Assembly: GCA_963765765.1 (NCBI GenBank)
Contig: CAVXYC010000030.1
Location: 32,001 to 96,000, forward strand
Reading direction: 5' to 3'
DNA length: 64,000 bases
DNA from: an uncultured Chloroflexia bacterium
GTDB lineage: Bacteria; Chloroflexota; UBA6077; JACCZL01
The position numbers were made by a program, and so were the translations under genes. The notes beneath the pieces were generated by a model, which was not told where the DNA came from, made no database searches, and saw nothing but the letters and a program-made list of their open reading frames with translations. Shown here piece after piece: positions 1 through 64,000 of this stretch (position 1 is the first letter of the stretch; each line of letters opens with the position of its first letter).

Positions 1-822
1 CCCGTGATCGCCGGCGAGCGCCTGAGCTGCTTCGCCCTGACGGAGCCGGGTGGTGGCTCGGATGCCACGAATATTCAGACGATGGCCGTGCGGGATGGCT
101 CGGGCTGGGTCATCAACGGGCGGAAGATCTTCATCTCCAACGGCAGCGATGCCGACTTCGCGATCATATTCGCGGTGACGGACAAGGAGAAGCGACATCG
201 CGGCGGCATCACCGCGTTTCTCGTGGATCGAGAGATGGGCTGGTCCAGCACGCCCATGAAATTCATGAGTGCGTGGGCCGCGGCGGAGATTGAGCTTGTC
301 GACGTCCGCGTCCCGGATTCGGCGGTGCTGGGCGAAGTAGGCGGCGGATTCGATCTGGCGATGCGCTGGATCGGAAACGGTCGCATCCAGATACCGGCGC
401 GGTCCGTTGGCACAGCCCAGCGCTTGCTGGAGATGGGCATCGACTTCGCCCGTCAGCGGGTTGCCTTCGGGTCGCCGATCGCTGATTACCAGGCGATCCA
501 GTGGATGATCGCTGACAGCGCCATCGAGATCGAACAGGTCAAATGGGTGACGCTCCACACCGCCTGGAAGGCCGACACAGGCGCCGACGTGCGGCATGAC
601 CAGTCGATTGCCAAGATCAGCGGCGCTCAGATGGTCTGGCGGGTGGTCGATCGTGTCATGCAGATCCACGGGGGCACAGGATACACGCGCGATCTGCCGA
701 TTGAGCGGATCATGCGCGAAGTGCGGGTGCTGCGCATCTTCGAAGGCACGGATGAGATCCAGAAGCGCACCATCGCCCGGAACCTCATTCGCGGCCACGT
801 CCCTGTGAATTCGTGGGATTGA
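1..822 (+). CDS. Acyl-CoA dehydrogenase (5' partial, starts before the window)
   Basis: Motifs FALTEPGGGSD, INGRKIFISNG, RVAFGSPIADYQAIQ, QIHGGTGY, RIFEGTDEIQ. Confidence 0.95.
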   Translation, partial: PVIAGERLSCFALTEPGGGSDATNIQTMAVRDGSGWVINGRKIFISNGSDADFAIIFAVTDKEKRHRGGITAFLVDREMGWSSTPMKFMSAWAAAEIELVDVRVPDSAVLGEVGGGFDLAMRWIGNGRIQIPARSVGTAQRLLEMGIDFARQRVAFGSPIADYQAIQWMIADSAIEIEQVKWVTLHTAWKADTGADVRHDQSIAKISGAQMVWRVVDRVMQIHGGTGYTRDLPIERIMREVRVLRIFEGTDEIQKRTIARNLIRGHVPVNSWD

Positions 823-1256
823 TATCCGCAGATTTACGCAGATGAACACAGATTATTTAGGGGTTAGAACGAGGCGTTTGTACTGGAGGCTTGGCGTGCC
901 GAAGTTGAGAAGAACGGCGCGCTCAAGACGTGTGATTCGAAGATAATTAATCACCTGGGCAGCCTCGATGCCGGTAAGCGCCTGGAGCGCCTTGCACTCC
1001 ACCAGGACCATCCCGAAGCACACGAAGTCTGCGCGATAGTAGCTCGGAAGCACGCGGTCTTTGTAATGGACCGGCAGCAGCTTCTCTCGCTCGAATGGAA
1101 TTGCCTGTGCGGCAAACTCGACGCTCAGCGCATCCTGGTAAACGGCCTCAAGAAAACCGTGACCCAGCTCACGATGCACTTCCATCGCGGCGCCGATCAC
1201 AGCGTAAGTCTCTGAATCCCTCTCTATCTGTGTAAATCTGCGTGAATCTGCGGATA
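823..1256. mobile_element. Putative minimal GxxExxY element: one nuclease ORF between 31-bp inverted repeats
   Basis: 823-853 TATCCGCAGATTTACGCAGATGAACACAGAT vs reverse complement of 1226-1256 TATCCGCAGATTCACGCAGATTTACACAGAT (28/31); lies between two convergent stop codons. Confidence 0.7.
853..1227 (-). CDS. GxxExxY protein (PD-(D/E)XK nuclease-like, PDDEXK_3)
   Basis: IGAAMEVHRELGHGFLEAVY (GxxExxY), YRADFVC, VECKA, AQVINYL, LLNFG; frame open upstream of GTG 1200 through ERDSETYA to ATA at 1227; start uncertain. Confidence 0.9.
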   Translation of the reverse strand: MERDSETYAVIGAAMEVHRELGHGFLEAVYQDALSVEFAAQAIPFEREKLLPVHYKDRVLPSYYRADFVCFGMVLVECKALQALTGIEAAQVINYLRITRLERAVLLNFGTPSLQYKRLVLTPK

Positions 1257-1258
1257 AC

Positions 1259-1673
1259 TCAGCGTGGGCGAAAGCGAGGGCAGCGTCATGGAGTCGGTCA
1301 CGTCATCGTAGACGACTTGCACCGGGATGCCCACGCGGACGGCTTCGGGCGTGGGGTCCACGTCGACCAGATTGGTCAGCATGCGGGCCCCCTCCTCGAG
1401 CTCGATAAGCGCGACGACATAGGGGACCTCGGCGCCAAAGGCCGGATTGGGATGTCGATGTGGGATGGTGAACGCGTGCACCACGCCACGACCTGAGACG
1501 GGCATCCAGACGAGCTCCTCGGACATGCAGCTCGGACACAAAGACCGCGGGTAGAAGATGTACTGCCCGCAGCCGCCACACCGCTGGATCTGCATGGCGT
1601 GCGCCTTGACGCTCTCCCAGAACGGGGCGGTGACCGGGTCTGGAGTGGGGAGCGGCTTCGTATAGTCGGCCAT
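1259..1673 (-). CDS. DUF35 Zn-ribbon/OB-fold acyl-CoA-binding protein (ChsH2 C-terminal-like)
   Basis: CGGC...CPSC Zn ribbon, PYVVALIELEEGARMLTN; removing one C near 1279 restores the typical ...TLPRFRPR* end at 1259. Confidence 0.9.
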
Positions 1674-1675
1674 GG

Positions 1676-2834
1676 CTAGACCCTCCCGAGAATGGCTGTG
1701 CCGGTAGCCGAGAGCACGCCACCAGTACCGTGAACCAGCCCGATCCGCGCGTCCTTGACCTGACGACTCCCCTGGTCGGCGTAATCGTGTCGGAGCTGCC
1801 GTACCGCCTCGATGAGCAGGAAGATCCCGAACATGCCAGGGTGCGTGTAGGAGAGCCCGCCGCCGCTCGTATTGAGCGGGAAATCTCCGCCGGGCGCCGT
1901 GCGTTGGCCGCTGACGAACGCCCCGCCCTCGCCCTTTGCGCAGAAACCCAGGTCTTCCAGACTGAGGAGCACCGTGTAGGTGAACGAGTCGTAGACCTCG
2001 ACTACATCAATGTCATCGTGCTTTACGCCGGCCATGCTAAAGGCGCGCGGAGCGGAGATGCGCCCCGGCCCATGCGTGAGGTCCGGGCATCTGGCTGATC
2101 ATCGAGTGGTCATGGCCTTCGCCGAACCCCAGCACGGCGATCGGCGTGCGCGGGAGATCCCGGGCGCGCTCCATGCTGGTCAGCACGACGGCGCCGGCAG
2201 CGTCCGTGACCAGGCAGCAGTCCAGCAGGTTGAACGGCCAGGTGATCATGCGCGAGGAGAGCACATCCTCGATTGTGAGAGGCTCCCGCATCAAGGCCTT
2301 GGGATTGAGCGTCGCCCACGCGCGGGTGGCAACGGCGATCTCGGCAAGCTGCTCCTTCGTTGTTCCGTACTGGTACATGTGTCGGCTACAGGCCAGGGCA
2401 TACGAGCCTGCCGGGCTGGGAATGCCATACGGCTCCTCGAACTGGGACCGCAGGCCACCGGAGCGCATCCCCGGCATCCCAACTCGCGACTTGCCGCTTT
2501 CACCATGAGTGATGAGTGCCACGTCGCACAGTCCGTGGGCAATGGCCAACGCGGCGTGACCGACGTGAATCACGAAGGATGAGCCGCCCACGCTCGTGCT
2601 GTCGGTGTAGCGTGGTTGGATGCCCAGATATTCGGCGATCTCGACGCTGGCAAACCCACCGCCCAGCGCGGACGAGAAGACCCCGTCCACATCACGGAGC
2701 GTCAGGCCAGCGTCACGTAGCGCATTACGGGCGGCTTCTGCCTGAAGCTGGACTGCCGGCTTATTCGGGATGATCCCGATCTCGTCGGACTCGTCGACGC
2801 CGACGATCGCGACCTTGCCTGAAATCTCGCTCAT
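1676..2834 (-). CDS. SCPx/Ltp2-type thiolase-like protein (frameshift about 2086)
   Basis: VAIVGV N-terminus, DCCLVTDAAGA, EVYDSFT, NTSGGGLSYTHPG; two ORFs join if one base of the G run at 2085-2087 is removed. Confidence 0.9.
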
Positions 2835-3811
2835 GGCTCAGCGTGCGGCGATTCCCAGAAGCGCCGTCCTCCGCCGAGGTCCGTCCAAGGACCTTCTTCG
2901 TGCTTGTTCCAGACGTTCATGAAGGTACTCCCCGTTGGCGGCTGGAGATTCTTACCAAGCGTCTCTGGGAAAATACGCGCAAGCTCATTCGCATCCCACC
3001 GCCCGGTCGACTGGACGGCGCGCACCGCCGTCGGTTGCTGCAGGATCCCGTAGCTGTAGCCCTGTGAGTAAAACGTCTGGCCGGTCACCTCCGCCGCGGC
3101 GTCGCTGGAGAGGTAGACGACCAGGGGCGCTACGTTGTCGGGGTCACGCTCTGTGCCGATAGCCAGCTCACTGGGCCATTTGCCGGTCTCTTCGAATACT
3201 TTCTTTCCGCGCGGGGTGGTGTCGGTCATGCGGGTGGCGGCCGTCGGAATGATGGAGTTGGCGGTAACGCCGTAGCGTCCCATTCCGAGCGCGGTGGACC
3301 ACATCAGGCCCATGATGCCAGCCTTCGCAGGGCCGTAATTCGGCTGGCCGGCGCTGCCCAGCGCGGCGGGTGACGACATGCTAATCACCCGACCGTTCTG
3401 CTGCTCCCGCATGTGGATGCAGGCCGCTCGGGTGCAGTTGAACGAGCCCTTGAGGTGGACGGCCACCACCGCGTCGAACTCTTCCTCGGTCATGTTGAAG
3501 ATCATGCGGTCGCGCAGGATGCCGGCGACGTTGACCAGGATGTCGATCCGACCGAACGTGTCCACTACCTGCTGGACCATCGCCGTGGCGGCGTCGAAAT
3601 CGGCCACGGAGTCGTAGTTGGCCACGGCCTGGCCGCCGGTGACTTCGATCTCGTCAACCACTTGTTGCGCCGGTGACCGTTCTTCGCCTTCGCCCGTGAG
3701 GTGAACGCCGAGATCGTTGACAACCACGCGGGCACCCTCGAGCGCCAGTGCTATAGCGATCCCGCGACCGATGCCACGCCCGGCGCCGGTGACCAGCGCC
3801 GCTTTCCCATC
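2831..3811 (-). CDS. Short-chain dehydrogenase/reductase (3-hydroxyacyl-CoA dehydrogenase-like)
   Basis: TGAGRGIG, VVNDLG, NVAGILRD, YGPAK; start uncertain within 3811-3847. Confidence 0.9.
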   Translation of the reverse strand, partial: DGKAALVTGAGRGIGRGIAIALALEGARVVVNDLGVHLTGEGEERSPAQQVVDEIEVTGGQAVANYDSVADFDAATAMVQQVVDTFGRIDILVNVAGILRDRMIFNMTEEEFDAVVAVHLKGSFNCTRAACIHMREQQNGRVISMSSPAALGSAGQPNYGPAKAGIMGLMWSTALGMGRYGVTANSIIPTAATRMTDTTPRGKKVFEETGKWPSELAIGTERDPDNVAPLVVYLSSDAAAEVTGQTFYSQGYSYGILQQPTAVRAVQSTGRWDANELARIFPETLGKNLQPPTGSTFMNVWNKHEEGPWTDLGGGRRFWESPHAEP

Positions 3812-3911
3812 TAACATTCCCACCATAATCCTCCAGACGAATGCCACCCTCTGCGTGCGTTGAATGAGCTCTTATACGGCCCGTTCCGCCATGATGCCTC
3901 CCGGTCGCTGA

Positions 3912-4391
3912 CTATGCCTCGAGATAGTGGCGCCCTATCCACTCCGAGACGAGCGCCGGCTTCTCCGAGCCCTCGATCTCCACCGTGTGCTGATAGGTGA
4001 GCTGCGCTATATCCGGGCCGGGCTCTTCCACATTGACCAGCTTGCTACGCAGTCGGATGCGCTTACCCACGGGGACCGGCGAGACAAAGCGCACGCGGTT
4101 GAGGCCGTAGTTCACGCTCATCTTGCTCTTGAGGCTGATCTTGATGCCTTCCATCTCCCGGCCTAGCAGCAGGGTGAGCGAAAGCGTCAGGTAGCCGTGG
4201 GCGATAGTGCCACCGAACGGGCCCTTGGCCGCGCGCTCCGGGTCCACGTGGATCCACTGATGATCGCCGGTAGCATCCGCGAAGGCGTTGACCCGCTCCT
4301 GGGTCATCTCGAACCACGGCCCCACGCCCAGCTCCTGTCCCACCAGGGGCTTGGCATCAGCGACCGATTCAACGACGCGCGACTCAGGCAT
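3912..4391 (-). CDS. MaoC-family (R)-enoyl-CoA hydratase
   Basis: FADATGDHQWIHVD, TIAHGYLTLS, NYGLNRVRF; RBS GGAGGAG. Confidence 0.93.
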   Translation of the reverse strand: MPESRVVESVADAKPLVGQELGVGPWFEMTQERVNAFADATGDHQWIHVDPERAAKGPFGGTIAHGYLTLSLTLLLGREMEGIKISLKSKMSVNYGLNRVRFVSPVPVGKRIRLRSKLVNVEEPGPDIAQLTYQHTVEIEGSEKPALVSEWIGRHYLEA

Positions 4392-4436
4392 GTTGCTCCT
4401 CCGGGCGTTCTCGGTTTACCCCTGCGGGTTCCAGGT

Positions 4437-4482
4437 AATCAAGCGATCGATTGATTCTAGGGAGCGTCGTCGGCTGAGTCAA
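4437..4482 (-). promoter_or_regulatory. Sigma70-type promoter for the maoC-SDR-thiolase-DUF35 operon with an overlapping palindromic operator
   Basis: Minus strand TTGACT (4482-4477), 17 nt, TAGAAT (4459-4454); near-palindrome AATCAAGCGATCGATTGATT at 4437-4456. Confidence 0.7.
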
Positions 4483-4599
4483 TCTTCTGTTGCTCGGCAT
4501 TCAACGCGTGAACTCGACGCGGCGGAATCGTACGGCGAAGGCCCGCGCCTGCGAAGTCAGATCCAGTCGCAGGGGAGTGTCGTAGGGCACGCGAAGGCT

Positions 4600-4619
4600 A
4601 ATCAATCAAACGCTTGACA
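4600..4619 (+). promoter_or_regulatory. Second operator copy overlapping a TTGACA -35 upstream of the acyl-CoA ligase
   Basis: AATCAATCAAACGCTTGACA matches the reverse complement of the 4437 palindrome at 16/20. Confidence 0.6.
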
Positions 4620-4699
4620 GAGTGGCTTACTTTGCGTAATCGTTATCCAGCGCAGATTTAGCCGTCTGAGCGGCTCGAGAGATTGCTCGAGGAGGGTGC

Positions 4700-6248
4700 A
4701 TGCCTGTTCCCAACTTCTGGACGCGAGCTGAAGCGGATCCTGCACCACGTGGCGATCATCGATCCCGCGGGGCGGGAGGTGAGCGCCGGCGAGCTTCTCG
4801 TCAGCGTGAACCAGGTGGTTCACGGACTCCGTGGGCTAGGACTCGAGCCGGGAGATTCCATCGCCGCGATGCTCCCCAACTCAATCGAGGCGTTTGAGCT
4901 GCAGCTCGCCATCATGCAAGCCGGCTGGTACATGACGCCGATTAACTATCATCTGGTCGGCCCGGAAGTCGCCTACATCGTCAACGACTGCGAAGCCAAG
5001 GCGTTCTTCGCCCACGCGCGCTTCGCGGAGGCGGTTCAGAACGCCGCCCCGGAGCTCAATGTGTCCGCTCGGGGGCGCTTCTCTGTGGGGGAGATTGCCG
5101 GGTTTCGCGCGTACGGCGAGCTGAAGTCGGGCATGCCCACGACGCGGCCCCAGGCCACTACGGCCGGCCGCATGATGATGTATACGTCTGGTACGACCGG
5201 TCGCTCCAAGGGTGTTCGCCGCCCGTTGCCGACTCTGGCGCCAGACGAATTCGAGGGCTTTTCCACGGGCCTGCAGCACTATCGGATCGCGCCTGCTCCC
5301 GACCACGTCCACCTTCTCGCCTGTCCCTGGTATCACACTGCCCCAAACGTGATGGCCTCGGCGTCGCTCCATCTGGGCCACACCCTGCTCGAGATGGATA
5401 GGTGGGACGCCGAGCATGCGCTGGCGCTGATCGAAGAGCGGCGCGTCACCCTCTCGCACCTCGTTCCCACGCAATTTGCCCGGCTGCTGGCGCTGCCCGA
5501 TGAGGTTAAGTCCCGCTATGACTTGTCCTCGTTGCGCAACATCATCCACGGGGCCGCGCCGTGCCCGCCAGAAGTCAAACGTCGGATGTTGGAATGGTGG
5601 GGGCCAATCATTTACGAGTACTACTCGTCCACTGAGGGTGGCGGGACGGTCGGCTTTCCCGAAGATTGGCTGTCCCGACCAGGGACGGTGGGCAAGCCCT
5701 GGCCTGGGGCGGAGATCGTCATCCTGGACGATGACGGCCAGCCGCAACCGCCGGGCGCGGTGGGGACCGTGTGCTTTGTGGGCTCCGGGGGACCGTTCCA
5801 GTATTTCAAGGATCCGGAGAAATCCAGCCAGGCGCGGCGCGGAAAGTACACGACCGTCGGGGACATCGGCTACTTCGACGAGGACGGGTTTCTCTTCCTG
5901 TGCGATCGCAAGGCCGACATCGTGGTCTCCGGCGGTGTGAACATCTACCCGGCGGAGATCGAAGCCGTGCTCATCACACATCCGCGCGTCGTAGACGTCG
6001 GGGTCTTCGGCGTTCCTAACGCGGAGTGGGGCGAGGAGGTCAAGGCGGTCATCGAGCTGAATCCGTCGGACACGGGCTCGTCGGATCTCGCGGACGAGCT
6101 GCTGCGCTTCTGCGAGGGCAAGCTCGCCCGCTTCAAGCTCCCCAAATCATTCGAATTTACGAACCAGCTTCCGCGTGATCCAAGCGGCAAGCTCTACCGT
6201 CGCAAGCTTCGGGAGCCGTACTGGGCTGCCCTGCCGAAATCGATCTGA
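4700..6248 (+). CDS. Acyl-CoA synthetase / AMP-binding enzyme (frameshift about 4742)
   Basis: YTSGTTGRSKG, YYSSTEG, GDIGY, SGGVNIYPAEIE, PSGKL; RBS GAGGAGG before ATG 4700, whose frame (MPVPNFW...) shifts into the long ORF. Confidence 0.93.
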
Positions 6249-6410
6249 GGTGCGCAAAAGAGGAGCAGTGGAGGCACTGCGCCACGTTCAGAATCAACTG
6301 GTGAAAGGGATCCAATCGGCTGTCTTTGATCCATCGTGAGTGCCCCGGTCCGGGTCCGTGTGATCGTCGCGTAGGGACGATCAGTCTCATCGTTCGATGG
6401 GAGGTTCACT

Positions 6411-8149
6411 GTGTCTCGATCGTCTGGTATCCGCCGCTTCGTGCGGCTCGCGGGGTGTCTCGGCGCTGTCGCGCTCACGGCATGCTCCGGCGCGGCTCCG
6501 GCAGCATCGCCAACTGCATCGAAGCCCGCCACCACCGCGCCCGTCGCGGCGTCTAAGAGTGAGCCCGCCAATCCGGCAGCCGTCCCGCCGGTAGCTGAGA
6601 ACCCGCCTGGCCAGCCCACGGTACAGAGGCTCGTTATGAGCCTGGTAGGTCCCGGGCGTGAGAGCAATGACGTCCGCTTGGACGGGAACCTGGACGTCTG
6701 GCAGCACAAGCCGATGTACGAGTATCTCATCGGCTACGACCCCCAGACGGGCAAGTACATCCCTCAGCTGGCCACGGAGTGGGCTCTCGAGCCGGACCAG
6801 CTCTCGTTCCGAATGAAGCTCAGACCAGGCGTGCAGTTCCATAAGAACATGGGTGAGTTCACCGCCCGGGACGTCGTCTTCACCTGGCAGGAGATGAAAA
6901 AGGACGACACCCTGAATGGCTGGGTTCCCTGGTATCAGAACACTGTGACGGATATCGAGGTCGTCAACGACCACGAGGTGGTCTTCCACCTCAACCGGGA
7001 GGACAGCAATTTCGTCAATATCCTCTCCGAGGCTGATGCGGGCTTCGAGATCCGCAGCAAGGCCCACGCGGACGCCATGGGTGCCCCCATGATGGAAGGA
7101 CAGCCGTACGCCGGAACCGGCCCTTATCAGTACAAGGAGCGGGTGCAGGCTCAATACATTCGCTACGAGCGTGTGCCGTACCAGCACTGGCGCGTCCAGA
7201 CCGCGTATCCGGAGTTCGAGTATCGCTTCCAGCGAGAGGCTTCTACACGACTCGCTGGTCTCCTGGCCGGCGAGTTGCACCTGGCTCAGCTTCCCCAGGA
7301 TCTCCTGGCCGAGGCGGAGAAGAAGGGCTTCACCTCTATAAGCAGTAGCCTGCCCGGGCTGCGGGCGTTCATCCAGACCTATTGTTGCCAGGTTGTGGAC
7401 CCAGCGGATCCGACCAAAGGCTATCAGGCCACGGGCTCACCGCTCCTGGATGGGCGCGTTCGAATGGCGCTCAATAAGGCAATCAATCGCGACGAGCTCA
7501 ATAAGTCACTCCTGGCCGGTAAGGGTGAGCGGATGATGATCCAGGCTCATCACCCCAGCCGGCCCGCTGGGACCCCGGTTGGGAGCAGCGCTGGCCGGAG
7601 CTCTACGGCTACGATCCAGCGGCTGCGCGAGCCTTGCTGGCCGAGGCCGGATATGGGCCTGGAAAGCCAGTGCCAACCAATATTCTCATGGAGCCACAGC
7701 CGTCCATTCCGGCCGCCGAGGATATGCTGGAGGCGATTGCCGGATACTGGCGAGCCGTTGGAGTTCAGCCGGAGCTTTTGCAGGTGGATCCTACGGAGAT
7801 CCGGAACGCGGCTCGGCAGCGGAAATACACCAACCACTTCTCCATGCGGTCGAGCAACGGCGCGATGTACACCACCATCAACGGGTTCTTCCTGATCGGT
7901 GGCTCTCGGTCCAGTTATTTCGAGGATTTCGATCTGGACACGGCGGTGAACGCCGCGGTGAGCACGTACGACGAGAAGAAGCAGGATGAGGCCTGGCGGC
8001 AGGCTGGCGAGGTGATGTTCTCACGCCACTCGCACATTCCACTTTTCTGGATTCCCGCCCAGATCGTCGCCAATCCGAAGGTGGTGTCCGAATACATCTT
8101 CCCGGGAAACGTGAGCGGGACGTGGTCGCACGTCTACACGATGAAGTAG
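6411..8149 (+). CDS. ABC family-5 (peptide/nickel-type) substrate-binding lipoprotein (frameshift about 7563)
   Basis: Lipobox LTAC, Ala/Pro linker, PQLATEW, GTGPY, RVRMALNKAINRD; collinear with the intact paralog at 9114. Confidence 0.9.
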
Positions 8150-8328
8150 GTCCGGATGGGGTGGAGCTGTCTAACGAGCACCGCGCTGCTTGGACGGCTC
8201 CACCTAATCCGGAGGCACGCAGTCCTGACGCCGCCGCACGGTCGGCCGGCTCGCCGCGGCTTACAGGCAAGTACATAGAATAGTGGAATGGACGTGAGCT
8301 CCGTGGAGACTCGTGAAGGCAGAGCGTC

Positions 8329-8928
8329 GTGAAGAGCAGTACTGAGCGCGATGCCCCGGTCAGCCGACTGAATCAGATACGTCAGGCCGCGCGTCAGCAC
8401 TTCGCTGCTCGCGGTTATGAAGCGGCTTCCATGCGAGACATCGCGGCGGAGACCGGGATCAACATCGCCACGCTGTACTTCTACTGCTCCACGAAGGAGC
8501 AGCTTCTGTTCGACGTGCTCCAGGAGGCGATGCTCGACCTGCTCAACGGGTTTCGGTCAACGCTGGAAACGGCCGGGCCTACCTGGACGGATAAGCTGAC
8601 CGCCGCCATCGAATTCCACGTTGGGTTCTGCGCTGAGCGGGCGTTCGGTACCACCATGAGCATGGCCGACCTCCACCGCCTCACGGACGAGCATCAAGCG
8701 GAGCATTTCGCCGCGCGTGATGAGTATGACCGGGAGCTTCGGGCGGTCCTCCAGGAGGGCATCGACGCCGGTGAATTCCGGCCGCTGGACGCCAAACTCG
8801 TGACGTTTGCCATCATCGGAATCGGCTTGAGCGCAGGCCGTTGGTATCGTCCCAACGGCCCGTTGACCCCAAAGGAGATTGCCGCTCAGTACGTCGACAT
8901 GATCCTGGGTGGGCTAACTCCCCGATAA
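8329..8928 (+). CDS. TetR-family regulator (KstR2/PaaR-like)
   Basis: HTH FAARGYEAASMRDIAAETGINIATLYFY; C-terminal GIDAGEFR...WYRPNGPLT. Confidence 0.92.
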   Translation: MKSSTERDAPVSRLNQIRQAARQHFAARGYEAASMRDIAAETGINIATLYFYCSTKEQLLFDVLQEAMLDLLNGFRSTLETAGPTWTDKLTAAIEFHVGFCAERAFGTTMSMADLHRLTDEHQAEHFAARDEYDRELRAVLQEGIDAGEFRPLDAKLVTFAIIGIGLSAGRWYRPNGPLTPKEIAAQYVDMILGGLTPR

Positions 8929-9113
8929 GGCGCCGACCGCGTGGAGGCAAGTGGCATGGTGTCAGGATCCCCACTGCTCGGGTAACTGTTCAGATTCGCG
9001 CCATCCATCGTTTAAATCCTTGCGCCATCCTCATCGGCGCGCAATACTGGCCTCATCACGGTTCGGAGCCTCAGGCGCTCGATAGTTAGAGCGCGGTCCC
9101 GTGGGGGTGACCC

Positions 9114-10865
9114 ATGCACGGCAACGATCTCCGTTTTGGACTCCATAAGTCCGCTCAGCTTGCGGCCGCGGCGCTTTTCGCCGCCGCGTGCAGTGCCCCG
9201 TCCGCGCCTCCCAGCGCGCCGACGGCCGTGCCGAAAAGTGAGGCGGCTCAACCTACCCAATCGGCGGTTGCGCCTGCCGTCGGGGCGGCAGGCGAATCGA
9301 AGCCTCAGCAGCAGACGCAACCCAGCACCAATCGCGTCGTTATCGCGCTTGCTCCGCCTGCCCGCGAATCCAACGATGTGAAGTTCACCGGCAATACCGA
9401 CCTCTGGGCGCTGCGCCCGATGTACGAGTTCCTCGTTGGAGTGGACCCGCAGACCGGGAAATACACCCCGCAACTCGCCACCGAGTGGCAATTTGACGAG
9501 GCGACATCCTCGGTGCGCTTCAAGCTCCGTCAGAGTGTGCAGTTCCATGGCGGCAACGGCGAGTTCACCGCGAAAGACGTTGTCTTCACCCGTGAGCAAA
9601 TGCGCACGGAGGATGTGATCAACGGCTGGCGCACCTTCTTTGACTCAGCAATTAAGGATATCGAGGTTGTGAACGATTACGAGGTGGTGTTTCACCTCTC
9701 GCGGTCGGACCCGAACCTGCTGAACATCATTTCCGAGGGTGAGAACGGCTTCGAGATCCGCAGTAAGGCCCATTTTGACAAGCTGGGCGCGCCCGCGATG
9801 GAGGGCCAGCCGCTGGCCGGTACGGGCCCCTACCAGTTCAAGGAGCGAGCTCAATCCCAGTACATCCGCTACGAACGAGTGCCGTATCAGCACTGGCGGA
9901 TCACACCGGATTTCCCCGAGCTTGAGTACCGATTCTCGCGTGAGGCGTCCACGCGCCTGGCCGCGCTCCAGGCAGGTGAGGTGCATCTCACGGTCCTTCC
10001 GGACGATCTGGTCGTCGATGCGGAGCGGAAGGGCTTCAAGACGCTCAGCAGCACGCTGCCCGGGTTGCGCACGTTCATGCGTTACTACTGCTGCGTTCTG
10101 AAGGACCCGAAGAATCCGGACGCTGGCTGGGAGTATCCAGACAGTCCACTCATGGACGTACGGGTACGCAAGGCGCTCAACAAAGCGATCAATCGCGATG
10201 AGATCAACAAGGCGTTCTTTGGTGGCAAGGCTGAGCTGATGATGCTGACGATGCATCACCCAACTCGCCAGGGATGGGACCCTTCCTGGGTGCAGCGTTG
10301 GCCAGAGGAGTACGGATACGACCCCGCCGCCGCGCGGGCATTGCTGGCGGAAGCGGGTTTCGGTGCCAACAAGCCGCTGACGACGAATCTGTTCGTCCAA
10401 ACGCTTCCGTCCATCGGCCCTGCCACCGATGTGCAGGAATCGGTGGGCGGCTTTTGGCGGGCCATTGGCGTGCAAGTGGAGCTGCTCTCCACCGACCCGA
10501 CGGAGATTAGCAACAACACCCGCCAGCGTAAGTACTCCAACCACATCCAGATGAATTCCACCAACTCCTCTATGTTCACGGGTTTGACCGGCTACTTCCT
10601 CACATGGGGTGGTCGGAATAACGGCTACGAGGATGTAGACGTGGACCGCTACACGCTTGACGCGGTTAGCACGTTCGATGAAGGGAAGCAGGAGGAGGCG
10701 TATCGCAAGGTTGGCGAGTCGATGTTCACCAAGCAGCCCGCGATACCCCTCTTCTGGCTGCCCGCCCTGTCAGTCGCCAATCCGAAGATTGTGTCGGAGT
10801 ACACCTACCCGGGTAATATCACCGGCACCTGGACGCACCAGTACACGATCAAGGCGGCGAAATAG
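9114..10865 (+). CDS. ABC family-5 substrate-binding lipoprotein
   Basis: Lipobox AAAC, PQLATEW, GTGPYQFKE, RVRKALNKAINRD; intact 583 aa. Confidence 0.92.
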   Translation: MHGNDLRFGLHKSAQLAAAALFAAACSAPSAPPSAPTAVPKSEAAQPTQSAVAPAVGAAGESKPQQQTQPSTNRVVIALAPPARESNDVKFTGNTDLWALRPMYEFLVGVDPQTGKYTPQLATEWQFDEATSSVRFKLRQSVQFHGGNGEFTAKDVVFTREQMRTEDVINGWRTFFDSAIKDIEVVNDYEVVFHLSRSDPNLLNIISEGENGFEIRSKAHFDKLGAPAMEGQPLAGTGPYQFKERAQSQYIRYERVPYQHWRITPDFPELEYRFSREASTRLAALQAGEVHLTVLPDDLVVDAERKGFKTLSSTLPGLRTFMRYYCCVLKDPKNPDAGWEYPDSPLMDVRVRKALNKAINRDEINKAFFGGKAELMMLTMHHPTRQGWDPSWVQRWPEEYGYDPAAARALLAEAGFGANKPLTTNLFVQTLPSIGPATDVQESVGGFWRAIGVQVELLSTDPTEISNNTRQRKYSNHIQMNSTNSSMFTGLTGYFLTWGGRNNGYEDVDVDRYTLDAVSTFDEGKQEEAYRKVGESMFTKQPAIPLFWLPALSVANPKIVSEYTYPGNITGTWTHQYTIKAAK

Positions 10866-10879
10866 CTCGCTTTTCCTCG

Positions 10880-10905
10880 GTGGGACAGGCGTCTCGCCTG
10901 TCCCA
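10880..10905. repeat. REP-like hairpin / terminator between convergent genes
   Basis: TGGGACAGGCG-TCT-CGCCTGTCCCA, 11-bp stem with a GTGG foot. Confidence 0.6.
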
Positions 10906-10957
10906 GCCCCCTGGGACTTGCAAGCTGATTTGCAATTTCGCGGGGGTGAGCGACGGC

Positions 10958-11203
10958 TTAGCGTGAACGCCAGGCCATACGCATGTACACGTCCCTCTGG
11001 CGTAGCTCGTCCAGCATCTGTTGCAGTCGCTTCGCTCGAGTCTCCTCGCGCTTGGCACGCATGATCCAGCCGATGTAGTCGTTGCGCTGATATTCGGGGC
11101 GCGCATCGTAAGCACCCATGAGCTCATTCGCCATCAGAGCTTCGCGGACAAATTCTGGCATGGGATTGATCGAGCGAGTGAGGCGCGATGGTGTCTCGGG
11201 CAT
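10958..11203 (-). CDS. YdeI/OmpD-associated small protein
   Basis: MPEFVREAL...YDARPEYQRNDYIGWIMRAKREETRAKRLQQMLDEL. Confidence 0.85.
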   Translation of the reverse strand: MPETPSRLTRSINPMPEFVREALMANELMGAYDARPEYQRNDYIGWIMRAKREETRAKRLQQMLDELRQRDVYMRMAWRSR

Positions 11204-11243
11204 GATCTGAAATCATAACGCTCGCTGACCTCAGCCCCTGGGT

Positions 11244-11357
11244 CCGCCGACATCGTGTCGACCCGGCCCACGAGGGCCGCTCGAGACGACTCCGACGCTA
11301 GACGTCTTGGTGTGCGTGAGGCGGCCCTCGTGGGCCGGGTCGACACGATGTCGGCGG
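11244..11357. repeat. Perfect 37-bp inverted repeat with a 40-nt loop (REPIN/MITE-like)
   Basis: CCGCCGACATCGTGTCGACCCGGCCCACGAGGGCCGC at 11244-11280 and its exact reverse complement at 11321-11357. Confidence 0.85.
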
Positions 11358-11479
11358 TCCCGGTCACTGATTTCACCGCAGTTTTGGTCTGGTCAAACTG
11401 GCGGCCAGCGGGTGCGGAGACCCGCGCACAGGGTTGAGTCCGCGCTCGCCTGCTGCTCAGCGGTACACTCAGCCTTGAT

Positions 11480-12694
11480 ATGAGTGTTCCTTCACCCTCC
11501 GGAAGCGCGGAGACCGAGGCCGGCTCCGCCACCCGCACTCGCACACTGGGCGTCGCGCTCCTTGCCGGATCGCACGCGATCAATGACTCCTATGCGTTTG
11601 TGCTGCCGGCTCTGCTGCCGGTGCTCTTGCCCGGCCTCGGCATAAGTCTCAGCCTGGCCGGTGTGCTGGTGATGATCCAGCAGATTACATCGTCATTTGT
11701 CCAGCCGCTTCTGGGTCACGCGGCAGACCGCGCCCATGGCGGGCGCTGGATGTCCTGGACTGGAGTTCTTCTCTGCGGCCTCTCCGCCTCGGCATTGGGC
11801 CTGGTATCAGGGTTCCCCATCCTGGCGCTTCTGATGTTCCTCAACGGATTGGGCACCGCGTTATGGCATCCGGTCAGTGCGGGGCTCGTATCGGTATCCG
11901 CGCCGCCGGATCGGCGTGGCCTCTGGATGAGCGTGTATATCAGCGCAGGCAATTTTGGCCTTGGGCTTGGTCCGCTGATGGTGGGATTGGTCGTAAGCCA
12001 GACGGGCCTCGGCGGTACCTGGATTCTCGCCATCCCCGCGCTGATCTGTGGAGCGCTGGTCTGGAAATTTGCCCCGGTAAGGCCTGCATCAGTTCGGCCA
12101 ACGCAGGATTCGCTCTGGACAATTCTGAAGCGCCACCGAAGAATACTCGGCGGGCTCATCGCGGTTGTCACAACGCGCTCCTGGGCCGTCACCGCGTTCC
12201 AGACATTTCTCCCGCTCTATGCTGCGGGGAAAGGCGCCAATTCGTTGGAGGCGGCTCAAACCCTCACCGTCTATCTCGTTGCTGGCGCTGTCGGGGGACT
12301 TGTGGGCGGCTCAATTGCTGATCGACTCGGTCGAGATCGTGTGATCATTGGCAGCATGCTCTTGAGTGCGCCGTTTTCGTTGGCGCTGGCCTTTCAGAAT
12401 GAAGTGGGTCCAACGTTCTGGATATGCGCGGCGATGAGTGGCTTCCTACTCAATGGCTCGTTCGTGGTGCTCACGGTACGCGGCCAGGAGAGCATCCCCG
12501 GGAGCGTAAGCATGATGAGCGGTATGATGCTCGGACTCTCCATCGGCCTGGGTGCGATCATCGTGACGCCGATGGCCGCGGCGGCGGAGCAGGTGGGACT
12601 TGCGCCAATGATCGTTTTCTCGGCTTTGCTCGCACCCATCGGCGCGGCGTTGATGACGTTGGTTCCCAAGGCGCCGAGCCAGAACAGCGCATAA
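11480..12694 (+). CDS. MFS transporter (Fsr-like)
   Basis: About 12 hydrophobic segments, HAINDSY, QPLLGHAADR, GTALWHP, GGSIADRLGR. Confidence 0.9.
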   Translation: MSVPSPSGSAETEAGSATRTRTLGVALLAGSHAINDSYAFVLPALLPVLLPGLGISLSLAGVLVMIQQITSSFVQPLLGHAADRAHGGRWMSWTGVLLCGLSASALGLVSGFPILALLMFLNGLGTALWHPVSAGLVSVSAPPDRRGLWMSVYISAGNFGLGLGPLMVGLVVSQTGLGGTWILAIPALICGALVWKFAPVRPASVRPTQDSLWTILKRHRRILGGLIAVVTTRSWAVTAFQTFLPLYAAGKGANSLEAAQTLTVYLVAGAVGGLVGGSIADRLGRDRVIIGSMLLSAPFSLALAFQNEVGPTFWICAAMSGFLLNGSFVVLTVRGQESIPGSVSMMSGMMLGLSIGLGAIIVTPMAAAAEQVGLAPMIVFSALLAPIGAALMTLVPKAPSQNSA

Positions 12695-12753
12695 TTTCAG
12701 ACGATGAGGTGGGGATCCTCCCCGCCTATACTGGGGCTTGAAAGGAAATCCTG

Positions 12754-14072
<1,319 letters not shown>

Positions 14073-14099
14073 TTATCGCGCGTTCGAGGGTTGATCTGA

Positions 14100-14417
14100 A
14101 TGAGTGCTACGTTCGTACCCGTGGCTGAGCTCGATGAGCTCACGGAATTGAACATGAAGGTCGTCAAGGTGGGGGGGCGAGATGTCATCGTCACGCTCGT
14201 AGACGGCAAGCCGATTGCTTTTGAGCGAAGCTGTCCTCATGAAGGTGGGCTTCTGGAGCAAGGGGTTATCTACAAGGGCTCCGTCTATTGTGACGACCAC
14301 GGCTGGGCGTTTGACGTGGAGACTGGTACGTGTACGCAGCCGAAGGGGGGACCAACGATGGCCGTCTTCCCCATCGAGGAGCACGATGGCAAATGGTGCG
14401 TGCGGGTGGACGGCTAA
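14100..14417 (+). CDS. Rieske [2Fe-2S] ferredoxin
   Basis: CPH...CDDHGWAFD. Confidence 0.9.
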   Translation: MSATFVPVAELDELTELNMKVVKVGGRDVIVTLVDGKPIAFERSCPHEGGLLEQGVIYKGSVYCDDHGWAFDVETGTCTQPKGGPTMAVFPIEEHDGKWCVRVDG

Positions 14418-14649
14418 CACTCAGCGCGAAAGCTGCCCTGAGGGCGCGACACACCGCGCTCGTCTTCGCTCCAGGATCTGACGCAGTGACCCTTACGGGC
14501 GTTAGCTAGATCGCTCCACTCCTCGAGATCGCCTGAGGGAGGTCTCGGCGCCGTAAAGGGACGCGCCGTCCGTCACTTTGGCCCTCCTGGACCAGCATTG
14601 ATGTCACTATCATGCGGTGACCAGTTAGGATCGACAGGGGGTTGCTGAC

Positions 14650-15567
14650 ATGAAGATCGTACTCTATGACGACTATCGAGTGGGACTGTTGCGCAACGAT
14701 GAGGTGGTGGACGTCAATGATGTGGTGAAGCCCGTCGCTGGACCGACGCCACAGCTCACCGTTGAAGGACTCATCACGAACTTCATGACCGTACGGTCCG
14801 ATCTGCTGGCTCGGCTCGAGAGTGGAAGCGGTGTTCCATTGTCTTCAGTGAAATTGCGGCCGCCAGTCCCGAAGCCTGGCAAGATCGTCGCCATGGGCGG
14901 GAACTTTGGTGAGGGCGTTGGCAAGAAGGGCGAGATGTGGGGATTCCTCAAGTCACCGGATGGGGTGATAGGCGACGGCGATATCGTGACGCTGCCTCCG
15001 CACGACGCAAACATATTTCATCACGAGGCGGAGCTCGTTGCGGTCATCGGCCACACGGTCAAGAACGTCAAGCGGGACGATGCGCTCAAGGCGATCTTTG
15101 GCTACACCTGTGGTGTGGACGTGTCAGGCAGATTCCCGCCGAGCGCCAGGCAGCAGTTCGCGAAGTCGTTCGATACGTTTGCGCCGATCGGACCTTGCAT
15201 TGCCACCTGGGATGAGGTTCCCGATCCGCATGCTTTGCAGGTGCGGCTCTGGGTGGACGGCCAGCCGCGGCATGATTACCCGATGAACGACATCGCCCAC
15301 TCCATCGAAGAGAGCATCGAATGGATGACGGGTATCCTGACGCTCCATCCGGGCGACCTCTTCTTCCTGGGCACCAACCACCAGGGGATCGGGCCGCTCC
15401 AGGACGGCGAGCACGCCGAGATCGAGATCAGCCAAATCGGCCGCTTCGGGTTCAACGTCTCCGATCCGCTCAAGCGCCGTTGGCCCGTGGGTGTGGACCA
15501 GGATTCCGCGGATGACGTGCGCCTTGGAAAGGGCGGGCCTGGCATGCGAGCGCGGCCGCTGGGGTAA
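14650..15567 (+). CDS. Fumarylacetoacetate hydrolase family protein
   Basis: PGKIVAMGGNF, HHEAELVAVIG, FGYTCGVDVS, KSFDTFAPIGP. Confidence 0.92.
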   Translation: MKIVLYDDYRVGLLRNDEVVDVNDVVKPVAGPTPQLTVEGLITNFMTVRSDLLARLESGSGVPLSSVKLRPPVPKPGKIVAMGGNFGEGVGKKGEMWGFLKSPDGVIGDGDIVTLPPHDANIFHHEAELVAVIGHTVKNVKRDDALKAIFGYTCGVDVSGRFPPSARQQFAKSFDTFAPIGPCIATWDEVPDPHALQVRLWVDGQPRHDYPMNDIAHSIEESIEWMTGILTLHPGDLFFLGTNHQGIGPLQDGEHAEIEISQIGRFGFNVSDPLKRRWPVGVDQDSADDVRLGKGGPGMRARPLG

Positions 15568-15600
15568 GGCGCCGAGCCGGTACGCTCGAGAAGATAGCTC

Positions 15601-17099
15601 ATGAAGCTGCTCAGCGGCTCGCCAAGCGTGGCGCTGATCTCACTGACCATACTGCTGGTCCATCTCGCGGCGAATCACCAGTACGGCTTCCATCGCGACG
15701 AGCTCGGGTTTCTGGATGATGGCCGCTTCCTCGACTGGGGCTACGTCTCATATCCACCGGTCACGCCGTTCTTAGCCCGCGTTACCACCGAGCTGCTGGG
15801 CACATCGCCGACCGCGCTTCGGGCTCTTCCGTCACTGGCCCAGGCGACGGCGGTGCTTCTCTCAGGGTTGATCGCCCTCGAGCTTGGCGGTGGTCTCAGG
15901 GCTCAGGCGATAGCTGCATCGGCGGTAGCGATCGCGCCATTTTCGGTACTCATGGGCGGGCTGTTTCTCTACGTCTCGTTTGAGTACCTCCTCTGGGTTG
16001 CCATTGCGTACTCCGTTGTTCGCCTGCTCAAGTCAGAAAATGAGGTCTGGTGGGTACCAATTGGCGTGCTGTTTGGCCTCGGCATGATGACCAAGTACAG
16101 CATTGCCGTGTGCGCGCTTGGGCTGGCAGTCGGTCTTCTTCTCACCCGGCTCGGCGTCTGCTGCGATCAGGCTGGCTGCTCGTCGGAGCGCTGATTGCGC
16201 TCGTGATCGTTACGCCGAACCTCATCTGGCAGGCGCAACACGGGTTCGTGTCGCTCGAGTTCTTGCGCAGCATTCACGATCGTGATGTGCGCATCGGACG
16301 CACGCAATCGTACCTGTCGGATCAGCTCTTCGTCGGCGCCAGTGTGGTCACGCTGCCACTCTGGCTCGGTGGGCTCTGGTTCTACCTTCGTTCGGCATCG
16401 GGCGCACCGTTTCGAACGCTGGGCTGGATGTACGTCGTTCCGTTCGTCGTGTTTCTGGTGTCACAGGGCCGCGGGTATTACCTGGCTCCGGCCTACCCGA
16501 TGCTCCTGGCGGCAGGTGCCGTGGTGTTGGACGACGTAATTGCTCGAAGATCGAGAAACATGAGGCGTCTGGCTACCATCGGTGTTGGACTGCTGATGGC
16601 CGTTGGTGGGCTGGTGAGCGCCGCTCTGATGCTCCCGATCGCTCCGGTGGGCTCGTCACTGTGGGAGATCTCGTCGAAGGTCCACGACAACTTTGCTGAG
16701 CAGATTGGCTGGGAGGAGCTGACCCAGATCACTGCCGACGTGTACTTCTCGATACCCGAAACAGAACGGCCGGCCACCGCGATACTCGCTGCCAATTACG
16801 GCGAAGTGGGAGCGCTGAATCTGTACGGCCCGAGCCGTGGATTGCCTGCTCCACTGAGCGGCGTCAACACGTCCTGGTACCGCGGGCTGGGCACTCCCGA
16901 GCCGGCGCGGCTCATCTTGTTGGGATACCGACGGGAAGCCGCACTTACCTTCTTCGAACAGTGCGAGCTCGCGGCCCTTGTCTCTTTCGCATCCGGAATC
17001 AAGAACGAGGAGAGCCGTGACCACCCCGAGATATTCCTGTGTCAGGGTCTTCGTCAACCGTGGCCCGAGACCTGGGCTGCGCTGCGTCATTTCGGCTGA
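15601..17099 (+). CDS. GT39/ArnT-like membrane glycosyltransferase (frameshift about 16148)
   Basis: YGFHRDE, LDWGYVSYPP, GMMTKYS, PNLIWQ; two overlapping ORFs. Confidence 0.85.
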
Positions 17100-17222
17100 C
17101 GAATCCAGGAAGGCCGACGCGCAGTCGCCCGAGCCGTCAGGAGAGCCACCGAAGTGATTCCCAGTCTGTCTAACGACTCCTCACCCCGCCGCGGCGCGCT
17201 GGGTCGGAAACAAGTACTCCGG

Positions 17223-17390
17223 TGCATGTAGTGAGCGCTTCAGCGCTTTTTCGCGGATGGCAGAAAGCGAGCGGAGCGATGCGGATTTCGGCAGAGGAGA
17301 TTAACCGGTAGCCTCCCAGTGATCGAAGTCCGCATCGCTTCGCTCGCTCACGGATTCCATGAAAAAGCGCTGAAGCGCTCACTACATGCA
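17223..17390. repeat. GTAG-type REP doublet (REPIN-like long hairpin)
   Basis: Perfect 30-bp IR TGCATGTAGTGAGCGCTTCAGCGCTTTTTC (17223-52 / 17361-90) plus inner 25-bp IR (17266-90 / 17324-48, 23/25). Confidence 0.85.
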
Positions 17391-17530
17391 GCGGGAGTCA
17401 GAGCCTGCTTAGCGGACTGACAGGATGCCGGCGATCCCGGACACTCGCGAACGTCCATAGGATTTACTTGACGACTGGACCCATTGCCAGTAGCCTGCTT
17501 TCAACTCGGCGGTGGGAGAGGAACTGGGTC

Positions 17531-18823
17531 TTGCTAAGCGAGAAAGAGAATGAGCAGCTAACCGGCGTCGGGCCCGGTACACCGGGAGGCGAGCTGCTGC
17601 GACGCTACTGGCATCCCGTTGCGGCAAGTGTGGAGCTCGACGAGAGCCCCTTCCGCACCAAGGAGCTCATGATCCTCGGCGAAGAGCTGGTGCTCTACCG
17701 AGATCGGAGCGGCACCCTTGGACTCCTGGATCGCTATTGCACTCATCGGCGGGTCAATCTCGCCATAGGCGTGGTTGAGAATGATGGCATCCGATGCCAG
17801 TATCACGGTTGGAAGTTCAACGAGACGGGTGCGTGTATCGAGCAGCCATTCGAGGACACGGTTCACCCCGAGGCCCTCTTTCGGCAGAAGTGCGGCATCA
17901 AGAGCTATCCGGTACGAGAGCTCGCCGGGCTTATCTTCGCCTACATGGGGCCGCTCCCCGCGCCGGAGCTGCCACAGTGGGAGCCGCTTACCTGGACGAA
18001 CGCCGTTCGCGATATCGCGGTGACGGAGCTGCCGTGCAACTGGTTGCAGTGCCAGGAGAACTCCGTGGATCCCATTCACAATGAGTGGCTCCACAACTAC
18101 TTCGGCAACTACGTAGCCACTATGCGCAAGGAGCAGAGCTTCGCGTATATCGGCACTGCCGGGCGCCCTACCAGGAAGATCGCGTTCGATCAGTTTGAGT
18201 ATGGAATCATCAAGCGCCGCATGGTGGAAGGCGATACCGGTGAGGAAGAGGACTGGAAGGTCGGTCACCCCATCCTTTTCCCCAACGTGCTGCTCACGGG
18301 CAACCAATTTGGTTACACGATGCAGTTTCGCGTGCCTATCGACGATGAGCGGACGTATCACGTCTCGCAGTACATTTTTCCCGCGGCACCGGGGCAGGAA
18401 GCACCAGAGCAGGAGAGTGTGCCGTGTCGCGTGGTGCCGCTACGAGAAGACGAGAAGAACTGGATCTTGAACTACACCTTTAACCAGGACTACATGGCCT
18501 GGTTCACTCAGGGCGCCATTGCCAAGCGGCATCTGGAAAAGCTGGGAGAATCGGATCGAGGCGTGATCCTGTTCCGGTTCATGCTCCAGCAGCAGATGGA
18601 GCGCGTGCGCGAGGGTGAGGATCCAATCAATGTATTCCGCGACGCGCACAAGGCCTCGTTTCTGAGCTTCCCCATGGAGAAGGTAAAGCACGGTCGCACG
18701 CGTCGACCGACCTATCGGCCCGGTGAGGCCGGGTACAGCCGAGATGCGGAGCTCATCGAGGCAACGTTGGCCACCTGGGACGCCATTCCCGAGCATCGCC
18801 GCGAGCCGGTGGGCGCTCGCTGA
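17531..18823 (+). CDS. Rieske non-heme iron oxygenase (phthalate 4,5-dioxygenase/LigXa-like group)
   Basis: TGVGPGTPGGELLRRYWHP, CTHR...CQYHGW, ENSVDPIHNEWLH, NQDYMAW; TTG start with RBS. Confidence 0.92.
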   Translation: MLSEKENEQLTGVGPGTPGGELLRRYWHPVAASVELDESPFRTKELMILGEELVLYRDRSGTLGLLDRYCTHRRVNLAIGVVENDGIRCQYHGWKFNETGACIEQPFEDTVHPEALFRQKCGIKSYPVRELAGLIFAYMGPLPAPELPQWEPLTWTNAVRDIAVTELPCNWLQCQENSVDPIHNEWLHNYFGNYVATMRKEQSFAYIGTAGRPTRKIAFDQFEYGIIKRRMVEGDTGEEEDWKVGHPILFPNVLLTGNQFGYTMQFRVPIDDERTYHVSQYIFPAAPGQEAPEQESVPCRVVPLREDEKNWILNYTFNQDYMAWFTQGAIAKRHLEKLGESDRGVILFRFMLQQQMERVREGEDPINVFRDAHKASFLSFPMEKVKHGRTRRPTYRPGEAGYSRDAELIEATLATWDAIPEHRREPVGAR

Positions 18824-18840
18824 ACACGGGAGGATTGTTG

Positions 18841-20101
18841 ATGAAGACAAATCCGCCGCTCTCACGTCGAGAGCTTCTTCGCCTGGTCGGTATGAGCAGT
18901 GCCGCGGCATTAGTGGCGGCCTGCTCGCCGGCTGCGCCGGCCGCGCCCACCGCCGCACCGGCTAAGCCAACAGAGGCGGCGGCTACAGCCGGCGGGCTCG
19001 CCTGCCGCTGCGGCTTCACCGGCGGCTTCACCCGCTGCCTCTCCGGCGGCGCAGGCCGCTCCAGCGTCAGCCGGCGCATCCACGGCGGAATGGAACGCGG
19101 TCATTGACGCGGCAAAGAAAGAGGGCTCGGTTGCCGTAGCTACATACGCGGGGACCGGCTATCGAAAAGTGATGGATGACTTCGAAGCAGCATACCCGGG
19201 TGTCAAAGTCGAGCACACCCAGTTTCAGTCATCGTCACGCGATTACGTGCCGCGCCTGCTGCAGGAGCGCAAGGCCAATCTCTACGCCTGGGATGTGGCC
19301 TTAATGCCGGCCCCGGAGATGCTTCGGCAGGTCAAGCCCAATGGAGGTCTAGCGCCCATTCGACCGCTGCTTGTTCACCCTGAAGTGGTCAAGGACAGCA
19401 ACTGGATGGACGGCTTCGAAAGCGGCTTCCTGGACAAGGACAAAGGCTATAACTACGCAATTACTCGGGCGCTCTCACAGTCGCTATGGGTGGATTCCAA
19501 CCAGGTAAGGGATGGCGAGATCAAGACGTTTAAAGATCTGCTGGATCCCAAGTGGAAGGGCAAAATCCTGGCTGGCGATCCCCGGACTAAGGGCTCCGGA
19601 TTCAACCTGGCTACCACACTACGGCTGCGCGTCAAAGATGACAGCATCATCCGCCAACTGTGGCTCGACCAGGAAGCTGTGCTCAACACCGATGCGCGTC
19701 AGCTTACCGAGCAGGTTGCTCGGGGTCGCTACGCGATAGGTCTGGGAGCCATTAGCACGCCCATTCTCCAGGACATGCAGGCGCTGGACGTAGGCAAGAA
19801 CGTGAAATGGATCCCGATGCAGGAGCTGGACTATCTCTATAGCGGCTCGAGCATCCTGCACTATCTCGAGAGCGCACCCCACCCCGCAGCGGCGAAGCTT
19901 TTCATCAATTGGGTGCTTACGAAGGAAGGCAGTACCTCCTTTGGCAAGAACATCCAGGACAACAGCCGTCGGGTAGATGTGGAGCCATTCGATCCCGGCG
20001 TCATTCCGCCAAAGGGCCAGGATTTCGTCTTGCTGGATCTGGAGGAGATTCTTCCCGAGATCGAGAAGAGTCAGGAGATCGCAAAAGCGGTATTGAATTA
20101 G
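18841..20101 (+). CDS. Tat-lipoprotein ABC substrate-binding protein, AfuA/SBP_bac_6-like (frameshift about 18995)
   Basis: SRRELL...VAAC signal; DLLDPKWKGKI, APHPAAAKLFINWVLTKEG. Confidence 0.85.
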
Positions 20102-20124
20102 GCGATGCCCTGTTCACAGCCGAC

Positions 20125-20154
20125 AGGCCCTGACGGCAGAACACGTCAGGGCCT
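20125..20154 (+). terminator. Hairpin downstream of the SBP gene
   Basis: AGGCCCTGACG-8 nt-CGTCAGGGCCT followed by CTT. Confidence 0.55.
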
Positions 20155-20218
20155 CTTGTGCCTACCGAGGGCTGGCAGACTAGACCAGGCAGGGTAGCGC
20201 GGCGTCGATGTTGAACGC

Positions 20219-20644
20219 CTAAAGGCGCCCTTCGGTGGCCGAGTCGACTCGGCCACCGAAAAACTTGTCGAGCACCTGCTTGAACAATGGCTCGTCGGGA
20301 GCCGCTCGCAGAAACAACGTCATCGAGGAATGCAGTTTCTGCGCGTCGATGCCACCGAAAATCTGCTCCGCGCCCTGACTCTGCGCCTGGAGAACGAGCT
20401 TCGAGCACTCTTTGAGCCGCGGGCCGAGCACCGGGTGCTCCAAATATGCGATGGCCTCATCCAGCGATGAGATTGCGAACCGGCGCGACATCTCGCTGCT
20501 CCCAAGGCCGGTGATCTGCGGGAACACGAACCACATCCAATGGGTTGCTTTTCGGCCACGACGAAGCTCGTCGACTGCACGGTCCTACGTACCGTTCGCG
20601 TTCTGGGCATCGACGAATCGCTCGAGATCATACGAGTGTGCCAA
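20219..20644 (-). pseudogene. DUF1810 family protein interrupted by in-frame TAG (20587-20585)
   Basis: YDLERFVDAQNANGT*DRAVDELRRGRKATHWMWFVFPQ in one frame. Confidence 0.8.
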
Positions 20645-20811
20645 GGCATAGTCCTGTCTGGTCGTCGCTCTGTCCCTCCGCACCAACCAGAAGCCGTGTT
20701 TCGGGCCACTGGTATCAGGTGTAACCGGGCCTGGGCTAAACGAGTGATCGTGATGAGTCGCGGCCAATCGTTCCCATTCATCTTCCATGATGCACCACAT
20801 ATCATTTCGCG

Positions 20812-21960
20812 CTATTTAAAGAACATCTGGTCGAACTTCTCGGCGTACTCATTGTTTCGATTGATCTGATCTGACGTGCGCCGCTGGGGCTTGATGTCGT
20901 TAATCGATGGCCAACCGGGCGGAGCTGGAGCCGTCCGGAGCGCCGGGTACACCTGCACCTTCTCGGCGATGACCTGCTGGCCCTCCGGCGAGGTCCAGTA
21001 GCTCACGTAGAGCTTGGCCAGGTCCTGGCCAGGCGCGTCCTTGACCACACCGAGGTTGGTGGTGACGTTGGTGGAGCCGCCGTCCTGAAGCCAGCTCACC
21101 TTCACAGGACCATTCTTCTCCAGATCGAAGATCTCCTTCGTGATGGAGACGGGCATGAACATCGCGTATTCGCCGCGTGCAATCTGCGCGGGAGCGGCGT
21201 CTCGTTCTCGAACGAATGTGGGCTCCTGCGCCTTGAGCTTCTCGAGGTAGTCGGAGCCAAGCTCGTCATAGGTGATGGTGAAGAACTCGATGCCCGGACC
21301 GCCCGCGCGCGGGTCCTCGATGAGGAGTTTGCCCTTGCCTTTCCAGAACGGATCTAGAAGATCCTGGCGAGACTTCGGGAGCTTTTCGGCGGGTACGAGG
21401 TTGGTGTTGATCACGAGGCCGTAAACGCCTTCGCTGTATCCCCAGCGGGTCTTATCGGCCGTAAGAGGCAGCTCCGGGAGATCAGACTTGTTCGGCGGCC
21501 CTTCCCACTCCGCGAGGAACCCGGGTTGTTCTACACCCAGCATCGTGGTGGCGCCGGCGCTGGCAACGTTGGCGATATATTTGCCGCTACTTGATTCTGC
21601 GGTCAATCGTTGAATCAGTTCCGGACCTCGGAGACTGACCATCTCCACTTCGGTGCCCGGGTATTTCTGACGGAAGGCCGCGGCCATGGGCTCGTACTCG
21701 GGGCCGACGCCTCCGCCGTAGTGAACGATCTTCATCTCGCCGCTAGTCTTGGCACGCTGGTAGTACTCATCCAGCTTGCTAGTTGGCTCGGCTTTCGGCT
21801 GCGCCGCCTGCGGCGCAGGGGCTGAAGCAGCGGCTGGATTGGCAGTCGTCTGGGCCGGCTTGCTTGGCGCCGAGGTGGGCGCCGGAGCGGCGGCGGGGGA
21901 GCAGGCACTGGCAGCAACGGCGAGGATTGCGATCGCTTTCAGCGAGGAAGTCCGAAACAT
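20812..21960 (-). CDS. ABC substrate-binding lipoprotein (AfuA/SBP_bac_6-like)
   Basis: Lipobox ASAC, Ala/Pro linker, INTNLV, DLLDPFWKG, AKLYVSYWTSPEGQ. Confidence 0.88.
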   Translation of the reverse strand: MFRTSSLKAIAILAVAASACSPAAAPAPTSAPSKPAQTTANPAAASAPAPQAAQPKAEPTSKLDEYYQRAKTSGEMKIVHYGGGVGPEYEPMAAAFRQKYPGTEVEMVSLRGPELIQRLTAESSSGKYIANVASAGATTMLGVEQPGFLAEWEGPPNKSDLPELPLTADKTRWGYSEGVYGLVINTNLVPAEKLPKSRQDLLDPFWKGKGKLLIEDPRAGGPGIEFFTITYDELGSDYLEKLKAQEPTFVRERDAAPAQIARGEYAMFMPVSITKEIFDLEKNGPVKVSWLQDGGSTNVTTNLGVVKDAPGQDLAKLYVSYWTSPEGQQVIAEKVQVYPALRTAPAPPGWPSINDIKPQRRTSDQINRNNEYAEKFDQMFFK

Positions 21961-21974
21961 CAGGAACCTCCGTC

Positions 21975-22060
21975 TTAGGGGCTAAGGGCTGAGGGCCAGG
22001 AGCAGGAGGAGCGATGAATTCAACGTCCCCTAGCCCCTCATCTCTAACTCCTAATTCCCA
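21975..22060. repeat. Degenerate inverted heptamer tandem arrays (STRR-like)
   Basis: TAGGGGC TAAGGGC TGAGGGC CAGGAGC, then CCCCTAG CCCCTCA TCTCTAA CTCCTAA. Confidence 0.5.
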
Positions 22061-23145
22061 TTGGGATAAATGACTGCCTTTACCACCTCATACTTAGCCA
22101 TCGCCTGGATGGCATCGTTGACCTCGTCCAGCGAGTAGCTGGCGCTAATCATCTGCTCAAAGGGGTACTTGTCGCGTCGCGATGCCAGGAAGTCCAGCGC
22201 CTGGAGCCAGTGGCGCGGCTCTCCAGACATGATCGTGTAAACGGTGCCTTCGCGCGGGAGCTGGTTCACGTCGATGGACGCTTTACCACCGCCGCCGATG
22301 TTGACATAGCGACCGCCTGTGCGGAGCATATTCAGGCCTTCGGGCACGGCCAGTGAGTTGGCAACCTGAATGACCACGTCCGCGCCACGACCGTCGGTGT
22401 GGTCGCGGACCCAAGTGCGACGGTCTGCCGGGTCTGTCACGTCTTCCAGGTCCAGCACGTCATCGGTGCCCATCTCTCGAGCCACATGCAGGCGTGCCGC
22501 TGGTGCGCCGATCATCAGGACCTGCTTGGCGCCGTGATCGCGTGCCACGGCAGCGGCAAAGTTGCCCAGAGGACCGCTGCCCTGAATCACCACCGTCTCG
22601 TGCGGCTTGACCGCGCCCAGGTTATCGAAGCCGTGCATCACCGTTCGGAATGAGCACGCCGCGGCCGCCGCCAACGGAGACGAGACCGCGTCAGGCACCT
22701 TGACGATGAGGCATTCCTTGGGAACGTACATGTACTCGCTGACGCTGCCAAGCAGATAGGGTGCCTCATCGCTGCGATGATGGCCCCATGACATGCGACC
22801 GGGGCAGGCGCACGGCTGGCAGGCCACGGCGCACCAGTAGCAGGATCCGCAGGCGACGTAGCTCCAGATCACCCGGTCGCCTTTCTTCAGTGGCTGACCG
22901 AGAATGTCGGTGCGCTCGCCGGCAATGTCTTCGATGAAGCCACACGGTTCATGCCCGGTGATCATCGGCAGCGTATCGCCCTGTGCCAGCGGTCCATGCC
23001 ATCGATGCACGTCCGTGCCGCAGATGGTGGATGCGTCGATTTTGACCAGGAGCGATCCGGGGTTGAGATCCGGGATCGGAACGTTTTGAATCTGGAGCGG
23101 CTCGTTGAGTGCGGTGATAATGGCCGCGCGCGAAAATTCTGGCAT
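22051..23145 (-). CDS. Zinc-dependent alcohol dehydrogenase (MDR)
   Basis: ICGTD, GHE, CGSCYWC...C, GSGPLG. Confidence 0.93.
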   Translation of the reverse strand: MPEFSRAAIITALNEPLQIQNVPIPDLNPGSLLVKIDASTICGTDVHRWHGPLAQGDTLPMITGHEPCGFIEDIAGERTDILGQPLKKGDRVIWSYVACGSCYWCAVACQPCACPGRMSWGHHRSDEAPYLLGSVSEYMYVPKECLIVKVPDAVSSPLAAAAACSFRTVMHGFDNLGAVKPHETVVIQGSGPLGNFAAAVARDHGAKQVLMIGAPAARLHVAREMGTDDVLDLEDVTDPADRRTWVRDHTDGRGADVVIQVANSLAVPEGLNMLRTGGRYVNIGGGGKASIDVNQLPREGTVYTIMSGEPRHWLQALDFLASRRDKYPFEQMISASYSLDEVNDAIQAMAKYEVVKAVIYPNGN

Positions 23146-23297
23146 GTGTCCTCCCTGGTTACCACGGTTGCGTGTTCGGCCGATGCCGAATGCGCAGCGA
23201 CGAGGCCATCATAGCGCCGCTGAGATACTCAGTCACTCTTGATCGCCCCAGCATCTGAAAACCTGTCAAGAGCCCACGAGATCCGCCGTTAGCGGCT

Positions 23298-24251
23298 TTA
23301 CAGCACCCCGATCTCTTTGTAGTACTGCCGGGCTCCATCATGGAGAGGGGCGCCAGTGATCTTCTCATCCCACTGACGATCGATCTGACCCGTAAGGGAG
23401 GTCCAATAGGTGGGCTCGATGATGGGCAGCACCCCACGCACCCCGTAGTCCATCTGGATTGAGGAGAGCTCAATGTCGCGTTTCTTGAGATCGATCGCTT
23501 TGGCCAGGCTGTAGGCGATCTCATCGTCCAGCCGTTCGTGGCAGCTTACGACGATATGCGAGTCGTCGGGCGAGATGAGGTTTGTGGTGATGCCGGGAAG
23601 GAACCCGACGGGCGTGGTGATACGCCGCAGGCCTAGCTCTGACTCGAGCTTGGCCATCACGTCTTCGCGGAGATCGAGGAATCGGTATCCGTGCTGAGCA
23701 ACCCAGGTCCACGCGGAGAAGTCGTAGGCGCTGCCATCGCCGAAGAACGCATCGAGCTCACCGCGATCACGTCGCTCTTTGGCGTCACGCGCCGTATGCT
23801 CCATGGAGCCAATGCTCCCACCCCAGGAACGGATGTCTCCGTAAGAGAAGCCGTAGGCCTTGAGGAACGGCTCGGTGGAGCCCGTCTGTGCGACCATTTT
23901 GAGCGCGGGCTTCCGTTCAGCCAGCTCTTCGAACGTGGAGATATTCAGCTCGGGCGCCACGGCAAAGAGTAGTCGGTCTTCCTGAGGCAGCCAGGCGATA
24001 GTCCTCAGCCAGGGCCTGGCAGGCCCGTTGCTGAAGAAGCCGCGCCCGTTGAACTGATGCTCATTGTTCACCGACTTCGTGTAGACGATATCGACCTCGC
24101 CCTCAGCCAGCCCTTCATCCCCGCGACGGCCGACGAGCACCGTTGCGGTCACCGACATCAGCTCGGAGAGACCTCTGCCGATAGCCTGAGTGAAGCGGAA
24201 CTGCGTGGACCACGATGCATTGAATCGAATTGGTTTCGGTGCCTCGGCCAT
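23298..24251 (-). CDS. TAXI-fold solute-binding-like protein without a signal peptide
   Basis: LRTIAWLPQED, ISTFEEL, LDDEIAYSLAKAI, APLHDGARQYYKEIG. Confidence 0.65.
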   Translation of the reverse strand: MAEAPKPIRFNASWSTQFRFTQAIGRGLSELMSVTATVLVGRRGDEGLAEGEVDIVYTKSVNNEHQFNGRGFFSNGPARPWLRTIAWLPQEDRLLFAVAPELNISTFEELAERKPALKMVAQTGSTEPFLKAYGFSYGDIRSWGGSIGSMEHTARDAKERRDRGELDAFFGDGSAYDFSAWTWVAQHGYRFLDLREDVMAKLESELGLRRITTPVGFLPGITTNLISPDDSHIVVSCHERLDDEIAYSLAKAIDLKKRDIELSSIQMDYGVRGVLPIIEPTYWTSLTGQIDRQWDEKITGAPLHDGARQYYKEIGVL

Positions 24252-24388
24252 GACGGTCTCCTTTGGTCAACAGTGACGGTCACTATTTAACACAGTGCGC
24301 CGAATGTGGCGCCGCGAGTACGGTGTCTCGCGACTCGATACCCGGCAACCGGATGATGCCAGGCGGCGACAACACCTGAGGTCGACCC

Positions 24389-26685
24389 TCAGCGAGATCG
24401 CCCGCGGCGCGGCGGATGCAGCTCCATGGAAACCGTGAGTGGGCCTCGGAGACCAAGCACGTCTACAGCCACGTTGCCATTGGCTGCCCGGTCGAATCGT
24501 AAATCGACGCTGCAATCGGCGACTTGAAGCCGGTGGACTTCGAGGTGATGAACGAATTCGGGCAGTACGGGCCGAACGATGCGAAGCCGACGCTCGAAGC
24601 CGTCCGCTACCAGTCCGAGCATCGTTCGAACGAGATAAGGGACGCTGCCGGCGGCCCAGGCCTGAGGACGACATGCCACGGGATAGCTCACCGGCACTCC
24701 GTATTCGCTGCGTGAAAAGCCCATGAACAGCTCGGGAAGCCGGTAGTCAGAGAAGAGCATCGCGGCGCCAATGACGCCGTCAACGAGCTTCATGGTCTCC
24801 TCATTGAACCCGTAGCGCTTGAATCCGGCAGCAATGATCGAGTTGTCGTGGGGCCAGACCGTGCCCAGGTGGTACCCGGTTGGGTTGTAGGTTATCTCGC
24901 GATCTGAGAGTGTCCTGACACCCCAGCCGGAGAACATGTCAGGCGACATGAGCCTCCTGACTGTTTTCTCCGCTTTGTCCTCCTCCGCTATTCCGGACCA
25001 GAGTACGTGACCGGGGTTGGACGTGAACGAGTCTACGGGCTCCTTGCTGGCCTGCAGCGCGAGCGCGTAAAAGCCCTTATCCTCCAGCCAGAAGTCGCGG
25101 TTGAGGCGGAGGCGCAGGTCCTCCGCCTCACGAAGCAAACTCTTGGCCCGTTCTGGATCACCGGCTCGGTGGAATAGATCGGCCAGATCCACCTTGGCAC
25201 GATAAACGTAGGCTTGGGCCTCCAGCGCCGCTATCGGCGGGCGAGCCAGTGTGCCATCCGCGTTTGGCATGCCGTCCCACGAGTCGCGCCACCCCTGGTT
25301 GGTGAGCCCCACGCCCGATCGCCGTTCATATTCGATGTAGCCATCCTGGTCAGGATCGCCAAATGTGGAGATCCAGGTCAGCGCGCGCTCGATGTTCTCC
25401 CGCGTTCGTGAAAAAGCGACAAACTTCCCGTCCACGAAGCATGCCAGGCGATAAGCAGAAGAAACAGAGGTGTGGCATCCACTGATCCGTAATACGGTGT
25501 ATGTGGAACCTCCCCAGTGCGAGCCATTTCGCCCGTGCGAAGCTCGTGAAGGATCTTGCCAGGTTCTTCGTCGCGCCATTCATTCACTTCGCGTCCCTGG
25601 TAGCTGGCCAGAACCCGCAAAGTCTGTTCGGCGATGCGAGGATCGAAGGCGAGTGTCTGGAGAGCGGTGATCAGACTATCGCGACCGAAGAGCGTGGCGA
25701 ACCACGGAACCCCCGCCGCGAAGTACTCATGATCGCCTACTTTGCTGCGGAGCATGCGCAAGTCGCGCAGTGAGCGATCCACGATGGCATTGAGCGTGAG
25801 GCTGCTGCCGCCGATCTGGGTCTCACCCGCACGCCAATCATCAGACGCACGCCGCAAGTGAGCCTGGAATCCACGCAGGTCCGGTGACCGGTTCGGCAGA
25901 CTTCTCACTTCGTGAGGCAGTTCGGACGCCGCAAGTGAGACGAGCAGCTTTTTACTACTGCGCGGTCCCAGCATGATGCGGAAGTTCCCGGTATTAGACG
26001 TCGGTCGTCGAGGCTGTACCGAGAAACTAATGGCCAGGCTGCGGTGGAGTCCATCTGTTCCGTTGTAGGTAAAGAGCAATTGATGATTTTGCCAGCGTGG
26101 AGGCTTGAGCGATCCTCGGCGCTCGCTGATGGCGCCCCGCACGGCAAACACATCTTCGAAGCCGGCCTGAAATGTCAGTGCGAGCGGGAAGGAGATCGGC
26201 TCGGCACCGTAATTGTGAAAGGTGAACAGATCGTGAACGACGAGCTCATCATGTTGGATAGTCCGCTCCCGCTCGATAGCGAGGTGCTCCTTGTTCAGCA
26301 TCCGTCCATCAGGAAGCAGAATCTCCTGAATCGAAAGCTGCGAGATTGACATATATCCGTGCTGGGTGCTCGAAAGCAGCGTATCCGGGCGAGCACCCGC
26401 GATCGTGATCTCCTATCCATTGAGATATCTGCAATCGTGGTAGTAGAGGCCGAGGCCGTGTGGTCCCCCCAGCGGGATCAGACCTCCCCGTTCGCTCAGA
26501 AGGAAGATGTCACCTTCCTTGAGCGTGACGGCATCGGCGATGCTGCGAGTGATCGACGCGGTCTCCGCGAGCACGCGCTGCCGACGCGCCAGCTCGGTGT
26601 CCCCACCCGACAACTCGGAGCCGTTGACCTCTGTTGCTATCTGGAGACTTCTACCAGCCAGGAGATCATCGGACGACTGAAGCAT
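24389..26685 (-). pseudogene. Amylo-alpha-1,6-glucosidase / glycogen debranching enzyme; in-frame TAG at 26415-26413 and a frameshift about 25395
   Basis: GLYYHDCRYLNG*EITIAG in frame with the next ORF; AAGVPWFATLFGRDS, EPGKILHE, NQGWRDS, YHLGTVWPHDN, RLPELF, PQAWAAG. Confidence 0.85.
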
Positions 26686-27002
26686 GAATACCCTTGCGCT
26701 GGAACGTAGTTGTCATGTCGAAATTTCCTGGGAGATCATCACGGCTGTTTCCCGACATAGCTGGCTGCTGGCAGAACTAAAGGATTGGTCGAGTGGTGCA
26801 GGCACATCCGGAGCGCCGTCGCACATGAGAGTTCGCACTTCCCGCGCCACACGGATGGATCGTGTGACCCCGTGCCATGGCGCAGATTTTGCGCCTGTCG
26901 GCCAAGCGAGGTGCGCGAGAACCGCCCTGGCGTGGATTCTTCAGGCGCGGCCCTGATCCCGTAATCGCACGTCGTTCATTCAGGAACTCGAGGTGACCGC
27001 AG

Positions 27003-28175
27003 ATGATTCGGCCGCTCCCGCTGTTCAGCTTACTGGGCCTATTGGCAATCTTCGTAGCCGCCTGCTCAGGCGGGGCTGGTGCGACGCCCACTACTGCATC
27101 CAAGGCGGACGCCAAGCCGACGCAGGGCGCCGCCGCCGCTGGAAGTCCCGCGGCAGCCGCGGCATCTCCCGCGGCGGTGGCATCTCCAGCGGCAGCCGCC
27201 GCGTCTTCGAGTGCCTCGGGCGCCCGCCCGGCGCAGGATCCCGGGCCGTGCGTATCAGCAAATGCCACGAAGCCTGTACCGAGTGGCAAGGCGCGCATGG
27301 TCATAGCCACGGGCGGCACGGGGGGCGTGTACTTTCCTTATGGTGGCGGACTGGCGCGTATCGTCACAGCCAAAATGCCGAACACCGAGATGACCGCGGA
27401 AGTCACCGGCGGCTCCGTGGACAACATGAAGCTGATCAACAATGGTGATGCCGATGTGGGAATGACCACGGCGGACTCTGCTTACGATGCGTTCAATGGA
27501 ACCGACGTCTACAAGGACACGGGCAAGATTCCCGCATGCGCCGTGGCCTCGCTTTATCAGAGCTACATTCACATCATCTCTCTCACGGATTCCAATATCA
27601 GGACCGTGCAAGACATGAAGGGCAAGCGGATCTCGGTCGGATCCGCGGGGAGTAGCACCGAGGGGGCAGCGGACCGTATTCTGGAGGTTGCTGGACTGGA
27701 TCCTCGTCGCGATATCACGCGAGACAACCTGGGTGTTGCTGAATCGGCCGCGGCGATGAAAGACCGAAAGGTCGAAGCAATGTTCTGGATTGGCGGTCTA
27801 CCAACGGCGGCTGTGACTGACCTGGTGACATCCCCGGGGATTCGCGTCACGTTCGTTCCTGGTGTGCCATACATCCAACCGCTCAATGCAAAGTTCGGCC
27901 CGCTCTACACGTCGTTTGCCCTGCCCCGCGCTACGTATGCGGGTCTGGACGCCGATGTCCCCGGTATCGGCATTGCGAATATCCTCTTCGTCAACGCCAA
28001 CATGAACGAGGGCCAGGTCGGCGAGTTTCTCAAGACGATCTTCGACAACCTCGCTGAGGTATCCCAGATCCACCCCGAAGCCCGGTCTCTGAATCTGAAG
28101 GACGCCGCAACGCCCACGTCCATCCCATTCCATCCCGGCGCGATCAAGTTCTATCAAGAGCGCGGTGTCTGGTGA
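27003..28175 (+). CDS. TAXI-family TRAP transporter solute-binding lipoprotein
   Basis: VAAC lipobox, IATGGTGGVYFPYG, TGGSVDN, GSAGSSTE, IPFHPGAIKFY. Confidence 0.93.
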   Translation: MIRPLPLFSLLGLLAIFVAACSGGAGATPTTASKADAKPTQGAAAAGSPAAAAASPAAVASPAAAAASSSASGARPAQDPGPCVSANATKPVPSGKARMVIATGGTGGVYFPYGGGLARIVTAKMPNTEMTAEVTGGSVDNMKLINNGDADVGMTTADSAYDAFNGTDVYKDTGKIPACAVASLYQSYIHIISLTDSNIRTVQDMKGKRISVGSAGSSTEGAADRILEVAGLDPRRDITRDNLGVAESAAAMKDRKVEAMFWIGGLPTAAVTDLVTSPGIRVTFVPGVPYIQPLNAKFGPLYTSFALPRATYAGLDADVPGIGIANILFVNANMNEGQVGEFLKTIFDNLAEVSQIHPEARSLNLKDAATPTSIPFHPGAIKFYQERGVW

Positions 28176-28295
28176 TCAGCGAATCCACAGGGACGGCGGC
28201 CAGTCATCCGTGGGGGAGTGTGTGAGCTCGCTCACCTGGAATCGGCCGATAGAGACATCAATCACGATTCGGGTCGTGGTGTAGTCGGCCCGCTC

Positions 28296-30667
28296 ATGGC
28301 CGCACGCGGACGGACCGAGGCCCCCGGCGAGGTTGATGACGCGATCTCGAATGATCGCGTCAATCAAATTATCGAAGAGTACGAGTCCGAGTCACGCACG
28401 GAGCGTCGGACCGGTTTCTGGGGTCTGCTGGCTTGGGTGCTGGCCGCGGCTATCTCGATCTACGCGCTGTATTGGACTCAGTACAGCGTCACCACCCACG
28501 TATATCGCGCCACATTCCTCCTGCTGGTGCTGGTGCTTTCGTTCGTGCTCTATGCCATTCATGGTCGTCGGAGCTTGATCGAGTTTCTCGTCACGGTGGG
28601 GATCGGCGTCGGGCTTTTCGGCGTTTACTGGCCGACCGCGCCCGCCGCTGCTAAAGCGCGCTTTTTTGAGGATCTCACCCAACCAGCGGTGCTTGGTGGG
28701 ATCATCATCACGCTGGCCGGGTTAGCCCTGTACGCGTATCGAACTCGACGAGATAGTCGCGCGGTACCCGCGTATGACGTAGCCCTATGTCTTGCTTCGA
28801 TCGTTAGCCTGACGTTTCTCGTGATGAACTACGAGTCCGCGCTTCAGCGCATTGTGAATCCCACGGCCATGGAAGTGTCCATGGGTATCTTGCTGGTTGT
28901 GGTGATCCTGGAGGCCACGCGACGGACTGCGGGATGGGCCCTTCCACTCACCGGGGTGCTCTTCCTTCTATACGGATTTCTCGGCCCATATGTGCCCGAG
29001 CCGTTCGACCATCGCGGATACGCAGTACCGAGGATCATCGGTCAGAATTTCCTGACGCTTGAAGGCATTTTTGGCGTCCCGCTGGATGTGGCCGCGACGT
29101 TCATCGTCCTTTTTACGATCTACGGCGCGGTGCTCGAGTACAGCGGCGCGGGCAAGTTCTTTATCGACTGGTCGTTCGCGGCACTCGGAAACTCACGCAG
29201 CGGCTCCGGGCCCGGACGTACGACGGTGGCCGACCGGATTCCTCCTGGGGACGGTCTCCGGTAGCGGTGTAGCAACCACAGTCACGTTGGGCTCCCTTGC
29301 GTGGCCGATGCTCCGCCGAGCGGGCTACGACCGCGATACCGCTGGCGGTGTTCTGGCAGCCTCGGGTCTGGGCGCGATTCTCTCGCCGCCTACACTGGGT
29401 GCGGCGGCTTTCTTGATCGCCGAGTACTTGCGCATCTCATATCTCGAAGTGCTCGTCATGGCTATCGTCCCGACGATCCTCTATTACCTGTCCTGCCTGC
29501 TGATGATTGAGGCGGACTCTCGGCGCATGGGTACACGGGCCGTGGAAGTGCAGTCCATGGCGCTCGGCGAGCTCACGCTGAAGTACGGCTACCACTTCTC
29601 ATCACTCGTCGCCGTCGCCATCTTAATGGCAATTGGGCTTACGCCGTACATGGCCGTGTTCTGGTCCATCGTTGTGGCGTTCACTCTGAGCTTTGTACGA
29701 CCCGAGACACGCTTGACGTCACTGGGCGCGCTCGCGGTCGGCTGCGTCGTTGGCGTGGTGGTCCTTGTGACCGGTGAAATTCCTTCGCGTGCCGCCTTCT
29801 GGGCCATGATGACCGCGGCGGGGGTTGTGACTGTCATAGCTGTGCTGAGGGCTCTGAACGTAGGCGTTGCGATCCCCGCATTCGGCGCACCCGGATCTGG
29901 TGACTTCCGCTTGCTCAAAGCGTTCGAGTCGGGCGGGCGAGGGACGCTCTCAGTTGCTGCCACGACAGCCGCGGCTGGACTGATCGTCTCCATCGTCACA
30001 CTCACCGGACTTGGACTGAAGATCTCCGGAATCATCGTGGCGCTATCAGGCGGTATTCCGCTGCTGACCGTTCTGTATGCAGCACTGGCCGTATGGGTGC
30101 TGGGTCTGGCAGTACCAGTCACTGCTTCCTACATCATCGCGGCGGTGATGATCGTACCGGCGCTTCGAGAGATTGGCGTGCCGGAGGCGGCCGCACATAT
30201 GTTCATCTTCTACTACGCGGTTCTCTCGGATGTCTCCCCGCCTACGGCGCTCTCTCCATTTGCCGCCGCCGCGATCACGGGTGGCAATCCCTTCCGCACA
30301 ATGATGCGCACCTGGAAGTACTGCCTGCCCGGCATTCCTTGTGCCATTCATGTTCACGCTGAACCGCGATGGCGCCACTCTGTTGCTCCTAGGTGATGGC
30401 GGTGTCCTATCAGCGAACCCCCTGATCGCTATCTGGACCTTCCTCACCGCATGCATCGCCGTGGCGGCGTTGGCCGTCACGTTCGGCGGATGGTTCATCC
30501 ATCAGGCAACCATGCCGGAGCGCGTGCTCATGGCCGCGGGCGGTCTTGCGCTGCTCTACGCCAGTACGACGACAGACCTTATTGGGGCGGCTTTGCTGCT
30601 CCTCGCCGCTGCCTTGCATATCATGCGCCCGCGAAGAAGCCAACCGTCACTCACGCCGTCAACGTAG
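28296..30667 (+). CDS. TRAP fused permease (4TM/12TM), frameshifts about 29230 and 30330
   Basis: LEATRR, EGIFGVP, GTVSGSGVAT, ILSPPTLGAAAF, AHMFIFYYAVLSDVSPP. Confidence 0.9.
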
Positions 30668-30704
30668 GCATTGGTTCTTCTCCTGCTAGAGGCCGCGTAC
30701 GGGG

Positions 30705-30905
30705 TTAGTGCCAGGTGCCCAGGATGGCGCCCATCATGGTGAAGGTCACTACGTGATACCTGGCGTCAATGGCCAGCAGTCTGAGAGGGCGTCGCGCGAA
30801 CATGAATGTGGTTCCGAGCGACGTGGCCACCTAAGTGAACCCGACGAGGAAGCCGGCGGTTATGCCGAATGCGAGATCCGCGGATGGACCAAGAAACATG
30901 GTCGG
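30705..30905 (-). pseudogene. DUF1761-like membrane protein, C-terminal remnant with in-frame TAG (30833-30831)
   Basis: MFLGPSADLAFGITAGFLVGFT*VATSLGTTFMFARRPLRLLAIDARYHVVTFTMMGAILGTWH*; N-terminal half not recognisable. Confidence 0.65.
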
Positions 30906-31390
30906 GCTCACCCCGGCAACGCGATGGATGACCGCCGGTGTGGCCTCGCCGGGCAGGACGTCACACTCCCGAGACGCTCCAGCAGTTCGGGGAGAAAGGG
31001 CGCGAGGCGTTTGCCACAGCCCGTCGGTGACCTCCAAGCAGGTTGCAGGAGTCGGACGTCGGCCGCCGTGGAGCGACGTGGGCGCCCGTGGGAGGTCCCG
31101 GCCCGGCCGCCTCCGCGGCCGGGCCGCGCAGCAACGCTCGGGCATAGACGCGATGGTAGCCGGTCGCCGCGCAGAACTCATCGAGGACGCGGCCCCGGTC
31201 CGATTTGGGACCACGCCGCTAGCGTGGCCGCACCGCCGCCGCATCGTCGCGCACGGTTGCTCGCTGCACGAATCCGGCCTCCCGTTCGAGAAGAAAACTT
31301 GTGATGCAATTCGAATCGTTGACAACCCGGACTCACGGGCCTACGCTGCTTGAGCCCAAAGCCAGCAAGTAGAATGGGAAGTGAAACGCA

Positions 31391-32374
31391 TTGGCAACGA
31401 TCACACTGGGGCTCGCTACATCGCGCAGTCCCATGCTCAGCATGCCGCCAGATCTCTGGAATCATCTGTGGGAGCGGGACACAAAGAGCTCGCGCCTTCT
31501 GGATCGGGACGGACAGTCGATCACATACGATGAGCTTCTGGCCTCGGCGGACCCGAAGATCGCCGACCTGGTCACGCAGCCAGCCTGGAATGAGACGTAC
31601 TCGGTAAGCCAGCGAGACCTGGAGACGCTGAAGACGCGACTGGCGGAGAGCCGGCCGGACGTCATCTTATTCATCGGCGACGATGAAGACGAGATCATCC
31701 ACGAGGACAATCGTCCGGCCATCCTGGTCTACACTGCCAGCGAGTGTCCGATCGTTCCAAGAACCATCGCTGATCCGTCAGACATCGTGGCCCGAGAGTC
31801 TTCCTGGCAATGGGGCTCTCAACCAGGCGTCTATCCCGTGGCGTCCGACTTGTGTTTGAGCCTGCTCCGCTCGCTGATCGAGCAAGACTTCGATGTTGCG
31901 CACTCGTCGGGATTCAACTCCGAAAAAGGCATGAGTCACGGCTTTGGGTTCCTCTATGAGCGGCTCATGCCTAAACCGATCGTGCCTATCGTTCCGCTCA
32001 TACTGAACGTCCATTGGCCGCCTAACCAGCCGACGCCGAAGCGCTTTTACAACATTGGTCAGGCGGCCCGACGCGCGGTTGAGCAATGGCCGGATGACCT
32101 GCGAGTGGCGGTCGTCGCGACTGGTGGATTGAGCGTGGGTCGTTTAGACGAAGAGCTGGACCGCCGCCTAGTGGAGGCGCTGCGAACGCATGACGTGGAT
32201 GCGTTGTCCGAGCTGCCCGCGGGTTGGAGGCAACGCTCCACGGGTGAAGTCCACGCCTGGATGGCTGCCGCCGGCGCCACCGAGCATCTGCAAATGAGCT
32301 TTCTGGAATACGTCCCGGGTTACCGTACTCCCGGCGGAACGGGCTGCGGACTTGGATTCGCGCTCTGGAGCTAA
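31391..32374 (+). CDS. LigB-fold (class III extradiol dioxygenase-like) protein with a degenerate active site
   Basis: LATSRSPML, RPDVILFIGDD, HGFGF, PPNQPTPKR, VATGGLS, Y.PGYRTPGGTGCG. Confidence 0.8.
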   Translation: MATITLGLATSRSPMLSMPPDLWNHLWERDTKSSRLLDRDGQSITYDELLASADPKIADLVTQPAWNETYSVSQRDLETLKTRLAESRPDVILFIGDDEDEIIHEDNRPAILVYTASECPIVPRTIADPSDIVARESSWQWGSQPGVYPVASDLCLSLLRSLIEQDFDVAHSSGFNSEKGMSHGFGFLYERLMPKPIVPIVPLILNVHWPPNQPTPKRFYNIGQAARRAVEQWPDDLRVAVVATGGLSVGRLDEELDRRLVEALRTHDVDALSELPAGWRQRSTGEVHAWMAAAGATEHLQMSFLEYVPGYRTPGGTGCGLGFALWS

Positions 32375-32468
32375 AGGAGGCTACGCTTAGATCGCTCCGG
32401 AGCGCGACTCCAACTCCGCACGACGAACAAGTAGTACAACCACTCGCTGTTAACAGAGGAGCAATAAC

Positions 32469-34251
32469 ATGACGCGGAGCCTCTCACGCCGTCGCTTCAT
32501 CCGTGCTCTGGCGTTAGCAAGCGCGGCGCTGCCGGCCGGCCTGGCTGCCGCCTGCGCGCCGGCGGCTCCCGCCGCACCCACCAGCGTCCCCGCGACGTCC
32601 GCTCCAGCGGCCGCCAAGGCGACCAGCGCACCCGCGGGTGCGCCAACCGCTGCCGCCGTCCAGGCGCCCGCCAAGCCCAGCGCGCAGCGCGTTATTCTGG
32701 CGCTGGCTTCACCCAACATCGAGAGCAACAAGCCGAGCGACATCGGTCAACCCGAGGGTTGGCAGCTTCGCCCGATGTACGAGTACCTGACCGGCGTTTC
32801 ACCCAGTGGCGAAGAAAATGTCCCACAGCTCGCAACGAGCTGGGCCGTGGAGCCCGACGGCAAGTCGTTCCGATTTCAGCTTCGCAAGGGTGTGCAGTTC
32901 CACAAGGGCAAGGGCGAATTCACCGCCAAGGACGTGGTCTATTCCTGGAAGCACATCGCCGCGCCCGACTCACTCCATCGGCAGGCGCCGTACTTCCGGA
33001 CGGCTATCGAGGACATCGAGGTCGTGAACGACTACGAGGTCGTGTTCAAGATGGCCAAGACCGGATCCGGGTTTCTTGACGGCCCTCGGGGAAGCCGAGT
33101 GGGGATTCGAGATCCTGAGCAAGGCGGACGGCGAGTCACGCTCCCAGTGGCCGGGACTCACTGAGGAAGCGGTAGCCGGTACGGGGCCCTACCAGTACAA
33201 GGAGCGCGCCCAGGGCCAGTACATTCGCTTTGAGCGGGTGCCATACCAGCACTGGCGTGTCCAGCCGGACTTCCCGGAGTTCGAGTATCGGATGGTTCGC
33301 GAGCCGTCCACGCGCGCTGCGAGCCTGCAGGCTCGTGAGATCCAGATTGCCGCGCTCCCACCAGAGCTGGTCCCGCAGGCAGAGCAAGCCGGGGCAAAGA
33401 CGATCGTGGGGAAGGCGCCCGGCCTCCATGCGTTCATGGTCTTCTACGGCGTCTGGGCCAACAAGAGCATCTTCAACGAGGAGACGCTCAACCCCGATCC
33501 CTCCCAGAAGTTCGTCTTCCCGAATACGCCGATCGCCGATGTGCGCGTACGCAAGGCACTGAACAAGGCGATCAACAAGGATGAGCTGAACAAGGCGTTC
33601 GTGCGTGGCAAAGCGGACCCGATGCAACTTACCTTCTGGCACCCCACCCGTCCGGGCTGGAACCCTGCGTGGGAGCAACGGTTCCAGGATGAGTACGGGT
33701 ACGACCCGGCCGCGGCACGAACGCTGTTGACCGAGGCCGGATACGGCCCGAGCAAGCCGCTGAAGCACGCGATCATCCTGCGGCCCAACTCCTTCTTCAC
33801 AGCCGTGTTAGACATGGCCGAGGCGATCGCTGGCTACTGGCGGGCGATCGGCGTTGACGTAGAGCTGGTCCAGATGGATGGTCAGCAGATCGAGGTCAAG
33901 ACCCGCAAGCTGGAGTGGGACAACCACTCGGTGATCATCGTGAGCAGCGTGCGCCAGCTTCTCGGTTTCGGCGTCTACAACGCCGCTAGCAACATTGGCG
34001 CGCGGGCCGGCCTGGAGCTCCCCGAGACAGATGATCTCTACGAAAACCAGATCAGGCTCACGCTGGATCCGCAGAAATACGACGCTCTTTGGCGCCAGCT
34101 CGGGGACATGGCGTTCGAGCGGCACATGAACGTACCGCTGTTCTGGATTCCGGCCGAGGCGTCAGTGGATCCACGTATCGTTTCGGACTACCAATTCCCC
34201 GGCAACATCAGCGGTACGTACACGCATCCGGAGTACATCAAGTCGGTCTAG
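32469..34251 (+). CDS. Tat-lipoprotein ABC family-5 substrate-binding protein (frameshift about 33065)
   Basis: SRRRFI...AAAC signal; PQLATSW, GTGPYQYKER, RVRKALNKAIN; paralog of 6411 and 9114. Confidence 0.9.
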
Positions 34252-34287
34252 TAGCAATTGGCGCGAAGCGCTTCATGCCACTGCTCC

Positions 34288-34776
34288 TCACGCGACTCTC
34301 GGCTCAGGAGCAGAGCGTGATTCGCTGGAGGCTGGGCGCCAGATTGAAGTCCACCACAGGATCCCTATGAACAACGCCTGCATCAGGATTCTCGGAATGA
34401 GCGGCGTGGGCGCTTCTCCGCGGAACGGAATGTCATTGATGGCGGCGTTCACATTGGCGGGAAATAGCGCCAACAGCATGAGCACTAGACCGATAGCGGC
34501 GGCTCGGCGCGTGGAACGCCGAAGCAAACCAAGAGCCCCAGCGATCTCCAGGACGCCAGTGATGTAGATCAGCCCTAGGCCTTGAGGGAATGGCGCCGGA
34601 ATCATCGCCGCGAGATCATGCTTCGTATCGGTGAAGTGTGCCGACGCCGTGAAGAGCAGCATCACCGCGATCCCCCAGCGAGCGGCGTCCCGCCAGGTGG
34701 ATAGGTGACGGACTCCAAGCCGACCGGCGAGTCTAAAGAGTAGTGTTCCGATTGCGAGCACGAATACGGGAATCAT
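34288..34776 (-). CDS. DoxX-like membrane protein
   Basis: FTASAHF, TGVLEIAGALGLL, LFPANVNAA. Confidence 0.85.
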   Translation of the reverse strand: MIPVFVLAIGTLLFRLAGRLGVRHLSTWRDAARWGIAVMLLFTASAHFTDTKHDLAAMIPAPFPQGLGLIYITGVLEIAGALGLLRRSTRRAAAIGLVLMLLALFPANVNAAINDIPFRGEAPTPLIPRILMQALFIGILWWTSIWRPASSESRSAPEPRVA

Positions 34777-34950
34777 GACGGGATCCCTTTCTTATCAAAC
34801 TGCCCTTTGCGTCAGCCTGATGGAGATGAGAACGAACATGAGCCAACGTTTCTTCCCACAGCGGCCCTGGCAACTATCATGCGCGTACCGTCAGGTCATG
34901 TCGAGTCCTTGCGTCCTGAAAAATGAGCATTTTGAAGCGTCCTGCGCGCC

Positions 34951-35391
34951 ATGGAGAGCGAAATGTCACCAATACCTCAAGCTGTGAAGAATGTCATCGA
35001 AAGCGGACGCCTCGCCCACCTTGTCACACTCGATCCGGACGGCGGGCCGCAGATCACGTGCGTCTGGGTGGGCGTCGATGGTGACGAGATTGTCATGGCT
35101 CACCTCGGCGCGGGCCAGAAGATCAAGAACGCGATAAGAGATCCCCGTGTGAGTCTCTCCATGGAGACGGATTCACTCAACCGGATGGGGCTCATTGAAT
35201 ATCTCGTGATTCATGGCCGCGCTCGAGTGACCGAGGGAGGCGCCGCTGAGCTACTTCAGCAACTGGCGCACCGGTATCTTGGTCCAGACGTGAAGTTCCC
35301 GCCAATGCACAATCCACCGCCGGGTAGCATCTTGCACATCACTCCGGAGCGGTACGGCGGCATTGGCCCGTGGGCTGAGTCAGGAGGGTGA
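34951..35391 (+). CDS. PPOX-class F420-dependent oxidoreductase
   Basis: LVTLDPDGGPQITCVW, K..N..RDPRVSLS, LAHRYLG. Confidence 0.88.
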   Translation: MESEMSPIPQAVKNVIESGRLAHLVTLDPDGGPQITCVWVGVDGDEIVMAHLGAGQKIKNAIRDPRVSLSMETDSLNRMGLIEYLVIHGRARVTEGGAAELLQQLAHRYLGPDVKFPPMHNPPPGSILHITPERYGGIGPWAESGG

Positions 35392-35457
35392 GCGCGGTCT
35401 GGCAGGGGCTATTCAGAAGCTTCGGGCTAATCCGAGAAACCCTGATCCGCTCTGTCC

Positions 35458-36315
35458 CTATGCTTTCACGGTCAGCGTGATGCTTGCGGCGAGGCCCTTG
35501 GTCGTATTCTGAACCGCCAGCGTTGAATGTTGACCGCCGCTTGCATAGATCTCATCTGTCCGGTTCGTCGTGTCGCGCCCCGGGTGCGATGAGTAGGGTG
35601 CCTCGGTATAGATTTCACTGGAGAGCGCGTCGTCGAAGTAGAGCTGGCCGGTATGGACATCGTTCGCGCCGTTGTGGACCTTGACGTGTATGTGCACAGT
35701 GCGTCCGCGATACCAGCCGGGGTAGATAGTTTTGAAGGTCACGCGACCGTCGCGTCCAGTAACCTGGCCGCCGCGTAAGAATCGAAGACTATTATCAGGG
35801 CGCTGAGCATCAGAAGCTCGGGGTAGCGGTCCGTCGGGTCTCGCCGATGGGATACCAGTCGGACCGTCTGACGCAGGTCCAGACTGCTCGCCCAGACGCT
35901 GGGACGTTTCCTCGCCAAATCCCGAATATTGGCCCAGCGCATCGCAATGCCAGATCTCGACAGAGGCATCCGAAATTGGTTGACACTTGCCCGTGCTCTG
36001 CACCAGGAAATACAGCTCCAGCGGAATCCCGGGACGCCCCTCCGATATATTCGAGCGAATAAGTCCAAGGTCAATGTGGTAAGGCCCCTCAGTCTGCTCT
36101 GGACTCAGTAAGCAGCTACCCCTCGTTGCACCTGACTCCGCCTCGGACGAGCTTGAAGCCCTCGGGGCCGCCGCAATAGAGCTGGCAGCCGTATCGCTTA
36201 ACTGCTCCATTGACCTCCGGGCCCCGGGCTGACAACCGCTGAAGAGAAAAAGCGGACCGACTGACGCTAGCGTCCGCCCTATAGCGACTCTGCGTGTGAT
36301 ACGAAATGTCGTCAA
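35458..36315 (-). CDS. Intradiol ring-cleavage dioxygenase-like protein, possibly a Tat lipoprotein
   Basis: EGPY, EIWHCDALGQYSG, FLRG, TIYPGWYRGRTVHIH; TRR...FSGC leader; start uncertain. Confidence 0.8.
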   Translation of the reverse strand: MTTFRITRRVAIGRTLASVGPLFLFSGCQPGARRSMEQLSDTAASSIAAAPRASSSSEAESGATRGSCLLSPEQTEGPYHIDLGLIRSNISEGRPGIPLELYFLVQSTGKCQPISDASVEIWHCDALGQYSGFGEETSQRLGEQSGPASDGPTGIPSARPDGPLPRASDAQRPDNSLRFLRGGQVTGRDGRVTFKTIYPGWYRGRTVHIHVKVHNGANDVHTGQLYFDDALSSEIYTEAPYSSHPGRDTTNRTDEIYASGGQHSTLAVQNTTKGLAASITLTVKA

Positions 36316-36522
36316 AAGACGCCTCAGCAAAGCTGGAACTTGCGGACAGCAAGGCCGCCAGAGCTCGACTGCCGGCGGGAGGCCCTGGCAAACTGGCACG
36401 ATTGATGCCATTAGTGCACGCCAAGCTCCTGCGCGCCTACGCGGCCGGATGGAGACGACCTGGCTACCTTGAAGCGCGGCTTCGTTGGGTGAAGCGGAGC
36501 GCTTCACTTTTCTGAGAGCGAT

Positions 36523-39500
36523 CATGGCGAGAATACGCGAGCCCCGGGAAGGCTCCGAATGGACGGACATCATTTTTGCTCACGGCGGCGATATGGGGGA
36601 CTTGATGCGCCGCCACGACTGGGCGCGAACGCCGCTTGGACCCCCGGAGCAGTGGCCGCAAAGCCTGCGAACTGGCGTGCAGATCATGCTCGGCTCTCGC
36701 TACCCGATGTTCATCTGGTGGGGACCGCAGCTCTTTTCGTTTTACAACGACGCATATTGTCAGATCCTGGGATCCAAGCATCCTGACGCTCTAGGGCGGC
36801 CAGGGCGTGAGGTCTGGTCGGAGGTCTGGGACGTTGTTGGACCGCTCGCCCGGAAGGTCATGAATGATGGCGAGGCAACGTATTCCGATCGTCTGCTCTT
36901 GCTTATGGAGCGCAGCGGTTATGTAGAAGAGTCCTATTTCACCTTTTCTTACAGCCCCATGCCTGATGATTCCGACGAAATCGGCGGCGTCTTCTGTGCA
37001 GTTGCGGAAGACACCGCCCGAGTGGTGAGCGAGCGGCGCTTACGGACATTGCGTGAGCTTGCCACCGAGCTCCATCAGTCCGAGACCGGATCGGAAGCAT
37101 ATCGAGCCGCGGCTCGGGCGCTTGCCAAGAACCCGCACGATATTCCATTCGTCCTGCTCTACGAGTGTGGCCAGAGCAGCACGAACGCACGCCTCGCCGC
37201 GGCAGCCGGCGTTCCAAAAGACGGCCCGTGGAGCCCTCGGAACGTGCGCCTCAATTCGAGCTCGCCGACCGACTGGCCGTTTCACACGGTGTCTCGACAC
37301 GCGCCGAGTATCGTTGTCAGCAACCTCGACCAGCGCGAGCCGCCATTACCGGGCGGCCCCCTCGCTACTACCGCCGAGTCGGCTATCGTGTTGCCCATCA
37401 TGGGGCCCGGCGGGCTCGGGTATGAAGGCTTCCTCGTAGCGGGAATTAGTCCGCGGCGTGCCTTCGACGAAGGATATCGCGGGTTCACCGAGACCATCGC
37501 GGGAAATCTGGCCGCGGGTATTGCCACGGCGCGTGCGCACGAGCTCGAGCGCGAGCGTGCAAGAGCGCTCGTTGAGCTGGATCGTGCGAAGTCGATGTTC
37601 TTCAGCAACGCCAGCCACGAGCTGCGGACCCCTCTCACGCTCATGCTCGGGCCGCTGGAAACCCTGTTAGAGCAAGAGACGCCCAGTCAGAGCGACGTCC
37701 GATCGAAGATCGAACTGGCTCATCGAAATGGTCTGCGACTACTTCGACTGGTCAATAACTTATTGGACGTTTCGCGACTCGAAGGCGGCCGATTGATCGC
37801 GAATCGAGAATCCACAAATCTTGCGGCCTATACCGTTGAGCTCGTGAGTATGTTCGACTCTGCCTTCACGCAGGCCGGATTGAATCTTGTCATCGATTGT
37901 CCACCGCTTGAGGAACCAGTCTCGATCGATCGCGAGATGTGGGAGAAAATCGTCCTCAATCTCATTTCGAATGCTCTTAAGTTCACGCTTGATGGCCACA
38001 TTAAAGTATCGCTGCGAGAGACTTCGAAGGGGATCGAGCTGCAGGTTTCGGACACAGGTGTAGGAATTCCGGAAGACGAGCTGCCACACATCTTTGAGCG
38101 GTTCCATCGAGTTCGGACACCCGAGGCCCGTACGCAAGAGGGCGCTGGAATCGGCCTGGCGCTCGTTCAGGAGCTCGTGAGACTTCACGGTGGCAGCGTG
38201 CGTAGCGAGAGCACTATGGGCGCGGGCACCACCTTTTTCGTAACCATTCCACGAGTGTCATCGCTGGACGCTGGGCGGCCGCTTGAAGGCTCCAGTATGA
38301 GCGATTCAACGCGTCCATATCTGGAAGAGGCCTTGCGGTGGCTGCCTTCCACGTCAGACGTTTCGGACACTCGCGAACGTGCCAACGGACAAGCATTGGA
38401 AAGCGCTGGCGAACCGGCTCGCTCGGGTCCTGGTGGCCGATGACAATGCAGACATGCGCACCTATCTGCAACAGCTCTTCGCTGCCGATTACGAGGTGCG
38501 AACCGTGGCGGACGGGTCCGAGGCGCTGGACGTTGCACGGAGCTGGGCACCGTCGATCATCCTGGCGGACATCATGATGCCGAAGCTTGATGGCTTTGGG
38601 ATGCTGCGTGAGTTGCGATTAGATCCGCAAACGCGAGCGATACCGGTTATCTTCCTTTCGGCGCGCGCCAGTGAGAATACGCGAGTTGACGGATTGCGGG
38701 CCGGAGCCAATGACTACATGGTCAAGCCGTTTTCGACCCGGGAGCTCATTGCCCGAGTCGAAGGCCATGTCAAGCTTGCCGAGCTACGCACCGAAGTCGG
38801 GAAGCAGGAGAAGGATGCTCGGGATCGGCTCCAGCGGCTCTTTGAGCAAGCGCCCGCGGCGATCTGTGTCATGGACGGGCCCGAGCACATCGTCCGTCTG
38901 GCGAACTCGCGGTTCACAGACCTCGTCGGCTCCGAGCCGACACTTGGGTCGCCACTGCTTGAGACGCTGCCGAATCTTGGTGGCGGGATCATCGCGGAGC
39001 AGCTTGACAGCGTGTATGAGACCGGCGCGCCATTTATAGGTAGCGCCATCCCGGTGCGCGTCGATCACGGTGGCAGGAACGAGCAGGCCTTCTTCGATTT
39101 TGTCTACGTGCCCCTCACGGCCGCAAATGGGGACATCGAGGGAGTGTTTTTAAGCGCCTATGAAGTGACTTCACAGGTCCGCGCCAGGGGTGAAGCGGAG
39201 TCCGCGGTCAAGGTGCGTGACGAATTTCTTTCAATCGCCGCGCATGAGCTACGTACACCTGTAACAGGAATCAAGGGCGCCGCCCAGCTTGCCCTGAGGT
39301 CACATCAGCGAGGCACGCTGGATTCAGACCGTCTGGAAGCTACGCTGCGCACCATCGACCACGCCGCTGGCCGACTATCCGGACTCATCAGCGACCTGCT
39401 GGACGTCTCGCGTTTACAAGCCGGTCAAATGTCCGTGCGGCCCAAACCACTCGACATCGTTGGGCTGGTGCGCGAGGGCCTCGAACAAGGTGCGTTTGGC

Positions 39501-39950
39501 GGAACCTGCCAGATTCGACTCGAGACGGAGGCGGATAGGCTTAATGTGCTGGCCGACGAGGCGCGCATAGAGCAGATCATTGCCAACCTCCTGGAGAATG
39601 CCGAGAAATATTCGCCCGATGGCGGGATCATCGATGTGCGACTCTTGCGCAGCGATAGTGGGGTGACGCTGGAGGTTCAGGATCAAGGCATCGGCCTACC
39701 GGCCGGCTCAGAAGAGACTATTTTCAAACCGTTTGGTAGGGCCGCCAACGCTTCCGCGCAAAACATCCCCGGTATGGGGCTTGGCCTCTACGTCTGTCGC
39801 CGCATTGCCGAGCTGCACAATGGCCGACTCTGGGCGCAGAGCGAGGGTGAAGGTCGCGGAACCACGGTCTCACTCTGGCTGCCATGTACGGAGCAAGATT
39901 TAATGTCTCATGACGAATCCAACGATCGGTCTGGTGCGGTCAATGCTTGA
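36523..39950 (+). CDS. Hybrid sensor histidine kinase with two HisKA/HATPase modules and REC (frameshift about 38410)
   Basis: DWARTPLGP, SHELRTPL, GAGIGL, VLVADDNADMR, DIMMPKLDG, AHELRTP, GMGLGL; start uncertain. Confidence 0.9.
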
Positions 39951-40344
39951 ACGGGCTCGAATCCTGATTGTCGAAGACGACCAGGCGATTCGCGAGATAC
40001 TCCGAATCGCGCTCACCGATGAGTGCTACGAAGTGACGGTTGCAGGTAATGGCGAAGAAGCGCTGGAGCGACTCCAGGTCTGGACTCCGCACCTCATTAT
40101 TCTGGATATGATGATGCCGTTCATGGATGGCGTCACGTTTCGTCGCCGCCAGCGAGAGCTGAAGCTCGCTCCTGAAGCACGCCTCATCGTGTTGTCCGCG
40201 TCACGTGCGGCCATTCCTCAATCGCTCGAGCTTGGAGCGGATCTGAGCGTGGCGAAGCCGTTTGAGCTCGACGACCTTCTGGACGTTGTGGCGAGCACGC
40301 TTAAACGGTACTCCACGGTCACGGACATCGCGCGAACAATCTGA
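39943..40344 (+). CDS. Single-domain response regulator
   Basis: ILIVEDD, DMMMPFMDG, LSA, KPF. Confidence 0.9.
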   Translation: MLERARILIVEDDQAIREILRIALTDECYEVTVAGNGEEALERLQVWTPHLIILDMMMPFMDGVTFRRRQRELKLAPEARLIVLSASRAAIPQSLELGADLSVAKPFELDDLLDVVASTLKRYSTVTDIARTI

Positions 40345-40428
40345 TCCGTCTACCGGCCGGGCGGATCTATTCCTGGACATGTCCGATTTGTTCAAGACTC
40401 GCGGCCACTCGCCGGGTATCGTTCAGCT

Positions 40429-40692
40429 ATGAGCGAGTCAGCGCTACGCGCACTACCGAATGTGGGTCCTAAGGTTGCACGCATGCTGATGCGCAGCGGC
40501 ATCGATAGCCCCGAACAACTGCGGGGAGAAGATGCGGATCGGCTGTACGCGAGGCTCTGCGATGTGGAAGGCCAACGCCTCGATCCATGCCTCCTGGATA
40601 CGCTGACCGCGATCGTCGACTACGCTAATGGCGCACCCGCGCGGCCCTGGTGGTACTACAGCCGAATTCGCAAAGCCGCTGTTACGCGCTGA
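40429..40692 (+). CDS. Cdd1/TfoX-C-like helix-hairpin-helix protein (McrB mitomycin-resistance-like)
   Basis: LPNVGPKVA, L.GED..LY.RLC, DPCLLD, PWWYYS. Confidence 0.8.
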   Translation: MSESALRALPNVGPKVARMLMRSGIDSPEQLRGEDADRLYARLCDVEGQRLDPCLLDTLTAIVDYANGAPARPWWYYSRIRKAAVTR

Positions 40693-40711
40693 ATACAATG
40701 GAGACTTCGTC

Positions 40712-41104
40712 ATGCCGCCTAGATTGAATGTTATCGGCATAGTGGTGAAGGACATGCCACGCGCCTTGAGTTTCTACCGCGCCATGGGCCTGGCGATTCC
40801 AACAGCGTCTGACTCCGAGCCACACGTCGAGGCCGAGGTCAGCAGTGGACTGAAAATCGCCTGGGACCGCGAGGATGTCATTCGGTCGTTCGATCCCGAA
40901 TGGACCCCGCCAACGGGTGGCGCACGCGTTGGTCTGGCGTTCCAGATGGACTCACCCGATGAGGTGAATGCACTGTACAAGTCACTTGTTGAGGCCGGTT
41001 TCGAAGGCCACAAGGAGCCATGGGACGCCTTCTGGGGTCAGCGCTACGCACTCATCCGGGATCCGGATGGAAACAGCGTAGATCTGTACGCGCCGCTGAG
41101 TTGA
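40712..41104 (+). CDS. VOC/glyoxalase protein, MRD (mitomycin-binding)-like
   Basis: VVKDM..LSFYR..G, IAWD, SFDPEW.PPTGG.R, PWDAFWGQRYA...DPDGN.VDL. Confidence 0.88.
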   Translation: MPPRLNVIGIVVKDMPRALSFYRAMGLAIPTASDSEPHVEAEVSSGLKIAWDREDVIRSFDPEWTPPTGGARVGLAFQMDSPDEVNALYKSLVEAGFEGHKEPWDAFWGQRYALIRDPDGNSVDLYAPLS

Positions 41105-41114
41105 CCGTACGTCA

Positions 41115-41140
41115 CTCCCTCGCCCCCGTGGGCGAGGGAG
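41115..41140. terminator. Hairpin between convergent genes
   Basis: CTCCCTCGCCC-CCGT-GGGCGAGGGAG. Confidence 0.6.
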
Positions 41141-41150
41141 CTTTCTAGTG

Positions 41151-41915
41151 CTACGGGCTCTGAAGCCCTATTCGCTCCGCCAGTAGCTTCGCGGGCGGTA
41201 GTCCGGAAAGCTCTTTCACCTCACGCGTGAGATGCGACTGGTCGGCGTAGCCACATTCGGCTGCCATCTGAGCCATTGACTGACACTGAGAATTGGCAAG
41301 GGTCAGGAATCGCTGGAATCGAACAATGCGCGCCAGCATCTTTGGCCCATAACCCAATGCGTCGTGACAGCGTCTATTGAGCTGCCGTTCGCTCAGGCCC
41401 ACGGCGTCCGCGAGCTCATTGACTCGGAAGGATACTTCGGCATCGGAGCGCCAAATCCTGGTCGCGACATGCTGAACCGCGCGATCGACTTTCACCGACG
41501 CACCCAGGCGAGCGCGGAGAGAGGCCTGGATCTTCTCACCGATATCTTGAGCGGAGTCGGATTCACCGAGTCGCCGGTGAAGATCCTCGGCCCAATCCGG
41601 CGAGACGAGCTCCATTGCCACACGCTGGCTCACCAGCTCGGACGCTGGCAGGCCAAGTAGCGACGGCGCCACGCCGGAGTGGAATCGGACGCCAACGATC
41701 TCCTCGCCGGCGGCCAGTGGTGCGGCCCAGGCAACCCTGTCCGGACCCGCGATGGTGATCTCGTGCTCCACCCAGATGAGATCCATGCACCCGTCGGGCA
41801 GGATGCGAGCCGGCTGCTCCGCCTCCACGGGACTCACTCGCCGAAACCAGACGCTCTGAACGTAGTCCGCGAGATCCGCGGCTGGCGCTACTTCGAGGTA
41901 TCCATGGTCGTCCAC
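41151..41915 (-). CDS. AraC-family regulator (DUF6597-type N-terminus)
   Basis: ILPDGCMDLIW, GLSERQLNRR, GYGPK...RIVRFQR, GYADQSHL. Confidence 0.9.
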   Translation of the reverse strand: MDDHGYLEVAPAADLADYVQSVWFRRVSPVEAEQPARILPDGCMDLIWVEHEITIAGPDRVAWAAPLAAGEEIVGVRFHSGVAPSLLGLPASELVSQRVAMELVSPDWAEDLHRRLGESDSAQDIGEKIQASLRARLGASVKVDRAVQHVATRIWRSDAEVSFRVNELADAVGLSERQLNRRCHDALGYGPKMLARIVRFQRFLTLANSQCQSMAQMAAECGYADQSHLTREVKELSGLPPAKLLAERIGLQSP

Positions 41916-41937
41916 ACCTATATTGTGCCTGTTCCAG

Positions 41938-42282
41938 CTAGTCGTGGATTGCCAGACTGTCTGGTGGGGCCTGGTCACGATCAGTCATTCCGTAGTCTCG
42001 GATGACACCCGCTACGCGCAGTCGATAGTCCTTGAAGATGCCCGCTCGACCTTCGGCCTGGGCTTCGCGATGTATCTTGAGCGTGCGCCACTCCTCCACA
42101 GCTTGCTCGTCGCGCCAGATTGAAAGCGACAACAGCTTCCCCGGCTCGGCCAGGCTTTGGAACCGCTCAATGGAGATAAACCCGTCAATCTTCTCCAGTC
42201 GTGGGCGCAGCCCGGCGGCAATGCTCAGGTAGTCTTCCTTGCGGCCGTCGTTCGGCCAGACTTCGAAGATCACGGCGATCAT
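41938..42282 (-). CDS. Antibiotic biosynthesis monooxygenase (ABM) family protein
   Basis: MIAVIFEVWP, GFISIERFQSL, HREAQ, YRLRVA. Confidence 0.9.
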   Translation of the reverse strand: MIAVIFEVWPNDGRKEDYLSIAAGLRPRLEKIDGFISIERFQSLAEPGKLLSLSIWRDEQAVEEWRTLKIHREAQAEGRAGIFKDYRLRVAGVIRDYGMTDRDQAPPDSLAIHD

Positions 42283-42298
42283 TAGATCGGGAGTCCTT

Positions 42299-43399
42299 TC
42301 AGGGTATGAAGACCACTTTGATGGGATCACCCTCACGCTCGCGCACCACCCGGAAACCTTCCTGAATCTGATCCAGAGGGAATCGATGCGTCACCAGCTC
42401 GCCGCACCGGAGCTTCCCCTGCGATGCCAATGAGAGCGCCCGACGTACCGCCGCCGCGCCTTCGCCACGAGTGGTGTAGAGCGTGACATCGTCACGAATC
42501 GCCGAGCTCAGATCAAACGTTACGGGCTCCGAATAAAAGGCCAGAAAGAGAATCTTCCCGCCGCGCTTCACCATCTCAATGCACTGTTGCGGCGTATCCA
42601 CCGATCCTGACGCCTCAATCACAAGGTCCGCGCCGCGCTCACCAAGGACTCGTCGAGTGGCGACGGCGGGATCTTCGTCGCGGGCATTGATGACGTGGTC
42701 TGCCCCAAGACGAAGGCCCATCTCCAGTCGGCTAGACCGGGTGCCAACCAATACGACCTGAGCGGCGCCCAGCGCCTTGCACGCTTGCACCGCCATAAGC
42801 CCCACCGGGCCGGGACCAATCACCACGACCGAGTCGCCGGCGATGTACCCGCCCACCGCGTCAAGTCCATACATGCTGGTGCCAGCGGTCATGATGAGCA
42901 CCGCGTCTTCCCAGGTGACGTGCTCGGGCATACGGTACAACGCGCTCACGTGATGTGTGACGTACTCCGCGAACCCTCCGTCCACGGTCATGCCGGTGGC
43001 GCGGTGCCCTTTGGCGACATTCCCGTAGTTCAAGCAGGCGGTGTACATGCCGAGGACGCAGTTCTCGCATCTACCGCAGCCCCGATGGGCGTGGATGGCA
43101 ACACGGTCACCAACACTGAGCTCGTCAACATTCGGCCCCAAACCAACCACCGTTCCGGTCCACTCGTGTCCTGGTGTGAACGCGCCGTATGGAGGCTGTC
43201 CCGGGAATGGATGCGATTGGATTTTCAGATCGGTGCCGCAGGTACCGCACATGGCCACCTTGACCAACACTTCACCTTCACCGGGCACCGGCACTGGTTT
43301 CTCGGTGATGCGCATGTCGTCCGGTCCGAACAGCACAGCCGCGCGCATGCGGTTTGGAAGTGAGGCCGTTGTCGTAATCAGGCTTGACTCGAGTGTCAT
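42299..43399 (-). CDS. Zinc-dependent dehydrogenase (MDR, threonine/sorbitol dehydrogenase-like)
   Basis: CGTD, GHEW, CGRCENC...C, GPGPVG. Confidence 0.93.
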   Translation of the reverse strand: MTLESSLITTTASLPNRMRAAVLFGPDDMRITEKPVPVPGEGEVLVKVAMCGTCGTDLKIQSHPFPGQPPYGAFTPGHEWTGTVVGLGPNVDELSVGDRVAIHAHRGCGRCENCVLGMYTACLNYGNVAKGHRATGMTVDGGFAEYVTHHVSALYRMPEHVTWEDAVLIMTAGTSMYGLDAVGGYIAGDSVVVIGPGPVGLMAVQACKALGAAQVVLVGTRSSRLEMGLRLGADHVINARDEDPAVATRRVLGERGADLVIEASGSVDTPQQCIEMVKRGGKILFLAFYSEPVTFDLSSAIRDDVTLYTTRGEGAAAVRRALSLASQGKLRCGELVTHRFPLDQIQEGFRVVREREGDPIKVVFIP

Positions 43400-43591
43400 G
43401 CGATACCTCTAGAGCCCACGCCGCGAGTGGTAAGTGATGCTTCGGATACTACATGGTCGCCCTCCATCGTTCGGCCAGAATTCAGCTCGGCGAGCGCAAA
43501 TGTTCCTAAAGATTCACGAGACCCAGGAATGCCAGGGGAACCAAATTTCCTCAGGCATTGATGTTGCACTACGGGGCGTAAGGAGACGACC

Positions 43592-44083
43592 ATGCAAGTT
43601 CCTAAGCCCACTCGCTATGGTGAAAAGTTCTACCGTTCACGATGGAACAACCTCGCCCTGATCCTGGCGGTTGGCGCCGCCATGTTGACGTACGCGTTCC
43701 TGACCTGGCCTATCGCGGTGCCACAGGGCCATGGTGATCTTGGCCCCGTCTGGGGGGTGCTTGCCTTCATTGCCGCGGCGACATACCTGTTCGCGGCGTG
43801 GAAAGCCGATACGAATTGGCGACTCTCACGGATGATCCTTCTGATCGCTGGTGGCATCCACGTAGCCTTCGGAATCTTAATGAGCCTGCTCATCGGCCCG
43901 GCGGGCGAAGGTCTATCCTGGCTCAGTGGCTTGTATGACATTATCCCGGGCGTTATCGCTATCGTGGCTGGAGTGTTGACCCACGCTCCGAGCGGGGAAC
44001 GACCAACCCCGGAGCATGTCTGGCAGCAGTTAGAAGAGCGTAAGGAAGCGGAAGAGCACCGCCAGCGAACTGAGGGTGCATAA
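43592..44083 (+). CDS. Hypothetical 4-TM membrane protein
   Basis: RBS AAGGAG, four hydrophobic segments, charged C-terminal tail. Confidence 0.7.
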   Translation: MQVPKPTRYGEKFYRSRWNNLALILAVGAAMLTYAFLTWPIAVPQGHGDLGPVWGVLAFIAAATYLFAAWKADTNWRLSRMILLIAGGIHVAFGILMSLLIGPAGEGLSWLSGLYDIIPGVIAIVAGVLTHAPSGERPTPEHVWQQLEERKEAEEHRQRTEGA

Positions 44084-44284
44084 AAGGTACTCCGGGGAGT
44101 GTCTGGTGGGGGCACTCCAGAGGGCATGCAGAGGAATCGTGGGCGGTTACGACGGCATCTGGACTGACCCGGCGCCGCGAAGGCACCTGTCACTCTGGGC
44201 TTCTTGCCGCCGAGCACGGAAGCGCTTAAGCTGGCAAACGCCTGCTTCCCCGAGTAAAGAGAGTCGCTAGGTCCAGGAGTCGTC

Positions 44285-44398
44285 ATGCCCGAACGTCCCA
44301 GGTTCTACCTGCCTGATCCCGTCTTCAATGCCACTCCGTACCCGTTGCATACGCGGCTCAAACTCAAAGCCGTACCCGGCTTCCGGAATTGGGCTTGA
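44285..44398 (+). CDS. Candidate 37-aa small ORF
   Basis: RBS AGGAG, ATG, MPERPRFYLPDPVFNATPYPLHTRLKLKAVPGFRNWA*; stop overlaps the next TTG start (TTGA). Confidence 0.4.
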   Translation: MPERPRFYLPDPVFNATPYPLHTRLKLKAVPGFRNWA

Positions 44399-45562
44399 GC
44401 AGTCTTCCGCCTCCTACCGGCTAGTATCGCGTTGGGCGACGCAGCTTTCATTGGGTTGATGCTCAACGGCACGAGCCCAACGGTGACCCGCGCGAGCTGA
44501 TCGTCTGGCTCTGGTACCCGGCGAATCCAGATGCGGCGGCAGCCGTGGCGGAGTATCTCCCTCCCGGGTGGGACACCGCTGCGCAGTTCTGGGGTTTTCG
44601 AACGGAGGGCGTCTCGAGTCACGCGTACGCTGAGGCGCCGGTCGCATCCGAGCGTGCGCGTTTTCCGGTCCTTCTCTTTTCGCCGTCAGGCTTTCCGCCG
44701 CTGCTTCTCTCGGCATTGCTCGAAGAGGTGGCGAGTCATGGATATATCGTCGCCGGCATCAATCACACCTATGAGTCAGCGGTCAGCGTATTTCCTGATG
44801 GACGGGTGGTGCCGATGGACTCCGTACGCATGCAGCCGGTGCTCGGTCCCTTCGATGGAATTCCAGAGCAGACACACCAGAAACGGGCGCAGGTTGCGGA
44901 ACGTCAAGCGGCCGACATCCAGTTTGTAGCCGCGCAGCTCGAAACGCTCAATCGCAGCGCCGATCCGCTGGCAGGCCGCATGGACCTTGATCGTCTGGCC
45001 GCGTTTGGCCACTCTCTGGGAGGGAACGCGGCGTTGGAGTTCGCTCAGGGAAACGAGCGCTGCCCGGGCAGTGGCAAATCTCGATGGAGGCATCTGGAGC
45101 GCCATAGGTCAAACGGGCCTAGAGCGACCGACGATGCAGATACTGGCGGACCACGCGGAGATGGCCATGCCCTGCCCGGACATCGTCAAGATGGGCGCCT
45201 ATCCGTCTGTGGAATGGTGCGAGGCGGAGCGGGCGCTCACCATCGGCGGGTGGCAGACCGTCTTCGAGCTTGGCGCGCCGGGGTATGGATTATTGGTACG
45301 AGGCAGCGGGCATATTAGCTTCATGGATCTTCCATTCCTACCAGCGGTGCCTGGATCTATGATCGAGGCCGGCCTGGCTCTCGTACGCATCGATGCAGCG
45401 CGCGCCTGGCGCGTGATTTGTGATTCGCTACTGGCGTTCTTCGACCGGCACGTTCGCGATGCAGATGCGCCATTGCTCCACGGGCCTTCTGCCGAGATGC
45501 CCGAGCTTCTGTTTGGACCGCCACGCGACCTCATCGCCGCGCTCGGACCGAGAGCAACCTAG
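44395..45562 (+). pseudogene. PAF-acetylhydrolase/dienelactone-type alpha/beta hydrolase; in-frame TAG 44422-44424 and a frameshift about 45065
   Basis: LPPPTG*YRVG...RELIVWLWYPA, FPVLLFSP, ASHGYIV, GHSLGG, NLDG, H.SFMD. Confidence 0.8.
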
Positions 45563-45729
45563 ACCCACTTTGGACTGCGGCGGTCTTTGCCGCTTTCCAA
45601 TAGGTTCTCACCGGCCGTTGACACCTCCTCAGGGTCGGCGCATAGTAGCGAGCAGGATGGGCGCAGAGAGAAGCGCCGTGGAGCATCAGCTACAGCCGAC
45701 CACGCTTGATACGCGACAGGAGGATGCCC

Positions 45730-47028
45730 GTGAAAGCACCCAGTTTCGTCGGAGTCATGTTGGTTTCTGTGTTGATTGGCGGTGCGTGCAGCGCACCATC
45801 GGCGCCCGCGCCAGCCGCCGCGCCGGCCCAGAAGGCGCCAGCGACCGAAAAAGCCGCTGCCCCGGCCGCTGAAAAGGCATCAGCGGCCGCTCCCGCCACT
45901 GATGCCGAATGGGACCGCGTCGTGGAGGCCGGCAAGAAAGAAGGCCGCGTCACGATTTACGGCCGGCTCCTGTCCGGGCCTGAGGGCACGGTCCTGGCCG
46001 ATGCTTTCAAGCAGAAAACTGGCATAACGGTCGAGTTCATTGCCGGCGCAGGTAGCCCGATGTACTCGCGAATCAAAGAAGAGCTGAAAGCCGGGCGCCC
46101 GACCGCTGACCTGTATGAAGGTTCTCAGCCTTGGCCTGGCAACATCGAGCGTGAAGGGTACTTCGTCAATCTCAAAGATAAACCGATTCCGTCACTGAAG
46201 GATCCGGACAACGTCTGGCTTGTCGATCCATGGTTCATGAGCCCGGAGAAGAACTATCTGGGCACGCGCTTCGGCGACTACCTCGCCCACATCGCGGTGA
46301 ACACCGGCGTGATACCTGAAGCCGAGCTACCGAAAAGCTGGAGCGACTACGCAACGGACCCGCGCTTCAAGGGCAAGATCGGATGGGTAGATCCGAAGAC
46401 CACGCAGGATATCGGTACCGTCTGGGCACGCCACGGCTACACGGGTAAGGGCCTGACCATCGAGCATCTCTGGAGCATTTACAACGTTCAAAGTCCACAG
46501 CTCTTCGCCAATCCTGTGGAAGCCACCACGGCTATCGGTCGCGGCGAGGTGGGTCTCGGTACTGGCGCCACCTCATCGCTGTCACCGGCGGTGAAGGCCA
46601 GCGCACCGGTGAAGCTGGTGCTGTTCCCAGACACGCCGATCGTCTCACAGGCCAGCGGGATCGGCATCATCAAAGACACGCCCAATATGAACGCCGCGCT
46701 CGTCTTTATGAACTGGGTCATGAGTAAGGAGGGCATGGACCTGATCGCGCGGACCAACCAGGCGCGCACAGTCCGAACCGATGTCCACCCGGGCATCCCC
46801 GACGAGATGAAATCCGAAGTAGTAGGCGGCGGCAAACGCGGCCCGGAATATCTCCTGTCTGCGGCGCAGTCAGAGCTGGCGGGCGAGGTGGAAAACGCCG
46901 GCGTGATGCGCATGCTCACCGATGGCGCCTCGCTAGCCGACTTCAAGGCAGCCTACGACAAGTTCCTCATGGAGTGGGAGGCGAAGAAGGGCGGCCCGCA
47001 AGACACTCCGCTGAAGGCGCGTCAATAG
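45730..47028 (+). CDS. ABC substrate-binding lipoprotein (AfuA/SBP_bac_6-like)
   Basis: GGAC lipobox, Ala/Pro linker, EWDRVVEAGKKEGRV, DPRFKGKI, NAALVFMNWVMSKEG. Confidence 0.88.
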   Translation: MKAPSFVGVMLVSVLIGGACSAPSAPAPAAAPAQKAPATEKAAAPAAEKASAAAPATDAEWDRVVEAGKKEGRVTIYGRLLSGPEGTVLADAFKQKTGITVEFIAGAGSPMYSRIKEELKAGRPTADLYEGSQPWPGNIEREGYFVNLKDKPIPSLKDPDNVWLVDPWFMSPEKNYLGTRFGDYLAHIAVNTGVIPEAELPKSWSDYATDPRFKGKIGWVDPKTTQDIGTVWARHGYTGKGLTIEHLWSIYNVQSPQLFANPVEATTAIGRGEVGLGTGATSSLSPAVKASAPVKLVLFPDTPIVSQASGIGIIKDTPNMNAALVFMNWVMSKEGMDLIARTNQARTVRTDVHPGIPDEMKSEVVGGGKRGPEYLLSAAQSELAGEVENAGVMRMLTDGASLADFKAAYDKFLMEWEAKKGGPQDTPLKARQ

Positions 47029-47049
47029 AGCGGTAGATAACCCGGACCA

Positions 47050-47144
47050 GCAAAGCCGCATGCCGTGAGGGTGCGGTTCCCCTCGCGATATCTATGAATG
47101 AGGTGTTCGCGAAGGAGCCGCGCCCTCACGGCATGCGGCTCTGC
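47050..47144. repeat. Inverted REP-like pair, family AGCCGCA-CCGTGAGGG-GCGG (copy 1)
   Basis: GCAAAGCCGCATGCCGTGAGGGTGCGGTTCC ... GGAGCCGCGCCCTCACGGCATGCGGCTCTGC. Confidence 0.8.
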
Positions 47145-48383
47145 TCAGGAGGTCGCCGCCACCTCAAGCATGGCTTCCTGGATCGTGACTCGTCCGCTCT
47201 TGGGAAACGGCCTCGGCATCGGCTGGGCGATACCGTTGCAGTCAATTGTCCTGCAGACCAACCTGTATGTCCCGGGTTCCACCGCGGGTATCGCGGCTTG
47301 CCAGTGCACCACCGTGTAGCGCATCGGCCACTGAGTAGATGCTCCGGACGCGGGGTCGAAAAGAAGCGGCACGCCGGGCAGCCTGCCATCCGGCAGCATC
47401 GTTCCCCACTTCTCCGGCGGCGGAAGGATCTGGGCGTCCTGCCAGTTGGCGTTGCTAAATGTCGGATCATCCTCAGGAAGCGGGTCAGATTCGGGTTGGA
47501 GCGCGTACTGCACACGCGAGAGGCCGGACACGCCCACCTGGGCAACTCCTGAGATGCGGATCGGCTCGTTAGCTCGCGCCGTCGTGGGAATCTGAGCGAA
47601 GCGAGCGAATGTCTTCATCGCGCTGTCGATGTCGTTGTTCCCATCCTCATAGGTGTCGTTTGCCGCGTAGTGGTTGGTGAGCACCACTCGCTGAAGCCAC
47701 TTGACCGATTTGAATCCGTACGTTTCGGGTACCACCATGCGTACTGGCCCGCCGCGTTGGCCGGTGAGAAATTCGCCGTTGAGCTTGTAGCAAACAATGA
47801 CTGGCAGCTCGCCGGGCGGCTCCTCCAGCACCCGGCCGATCGGCAATGAGCTGCGGAACATCTGAGTCGGATCATCGTTGTGGTAGCCGTAATAGAAGAC
47901 TCGCCGCACATTGACGACCGGCCGAGTCATCCACACCAGCACTCGGAGTGGAACACCCTCCCATAGACCCATTCCCAGCGGCTCACCGATGTTGTTGCAC
48001 GAGAGTCCTTTCAAGAACTGCACTCCGTGCACCTGGCCGAGCTTCACGAGCGTCTCGAAGTCAATCGTCGAGCCAGACTCCCTGGAGAGCGGTTGCTCGA
48101 GCTTCGTATTGCTCTCGGGATCGGCAACGATCTCGAGCTGCCAGGTATCCCGTTCTAGCCCAAGCTCCAGGCGTCGACCCAACGGTAGGGTATAGGGCAA
48201 CGGGTTGCCCCGCTCTACGACACCGAAACGCTCTTGGGGCGTGAGGTAGCCGTGCTCAGCAATCGGATCTGGCTGTGAAGAATTCGGCTTGATTCGACCA
48301 TTGGGGTGTGTGCCAGTAAACACCGGGCGATCGCTCGATGGCTGCTTGTCCGCCGCCACGATACCTCCACAGCGATGACTCAT
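47145..48383 (-). CDS. Sulfite-oxidase-family molybdopterin oxidoreductase
   Basis: YLTP, SCNN...WEGVPL, LNGEFL...RGGPVRMVVP..YGFKSVKWL. Confidence 0.85.
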   Translation of the reverse strand: MSHRCGGIVAADKQPSSDRPVFTGTHPNGRIKPNSSQPDPIAEHGYLTPQERFGVVERGNPLPYTLPLGRRLELGLERDTWQLEIVADPESNTKLEQPLSRESGSTIDFETLVKLGQVHGVQFLKGLSCNNIGEPLGMGLWEGVPLRVLVWMTRPVVNVRRVFYYGYHNDDPTQMFRSSLPIGRVLEEPPGELPVIVCYKLNGEFLTGQRGGPVRMVVPETYGFKSVKWLQRVVLTNHYAANDTYEDGNNDIDSAMKTFARFAQIPTTARANEPIRISGVAQVGVSGLSRVQYALQPESDPLPEDDPTFSNANWQDAQILPPPEKWGTMLPDGRLPGVPLLFDPASGASTQWPMRYTVVHWQAAIPAVEPGTYRLVCRTIDCNGIAQPMPRPFPKSGRVTIQEAMLEVAATS

Positions 48384-48464
48384 TGCTCGATTGGGACAAG
48401 CTTACCGGCTTACTAATCAACGGACAATGGGAACAGGGATGGCCGTCAGCAAGTCAGCACGAAA

Positions 48465-49283
48465 TCAAGCGTTCACTCGGTGCACGTCCCACTGAACCTC
48501 AGCGCAGAACTCCAGGATCGCATCACGAGCAGGCGGCCAATACTCCGAGACTGGATCCCGAATACCGAGGTGGTCTGCATTGTCGATTGTTATCAGGCGG
48601 ACAGGGTCACCGGAGGCCGATGCGATTTTGAAGTACGACGTACTCCAACTGATGTGCACGACCTGATCGGCGGTGCCGTGGATCAAGAGTTGGGGAATGC
48701 CAAGGGGAAGGAGATCCCTGGGAGATGTCGACCCGTAGCGCTCCGGGAACTCGTCGGGGCTCCCACCGAAGAGCTCCTTCCAGACGCCGCCGCCAGGGCT
48801 ATAAGCGAACGCGGCGCGCTGATCCAGTCCTCCCGCGCACGCGATGGCACCGACAATCGGCAGCGGGTCGTGGCGGTAGAGCGGGCTCGTGGGTGGCAGG
48901 CGGCGTCGGGCGGCAAGCCAGAAGGCGAGCGAAGTCCCCGCCGAATGCCCCAGAGCAACGACCCGATTCAAATCAAGGTCATGCTCCGCCTCGAGCTCAC
49001 GAAGCAGATCGGCAGCGGACGCGAGATCCTCCCAGGTACCGGGCCAACCTCCGCCCGAGTTCCCGACCCGGCGATACTCCACATTCCACACGGCCAGGCC
49101 GTGTTCCGCGAGCGCCGCGCACGCCGGCGCAATCCCCGCGAGCGTACGGTTCGCCAGGAATCCACCCCCGTGGATGACAATGAGCACGGCATGCGGCCCT
49201 TTTCCGTCAGGGAGGTACAGGTCTGCGAACTGCTCCGATTCCTGTCCGTACGCGTAGCGAACCGGTGACTTAACAAGCTCCAT
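48465..49283 (-). CDS. Alpha/beta hydrolase (HSL/BD-FAE-like)
   Basis: HGGGF, NVEYRR, GHSAG, HGTADQVV, ADH. Confidence 0.9.
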   Translation of the reverse strand: MELVKSPVRYAYGQESEQFADLYLPDGKGPHAVLIVIHGGGFLANRTLAGIAPACAALAEHGLAVWNVEYRRVGNSGGGWPGTWEDLASAADLLRELEAEHDLDLNRVVALGHSAGTSLAFWLAARRRLPPTSPLYRHDPLPIVGAIACAGGLDQRAAFAYSPGGGVWKELFGGSPDEFPERYGSTSPRDLLPLGIPQLLIHGTADQVVHISWSTSYFKIASASGDPVRLITIDNADHLGIRDPVSEYWPPARDAILEFCAEVQWDVHRVNA

Positions 49284-49342
49284 GCGATTTCTCCACGGAT
49301 GTCGAGGCGGCGTTACCGCGCGAGACAACGGGAATCATTGGG

Positions 49343-49443
49343 GACAAAGCTGCAACCGTGAGGTGCGGTTCCTGCTGACTCTCCCCGGATGAGGCGGGCG
49401 GTGTACGCGGGAACCGCCCGCCCTCACGGGTTGCGGCTCTGTC
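49343..49443. repeat. Inverted REP-like pair, same family as 47050 (copy 2, degenerate)
   Basis: GACAAAGCTGCAACCGTGAGGTGCGGTTCC ... GGAACCGCCCGCCCTCACGGGTTGCGGCTCTGTC. Confidence 0.75.
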
Positions 49444-49448
49444 GTTGA

Positions 49449-50303
49449 TTAGGAGATCCCCTCCCAGTATCGTCGGCCCTCAAGCCGAATCACGCGTCCA
49501 AAGCCGCTGCCCGGAAAATGGCAGACCACACCGATCATCCCGGACTCTTCCAGTCGATCGAGCATCTGCTTGCGGGTAGACACGGCCGTGGGAAGGTCGC
49601 CGTCGAAACCAAATGGCACGTCCGGCTCAGTCACCTGAAGTGGGTGACCCATGGTGTCACCCAGAATGATGGCGCGCTCGCTCCCGGAGGTGATCAGCAG
49701 CGCCATGTGTCCCGGGGTGTGGCCCGGCGCCGGGATCGCCGTGATCTCGGCCGTAAGTGCGCGTTCGCCGTTGAGCAGCTCCAGCGCTCCTAAGTCCTTC
49801 AGCGGGGTGATGGTCTGGTCCACGTACGGCATATGGAAGGCCGACTGGACCTCTGACGTATGGAACGCATCCCAGTCCGCCTGGTGCATGAAATACCGTG
49901 CGCGCGGAAACGTGGGCTTCCCATCCGAGGTCATGTTCCAACCGACATGGTCGGGGTGAGCGTGTGTGGTGAAGACCACGTCGATGTCCTCCGGACTCAC
50001 ACCCTGCGCGCGGAGATCATCGAGCAGCCCACCCGGTTGATTGTCGAAGAGGTCACGCGGAGTCGGCCCAAAGCCAGTATCCACGAGAATAGTCTGGCCG
50101 CTGGAGCGGACAAGCTGTCCGCCAAAGTGCCCGTGCCACGTATCAGGTCCATAGAACGCGTCCGGGTAACGTTCTTGATAGGTCGCCCAGCTCTCCTCGC
50201 TCACCCCGGGGAAGAGCTGTCGCAGCGGCATCGGAAAGCGAACATGGGCGTCCGTCAGCTCGATGATCTCGACGTTGCCAACGCGTAGCGTGCCCTCGGC
50301 CAT
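49449..50303 (-). CDS. MBL-fold metallo-hydrolase
   Basis: VDTG, THAHPDHVG, PGHTPGH, GD, HF. Confidence 0.93.
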   Translation of the reverse strand: MAEGTLRVGNVEIIELTDAHVRFPMPLRQLFPGVSEESWATYQERYPDAFYGPDTWHGHFGGQLVRSSGQTILVDTGFGPTPRDLFDNQPGGLLDDLRAQGVSPEDIDVVFTTHAHPDHVGWNMTSDGKPTFPRARYFMHQADWDAFHTSEVQSAFHMPYVDQTITPLKDLGALELLNGERALTAEITAIPAPGHTPGHMALLITSGSERAIILGDTMGHPLQVTEPDVPFGFDGDLPTAVSTRKQMLDRLEESGMIGVVCHFPGSGFGRVIRLEGRRYWEGIS

Positions 50304-50322
50304 GACTCCCTCCTTCGTGTTC

Positions 50323-50399
50323 GTGGTTGGGGCTTTAGCCTTTTTCGGCGGTCGACTTACCTACCGAAAGCGGCAGAACAGTGCTAAAGCCCTCACTAC
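50323..50399. repeat. Degenerate GTAG-type REP doublet related to 17223
   Basis: GTGGTTGGGGCTTTAGC ... GCTAAAGCCCTCACTAC (reverse complement GTAGTGAGGGCTTTAGC; 14/17). Confidence 0.6.
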
Positions 50400-50408
50400 A
50401 CGCGTCGC

Positions 50409-51806
50409 TTACTTAGGGTTGATGTTGGGATTCAGACGGAACAGGTTGTCAGGATCATACTTCCGCTTTACCGACACCAGTCGATCGTAATTGGAGCCGT
50501 ATGAGGCGCGAATGCGAAGCTGCCAGTCATCACCGCCCATATGGTTGGTATATGCGGTTCCGGTGGTGAGCGGCTCGACCTTCTCCCAGATGTCTCGCGT
50601 CCACTTCGCGTGCGCGTCCGAACCCCCTTCAACCCACTGTGAGATGACGTTTACGTCCCAGAGCTTCTCGCGAAGCGCATAGGCGGTGGCATCGGGGGCC
50701 ACTCGCGTGATCGCGCCGTGGAGCGGATACGCGATGATCGCGGACATAGGGGATGACATGTTGTTGGCGCCCTCGATCAGGAGATCGATGATGTCATCCG
50801 TGACCTCGCGTGCGAAGCCGGATTTCCAGTAGCGCTGGAGTCCATGGATAGCCATGGGATCATCCAAGATCTTCTGACGCGCGGTGTAGGGCATCGGCTG
50901 CACAAGATCCGCGATAGGGGTGCCGAACTTGCGGATTGGCTCCAGAATGCGCTCGCCTTCGTCCAAAGAGCCGCTGTGGGACAGAACAATCGCTGACAGA
51001 GGATCGCCATCTGGTGAATTGAGCAACCCTGCCAGCACGTACGTGCTGTCCGGCAGATCACGGCCGAAATCGGCCACTGCTTTCCACACGTCCTTCGCGG
51101 CGGCTCGCGGATGAAGCACGAGACCGCCCCACACGGTCGGACCTACCTCATGGAGCTGATAGTGGAATGATGTCGCTACGCCGAAGTTTCCGCCGCCTCC
51201 TCGCAGCGCCCAGAAGAGATCGGTGTTTTCCTCCGCACTGGCAGTGCGCGCCTCGCCGTCCGCGGTGACAACGTCTACGGAGATCAGGTTGTCGCAGCTT
51301 AGTCCGTGGAGACCGGAAAGGAATCCAGCGCCACCCCCTAGAGTGAGACCCGCGATGCCTGTGTTGGAGACGGTGCCACCAGGCGTAGCGAGGCCAAAAG
51401 CCTGCGTCTCGCGATCGAATCCCGACCACAGTACGCCGCCCTGCGCGCGTGCCGTGCGAGCACTCGGGTCCACATGAACGCCCTTCATTCCCGAAAGGTC
51501 GATCACTAATCCGCCGTCGCAGGTCGCGTGGCCCGCGGCGTTATGACCACCGCCCCGCACGGCCAGTCGAAGGTTCTGCTCAACGGCGAACCGCACCGCG
51601 GCCTGCACATCCGGCGTACCCGTGCAGCGAGCGATCAACGCCGGCCGCCGGTCGATATTACCGTTCCAGACTCGGCGAGCATCGTCGTACGCATCGTCCG
51701 AGTCGCTCAAAAGCACCCCGGCTAGCTGTTCCCGTAGTCGCTCCACGGCAGTCTCGTTGATCTCGGTGGCTTCTCCAACGAGGGTCCTGGCATTGATGGC
51801 GGCCAT
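50409..51806 (-). CDS. FAD-linked oxidase (BBE / 6-hydroxy-D-nicotine oxidase / McrA family)
   Basis: VRGGGHN, GIAGLTLGGG, DLFWALRGGGGNFG, KRKYDPDNLFRLN. Confidence 0.93.
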   Translation of the reverse strand: MAAINARTLVGEATEINETAVERLREQLAGVLLSDSDDAYDDARRVWNGNIDRRPALIARCTGTPDVQAAVRFAVEQNLRLAVRGGGHNAAGHATCDGGLVIDLSGMKGVHVDPSARTARAQGGVLWSGFDRETQAFGLATPGGTVSNTGIAGLTLGGGAGFLSGLHGLSCDNLISVDVVTADGEARTASAEENTDLFWALRGGGGNFGVATSFHYQLHEVGPTVWGGLVLHPRAAAKDVWKAVADFGRDLPDSTYVLAGLLNSPDGDPLSAIVLSHSGSLDEGERILEPIRKFGTPIADLVQPMPYTARQKILDDPMAIHGLQRYWKSGFAREVTDDIIDLLIEGANNMSSPMSAIIAYPLHGAITRVAPDATAYALREKLWDVNVISQWVEGGSDAHAKWTRDIWEKVEPLTTGTAYTNHMGGDDWQLRIRASYGSNYDRLVSVKRKYDPDNLFRLNPNINPK

Positions 51807-51977
51807 TGCTTGCTCCTTCGATCCAATCGTCGCGAAATCCTACGATGCGTCATCGCGCCGATGATAGTCTCTGCCAGCTTGTGATGGATTGCGATGCTTA
51901 TTGTCATCACAGAGGTAGGCATTGCTTCGACATCCTGTTGCCTGCCTCATTTCCAACGAATCAGATTCGACACAGAC

Positions 51978-52769
51978 CTAAGCGGCTTGTCCGCGCACTG
52001 CCCAGGCCCTAGCGATGAGACTGATGGACCCGTCCGCTGCGACGGGAACGCTGGACTGAAGCCGCTGGCGCAGGGCTGCCTGAGCGGCAGGACTGAGCGA
52101 AGCCGTGTACGATCCGGCTGGGCCGGCGCCGCCAAGAAACGGCTGCCACAGATCATCGAGATCGCGAAACTTCGTCGGTACGTCGATTGCGCGAACTTTG
52201 ACGGAGGCGAGGCCGGCGTCGCGAAACCGCGACTCTAGAGCCTCTGGCTGACACAGGGGAAAGCGCCTGCCCTCATCAAGCTCGGCCGCGCCCGAGGCCA
52301 CGGCGGCGGCCGCGTCCCAGAAGAACCGCAGAAGCTGCATCCCGTCGGCGTAGTCCCAGACGTACGCGGCAATCACGCCTCCCGGCTTGACCACTCTGGC
52401 CATCTCGACAAGTCCCTGCGAGACGTCCGGAATGAAATTCAGCACCAGACCGCTGACGATCACGTCAAATCGTCCGCTGTCATAAGGAAGCCGCCCAGCG
52501 TCACCCACCCGGAAATTTGCGCGCGGATCGACAGCGTGCGCTCGTGCGAATGGAAGCATCGCTTCAGATGGATCGCAGCCATCGACCGTCAACGGATCGG
52601 ACCGCTCCAGAATCGCTGAGCTCAATGCACCAGTGCCGCAACCGACGTCCAGCCATCGCAGTCTCGTCGGCATGTCGAGCCAATCGAGGAGCTCGGGTGC
52701 CACCAGGCGACTCCATCGTCCGATGAACGCTTCGTATGGATCGTCTGTCCATTCGTGCATCGCGCTCAT
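51978..52769 (-). CDS. Class I SAM-dependent methyltransferase
   Basis: YEAFIGRWS, LDVGCGTG, LVLNF, AYVWDY. Confidence 0.9.
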   Translation of the reverse strand: MSAMHEWTDDPYEAFIGRWSRLVAPELLDWLDMPTRLRWLDVGCGTGALSSAILERSDPLTVDGCDPSEAMLPFARAHAVDPRANFRVGDAGRLPYDSGRFDVIVSGLVLNFIPDVSQGLVEMARVVKPGGVIAAYVWDYADGMQLLRFFWDAAAAVASGAAELDEGRRFPLCQPEALESRFRDAGLASVKVRAIDVPTKFRDLDDLWQPFLGGAGPAGSYTASLSPAAQAALRQRLQSSVPVAADGSISLIARAWAVRGQAA

Positions 52770-52776
52770 GAATACT

Positions 52777-53922
52777 CTATGCGCCTTTCGTGATGGCGGG
52801 CATCACATCGCGGGCAAACCAGCGGAGCTGTTCTTTGAACTCTTCGGGCGGCATGCCCTCGGCCCAATGGATCATGAGCTGATCCAGACCGGGATACTTC
52901 TCCTGGTACTCGCGAATCTGATCGATCACCAGTGATGGGGGACCGCACAGCCAGGCCTTCTGCCTGACGCCGTCATGAATACTTGGCGTGCGGGCTGGAG
53001 CGCCCGGCGTGCCCCAGGTACGACCGTTTTCGTCTGCGTAACGGACGAAACCAAACGGTCCAAACCACTTGTATCGCTCGTCGTGATACGGCTCTACGCG
53101 ACGCACCGCCTCCTCCTGCGAATCGGCCAGGTAGAGACCAACGCCGAGACACAGGTCCTCTCCAAGCTGAAGCTGTCGGCCGGCCTTTGCCGCCTCTTCC
53201 TGGTAGGCGCGGAACACCTGGTCTGTGATCAGCTCACCGTTGAGGGTCACCATTCCCTTGATGCCATTCTGAGCCATGAACGGAATGGACTTGCCGCTGG
53301 CGATTGGCTGCCAGATCTCGACCGGTTGATGGATCGGCCGCGGGACGAGCGTGATGTCTTCTGGGACGTAGCCGCGAAAGGGAAGCTGCGCGGGGATCTG
53401 GTAGTGCTTGCCGTGATGCGAGAACGATTCCTGGTGGAAGGCTTTAAAGAGCACTTCCATCTGCTCTTCGAACAGCTCCATATTCGCCTGGCCGTCGAGC
53501 AGAGGCGCGCCGAGCGTTTCCACCTCGCGCGTCTGATAGCCACGCCCTACGCCGAAGACAATACGTCCGTCCGTCAGGATGTCGGCCAGGGCGTAGTCCT
53601 CAGCGATCCGAAGCGGGTGCCAGATGGGCAGCACATTGAACGCACATCCGAACTTGAGCTTGCGCGTCTGGGAGGCCAGCCAGGTTCCAAAGAGGATCAG
53701 GTTGGGGATGACTTCATAGGCTTCACGCTGAAAGTGATGCTCAGCCATCCACAAGCAGTAGTAGTCAAGCTCATCCATGAGCTGGGACAGTTCGGTGGCG
53801 GTGCGATAGGCCTGAACAATCTGGTCGTTCGAGTAGCGACGGTCGTCAGCCGGCGTGCCCTGCAGCCCGACGTTCTCGAGCTCGATCTGACCCACGTATA
53901 ACACCGAGACCTTGGTGATCAT
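52777..53922 (-). CDS. LLM-class flavin-dependent oxidoreductase
   Basis: WMAEHHFQ, WHPLRIAED, GVGRGYQ, FARDVMP. Confidence 0.92.
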   Translation of the reverse strand: MITKVSVLYVGQIELENVGLQGTPADDRRYSNDQIVQAYRTATELSQLMDELDYYCLWMAEHHFQREAYEVIPNLILFGTWLASQTRKLKFGCAFNVLPIWHPLRIAEDYALADILTDGRIVFGVGRGYQTREVETLGAPLLDGQANMELFEEQMEVLFKAFHQESFSHHGKHYQIPAQLPFRGYVPEDITLVPRPIHQPVEIWQPIASGKSIPFMAQNGIKGMVTLNGELITDQVFRAYQEEAAKAGRQLQLGEDLCLGVGLYLADSQEEAVRRVEPYHDERYKWFGPFGFVRYADENGRTWGTPGAPARTPSIHDGVRQKAWLCGPPSLVIDQIREYQEKYPGLDQLMIHWAEGMPPEEFKEQLRWFARDVMPAITKGA

Positions 53923-53967
53923 GCCGACCTCCACTGTGACGCAGGATATCGGGTCATGGTGATCACC

Positions 53968-54789
53968 TCAACTCATCCGGTCCGCAACGTACCACGCCTG
54001 GACAACGCGGTTCTCATCTGTATTTCGTGTGCCCACGAGCCGTCCTACGTCCACGTGGCGCACCAGCTCGGCAGCTTTTGACCCGGGGTTTACGCCATCG
54101 CGAGGCGTTGTGCTGGGATTGATCTCCCAGTGAACAATGCGGAATCCAGCGGCTTCTACCATGCTTCGCGTCTCCGACTCGCTGCAGAGGAAGCTCATCG
54201 AAGCGTCGTGCGCCCAGGGGACCGGGAACAGAATCGGCTGCACGGGGCCGGCGAGGACGTCCTGGATCGCCATCCGGCCGCCCGGTCGGAGAATGCGGTG
54301 TATCTCCTGGAATAACCGTGGTTTATCGCTAATGTTCATCGTGGCATTCTGTGACCAGGCCACATCGAAGGTGGAGTCGGGGAAAGGCATGTTCAGCGCA
54401 TCGCCGTGCCGATGACTTACGTGCTCGCCAAGGCCGGTGAGCTGGGTGAGCCGCTCACCAACGCGGATGAACTCCTCGGTGAGATCCAGCACGGTAACCT
54501 GGGCGTCCAGGAGCTCGGCAAGTGTGCGAGCGGGACCGCCGTAGCCGCCGCCCACATCCAGAATGCTCGCCCTCCGCGGCAGGTCTGCCAGGTCTAGGAG
54601 TCCCAGAGTGGCCGTCTTGCCGCCGCCATGGAATTGGTCGAACCCGGCCAGATCGTCAGTTGACGGATGAGCTGAGTCGATTCCGGCCTTCTCCAGCTCC
54701 TCTAGGATGACCTCGTACAGATCATGACGGCCGTAATGCTCGTTGATGCGTTGCCAGCGATCTTCGGAGTTCGTCATGGTTGCCTCCAT
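53968..54789 (-). CDS. Class I SAM-dependent methyltransferase
   Basis: DQFHGGG, LDVGGGYGGPAR, GDALNMPF, LRPGG. Confidence 0.9.
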   Translation of the reverse strand: MEATMTNSEDRWQRINEHYGRHDLYEVILEELEKAGIDSAHPSTDDLAGFDQFHGGGKTATLGLLDLADLPRRASILDVGGGYGGPARTLAELLDAQVTVLDLTEEFIRVGERLTQLTGLGEHVSHRHGDALNMPFPDSTFDVAWSQNATMNISDKPRLFQEIHRILRPGGRMAIQDVLAGPVQPILFPVPWAHDASMSFLCSESETRSMVEAAGFRIVHWEINPSTTPRDGVNPGSKAAELVRHVDVGRLVGTRNTDENRVVQAWYVADRMS

Positions 54790-54844
54790 GGAGCCTTCCG
54801 AGTAGCTCCCCCGCTTCCTGCCTGCGGAGCGATGTTCTCATTGT

Positions 54845-54884
54845 GCTCGCGGGAAGGGCTGGGGTAGGGTCCCTTCCCGCGAGC
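54845..54884. repeat. 14-bp inverted repeat (GGGAAGGG-type palindromic repeat / terminator)
   Basis: GCTCGCGGGAAGGG-12 nt-CCCTTCCCGCGAGC. Confidence 0.6.
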
Positions 54885-54922
54885 TCTAATCCCGCCCCGA
54901 CATACGTATTCGCAGAAGCGTG

Positions 54923-56128
54923 TCACCACACCTCGTCCACTGACAGACCGAGCGCACTCCGCCCAGCGTACACCAGGGTCTTCTCCGGAGGAAGCGGATG
55001 GTACTTGCCCCCGCGAACATCGCGGTAAGCACGCTCAAGAGGCGATCGCTTGAAGTACGATGATCCGCCCGCCGCTTCCATCGCCAGGTCCACGACCTCT
55101 TCGGCCTCGGTGATGACGCAGCGCTTGGCGATGAGAGCCGCGTTCGTGTTCTGCTCATTCAAGGAGTAGTCGAAGTCTTCGCCAAGCTCAGTCAGGCTGC
55201 CCATGAGCGTCCACCAGGCTACACGAAGCTTGTAGTCCATGAGACCCACGAGCCGAATCAAGGCAGAATCCTCGGTCGGCACATCACCGTTGCGCGCGGG
55301 ACGGCGAGAAGCTACACGGACGGCTTCATTCCGAGCGCCCGCCGCGATTCCGAAGTAGACGCTGGCCATGGTCGGTCCGAAGTGGGTCAGCGCATTGTGG
55401 AATGCGGCGTCCCACCGGCCCCAGGGTCGACGCGCCGCGATCTGCGCCTCTGAGACGAATACGTCGTCAAGCTGAATGTCATGACTACCCGTGCCACGCA
55501 TGCCCAACGCATCCCACGTCTCCAGCACCTGAAAGCCTTCGCTGTTACGCGGAATGCCCATGGCCAGGACGATGCGTCCCTCCTGTGGATCGTCATACGC
55601 TGCCATCGTGCTCAGCACATTGGCGACCGGTGCCTGGCTGCAGAACGCCTTGCGCCCCGTGACTCGGTAGCCGCCCTCAACTCTTACGGCGGTGGCACTG
55701 GGCCACAGACTGTCAGAGCCACCGCTGGTCATCAAGATCAGGCCATCGTTGGCGACGCGTTTAAGAAGTCCATCCGCGCCAGGCGCTCCATGCTTCCACC
55801 GATACACGTTGGTCGTCACCAGGTACAGGTGCATGTTTACCGCGAGGGCCGTGGAGCCACAGTACCGGGCCAGCTCGGCCTGAGCGTAACATGTCTGACG
55901 AAGTGACGCGCCGAGGCCACCAAGCTCCTCAGGAACAATAAGCCGCGTATACCCAGATTCCCGCAGGGCCGAGTAGTGCTCAGACACGAAGGACCCATCG
56001 CGATCATGCTCCGCCGCGAGGGGCGCAATTCGCGCCCCAAGCTCGGCGGCCAGCGGCACGAAACGATCGTCTCCTTCGTGTAACGGCGACGGTCGGAACT
56101 CAGTGGTGCGAGTCATAGTCTGAATCAT
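54923..56128 (-). CDS. Acyl-CoA dehydrogenase-family flavoprotein
   Basis: VPEELGGLG, STALAVNMH, GRKAFCS, WDALGMRGTGSH, LERAYRDVR. Confidence 0.9.
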   Translation of the reverse strand: MIQTMTRTTEFRPSPLHEGDDRFVPLAAELGARIAPLAAEHDRDGSFVSEHYSALRESGYTRLIVPEELGGLGASLRQTCYAQAELARYCGSTALAVNMHLYLVTTNVYRWKHGAPGADGLLKRVANDGLILMTSGGSDSLWPSATAVRVEGGYRVTGRKAFCSQAPVANVLSTMAAYDDPQEGRIVLAMGIPRNSEGFQVLETWDALGMRGTGSHDIQLDDVFVSEAQIAARRPWGRWDAAFHNALTHFGPTMASVYFGIAAGARNEAVRVASRRPARNGDVPTEDSALIRLVGLMDYKLRVAWWTLMGSLTELGEDFDYSLNEQNTNAALIAKRCVITEAEEVVDLAMEAAGGSSYFKRSPLERAYRDVRGGKYHPLPPEKTLVYAGRSALGLSVDEVW

Positions 56129-56196
56129 GTCTCTACCTCCGTGAGCGTCACATTTGCTCGCTCGCTGGCAGACTACATCCCGACACATGGGCCGCC

Positions 56197-56248
56197 ATCC
56201 GGGGTTTCCGTGATTCTCAGTTTGGTCACGGTGAGGGAATTCCCTCAT
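56197..56248. promoter_or_regulatory. Candidate LuxR/LAL-regulator boxes
   Basis: Perfect palindrome TGAGGGAATTCCCTCA (56232-56247) and related ATCCGGGGTTTCCGTGAT (56197-56214) between the regulator and the ACAD gene. Confidence 0.55.
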
Positions 56249-56279
56249 CCATCAGGGTGCGTGAGAACAGCTCTTGCGC

Positions 56280-59238
56280 TCAGTCGCCCATCCCGTGGCG
56301 GAGCGCCCAGGCGATCGCTTCCGCTCGGCTGCGCACACCGAGCTTGGTATAGATGTGCGTCAGATGCCGGTCAACGGTCGCTACGCTGACCACCAGAGCG
56401 TCGGCAATCTCCCTGGTGGTAGCTCCGGTCACGAGGTGCTCGAGAACGGTGCGCTCGCGTGTGCTCAACCTATCGGACGCTTCGCTGGAGGGGACGGAGT
56501 CTGTCTCGGACACGGGTATCTGGAAGGCAATTGCCTCGTCGATGGCCTGGTCAATGGACATCGCTCGTCCGGTGGTCCAGGCTTTCTCAAAATCGTCCGA
56601 TGCCAGCCGCGCCCGAGCAGATTCCGTCGTCTCCGTAATGACCGACTCGGCTAGAGGTATCGGCATGACGTCGATGGCCGCGCTGAACGCATGGACGGCG
56701 CTGATCAGTCGGACCGCCCGCTCTGGATCGCCGAGTGCATTGATCAGAGCTGCCCAGGTAGCCAGGCCATTGTGAACGGTCCATGGTGTGCCCAGGCCCT
56801 GAAGCTGTGTGACGCCTGAGCGTACGAGCTCCAGCGCCGGACGATAGTCTCCGCGCCGAAACGCTACCAGGCCCTTGAGGTGGGAACAGATCGCTTCACC
56901 TTCCAGGAACCCGATCTCCTGCCGAATCGCGACAGCGCGGCCGTAGTGCTCCCACGCGGCGTCCAGATCATTGCCAATGTGCGCGGCCAGCGCCAGCAGG
57001 TGCACTGACCAGCCCATCAGCCACCGATCGCCGCACGCCTCGGCCACGCTCAGACTTCGCTGCCCCAGGCGCCTGGCGGCCTCGGCATCGTTTTCGAAAT
57101 ACCGAACACGCCCCATGACGTGAAGAACCCAGGCGTCAGCCCACTGATTGTGATGCTCCCGAGCGAGAGGCAGGGCCTCCTCGAGGAAGTGTTCAGCCGC
57201 GGCGCTATCGCGTTGGATGTGTGCCAACCAGGCTGCCCCGTAGAGCGCCTTGAGTCTCGCCTCGCCACCCGCCAGGATCGCTCAAGCGCCTGCTGCAACC
57301 AGCGCCGCCCTTCACTAATATGACCCCGCTGTGGCCAGAACCAGGCCAGCGCACCCGTTAAGCGAAGCTGCTCATCGTGGGCACGATCATCGGCGAAAAA
57401 GTAAGTGAGCGCAGCCCGCAGGTTATCGTGCTCGGCCTGCAGGCGGTCCAACCAGGCCAGTTGTGCTCGGCCACGCAGGAGCGGCTCCGCCACCTCCGCA
57501 AGCTGTAAAAAGTAGCCTGCCTGCCACCTTCGCATCGAAGCCAGCTCAGCCTCACTTTCGAGCTGCTCAATGCCGTATTCCCGAATGGTCTCGAGCATGG
57601 TGAAGCGCGGCTCGCCCGATGCCGCGTCCATGGGTCTGATCAGGCTCTGACTGATGAGCGACTCGACCCCATCGACGACTTCGTTCTCGACGATTGACCA
57701 ACGTTGATTACCAACGGTCGCGGCAGCCGCTGCTTCGGCGGACTCGAGCGTGAACCCGCCAACGAAGATTGCCAATCGTCGAAACAACAATTGTCCTCCG
57801 ATGGGAGCAGGTTGTAGCTCCAGGCGATAGTATTACGAAGCGTGCGCTGCCGATCGGGCAAATCCACGTTCCCACCGGTCAGGAGCTGCAGCCGCGGCGG
57901 CGATTGGGTCTCCTGAGGAGCGCCCGCAATCGTCGTCGCGTCGGGATCGGTAAGCGTGCCTCCGAGCCGAACGAGCATCGACTCAGCGGAGAAGATTCGG
58001 ACACGAGCCGCTGCCAGCTCCACGGCCAATGGCAGTCCATCGAGCCGGTGACAGATCTGTGCGACAGTCGCCGCGTTCTCCGAAGTGAGCATAAAGTCCG
58101 GCCGCACGGCGCGAGCGCGGTCTACAAATAGACGGACCGCCTCGGAGGCGGCGAAGCGATCGAGCGTCGTGAGTGACCCTGCGTCGGTCGGTTGCACGCT
58201 CGGCAGGTCAAGTGGCGGGACCGTCCGCTCACGCTCACCCGAGATTCGGAGTGCTATGCGACTTGTCACTAACAGGGTGCACCCGGAACAGCGCGTCAGG
58301 AGAGCCGCCAGGGCCGCGCCGGCAGCGTGCACCTGCTCGAAGTTGTCAAGTATCAAGAGCATGCGCTTGCTGCCCAGGTGATCGGCTAGCACCTCAATCG
58401 AAGGTCGTCCCTGCACGTCTGGCAGACCGAGCGCCTGCACCACCGTTGGAATGACGAGATCGGGATCCACGATGGGTGCCAGGGGTACAAAGCACAACCC
58501 ATCGGCGTAGCGGTCCGCGGTCAGCGCGGCGAGCTGAATGGCAAAGCGCGTCTTGCCCGTCCCGCCGGGTCCGGTGAGCGTCATCAACCGACAGTCAGTC
58601 AGGGCAGCGCATGCCTCCGCCAGCTCGCGCTCGCGTCCGATAAACGTCGTTAACTGCTCCGGCAGGCTCGGAGCGTGATGTCCGCCGGTACGGAGCGCTG
58701 GAAATTCTTCCGGCATTCCAGCCACGATGAGCTGAGCTAGGTGCTCCGCGCGCGGCAGATCCTTGAGCCAGTATTCGCCCAGATCGCGAAGCGCGACGCC
58801 GTTAGGAAGATCCGCTTCTATGAGCTCACGCGTGGATCGCGAGACGAGAATCTGCCCGCCATGGCCGGCGGCGCCGATACGCGCGGCCCGGTGCACGTCG
58901 AGCCCGATGTAGTTGCCGCCGACCACATCGGGCTGTCCCGTGTGGATGCCCATACGCGCGCGTATGGGACCCGCCGCCGCTGCCAATGCCGCGGCCAACG
59001 CCCGCTGGATGTCCAGTGCCGCGTTTACCGCATCGAGCGCACGGGCGAAGACCAAGAGGAAGCCATCGCCCTCGTTGCTGACTTCGTGGCCCCGACGCTC
59101 CGCGAGCGTCGCCCGAACCAGGGAGTGATACGACTGAAGCACGTCGCTGTAAGCATCGCCAAGCGCATGCAGCAGGCGAGTGGAGCCTTCAATATCGATC
59201 ACCAGGAACGTCACAGTCCCTGCGGGAATTGCGGTCAA
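56280..59238 (-). CDS. Adenylate/guanylate cyclase - NB-ARC/STAND ATPase - TPR - LuxR HTH regulator (frameshifts about 57790 and 57250)
   Basis: DIEGST, EGDGF, RMGIHTG, GPGGTGKT, LDNFEQ, LDGLPLAVELAAAR, LSTRERTVL...IYTKLGV. Confidence 0.88.
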
Positions 59239-59388
59239 GCCGCTCGCTCCTCGCGAGTCTTGAAAGGATGGTTACTCAGATTATCTCGCATTCAGAGTCG
59301 ATCGTCAGTGGCCTCATCTAACAATAGAGCAGAAGCAAACCAAGCGAATCGATCGTGTGGGGAAAAGAGGAGAGACACAACCATACGC

Positions 59389-59767
59389 ATGGTTTTTGTG
59401 AGTCTGCCGGTCAAAGGCCTGAACGCCTCCAAGGAGGTTTTTCCCAAACTCGGCTTCACCTTTAACAACGACTTCACAAATGATGAGGGAGCCTGCATGG
59501 TCGTGGATGAGAACATCTTCTGCATGCTACTCACCGAGCCGCACTTCAAGGGCCTCATCACCGGCGACATCAGTGATGCTCACAAGTCCATGGAAGTGAT
59601 CAACTGCCTTTCATGCCAGAGCTGGGAGGAAGTGGACGATATGGTAGCCACGGCACTCGCCGCGGGCGGCAAAGAGTGGAAGCCGAAGATAAAGCAGCAT
59701 GTATGGCTGGAGCCTCCAGGACCCTGACGGGCACGTATGGCAGCTGACGTATATGGAACAGCAGTAG
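59389..59767 (+). pseudogene. VOC/glyoxalase protein, frameshifted about 59698 and divergent
   Basis: VSLPVK...LGFTFN.DFT, CMLLT; MYGWSLQDPDGHVW in a second frame. Confidence 0.7.
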
Positions 59768-59892
59768 CGAGCGACGTCCGGTCGGCGATGAACCAGACTT
59801 GATTACAGTGAGGAATTCGGCGCGTCTTTAAGGCAAGATGCGCAGAGTTCAATGTTCACCGCGCGTGACTGAGCACATCGGGGTTGACCACA

Positions 59893-60129
59893 TTAATGGG
59901 CGTAACTTCCGCGTACGCGTTGACCAACGTTGTCCGCCTGCTGTTGCGTGCTCAAGCGAGCCTGGAAATAGGGCTTCTCAAAGGTTCGCTCGAGCTCCAC
60001 GATGATGGGCTCCGAGACGATTAGTTCCCATTCACCAATTAGCCACAGGCGCAACAGGCGATCGGGGATGCTATCGCGCACAGTGAAGCCTGAAGCCAGG
60101 ACATTCGTGTCCAGGACAGCGCATTTCAC
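59893..60129 (-). pseudogene. PIN-domain toxin (putative_PIN type), truncated
   Basis: AVLDTNVLAS, IVSEPIIVELER; only 78 aa, C-terminal acidic motifs absent; start overlaps antitoxin stop (GTGA). Confidence 0.75.
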
Positions 60130-60455
60130 CCGCGATCGGAACTCAGAGTGGTCCTGCGGTTCTCAGCTCTGACTTCGGCGATCGCTCTGGAGATCTCACG
60201 CTCTACCTGCTCACCTGGGGCATCAGCAAACGCCGCCTGGCTGGCATCAAGGATCGCTAGATCCTTCTGGCGCTCGGCGTCCATTTGGTTTAGTCGATCC
60301 AGATCTTGAGCGGAGACAATGGCCGCGACAGGGATACCGCTTTTCTCAACGAGCACTCGCGCCTGGCGGCGAAAGACTCGGTTGAGCAGATCGCTGCATT
60401 GGGCTCGGGCTTCGGATGCTTTGATCGTTTGAGTCATAGGTTCACGCTCCGACAT
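60126..60455 (-). CDS. Phd/YefM-family antitoxin
   Basis: IKASEARAQ.SDLLNRV...VLVEKSGIPVAAIVS; RBS AAGGAGG. Confidence 0.9.
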   Translation of the reverse strand: MSEREPMTQTIKASEARAQCSDLLNRVFRRQARVLVEKSGIPVAAIVSAQDLDRLNQMDAERQKDLAILDASQAAFADAPGEQVEREISRAIAEVRAENRRTTLSSDRG

Positions 60456-60483
60456 GGCACCTCCTTTCCAAGTGTCATAGTCC

Positions 60484-60526
60484 GTACAAATTTGTACAGA
60501 GTAGACGAAACTTGACAGAATGTCAA
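60484..60526 (-). promoter_or_regulatory. TA operon promoter and operator
   Basis: Minus strand TTGACA (60526-21), 17 nt, TACTCT (60503-498); perfect palindrome GTACAAATTTGTAC at 60484-60497. Confidence 0.7.
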
Positions 60527-60581
60527 TAGGGCAATCGAGCCGCGGTGCCGATAACCATATAAACTCTTCATTGGATCATGG

Positions 60582-61652
60582 ATGCGAAGTCTCCGAATTG
60601 ACGACAAGCTGCCTTCCTGGGACAAGACTGAACCGCGGCATGAATGGAAAGGCATTCTAGTTGGCAACGGGGCTAGTCGTGCAGTTTGGGACGACTTCCA
60701 ATACACCTCTCTCTATGAAACGTCTCTATCAGGTGGTCCATATGGGAAGGTGAATAAGTATTTGAGACCCTATGCTGAAGAGCGTGGTCTGTGGCATTCG
60801 CTAACCAAAACTGACCAGGTCATATTCGAGTCAATGAAGACTCAGAATTTTGAACAAGTATTATCAGCACTGATGACTGCCAGGACCGTATGCGAATCAC
60901 TAAACATAGAAACTGCAACGATACAATCGTGCTACAAGAGCGTTCAAAATGCACTGATACACGCTGTTAAACATGTTCATATACCACATAATCTTGCTAA
61001 ACCTATGTTTGAGAATATAAGAGAATCACTCAGAATGCATTCAGTAATATTCTCAACGAACTACGATTTAATAATATATTGGGCTATTATGGATGGTTAG
61101 TATAAAGATTTTCCAGACTACTTCTGGGGGAAGGACAGTAGATTTAACAACACAGATACTAATACAAGACGAGTTGACGTAACGCGACTTCTATTTCTTC
61201 ATGGAGCTCTGCACCTGTATCGTGCTCAGGACGGTGAAACGTTTAAGTCCAAGAGTGACTTTGGCAGTACACTGTTAGATCAATTTGGAACATTGATGGG
61301 TGATGACTACACCCCGTTGTTTATAACCGAGGGAACAGCTCAAAATAAGCTTGCGTCCATTCACCATTCTGATTATCTGTCTTTTGCTTATCGAGAGTTT
61401 GAGCAGCACGATGGCCCGCTGGTGGTGTTCGGACAGGCACTTGGAGATAGTGACAAGCATTTGGTTGAAGCGATCGACGGCTGGGGAAAGAGGCCCATAG
61501 CAATTGGGATGTTGCCCAGCGACTCTGAGAGTATCAGGAAGCGGAAACTTGCTCTCCATCAGCAATTACCAAAGGCTGAGCTGCTTTTCTTCAATGCAAC
61601 AACGCATCCTCTGGGGTCGCCGAACCTTAAGGTTGCGCGGCCGACTCCCTAA
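60582..61652 (+). pseudogene. DUF4917 / SIR2-like protein with a single in-frame TAG at 61098-61100
   Basis: LVGNGAS, FSTNYDLIIYW, *YKDFPDYFW, LHGALHL, PLFITEG...K...I..SDYL, VFGQALGDSDKH; both halves in one frame; AT-rich (18/60 G+C at 60961-61020). Confidence 0.8.
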
Positions 61653-61656
61653 TGAT

Positions 61657-61938
61657 TCAGGGTTTATAAGAGCACCAGGAGCCATCGTCGTTCCTTTGAT
61701 GGCAGCTCCAGAAGGGGCCGCGGCGACTATGCATCAGCGTCATGGGAAGCTGATGCACCGCGCAGACGGGTGCGCGCAGCGGTTGTGATTCGGGATCAGC
61801 TTCAGGAAGCATTGATTCAGGCTTGCTCGCGGCGCGCTGGATGACCTGCTCGACTGTTTCTGATGGGTCTTTGGTTTGGCCCACCATCGCAAAATTTCCA
61901 GCCATCTTGGCAATCACCAGGTACGTGGTTTTACCCAT
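61657..61938 (-). CDS. Small protein with a C-terminal Zn-ribbon-like motif
   Basis: RBS AAGGGAG; CAVH...GPFWSC...DGSWCSYKP; directly downstream of the recombinase. Confidence 0.65.
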   Translation of the reverse strand: MGKTTYLVIAKMAGNFAMVGQTKDPSETVEQVIQRAASKPESMLPEADPESQPLRAPVCAVHQLPMTLMHSRRGPFWSCHQRNDDGSWCSYKP

Positions 61939-61975
61939 CAGCTCACCACTCCCTTCTGTGAGGATGGGGTGGCGC

Positions 61976-62864
61976 TCATAGGCTGGTTTTCTCCATGGCC
62001 TTTCGGCCGCTTCGCTTGGCCAGGTGCACATAGATCTGGGTCGTGTCCAGTCGCGCGTGCCCCAGCCAATCCTTGAGCTGAAAGGCACTCACCCCGTGCT
62101 GAGCCTTATAGGTCGCGAAGGTATGCCTGAAGGAATGGCACCCTGCCCGCTTGGTGATCTGAGCACCCCGACGGTACTTGGTCACGAGTTTCTGCACTCC
62201 ACGCTGGCCGAGTGGCTCACCATACTGGTTCAAGAAGAGATGGTCATCGGACACGTCAGGTCGGACCTTCAGCCAGCTCCTGATGGCTTGCATGCCTTTC
62301 TTCTCCAGCTCGATCTGACGGGTCACCATGCCTTTACCCACCACAGTGATGAGCTGGTGCTCCAGGTCGACCGCTTCAAGCCGTAGGCTACACAGCTCGG
62401 ACACCCTGATCCCTGTCTGCAAGAACAGCTGGAGAATGGCAAAGTCCCTGGGGTTGCCCCCAGCTTGCGCCAACATTCTGGAATATTCATCGGGTGCCAG
62501 GATGGAGCGGGAGTTCTTCTCTTTCTTGGGTGTGTCCAAGCCTTCAGCAGGGGAGTGGGCGATGACTTGCAGATCTTCCCGCGCGAAACGGAAATATTCT
62601 CGGATCGCGGCCAGCTTGCGGGCTCGAGAGACCGCCCGAGAGTTTCTTCTCGCCCAGGCAGGCCAAATACTCCCGCACATCCACCCGAGCTACGTGATCC
62701 ACCGCGGCGATGGTGGCGTTGTTGGCGTGGATCCAGTCAATGAACTGACTCAGATCCGTGCGATAGGCACTCTGGGTGAGCTCGCTCCTGTTTCTGGCCT
62801 GCAACCAGCGGAGGAATTGCTCAAGCGCGAGTTCTAACGTGGGGGCTGTGGTGGTGATGGTCAT
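61976..62864 (-). CDS. XerC/D-like tyrosine recombinase (frameshift about 62635)
   Basis: N-terminal SAM-like AYRTDL; catalytic TGIRVSE, GKG, HSFRH, LGH, TTQIY. Confidence 0.92.
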
Positions 62865-62967
62865 AGAGCTGGCTGGTGTCCTTCCAGGAACGATCACCAA
62901 AGAATGATCGACCTGACCCCAGAGTCTCACGACGGGCCCCGCGGCACAACAGCCTTTCTCCAGTAAA

Positions 62968-63109
62968 ACATGGTTCGCATAACCATGTCAATCGGGAGTT
63001 ATTGCGACCCCAAAGTAAGCGGGGTTGAGATCAGCTTGGGAAGCTCTGGTTCGCAGAAGAAGCGTTATGAGACCCGCGAGTCAGTCCGATAATGGGGGTT
63101 ATCGGAACG
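62968..63109. promoter_or_regulatory. Cluster of dif/Xer-like recombinase binding sites
   Basis: GGTTCGCATAA (62972-82); GGTTCGCAGAA-6-TTATGAGACCC (63048-75); CAGTCCGATAA-6-TTATCGGAACG (63082-109). Confidence 0.7.
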
Positions 63110-63125
63110 AAAAAAGCGGGCCTTG

Positions 63126-64000
63126 CTACTGGATGACTTCGGTGGCCTGCGTCAGGATGGACGGCGGGATGGTCAGCCCCAGGGCCTGCGCTGTTTTGAG
63201 ATTGATGACGAAGTCAAACCGTGGGCCGCTCCATCGGCAGGTCGCCGGGGCGAGCGCCGCGCAGGATCTTGTCCACGTATGGCGACGCACTCCGGTAGAC
63301 CTCGGATCGACTCAGCCCATATGCCAGCAAGCCTCCGGCCCGAGCGAACCCGGATTTTCTGCTGATCGACGGCAGCCGATACTGGAGCGCTAACTCGGCG
63401 AGGCGTCCCCACGCAGAGTCGAACTGAGGGTTGGTGAGAATCTTGAGGGCATCGGCGCCGTCTGCGGACATGGCCGCGAACGCTTCGTCGAGGCCGCTGA
63501 GGTCCGGGATGGGACGATGTGAAGCTGTAGCCCAGCCCAGGGCGCGGCCTCCTGGAGCGCCCGCTCGCGCGCGCTCCGCGGCGGTGGGGTGGGCGCGGGC
63601 TGAGCGGAGCACGGCTACGCGGGAGGCGAGCGGGACCGCTTCCTTCAAGAGTTGAAGCTGCTTGCCTTCCAGCTGCGCCCGCTCACGCCGGCCATCCCGG
63701 TGATATTCCCGCCGGGCGCGCGATGTTGTCGACGAGCCCGATCTCAATCGCTCGCCGCAGACGAGGATCGCCACGAGGGGGAGGGTGACTGGTCGCCTGC
63801 TTGGCGGCGGCGCTAGCCTTCGAGGCCGTACGCAACCAGCTCGACGTTCCGCGCACGAGCTCGTTCGCGAGGGCCCGTACCGTTGAGAGTCCCCTCGGAC
63901 CAGCGGGACTCCACGGCGAGGTTGCGCCCCTCGACCCAGCCCAGCTCCGCATCTCATCCCAGAACGCGTCCCAACGGGCGCTAGGCGAATCACCGAGGAC
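63126..64000 (-). pseudogene. ABC_sub_bind (PF04392-like) substrate-binding protein, several frameshifts, 5' partial
   Basis: GKQLQLLKEAVP, GGLLAYG, YVDKILRGARPGDLPMERPT, then INLKTAQALGLTIPPSIL in another frame. Confidence 0.75.

Follow-up and report, generated by a model that had tools for sequence, protein, structure and literature searches.

Short genes and toxin–antitoxin (TA) pairs that are bracketed by recombinase sites, with a cargo that varies from module to module, are known from Acinetobacter plasmids as pdif (XerC/D-site) modules. The IRS of Tn4430 spans 116 bp and contains four TnpI motifs, namely a core whose stagger is 6 bp plus accessory motifs that lie beside the gene (PMC2847244). 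TA pairs of the Gp49, PIN_3, PIN and HEPN types are found right at res in elements of the Tn3 family (PMC7157771). Among the Xer/dif systems, the XerS/difSL site is reported to adjoin its recombinase gene (PMC1914069), and the same arrangement is found at the locus described here.

This locus lies at positions 60544–63111 of the window, a 64,000-nt stretch of DNA with a G+C content of 61% from an uncultured Chloroflexia bacterium (genome G000). We read it, with a probability of roughly 65%, as a conserved three-part recombination module in degraded form, together with a single gene that it has captured. The three parts are a composite four-arm DNA site, an Xer-like tyrosine recombinase and a small zinc-ribbon protein encoded in the same operon. 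On the best reading, held with the same confidence, the module is of a new TnpI/IRS-like or Xer/dif-like type that travels with variable TA or defence cargo, and the locus is one of its decayed members. This recombination unit is not known to have been described before. The gene layout proposed by the first-pass annotation, i.e., a recombinase gene followed by a gene for a 93-aa protein and converging on an AT-rich DUF4917 gene, is indeed present, with 4 nt (61653–61656) between the convergent stop codons. The absence of replication, conjugation and phage genes, also stated there, holds for the ORFs scanned from window position 56000 to ~10 kb past the window end, only 9 of which were run against Pfam. 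However, the activity that had been implied for the element is not supported, and both the recombinase gene and the cargo gene are interrupted.

The recombinase gene (61976–62867, minus strand, with an alternative GTG start upstream at 62930) is spread over two reading frames, with one extra base near 62634. The catalytic domain is encoded at 61976–62680 (minus strand; Pfam Phage_integrase, E = 5e-35) and the SAM-like N-domain at 62547–62867 (minus strand; Phage_int_SAM_1, E = 1e-8), so that the N- and C-parts stand in different frames; the orthologue in the same-genus genome G001 reads across the join and has one in-frame TAG of its own. A 151-nt contig from soil run X1 is without one base at 62634, which restores the recombinase frame in a wild variant, and an assembly error may account for the frameshift. 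The core gene rpoC is open across 1458 aa in this genome, showing that indel errors spared it. All 8 sequences aligned, the window fragment among them, share the catalytic residues R168, K207, H273, R276, H299 and Y308, and these residues and the SAM-like domain place the enzyme, as judged from its sequence, in the Xer-like branch of the tyrosine recombinase superfamily.

The best family and structure matches of the recombinase are XerA, XerC and XerD, and the inverted arms of the site around a 6-bp centre are in line with the 10–12-bp arms of the Xer/dif systems (XerS/difSL, XerH/difH and archaeal XerA/dif). In contrast to these systems, the intact relative L021 stays below the NCBIfam curated cut-off of every Xer equivalog (XerA, 208.9 vs. 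220; XerC, 208.7 vs. 335; XerD, 202.1 vs. 330), placing it outside all three; the distribution is patchy, close homologues being limited to 3 of the 31 related genomes; the copies in G000 and G001 are broken; and a genome has dozens of sites rather than a single one. Because it is broken in both genomes, the gene does not encode a housekeeping dimer-resolution enzyme, and a housekeeping Xer was likewise rejected on the grounds that just 3 of the 31 relatives have close homologues, two of them broken. An integron integrase was also discarded, since L021 scores 123.8 against the TIGR02249 cut-off of 265, with the match falling in two separate stretches. Amber read-through was considered for the TAG codons in the DUF4917 gene and the G001 recombinase and then discarded, as no suppressor tRNA with the anticodon CUA is present among the 51 tRNAs found.

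The composite site (62961–63111, minus strand) matches the nhmmer profile at C30:95111-94961 over model positions 3–118 with E = 1.3e-17. It is built from four GTTCCGATAA-type arms, two in motif 1 that are 6 bp apart and two in motif 2 that are 14 bp apart. Motif 1 (63083–63108, minus strand) is a 10-6-10 palindrome that reads AGTCCGATAA TGGGGG TTATCGGAAC on the plus strand and is the candidate crossover core. Motif 2 (62972–63009, minus strand) has the same arms 14 nt apart, and in intact relatives its palindrome overlaps the -10 box of the operon promoter. The two motifs are usually ~45 nt apart, vs. 75 nt at this locus, and the composite is 111–120 nt long in 10 of 11 aligned copies; the copy in the window exceeds by 34 nt the 115–120 nt of every other copy but the C20 paralogue, so that composites range from 115 to 150 nt in this genome. 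The composite lies directly upstream of the recombinase in 7/7 other loci with readable upstream DNA. Among the 8 metagenome loci with this recombinase, 7 are matched by the composite profile and the eighth has only 61 nt of upstream DNA; CCGATAA-type sites are tied to the recombinase. In a search of 97 loci, the profile also matched L021, L019 and L124, and none of the seven serine-resolvase loci. An Rfam search of the locus and four composite-bearing loci gave no matches.

This organization resembles that of TnpI/IRS in many respects: an Xer-sized tyrosine recombinase is preceded directly by a site of ~116 bp with four motifs, two of them inverted about a short asymmetric core and two accessory, the site overlaps the promoter, and TA genes occur as neighbours. 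In terms of architecture alone, the sites at the seven testable metagenome loci and at L021, with four arms in 111–120 nt, are of the TnpI/IRS type. However, the accessory arms here are inverted with a 14–16-nt spacer, whereas the IRS accessory motifs are tandem direct repeats, and the present module has an extra conserved zinc-ribbon gene, many solo sites in one genome and no Tn3-type transposase among the neighbour ORFs scanned. The kinship seen at the level of sequence is that of the tyrosine recombinase superfamily.

The likeness to the 116-bp Tn4430 site with its four recombinase-binding motifs (PMC2847244) also argues for a rather unlikely alternative, in which the module is no self-mobile cassette unit but a res-like system that resolves multimers or cointegrates, the remnant of a larger plasmid, transposon or integrated element, and the TA and defence genes are the usual passengers of res. 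Consistent with this alternative, the Gp49, PIN_3, PIN and HEPN TA families that sit at res in the Tn3 family (PMC7157771) also neighbour the zinc-ribbon gene, and that gene follows serine resolvases as readily as it follows the Xer-like enzyme, with at least three switches of partner type in a quick tree. However, the 240 neighbour ORFs scanned (89, 102 and 49) include no Tn3-type transposase, which leaves the module outside the Tn3 family as far as these ORFs go; neither 72,556 plasmid (PLSDB) nor 50,697 phage (INPHARED) records contain a match to the zinc-ribbon family; and several loci are on long contigs of chromosomal appearance (305 kb, 124 kb).

The zinc-ribbon gene (61657–61938, minus strand) encodes a 93-aa two-domain protein, in which a disordered linker joins a beta-beta-alpha part at the N-terminus to a C-terminal zinc ribbon of the form C-x2-H...C-H...C; C59, H62, C79, H80 and C89 are invariant across 18 relatives. 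The protein has only 23 relatives among 5.8 billion clusters and belongs to no Pfam or NCBIfam family. Its structure model has a mean pLDDT of 77, rising above 90 in the ribbon, and a Foldseek search of the model against the PDB returned nothing with E <= 0.001; C-terminal domains of topoisomerase I and zf-GRF domains head the list, all with E > 1. The Protein Atlas offers weak leads with scores of at most 0.87, such as PF01396 in 13% of one cluster (score 0.83). On our reading, the G-R-x-G-x-F-W-x-C motif of the protein may resemble that of topoisomerase-type or GRF-type zinc ribbons. The role of directionality factor that the first-pass annotation had suggested for the protein is putative and gains no support here: its family also follows serine resolvases, and the gene stands without a preceding recombinase in 29 of the 43 metagenome loci that have enough upstream DNA. 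A plasmid or phage origin of this gene was dismissed in view of the unmatched PLSDB and INPHARED records, and arm binding by this protein was dismissed as the main reading because the family also follows serine resolvases whose upstream DNA has no composite (0/7).

Beyond the module itself, motif 1 is a genome-wide repeat. At three or fewer mismatches it has 32 sites in G000 compared with 1 for the reversed control, and 25 of the 32 have a 6-nt spacer, mostly TGGGGG/CCCCCA; the exact pattern occurs in 11 places in this genome (reversed control, 0), is absent from 28 of 30 relatives and occurs once in each of the other two. As an observation in its own right, many of the at least 32 sites in the genome lie directly behind paralogues of ABC substrate-binding protein genes. 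In all, G000 contains 12 near-full composites and about 20 further motif 1 sites with no recombinase nearby, which adjoin ordinary metabolic genes and ABC substrate-binding paralogues, and for these recombinase-free sites a purely regulatory or REP-like role fits equally well. Extended to the whole locus, such a role would make the composite a host promoter-operator or a REP/MITE-like repeat under a host factor, with the operon downstream by chance and with the DUF4917, TA and recombinase genes as debris. This we consider quite improbable, although several features suit it: the near-full and solo copies lie near amidohydrolase, EEP phosphatase, cytochrome bd and Rieske genes and behind ABC_sub_bind paralogues, a TTGACA box follows several copies, motif 2 overlaps -35/-10-like boxes, and the region 59100–63000 is a mosaic of truncated genes. 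Against this stand the sole motif 1 site of G031, which is upstream of the recombinase, and the two sites of G029, one of which is upstream of the zinc-ribbon gene (both at three or fewer mismatches), as well as the presence of the composite at all seven testable metagenome copies of the recombinase. Moreover, no site at three or fewer mismatches is present in the whole genomes of G001 and G017, and its absence from G001, of the same genus, would not be expected for a conserved host regulon.

A mobile or exchangeable module, the preferred reading, is consistent with the neighbours of the recombinase/zinc-ribbon pair. The same-genus G001 has two copies of the pair, a distant Chloroflexota MAG has one, and 6 distinct metagenome sequences contain it as well. 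In the 9 distinct loci it is followed by 9 different genes, i.e., DUF4917, SAM methyltransferase, Cys-rich protein, Kelch, HEPN, DUF433, Gp49 with HTH and two unknowns, and thus the pair is conserved while the cargo varies, in agreement with the check that the first-pass annotation had proposed. A second site or its relic lies just past a single convergent cargo gene in 3 loci: the window, G001 C647, where the second site has 14/14 core identity with a G000 site, and L124, where it is a full composite after an OLD-family gene. The proposal of a cassette element thus stands in part: pair, cargo variation and site linkage are borne out, but its inverted-repeat ends, right boundary and activity are not. 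Unlike pdif modules, which use the host XerCD, the present module has its own recombinase; unlike integron cassettes, it has no integron integrase and its sites are not attC-like; and bracketing by two sites, in contrast to both systems, is seen here in just 3 loci.

The cargo gene in the window (60582–61652, plus strand) is a DUF4917 (SIR2-like; PADLOC candidate PDC-S21) gene with a G+C content of 45%, compared with 61% for the window, and it is interrupted by an in-frame TAG at 61098–61100. The two halves match Pfam profile positions 1–127 and 154–307 of 311 (69.2 and 83.5 bits, cut-off 28) and positions 11–155 and 161–333 of 336 in PADLOC PDLC04961 (E = 3e-46 and 3e-48). Read through the TAG, the gene scores 153.5 bits over profile positions 1–307 of 311, i.e., across the whole length of the DUF4917/PDC-S21 profile; the PADLOC SIR2 profiles match it weakly. 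It is a single-copy gene in the genome with that one TAG inside. The gene is a SIR2-like defence candidate, but with the TAG it is not intact. A DUF4917 protein of C. jejuni (SliP) was shown to be a sirtuin-type deacetylase (PMC10421069), and the cargo has the DUF4917 profile in common with it and with PDC-S21 but differs by a 17-residue insertion, the premature stop and an identity of at most 48% to any of the 867 relatives found. No paper naming the candidate system PDC-S21 was found in the literature, and none of the DUF4917 papers found concerns mobile elements. Because the recombinase is frameshifted, the promoter boxes are degenerate and the DUF4917 gene has a premature stop, this copy of the module, which looks inactive, is most likely immobile and its cargo non-functional. 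The locus is a wreck and is not to be counted as a working defence system.

To the left of the DUF4917 gene lies a Phd/YefM antitoxin and PIN toxin pair (59893–60455, minus strand). The antitoxin (60126–60455) passes the PhdYeFM cut-off, and the PIN gene (59893–60129) is cut to 78 aa and covers positions 2–65 of 115 in Pfam PIN_3, so that the toxin is incomplete and a full type II TA system of the Phd/YefM and PIN kind is not present. The pair has 85% nucleotide identity to G001 C43, where the context is different, and is best described as adjacent accessory DNA, its membership of the unit being only putative. Between this pair and the DUF4917 start, a single arm-like half-site (GGTGCCGATAACC..., 60544–60563, unstranded) is the candidate far-end junction, and the left end of the segment consists of this single arm only. 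Within it, GTGCCGATAACC at 60545–60556 has an 11/12 inverted match at 63097–63108; with one mismatch allowed, this sequence has 3 matches in the window vs. 0.25 expected, a number that none of 100 shuffles reaches. The GTGCCGATAACCA of this half-site also lies beside the module in G029 (L050 position 667).

The first-pass annotation had taken these two matches as the inverted CCGATAA ends (60544; 63097–63108) of an intact, self-contained 2.56-kb integrative mini-element with a working SIR2-like defence gene. The 11/12 match does exist, exceeding chance, and the conserved pair with its variable cargo would also suit such an element. However, the right-hand copy is one arm of the palindrome at 63083–63108, a repeat with 32 sites in the genome, and so does not qualify as a unique terminal inverted repeat. 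The sites are palindromes in themselves, and what links the two ends is a weak direct repeat (D9), in which the half-site region matches 62972–62991 at 15/20 positions. Nor does the right boundary fall at 63109, since the homology with the paralogue C20:551907-552054 continues through 63109 and stops right after motif 2, with the composite edge near 62969. The homology of the TA pair with G001 C43 ends near 60530, ~14 nt left of the half-site, and the candidate junctions thus coincide with homology breaks. The empty site and circular junction that the first-pass annotation had called for were not found: the syntenic G001 contig stops ~950 nt beyond the left flank, past the regulator gene, and no deletion or circle joint is present in the Logan contigs of 4 soil runs, whose cover is patchy (pieces of 49–427 nt, word shares 0.05–0.26, TAG position outside the cover). 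Given also the frameshift and the stop codon, an intact mini-element is already contradicted as regards intactness and right boundary, and we regard it as highly improbable.

By analogy with TnpI/IRS and Xer/dif, the recombinase of intact relatives would bind all four arms of the composite, and the strands might be exchanged over the asymmetric 6 bp in the middle of motif 1. The promoter-overlapping motif 2 could serve both as an accessory site and as a self-repressing operator. Recombination with a second site beyond the neighbour gene would then release the recombinase gene, the zinc-ribbon gene and the cargo as a circle, or allow the cargo to be swapped. An unlikely but more far-reaching version is that soil Chloroflexota and their neighbours have in this module a gene-cassette shuttle, so far undescribed and free of a transposase, TnpI/IRS-like in design, which captures and exchanges single TA or defence genes between direct repeats, with the solo sites as docking points and the zinc-ribbon protein as a generic accessory factor shared with serine resolvases. 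If this version is true, the module would in effect be an integron-like system built on an Xer-type enzyme.

If the composite is the recombinase's own site, uncultured soil bacteria would possess a compact, self-contained site-specific recombination unit that acts on a defined substrate of 120 bp together with a small partner protein that is new. Such a unit would be a model for the shuffling of TA and defence genes without transposases or phages and a possible source of new recombinase/site pairs, and the dozens of solo sites in one genome would represent an uncommon example of a chromosome through which a recombinase target has spread.

The locus in G000, the 6.49-Mb, 33-contig assembly in which the window is C30:32001-96000, was analysed together with 10 kb past the window end (L001). 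On the forward strand, Pfam recognises DUF4917 in two pieces (60582–61097 and 61101–61649). On the reverse strand lie the Phage_integrase catalytic domain (61979–62680) and SAM-like N-domain (62547–62867) of an Xer-like recombinase, followed by the 93-aa zinc-ribbon ORF (61657–61938, −), which belongs to no Pfam family. These coordinates bear out the convergent arrangement described in the first-pass annotation, with 4 nt between the two stop codons. The two DUF4917 pieces share one frame, are divided by an in-frame TAG at 61098–61100 and match the PADLOC candidate PDC-S21 over its full length; the closest of 867 relatives is 48% identical. In an alignment of 12 DUF4917 sequences, the column holding the stop is variable and 70 other columns are still invariant, so the nonsense lesion looks recent. 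Another in-frame TAG occurs in the recombinase of the same-genus genome G001 (contig C647; L003/L030 974–976), and since a CUA anticodon is absent among the 51 tRNAs found, the two TAGs are read as independent nonsense changes. The window recombinase requires a frame change near 62634, where the frame of the same-genus orthologue is uninterrupted. One soil-run contig (151 nt) has exactly one base fewer at 62634, and the frameshift may be an assembly error; the rpoC ORF is open across 1458 aa, showing no indel error in that core gene. The G+C content of DUF4917 (45%; window, 61%) against that of the zinc-ribbon gene (56%) and recombinase (58%) points to different histories for the cargo and the pair.

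Previously proposed as element ends, the 60545 12-mer and the 11/12 inverted match to it at 63097–63108 are real and above chance, but the right copy is itself an arm of the palindrome 63083–63108 (−; motif 1). A second palindrome at 62972–63009 (−; motif 2) has the same arms 14 nt apart, and the two form a four-arm composite. In a distant Chloroflexota MAG (L021), a recombinase orthologue with 61% identity carries both palindromes upstream at unchanged spacing. Among 97 loci (80 metagenome and 17 others), a composite profile matched only L021/L098, L078, L123, L064, L071/L072/L075, L019 and L124, the slashes joining loci identical in sequence. Of the 8 metagenome loci with an Xer-like recombinase, 7 have the composite, and the eighth (L085) has just 61 nt of upstream DNA; the profile matched none of 7 serine-resolvase loci. 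The relatives are all MAGs or metagenome contigs and kin are not independent; co-assembly duplicates were counted once where recognised. Intact relatives have a predicted promoter made up of a TTGAC-type box and, within the left arm of motif 2, a TATAAT box; both boxes are degenerate in the window copy. The recombinase would bind the composite and cross over within it, and the module may be mobile.

Motif-1-type sites (two 10-nt arms, 3–20 nt between, at most 3 mismatches) number 32 in G000 and 1 in a reversed control, with a spacer of 6 nt in 25 of the 32, mostly TGGGGG/CCCCCA. The profile of both palindromes combined matched 19 places in G000, 12 covering at least 100 of 118 model positions, 1 partial and 6 motif 1 only. 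In the alignment of 11 composites, 10 are 111–120 nt long. By a count of distances, 16 of the 32 motif-1 sites have an ABC_sub_bind match (PF04392; 67 in G000, many fragmentary) no more than about 520 nt away, and the remaining copies include ones between ordinary metabolic genes. So many solo copies would suit a host-regulatory role for the composite, which however fits poorly with its near-exclusive position at the module in the related genomes G029 and G031. Genome-wide, at up to 3 mismatches, G031 has one motif-1 site, upstream of the recombinase, and G029 has two, of which one precedes a recombinase-less zinc-ribbon gene by 140 nt; none was found in G001 or G017.

Many ABC_sub_bind matches are pieces of one gene in different frames (e.g., window 63126–64000; L001 7100–9550), with paralogues at 84–91% nucleotide identity on six other contigs (C1, C6, C7, C17, C20, C27), and motif-1 sites often lie 20–120 nt beyond their stop codons, in both orientations. 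Separately, a conserved stretch of ~110 nt, opening with a TTGACA box, follows the composites at C1:3189–3330, C1:191222–191080 (−) and C23:468801–468660 (−); it matches nothing in Rfam and may be a leader or RNA element that has gone unrecognised.

The paralogous locus C20:551881–552330 aligns across the ABC gene end, motif 1, the 34-nt insert that the window composite carries and motif 2; nhmmer match length and the alignment indicate that the two copies have this insert in common. The inverted-repeat boundary earlier placed at 63109 does not hold as the right end, as homology to C20 continues past it and breaks directly after motif 2, near 62969. On the left, Phd/PIN homology with G001 C43 ends near 60530, ~14 nt short of the half-site, and a flanking direct repeat is weak (15/20). 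The Phd/YefM antitoxin adjoins a PIN toxin cut short at 78 aa (59893–60455); together with a glyoxalase/bleomycin-resistance-like fragment (59362–59727) and a G+C content of 49–58% across 59100–63000, this suggests a small graveyard of accessory genes. Further left, a large adenylate-cyclase/AAA/TPR/LuxR-type regulator (56280–59238, −) is split into three overlapping ORFs by two frame changes; its G001 homologue shows 56–72% protein identity along the whole length.

The zinc-ribbon protein is rare, with only 23 relatives in a 5.8-billion-cluster database, members in 9 of 401 sampled Chloroflexota genomes and no match in plasmid and phage records. In its structure model, a disordered linker joins a small beta-beta-alpha domain to a C-terminal ribbon that is modelled with confidence; the model has no significant structural neighbour. 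At 43 of the 80 metagenome loci, the upstream DNA extends beyond 700 nt. Among these, 8 (6 distinct sequences) have an Xer-like recombinase as the preceding gene, 6 (5 distinct) have a small serine resolvase and 29 have neither. The gap from the Xer-like gene is 2–45 nt, and the ORF start abuts the final resolvase codon in 4 of 5 distinct serine-resolvase loci. In a quick, weakly resolved tree (58 rows), Xer- and serine-linked proteins interleave, one of each being sisters. A 154-aa ORF in G000 (C2:38344–38817, −; L014 2345–2818), flanked by VanZ-like and DsbA-like genes, matches 37 residues of the N-terminal domain at 73% identity but has no ribbon. Six family genes occur in G029, a Chloroflexota MAG (the same genome as G032; contigs C10, C58, C79, C85), and two in tandem on a Gemmatimonadales contig (L024 6245–7120); neighbours there include HEPN, AbiU2, Mrr, Schlafen-like, type IIG restriction-modification and HigBA genes, a defence-island context.

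The cargo varies beside the conserved pair, with a different downstream gene at each of 9 distinct loci: DUF4917 (this window), a SAM methyltransferase (G001 C647), a Cys-rich protein with an unknown protein (G001 C9), Kelch (L021), HEPN (L064), DUF433 (L078), Gp49 with HTH (L071) and one unknown each in L123 and L085. Three loci have a site beyond a single convergent gene: the half-site at 60544 in this window, a relic ~125 nt past the methyltransferase in G001 C647, its 14-nt core common with a G000 site, and a full composite 455 nt past an OLD-family gene in L124. L019 and L123 have additional arm pairs 0.7 kb and 4.3 kb upstream of the composite. The 4.2-kb G001 C9 contig bears the same recombinase 3′ end, inverted, at both ends (L011 1–131 and 4053–4183), which reflects either a genuine inverted duplication or an error of assembly.

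The recombinase is nearest XerA, XerC and XerD, scoring under every curated cut-off; an integron integrase was rejected on profile score. The closest architecture is Tn4430 TnpI/IRS, whose 116-bp IRS has four motifs, with a 6-bp stagger at the core and accessory motifs beside it (PMC2847244), and the module also resembles single-recombinase Xer/dif modules. Toxin–antitoxin genes adjoining res sites are known from Tn3-family elements (PMC7157771). No Tn3-type transposase was seen among the 240 neighbour ORFs scanned; one of the scans took in 102 of 117 ORFs, the other 15 belonging to loci that duplicate others. On this architecture, the locus is read, from sequence, as a decayed copy of a TnpI/IRS-like module whose cargo varies, and the module may either be self-mobile or just resolve or invert DNA.
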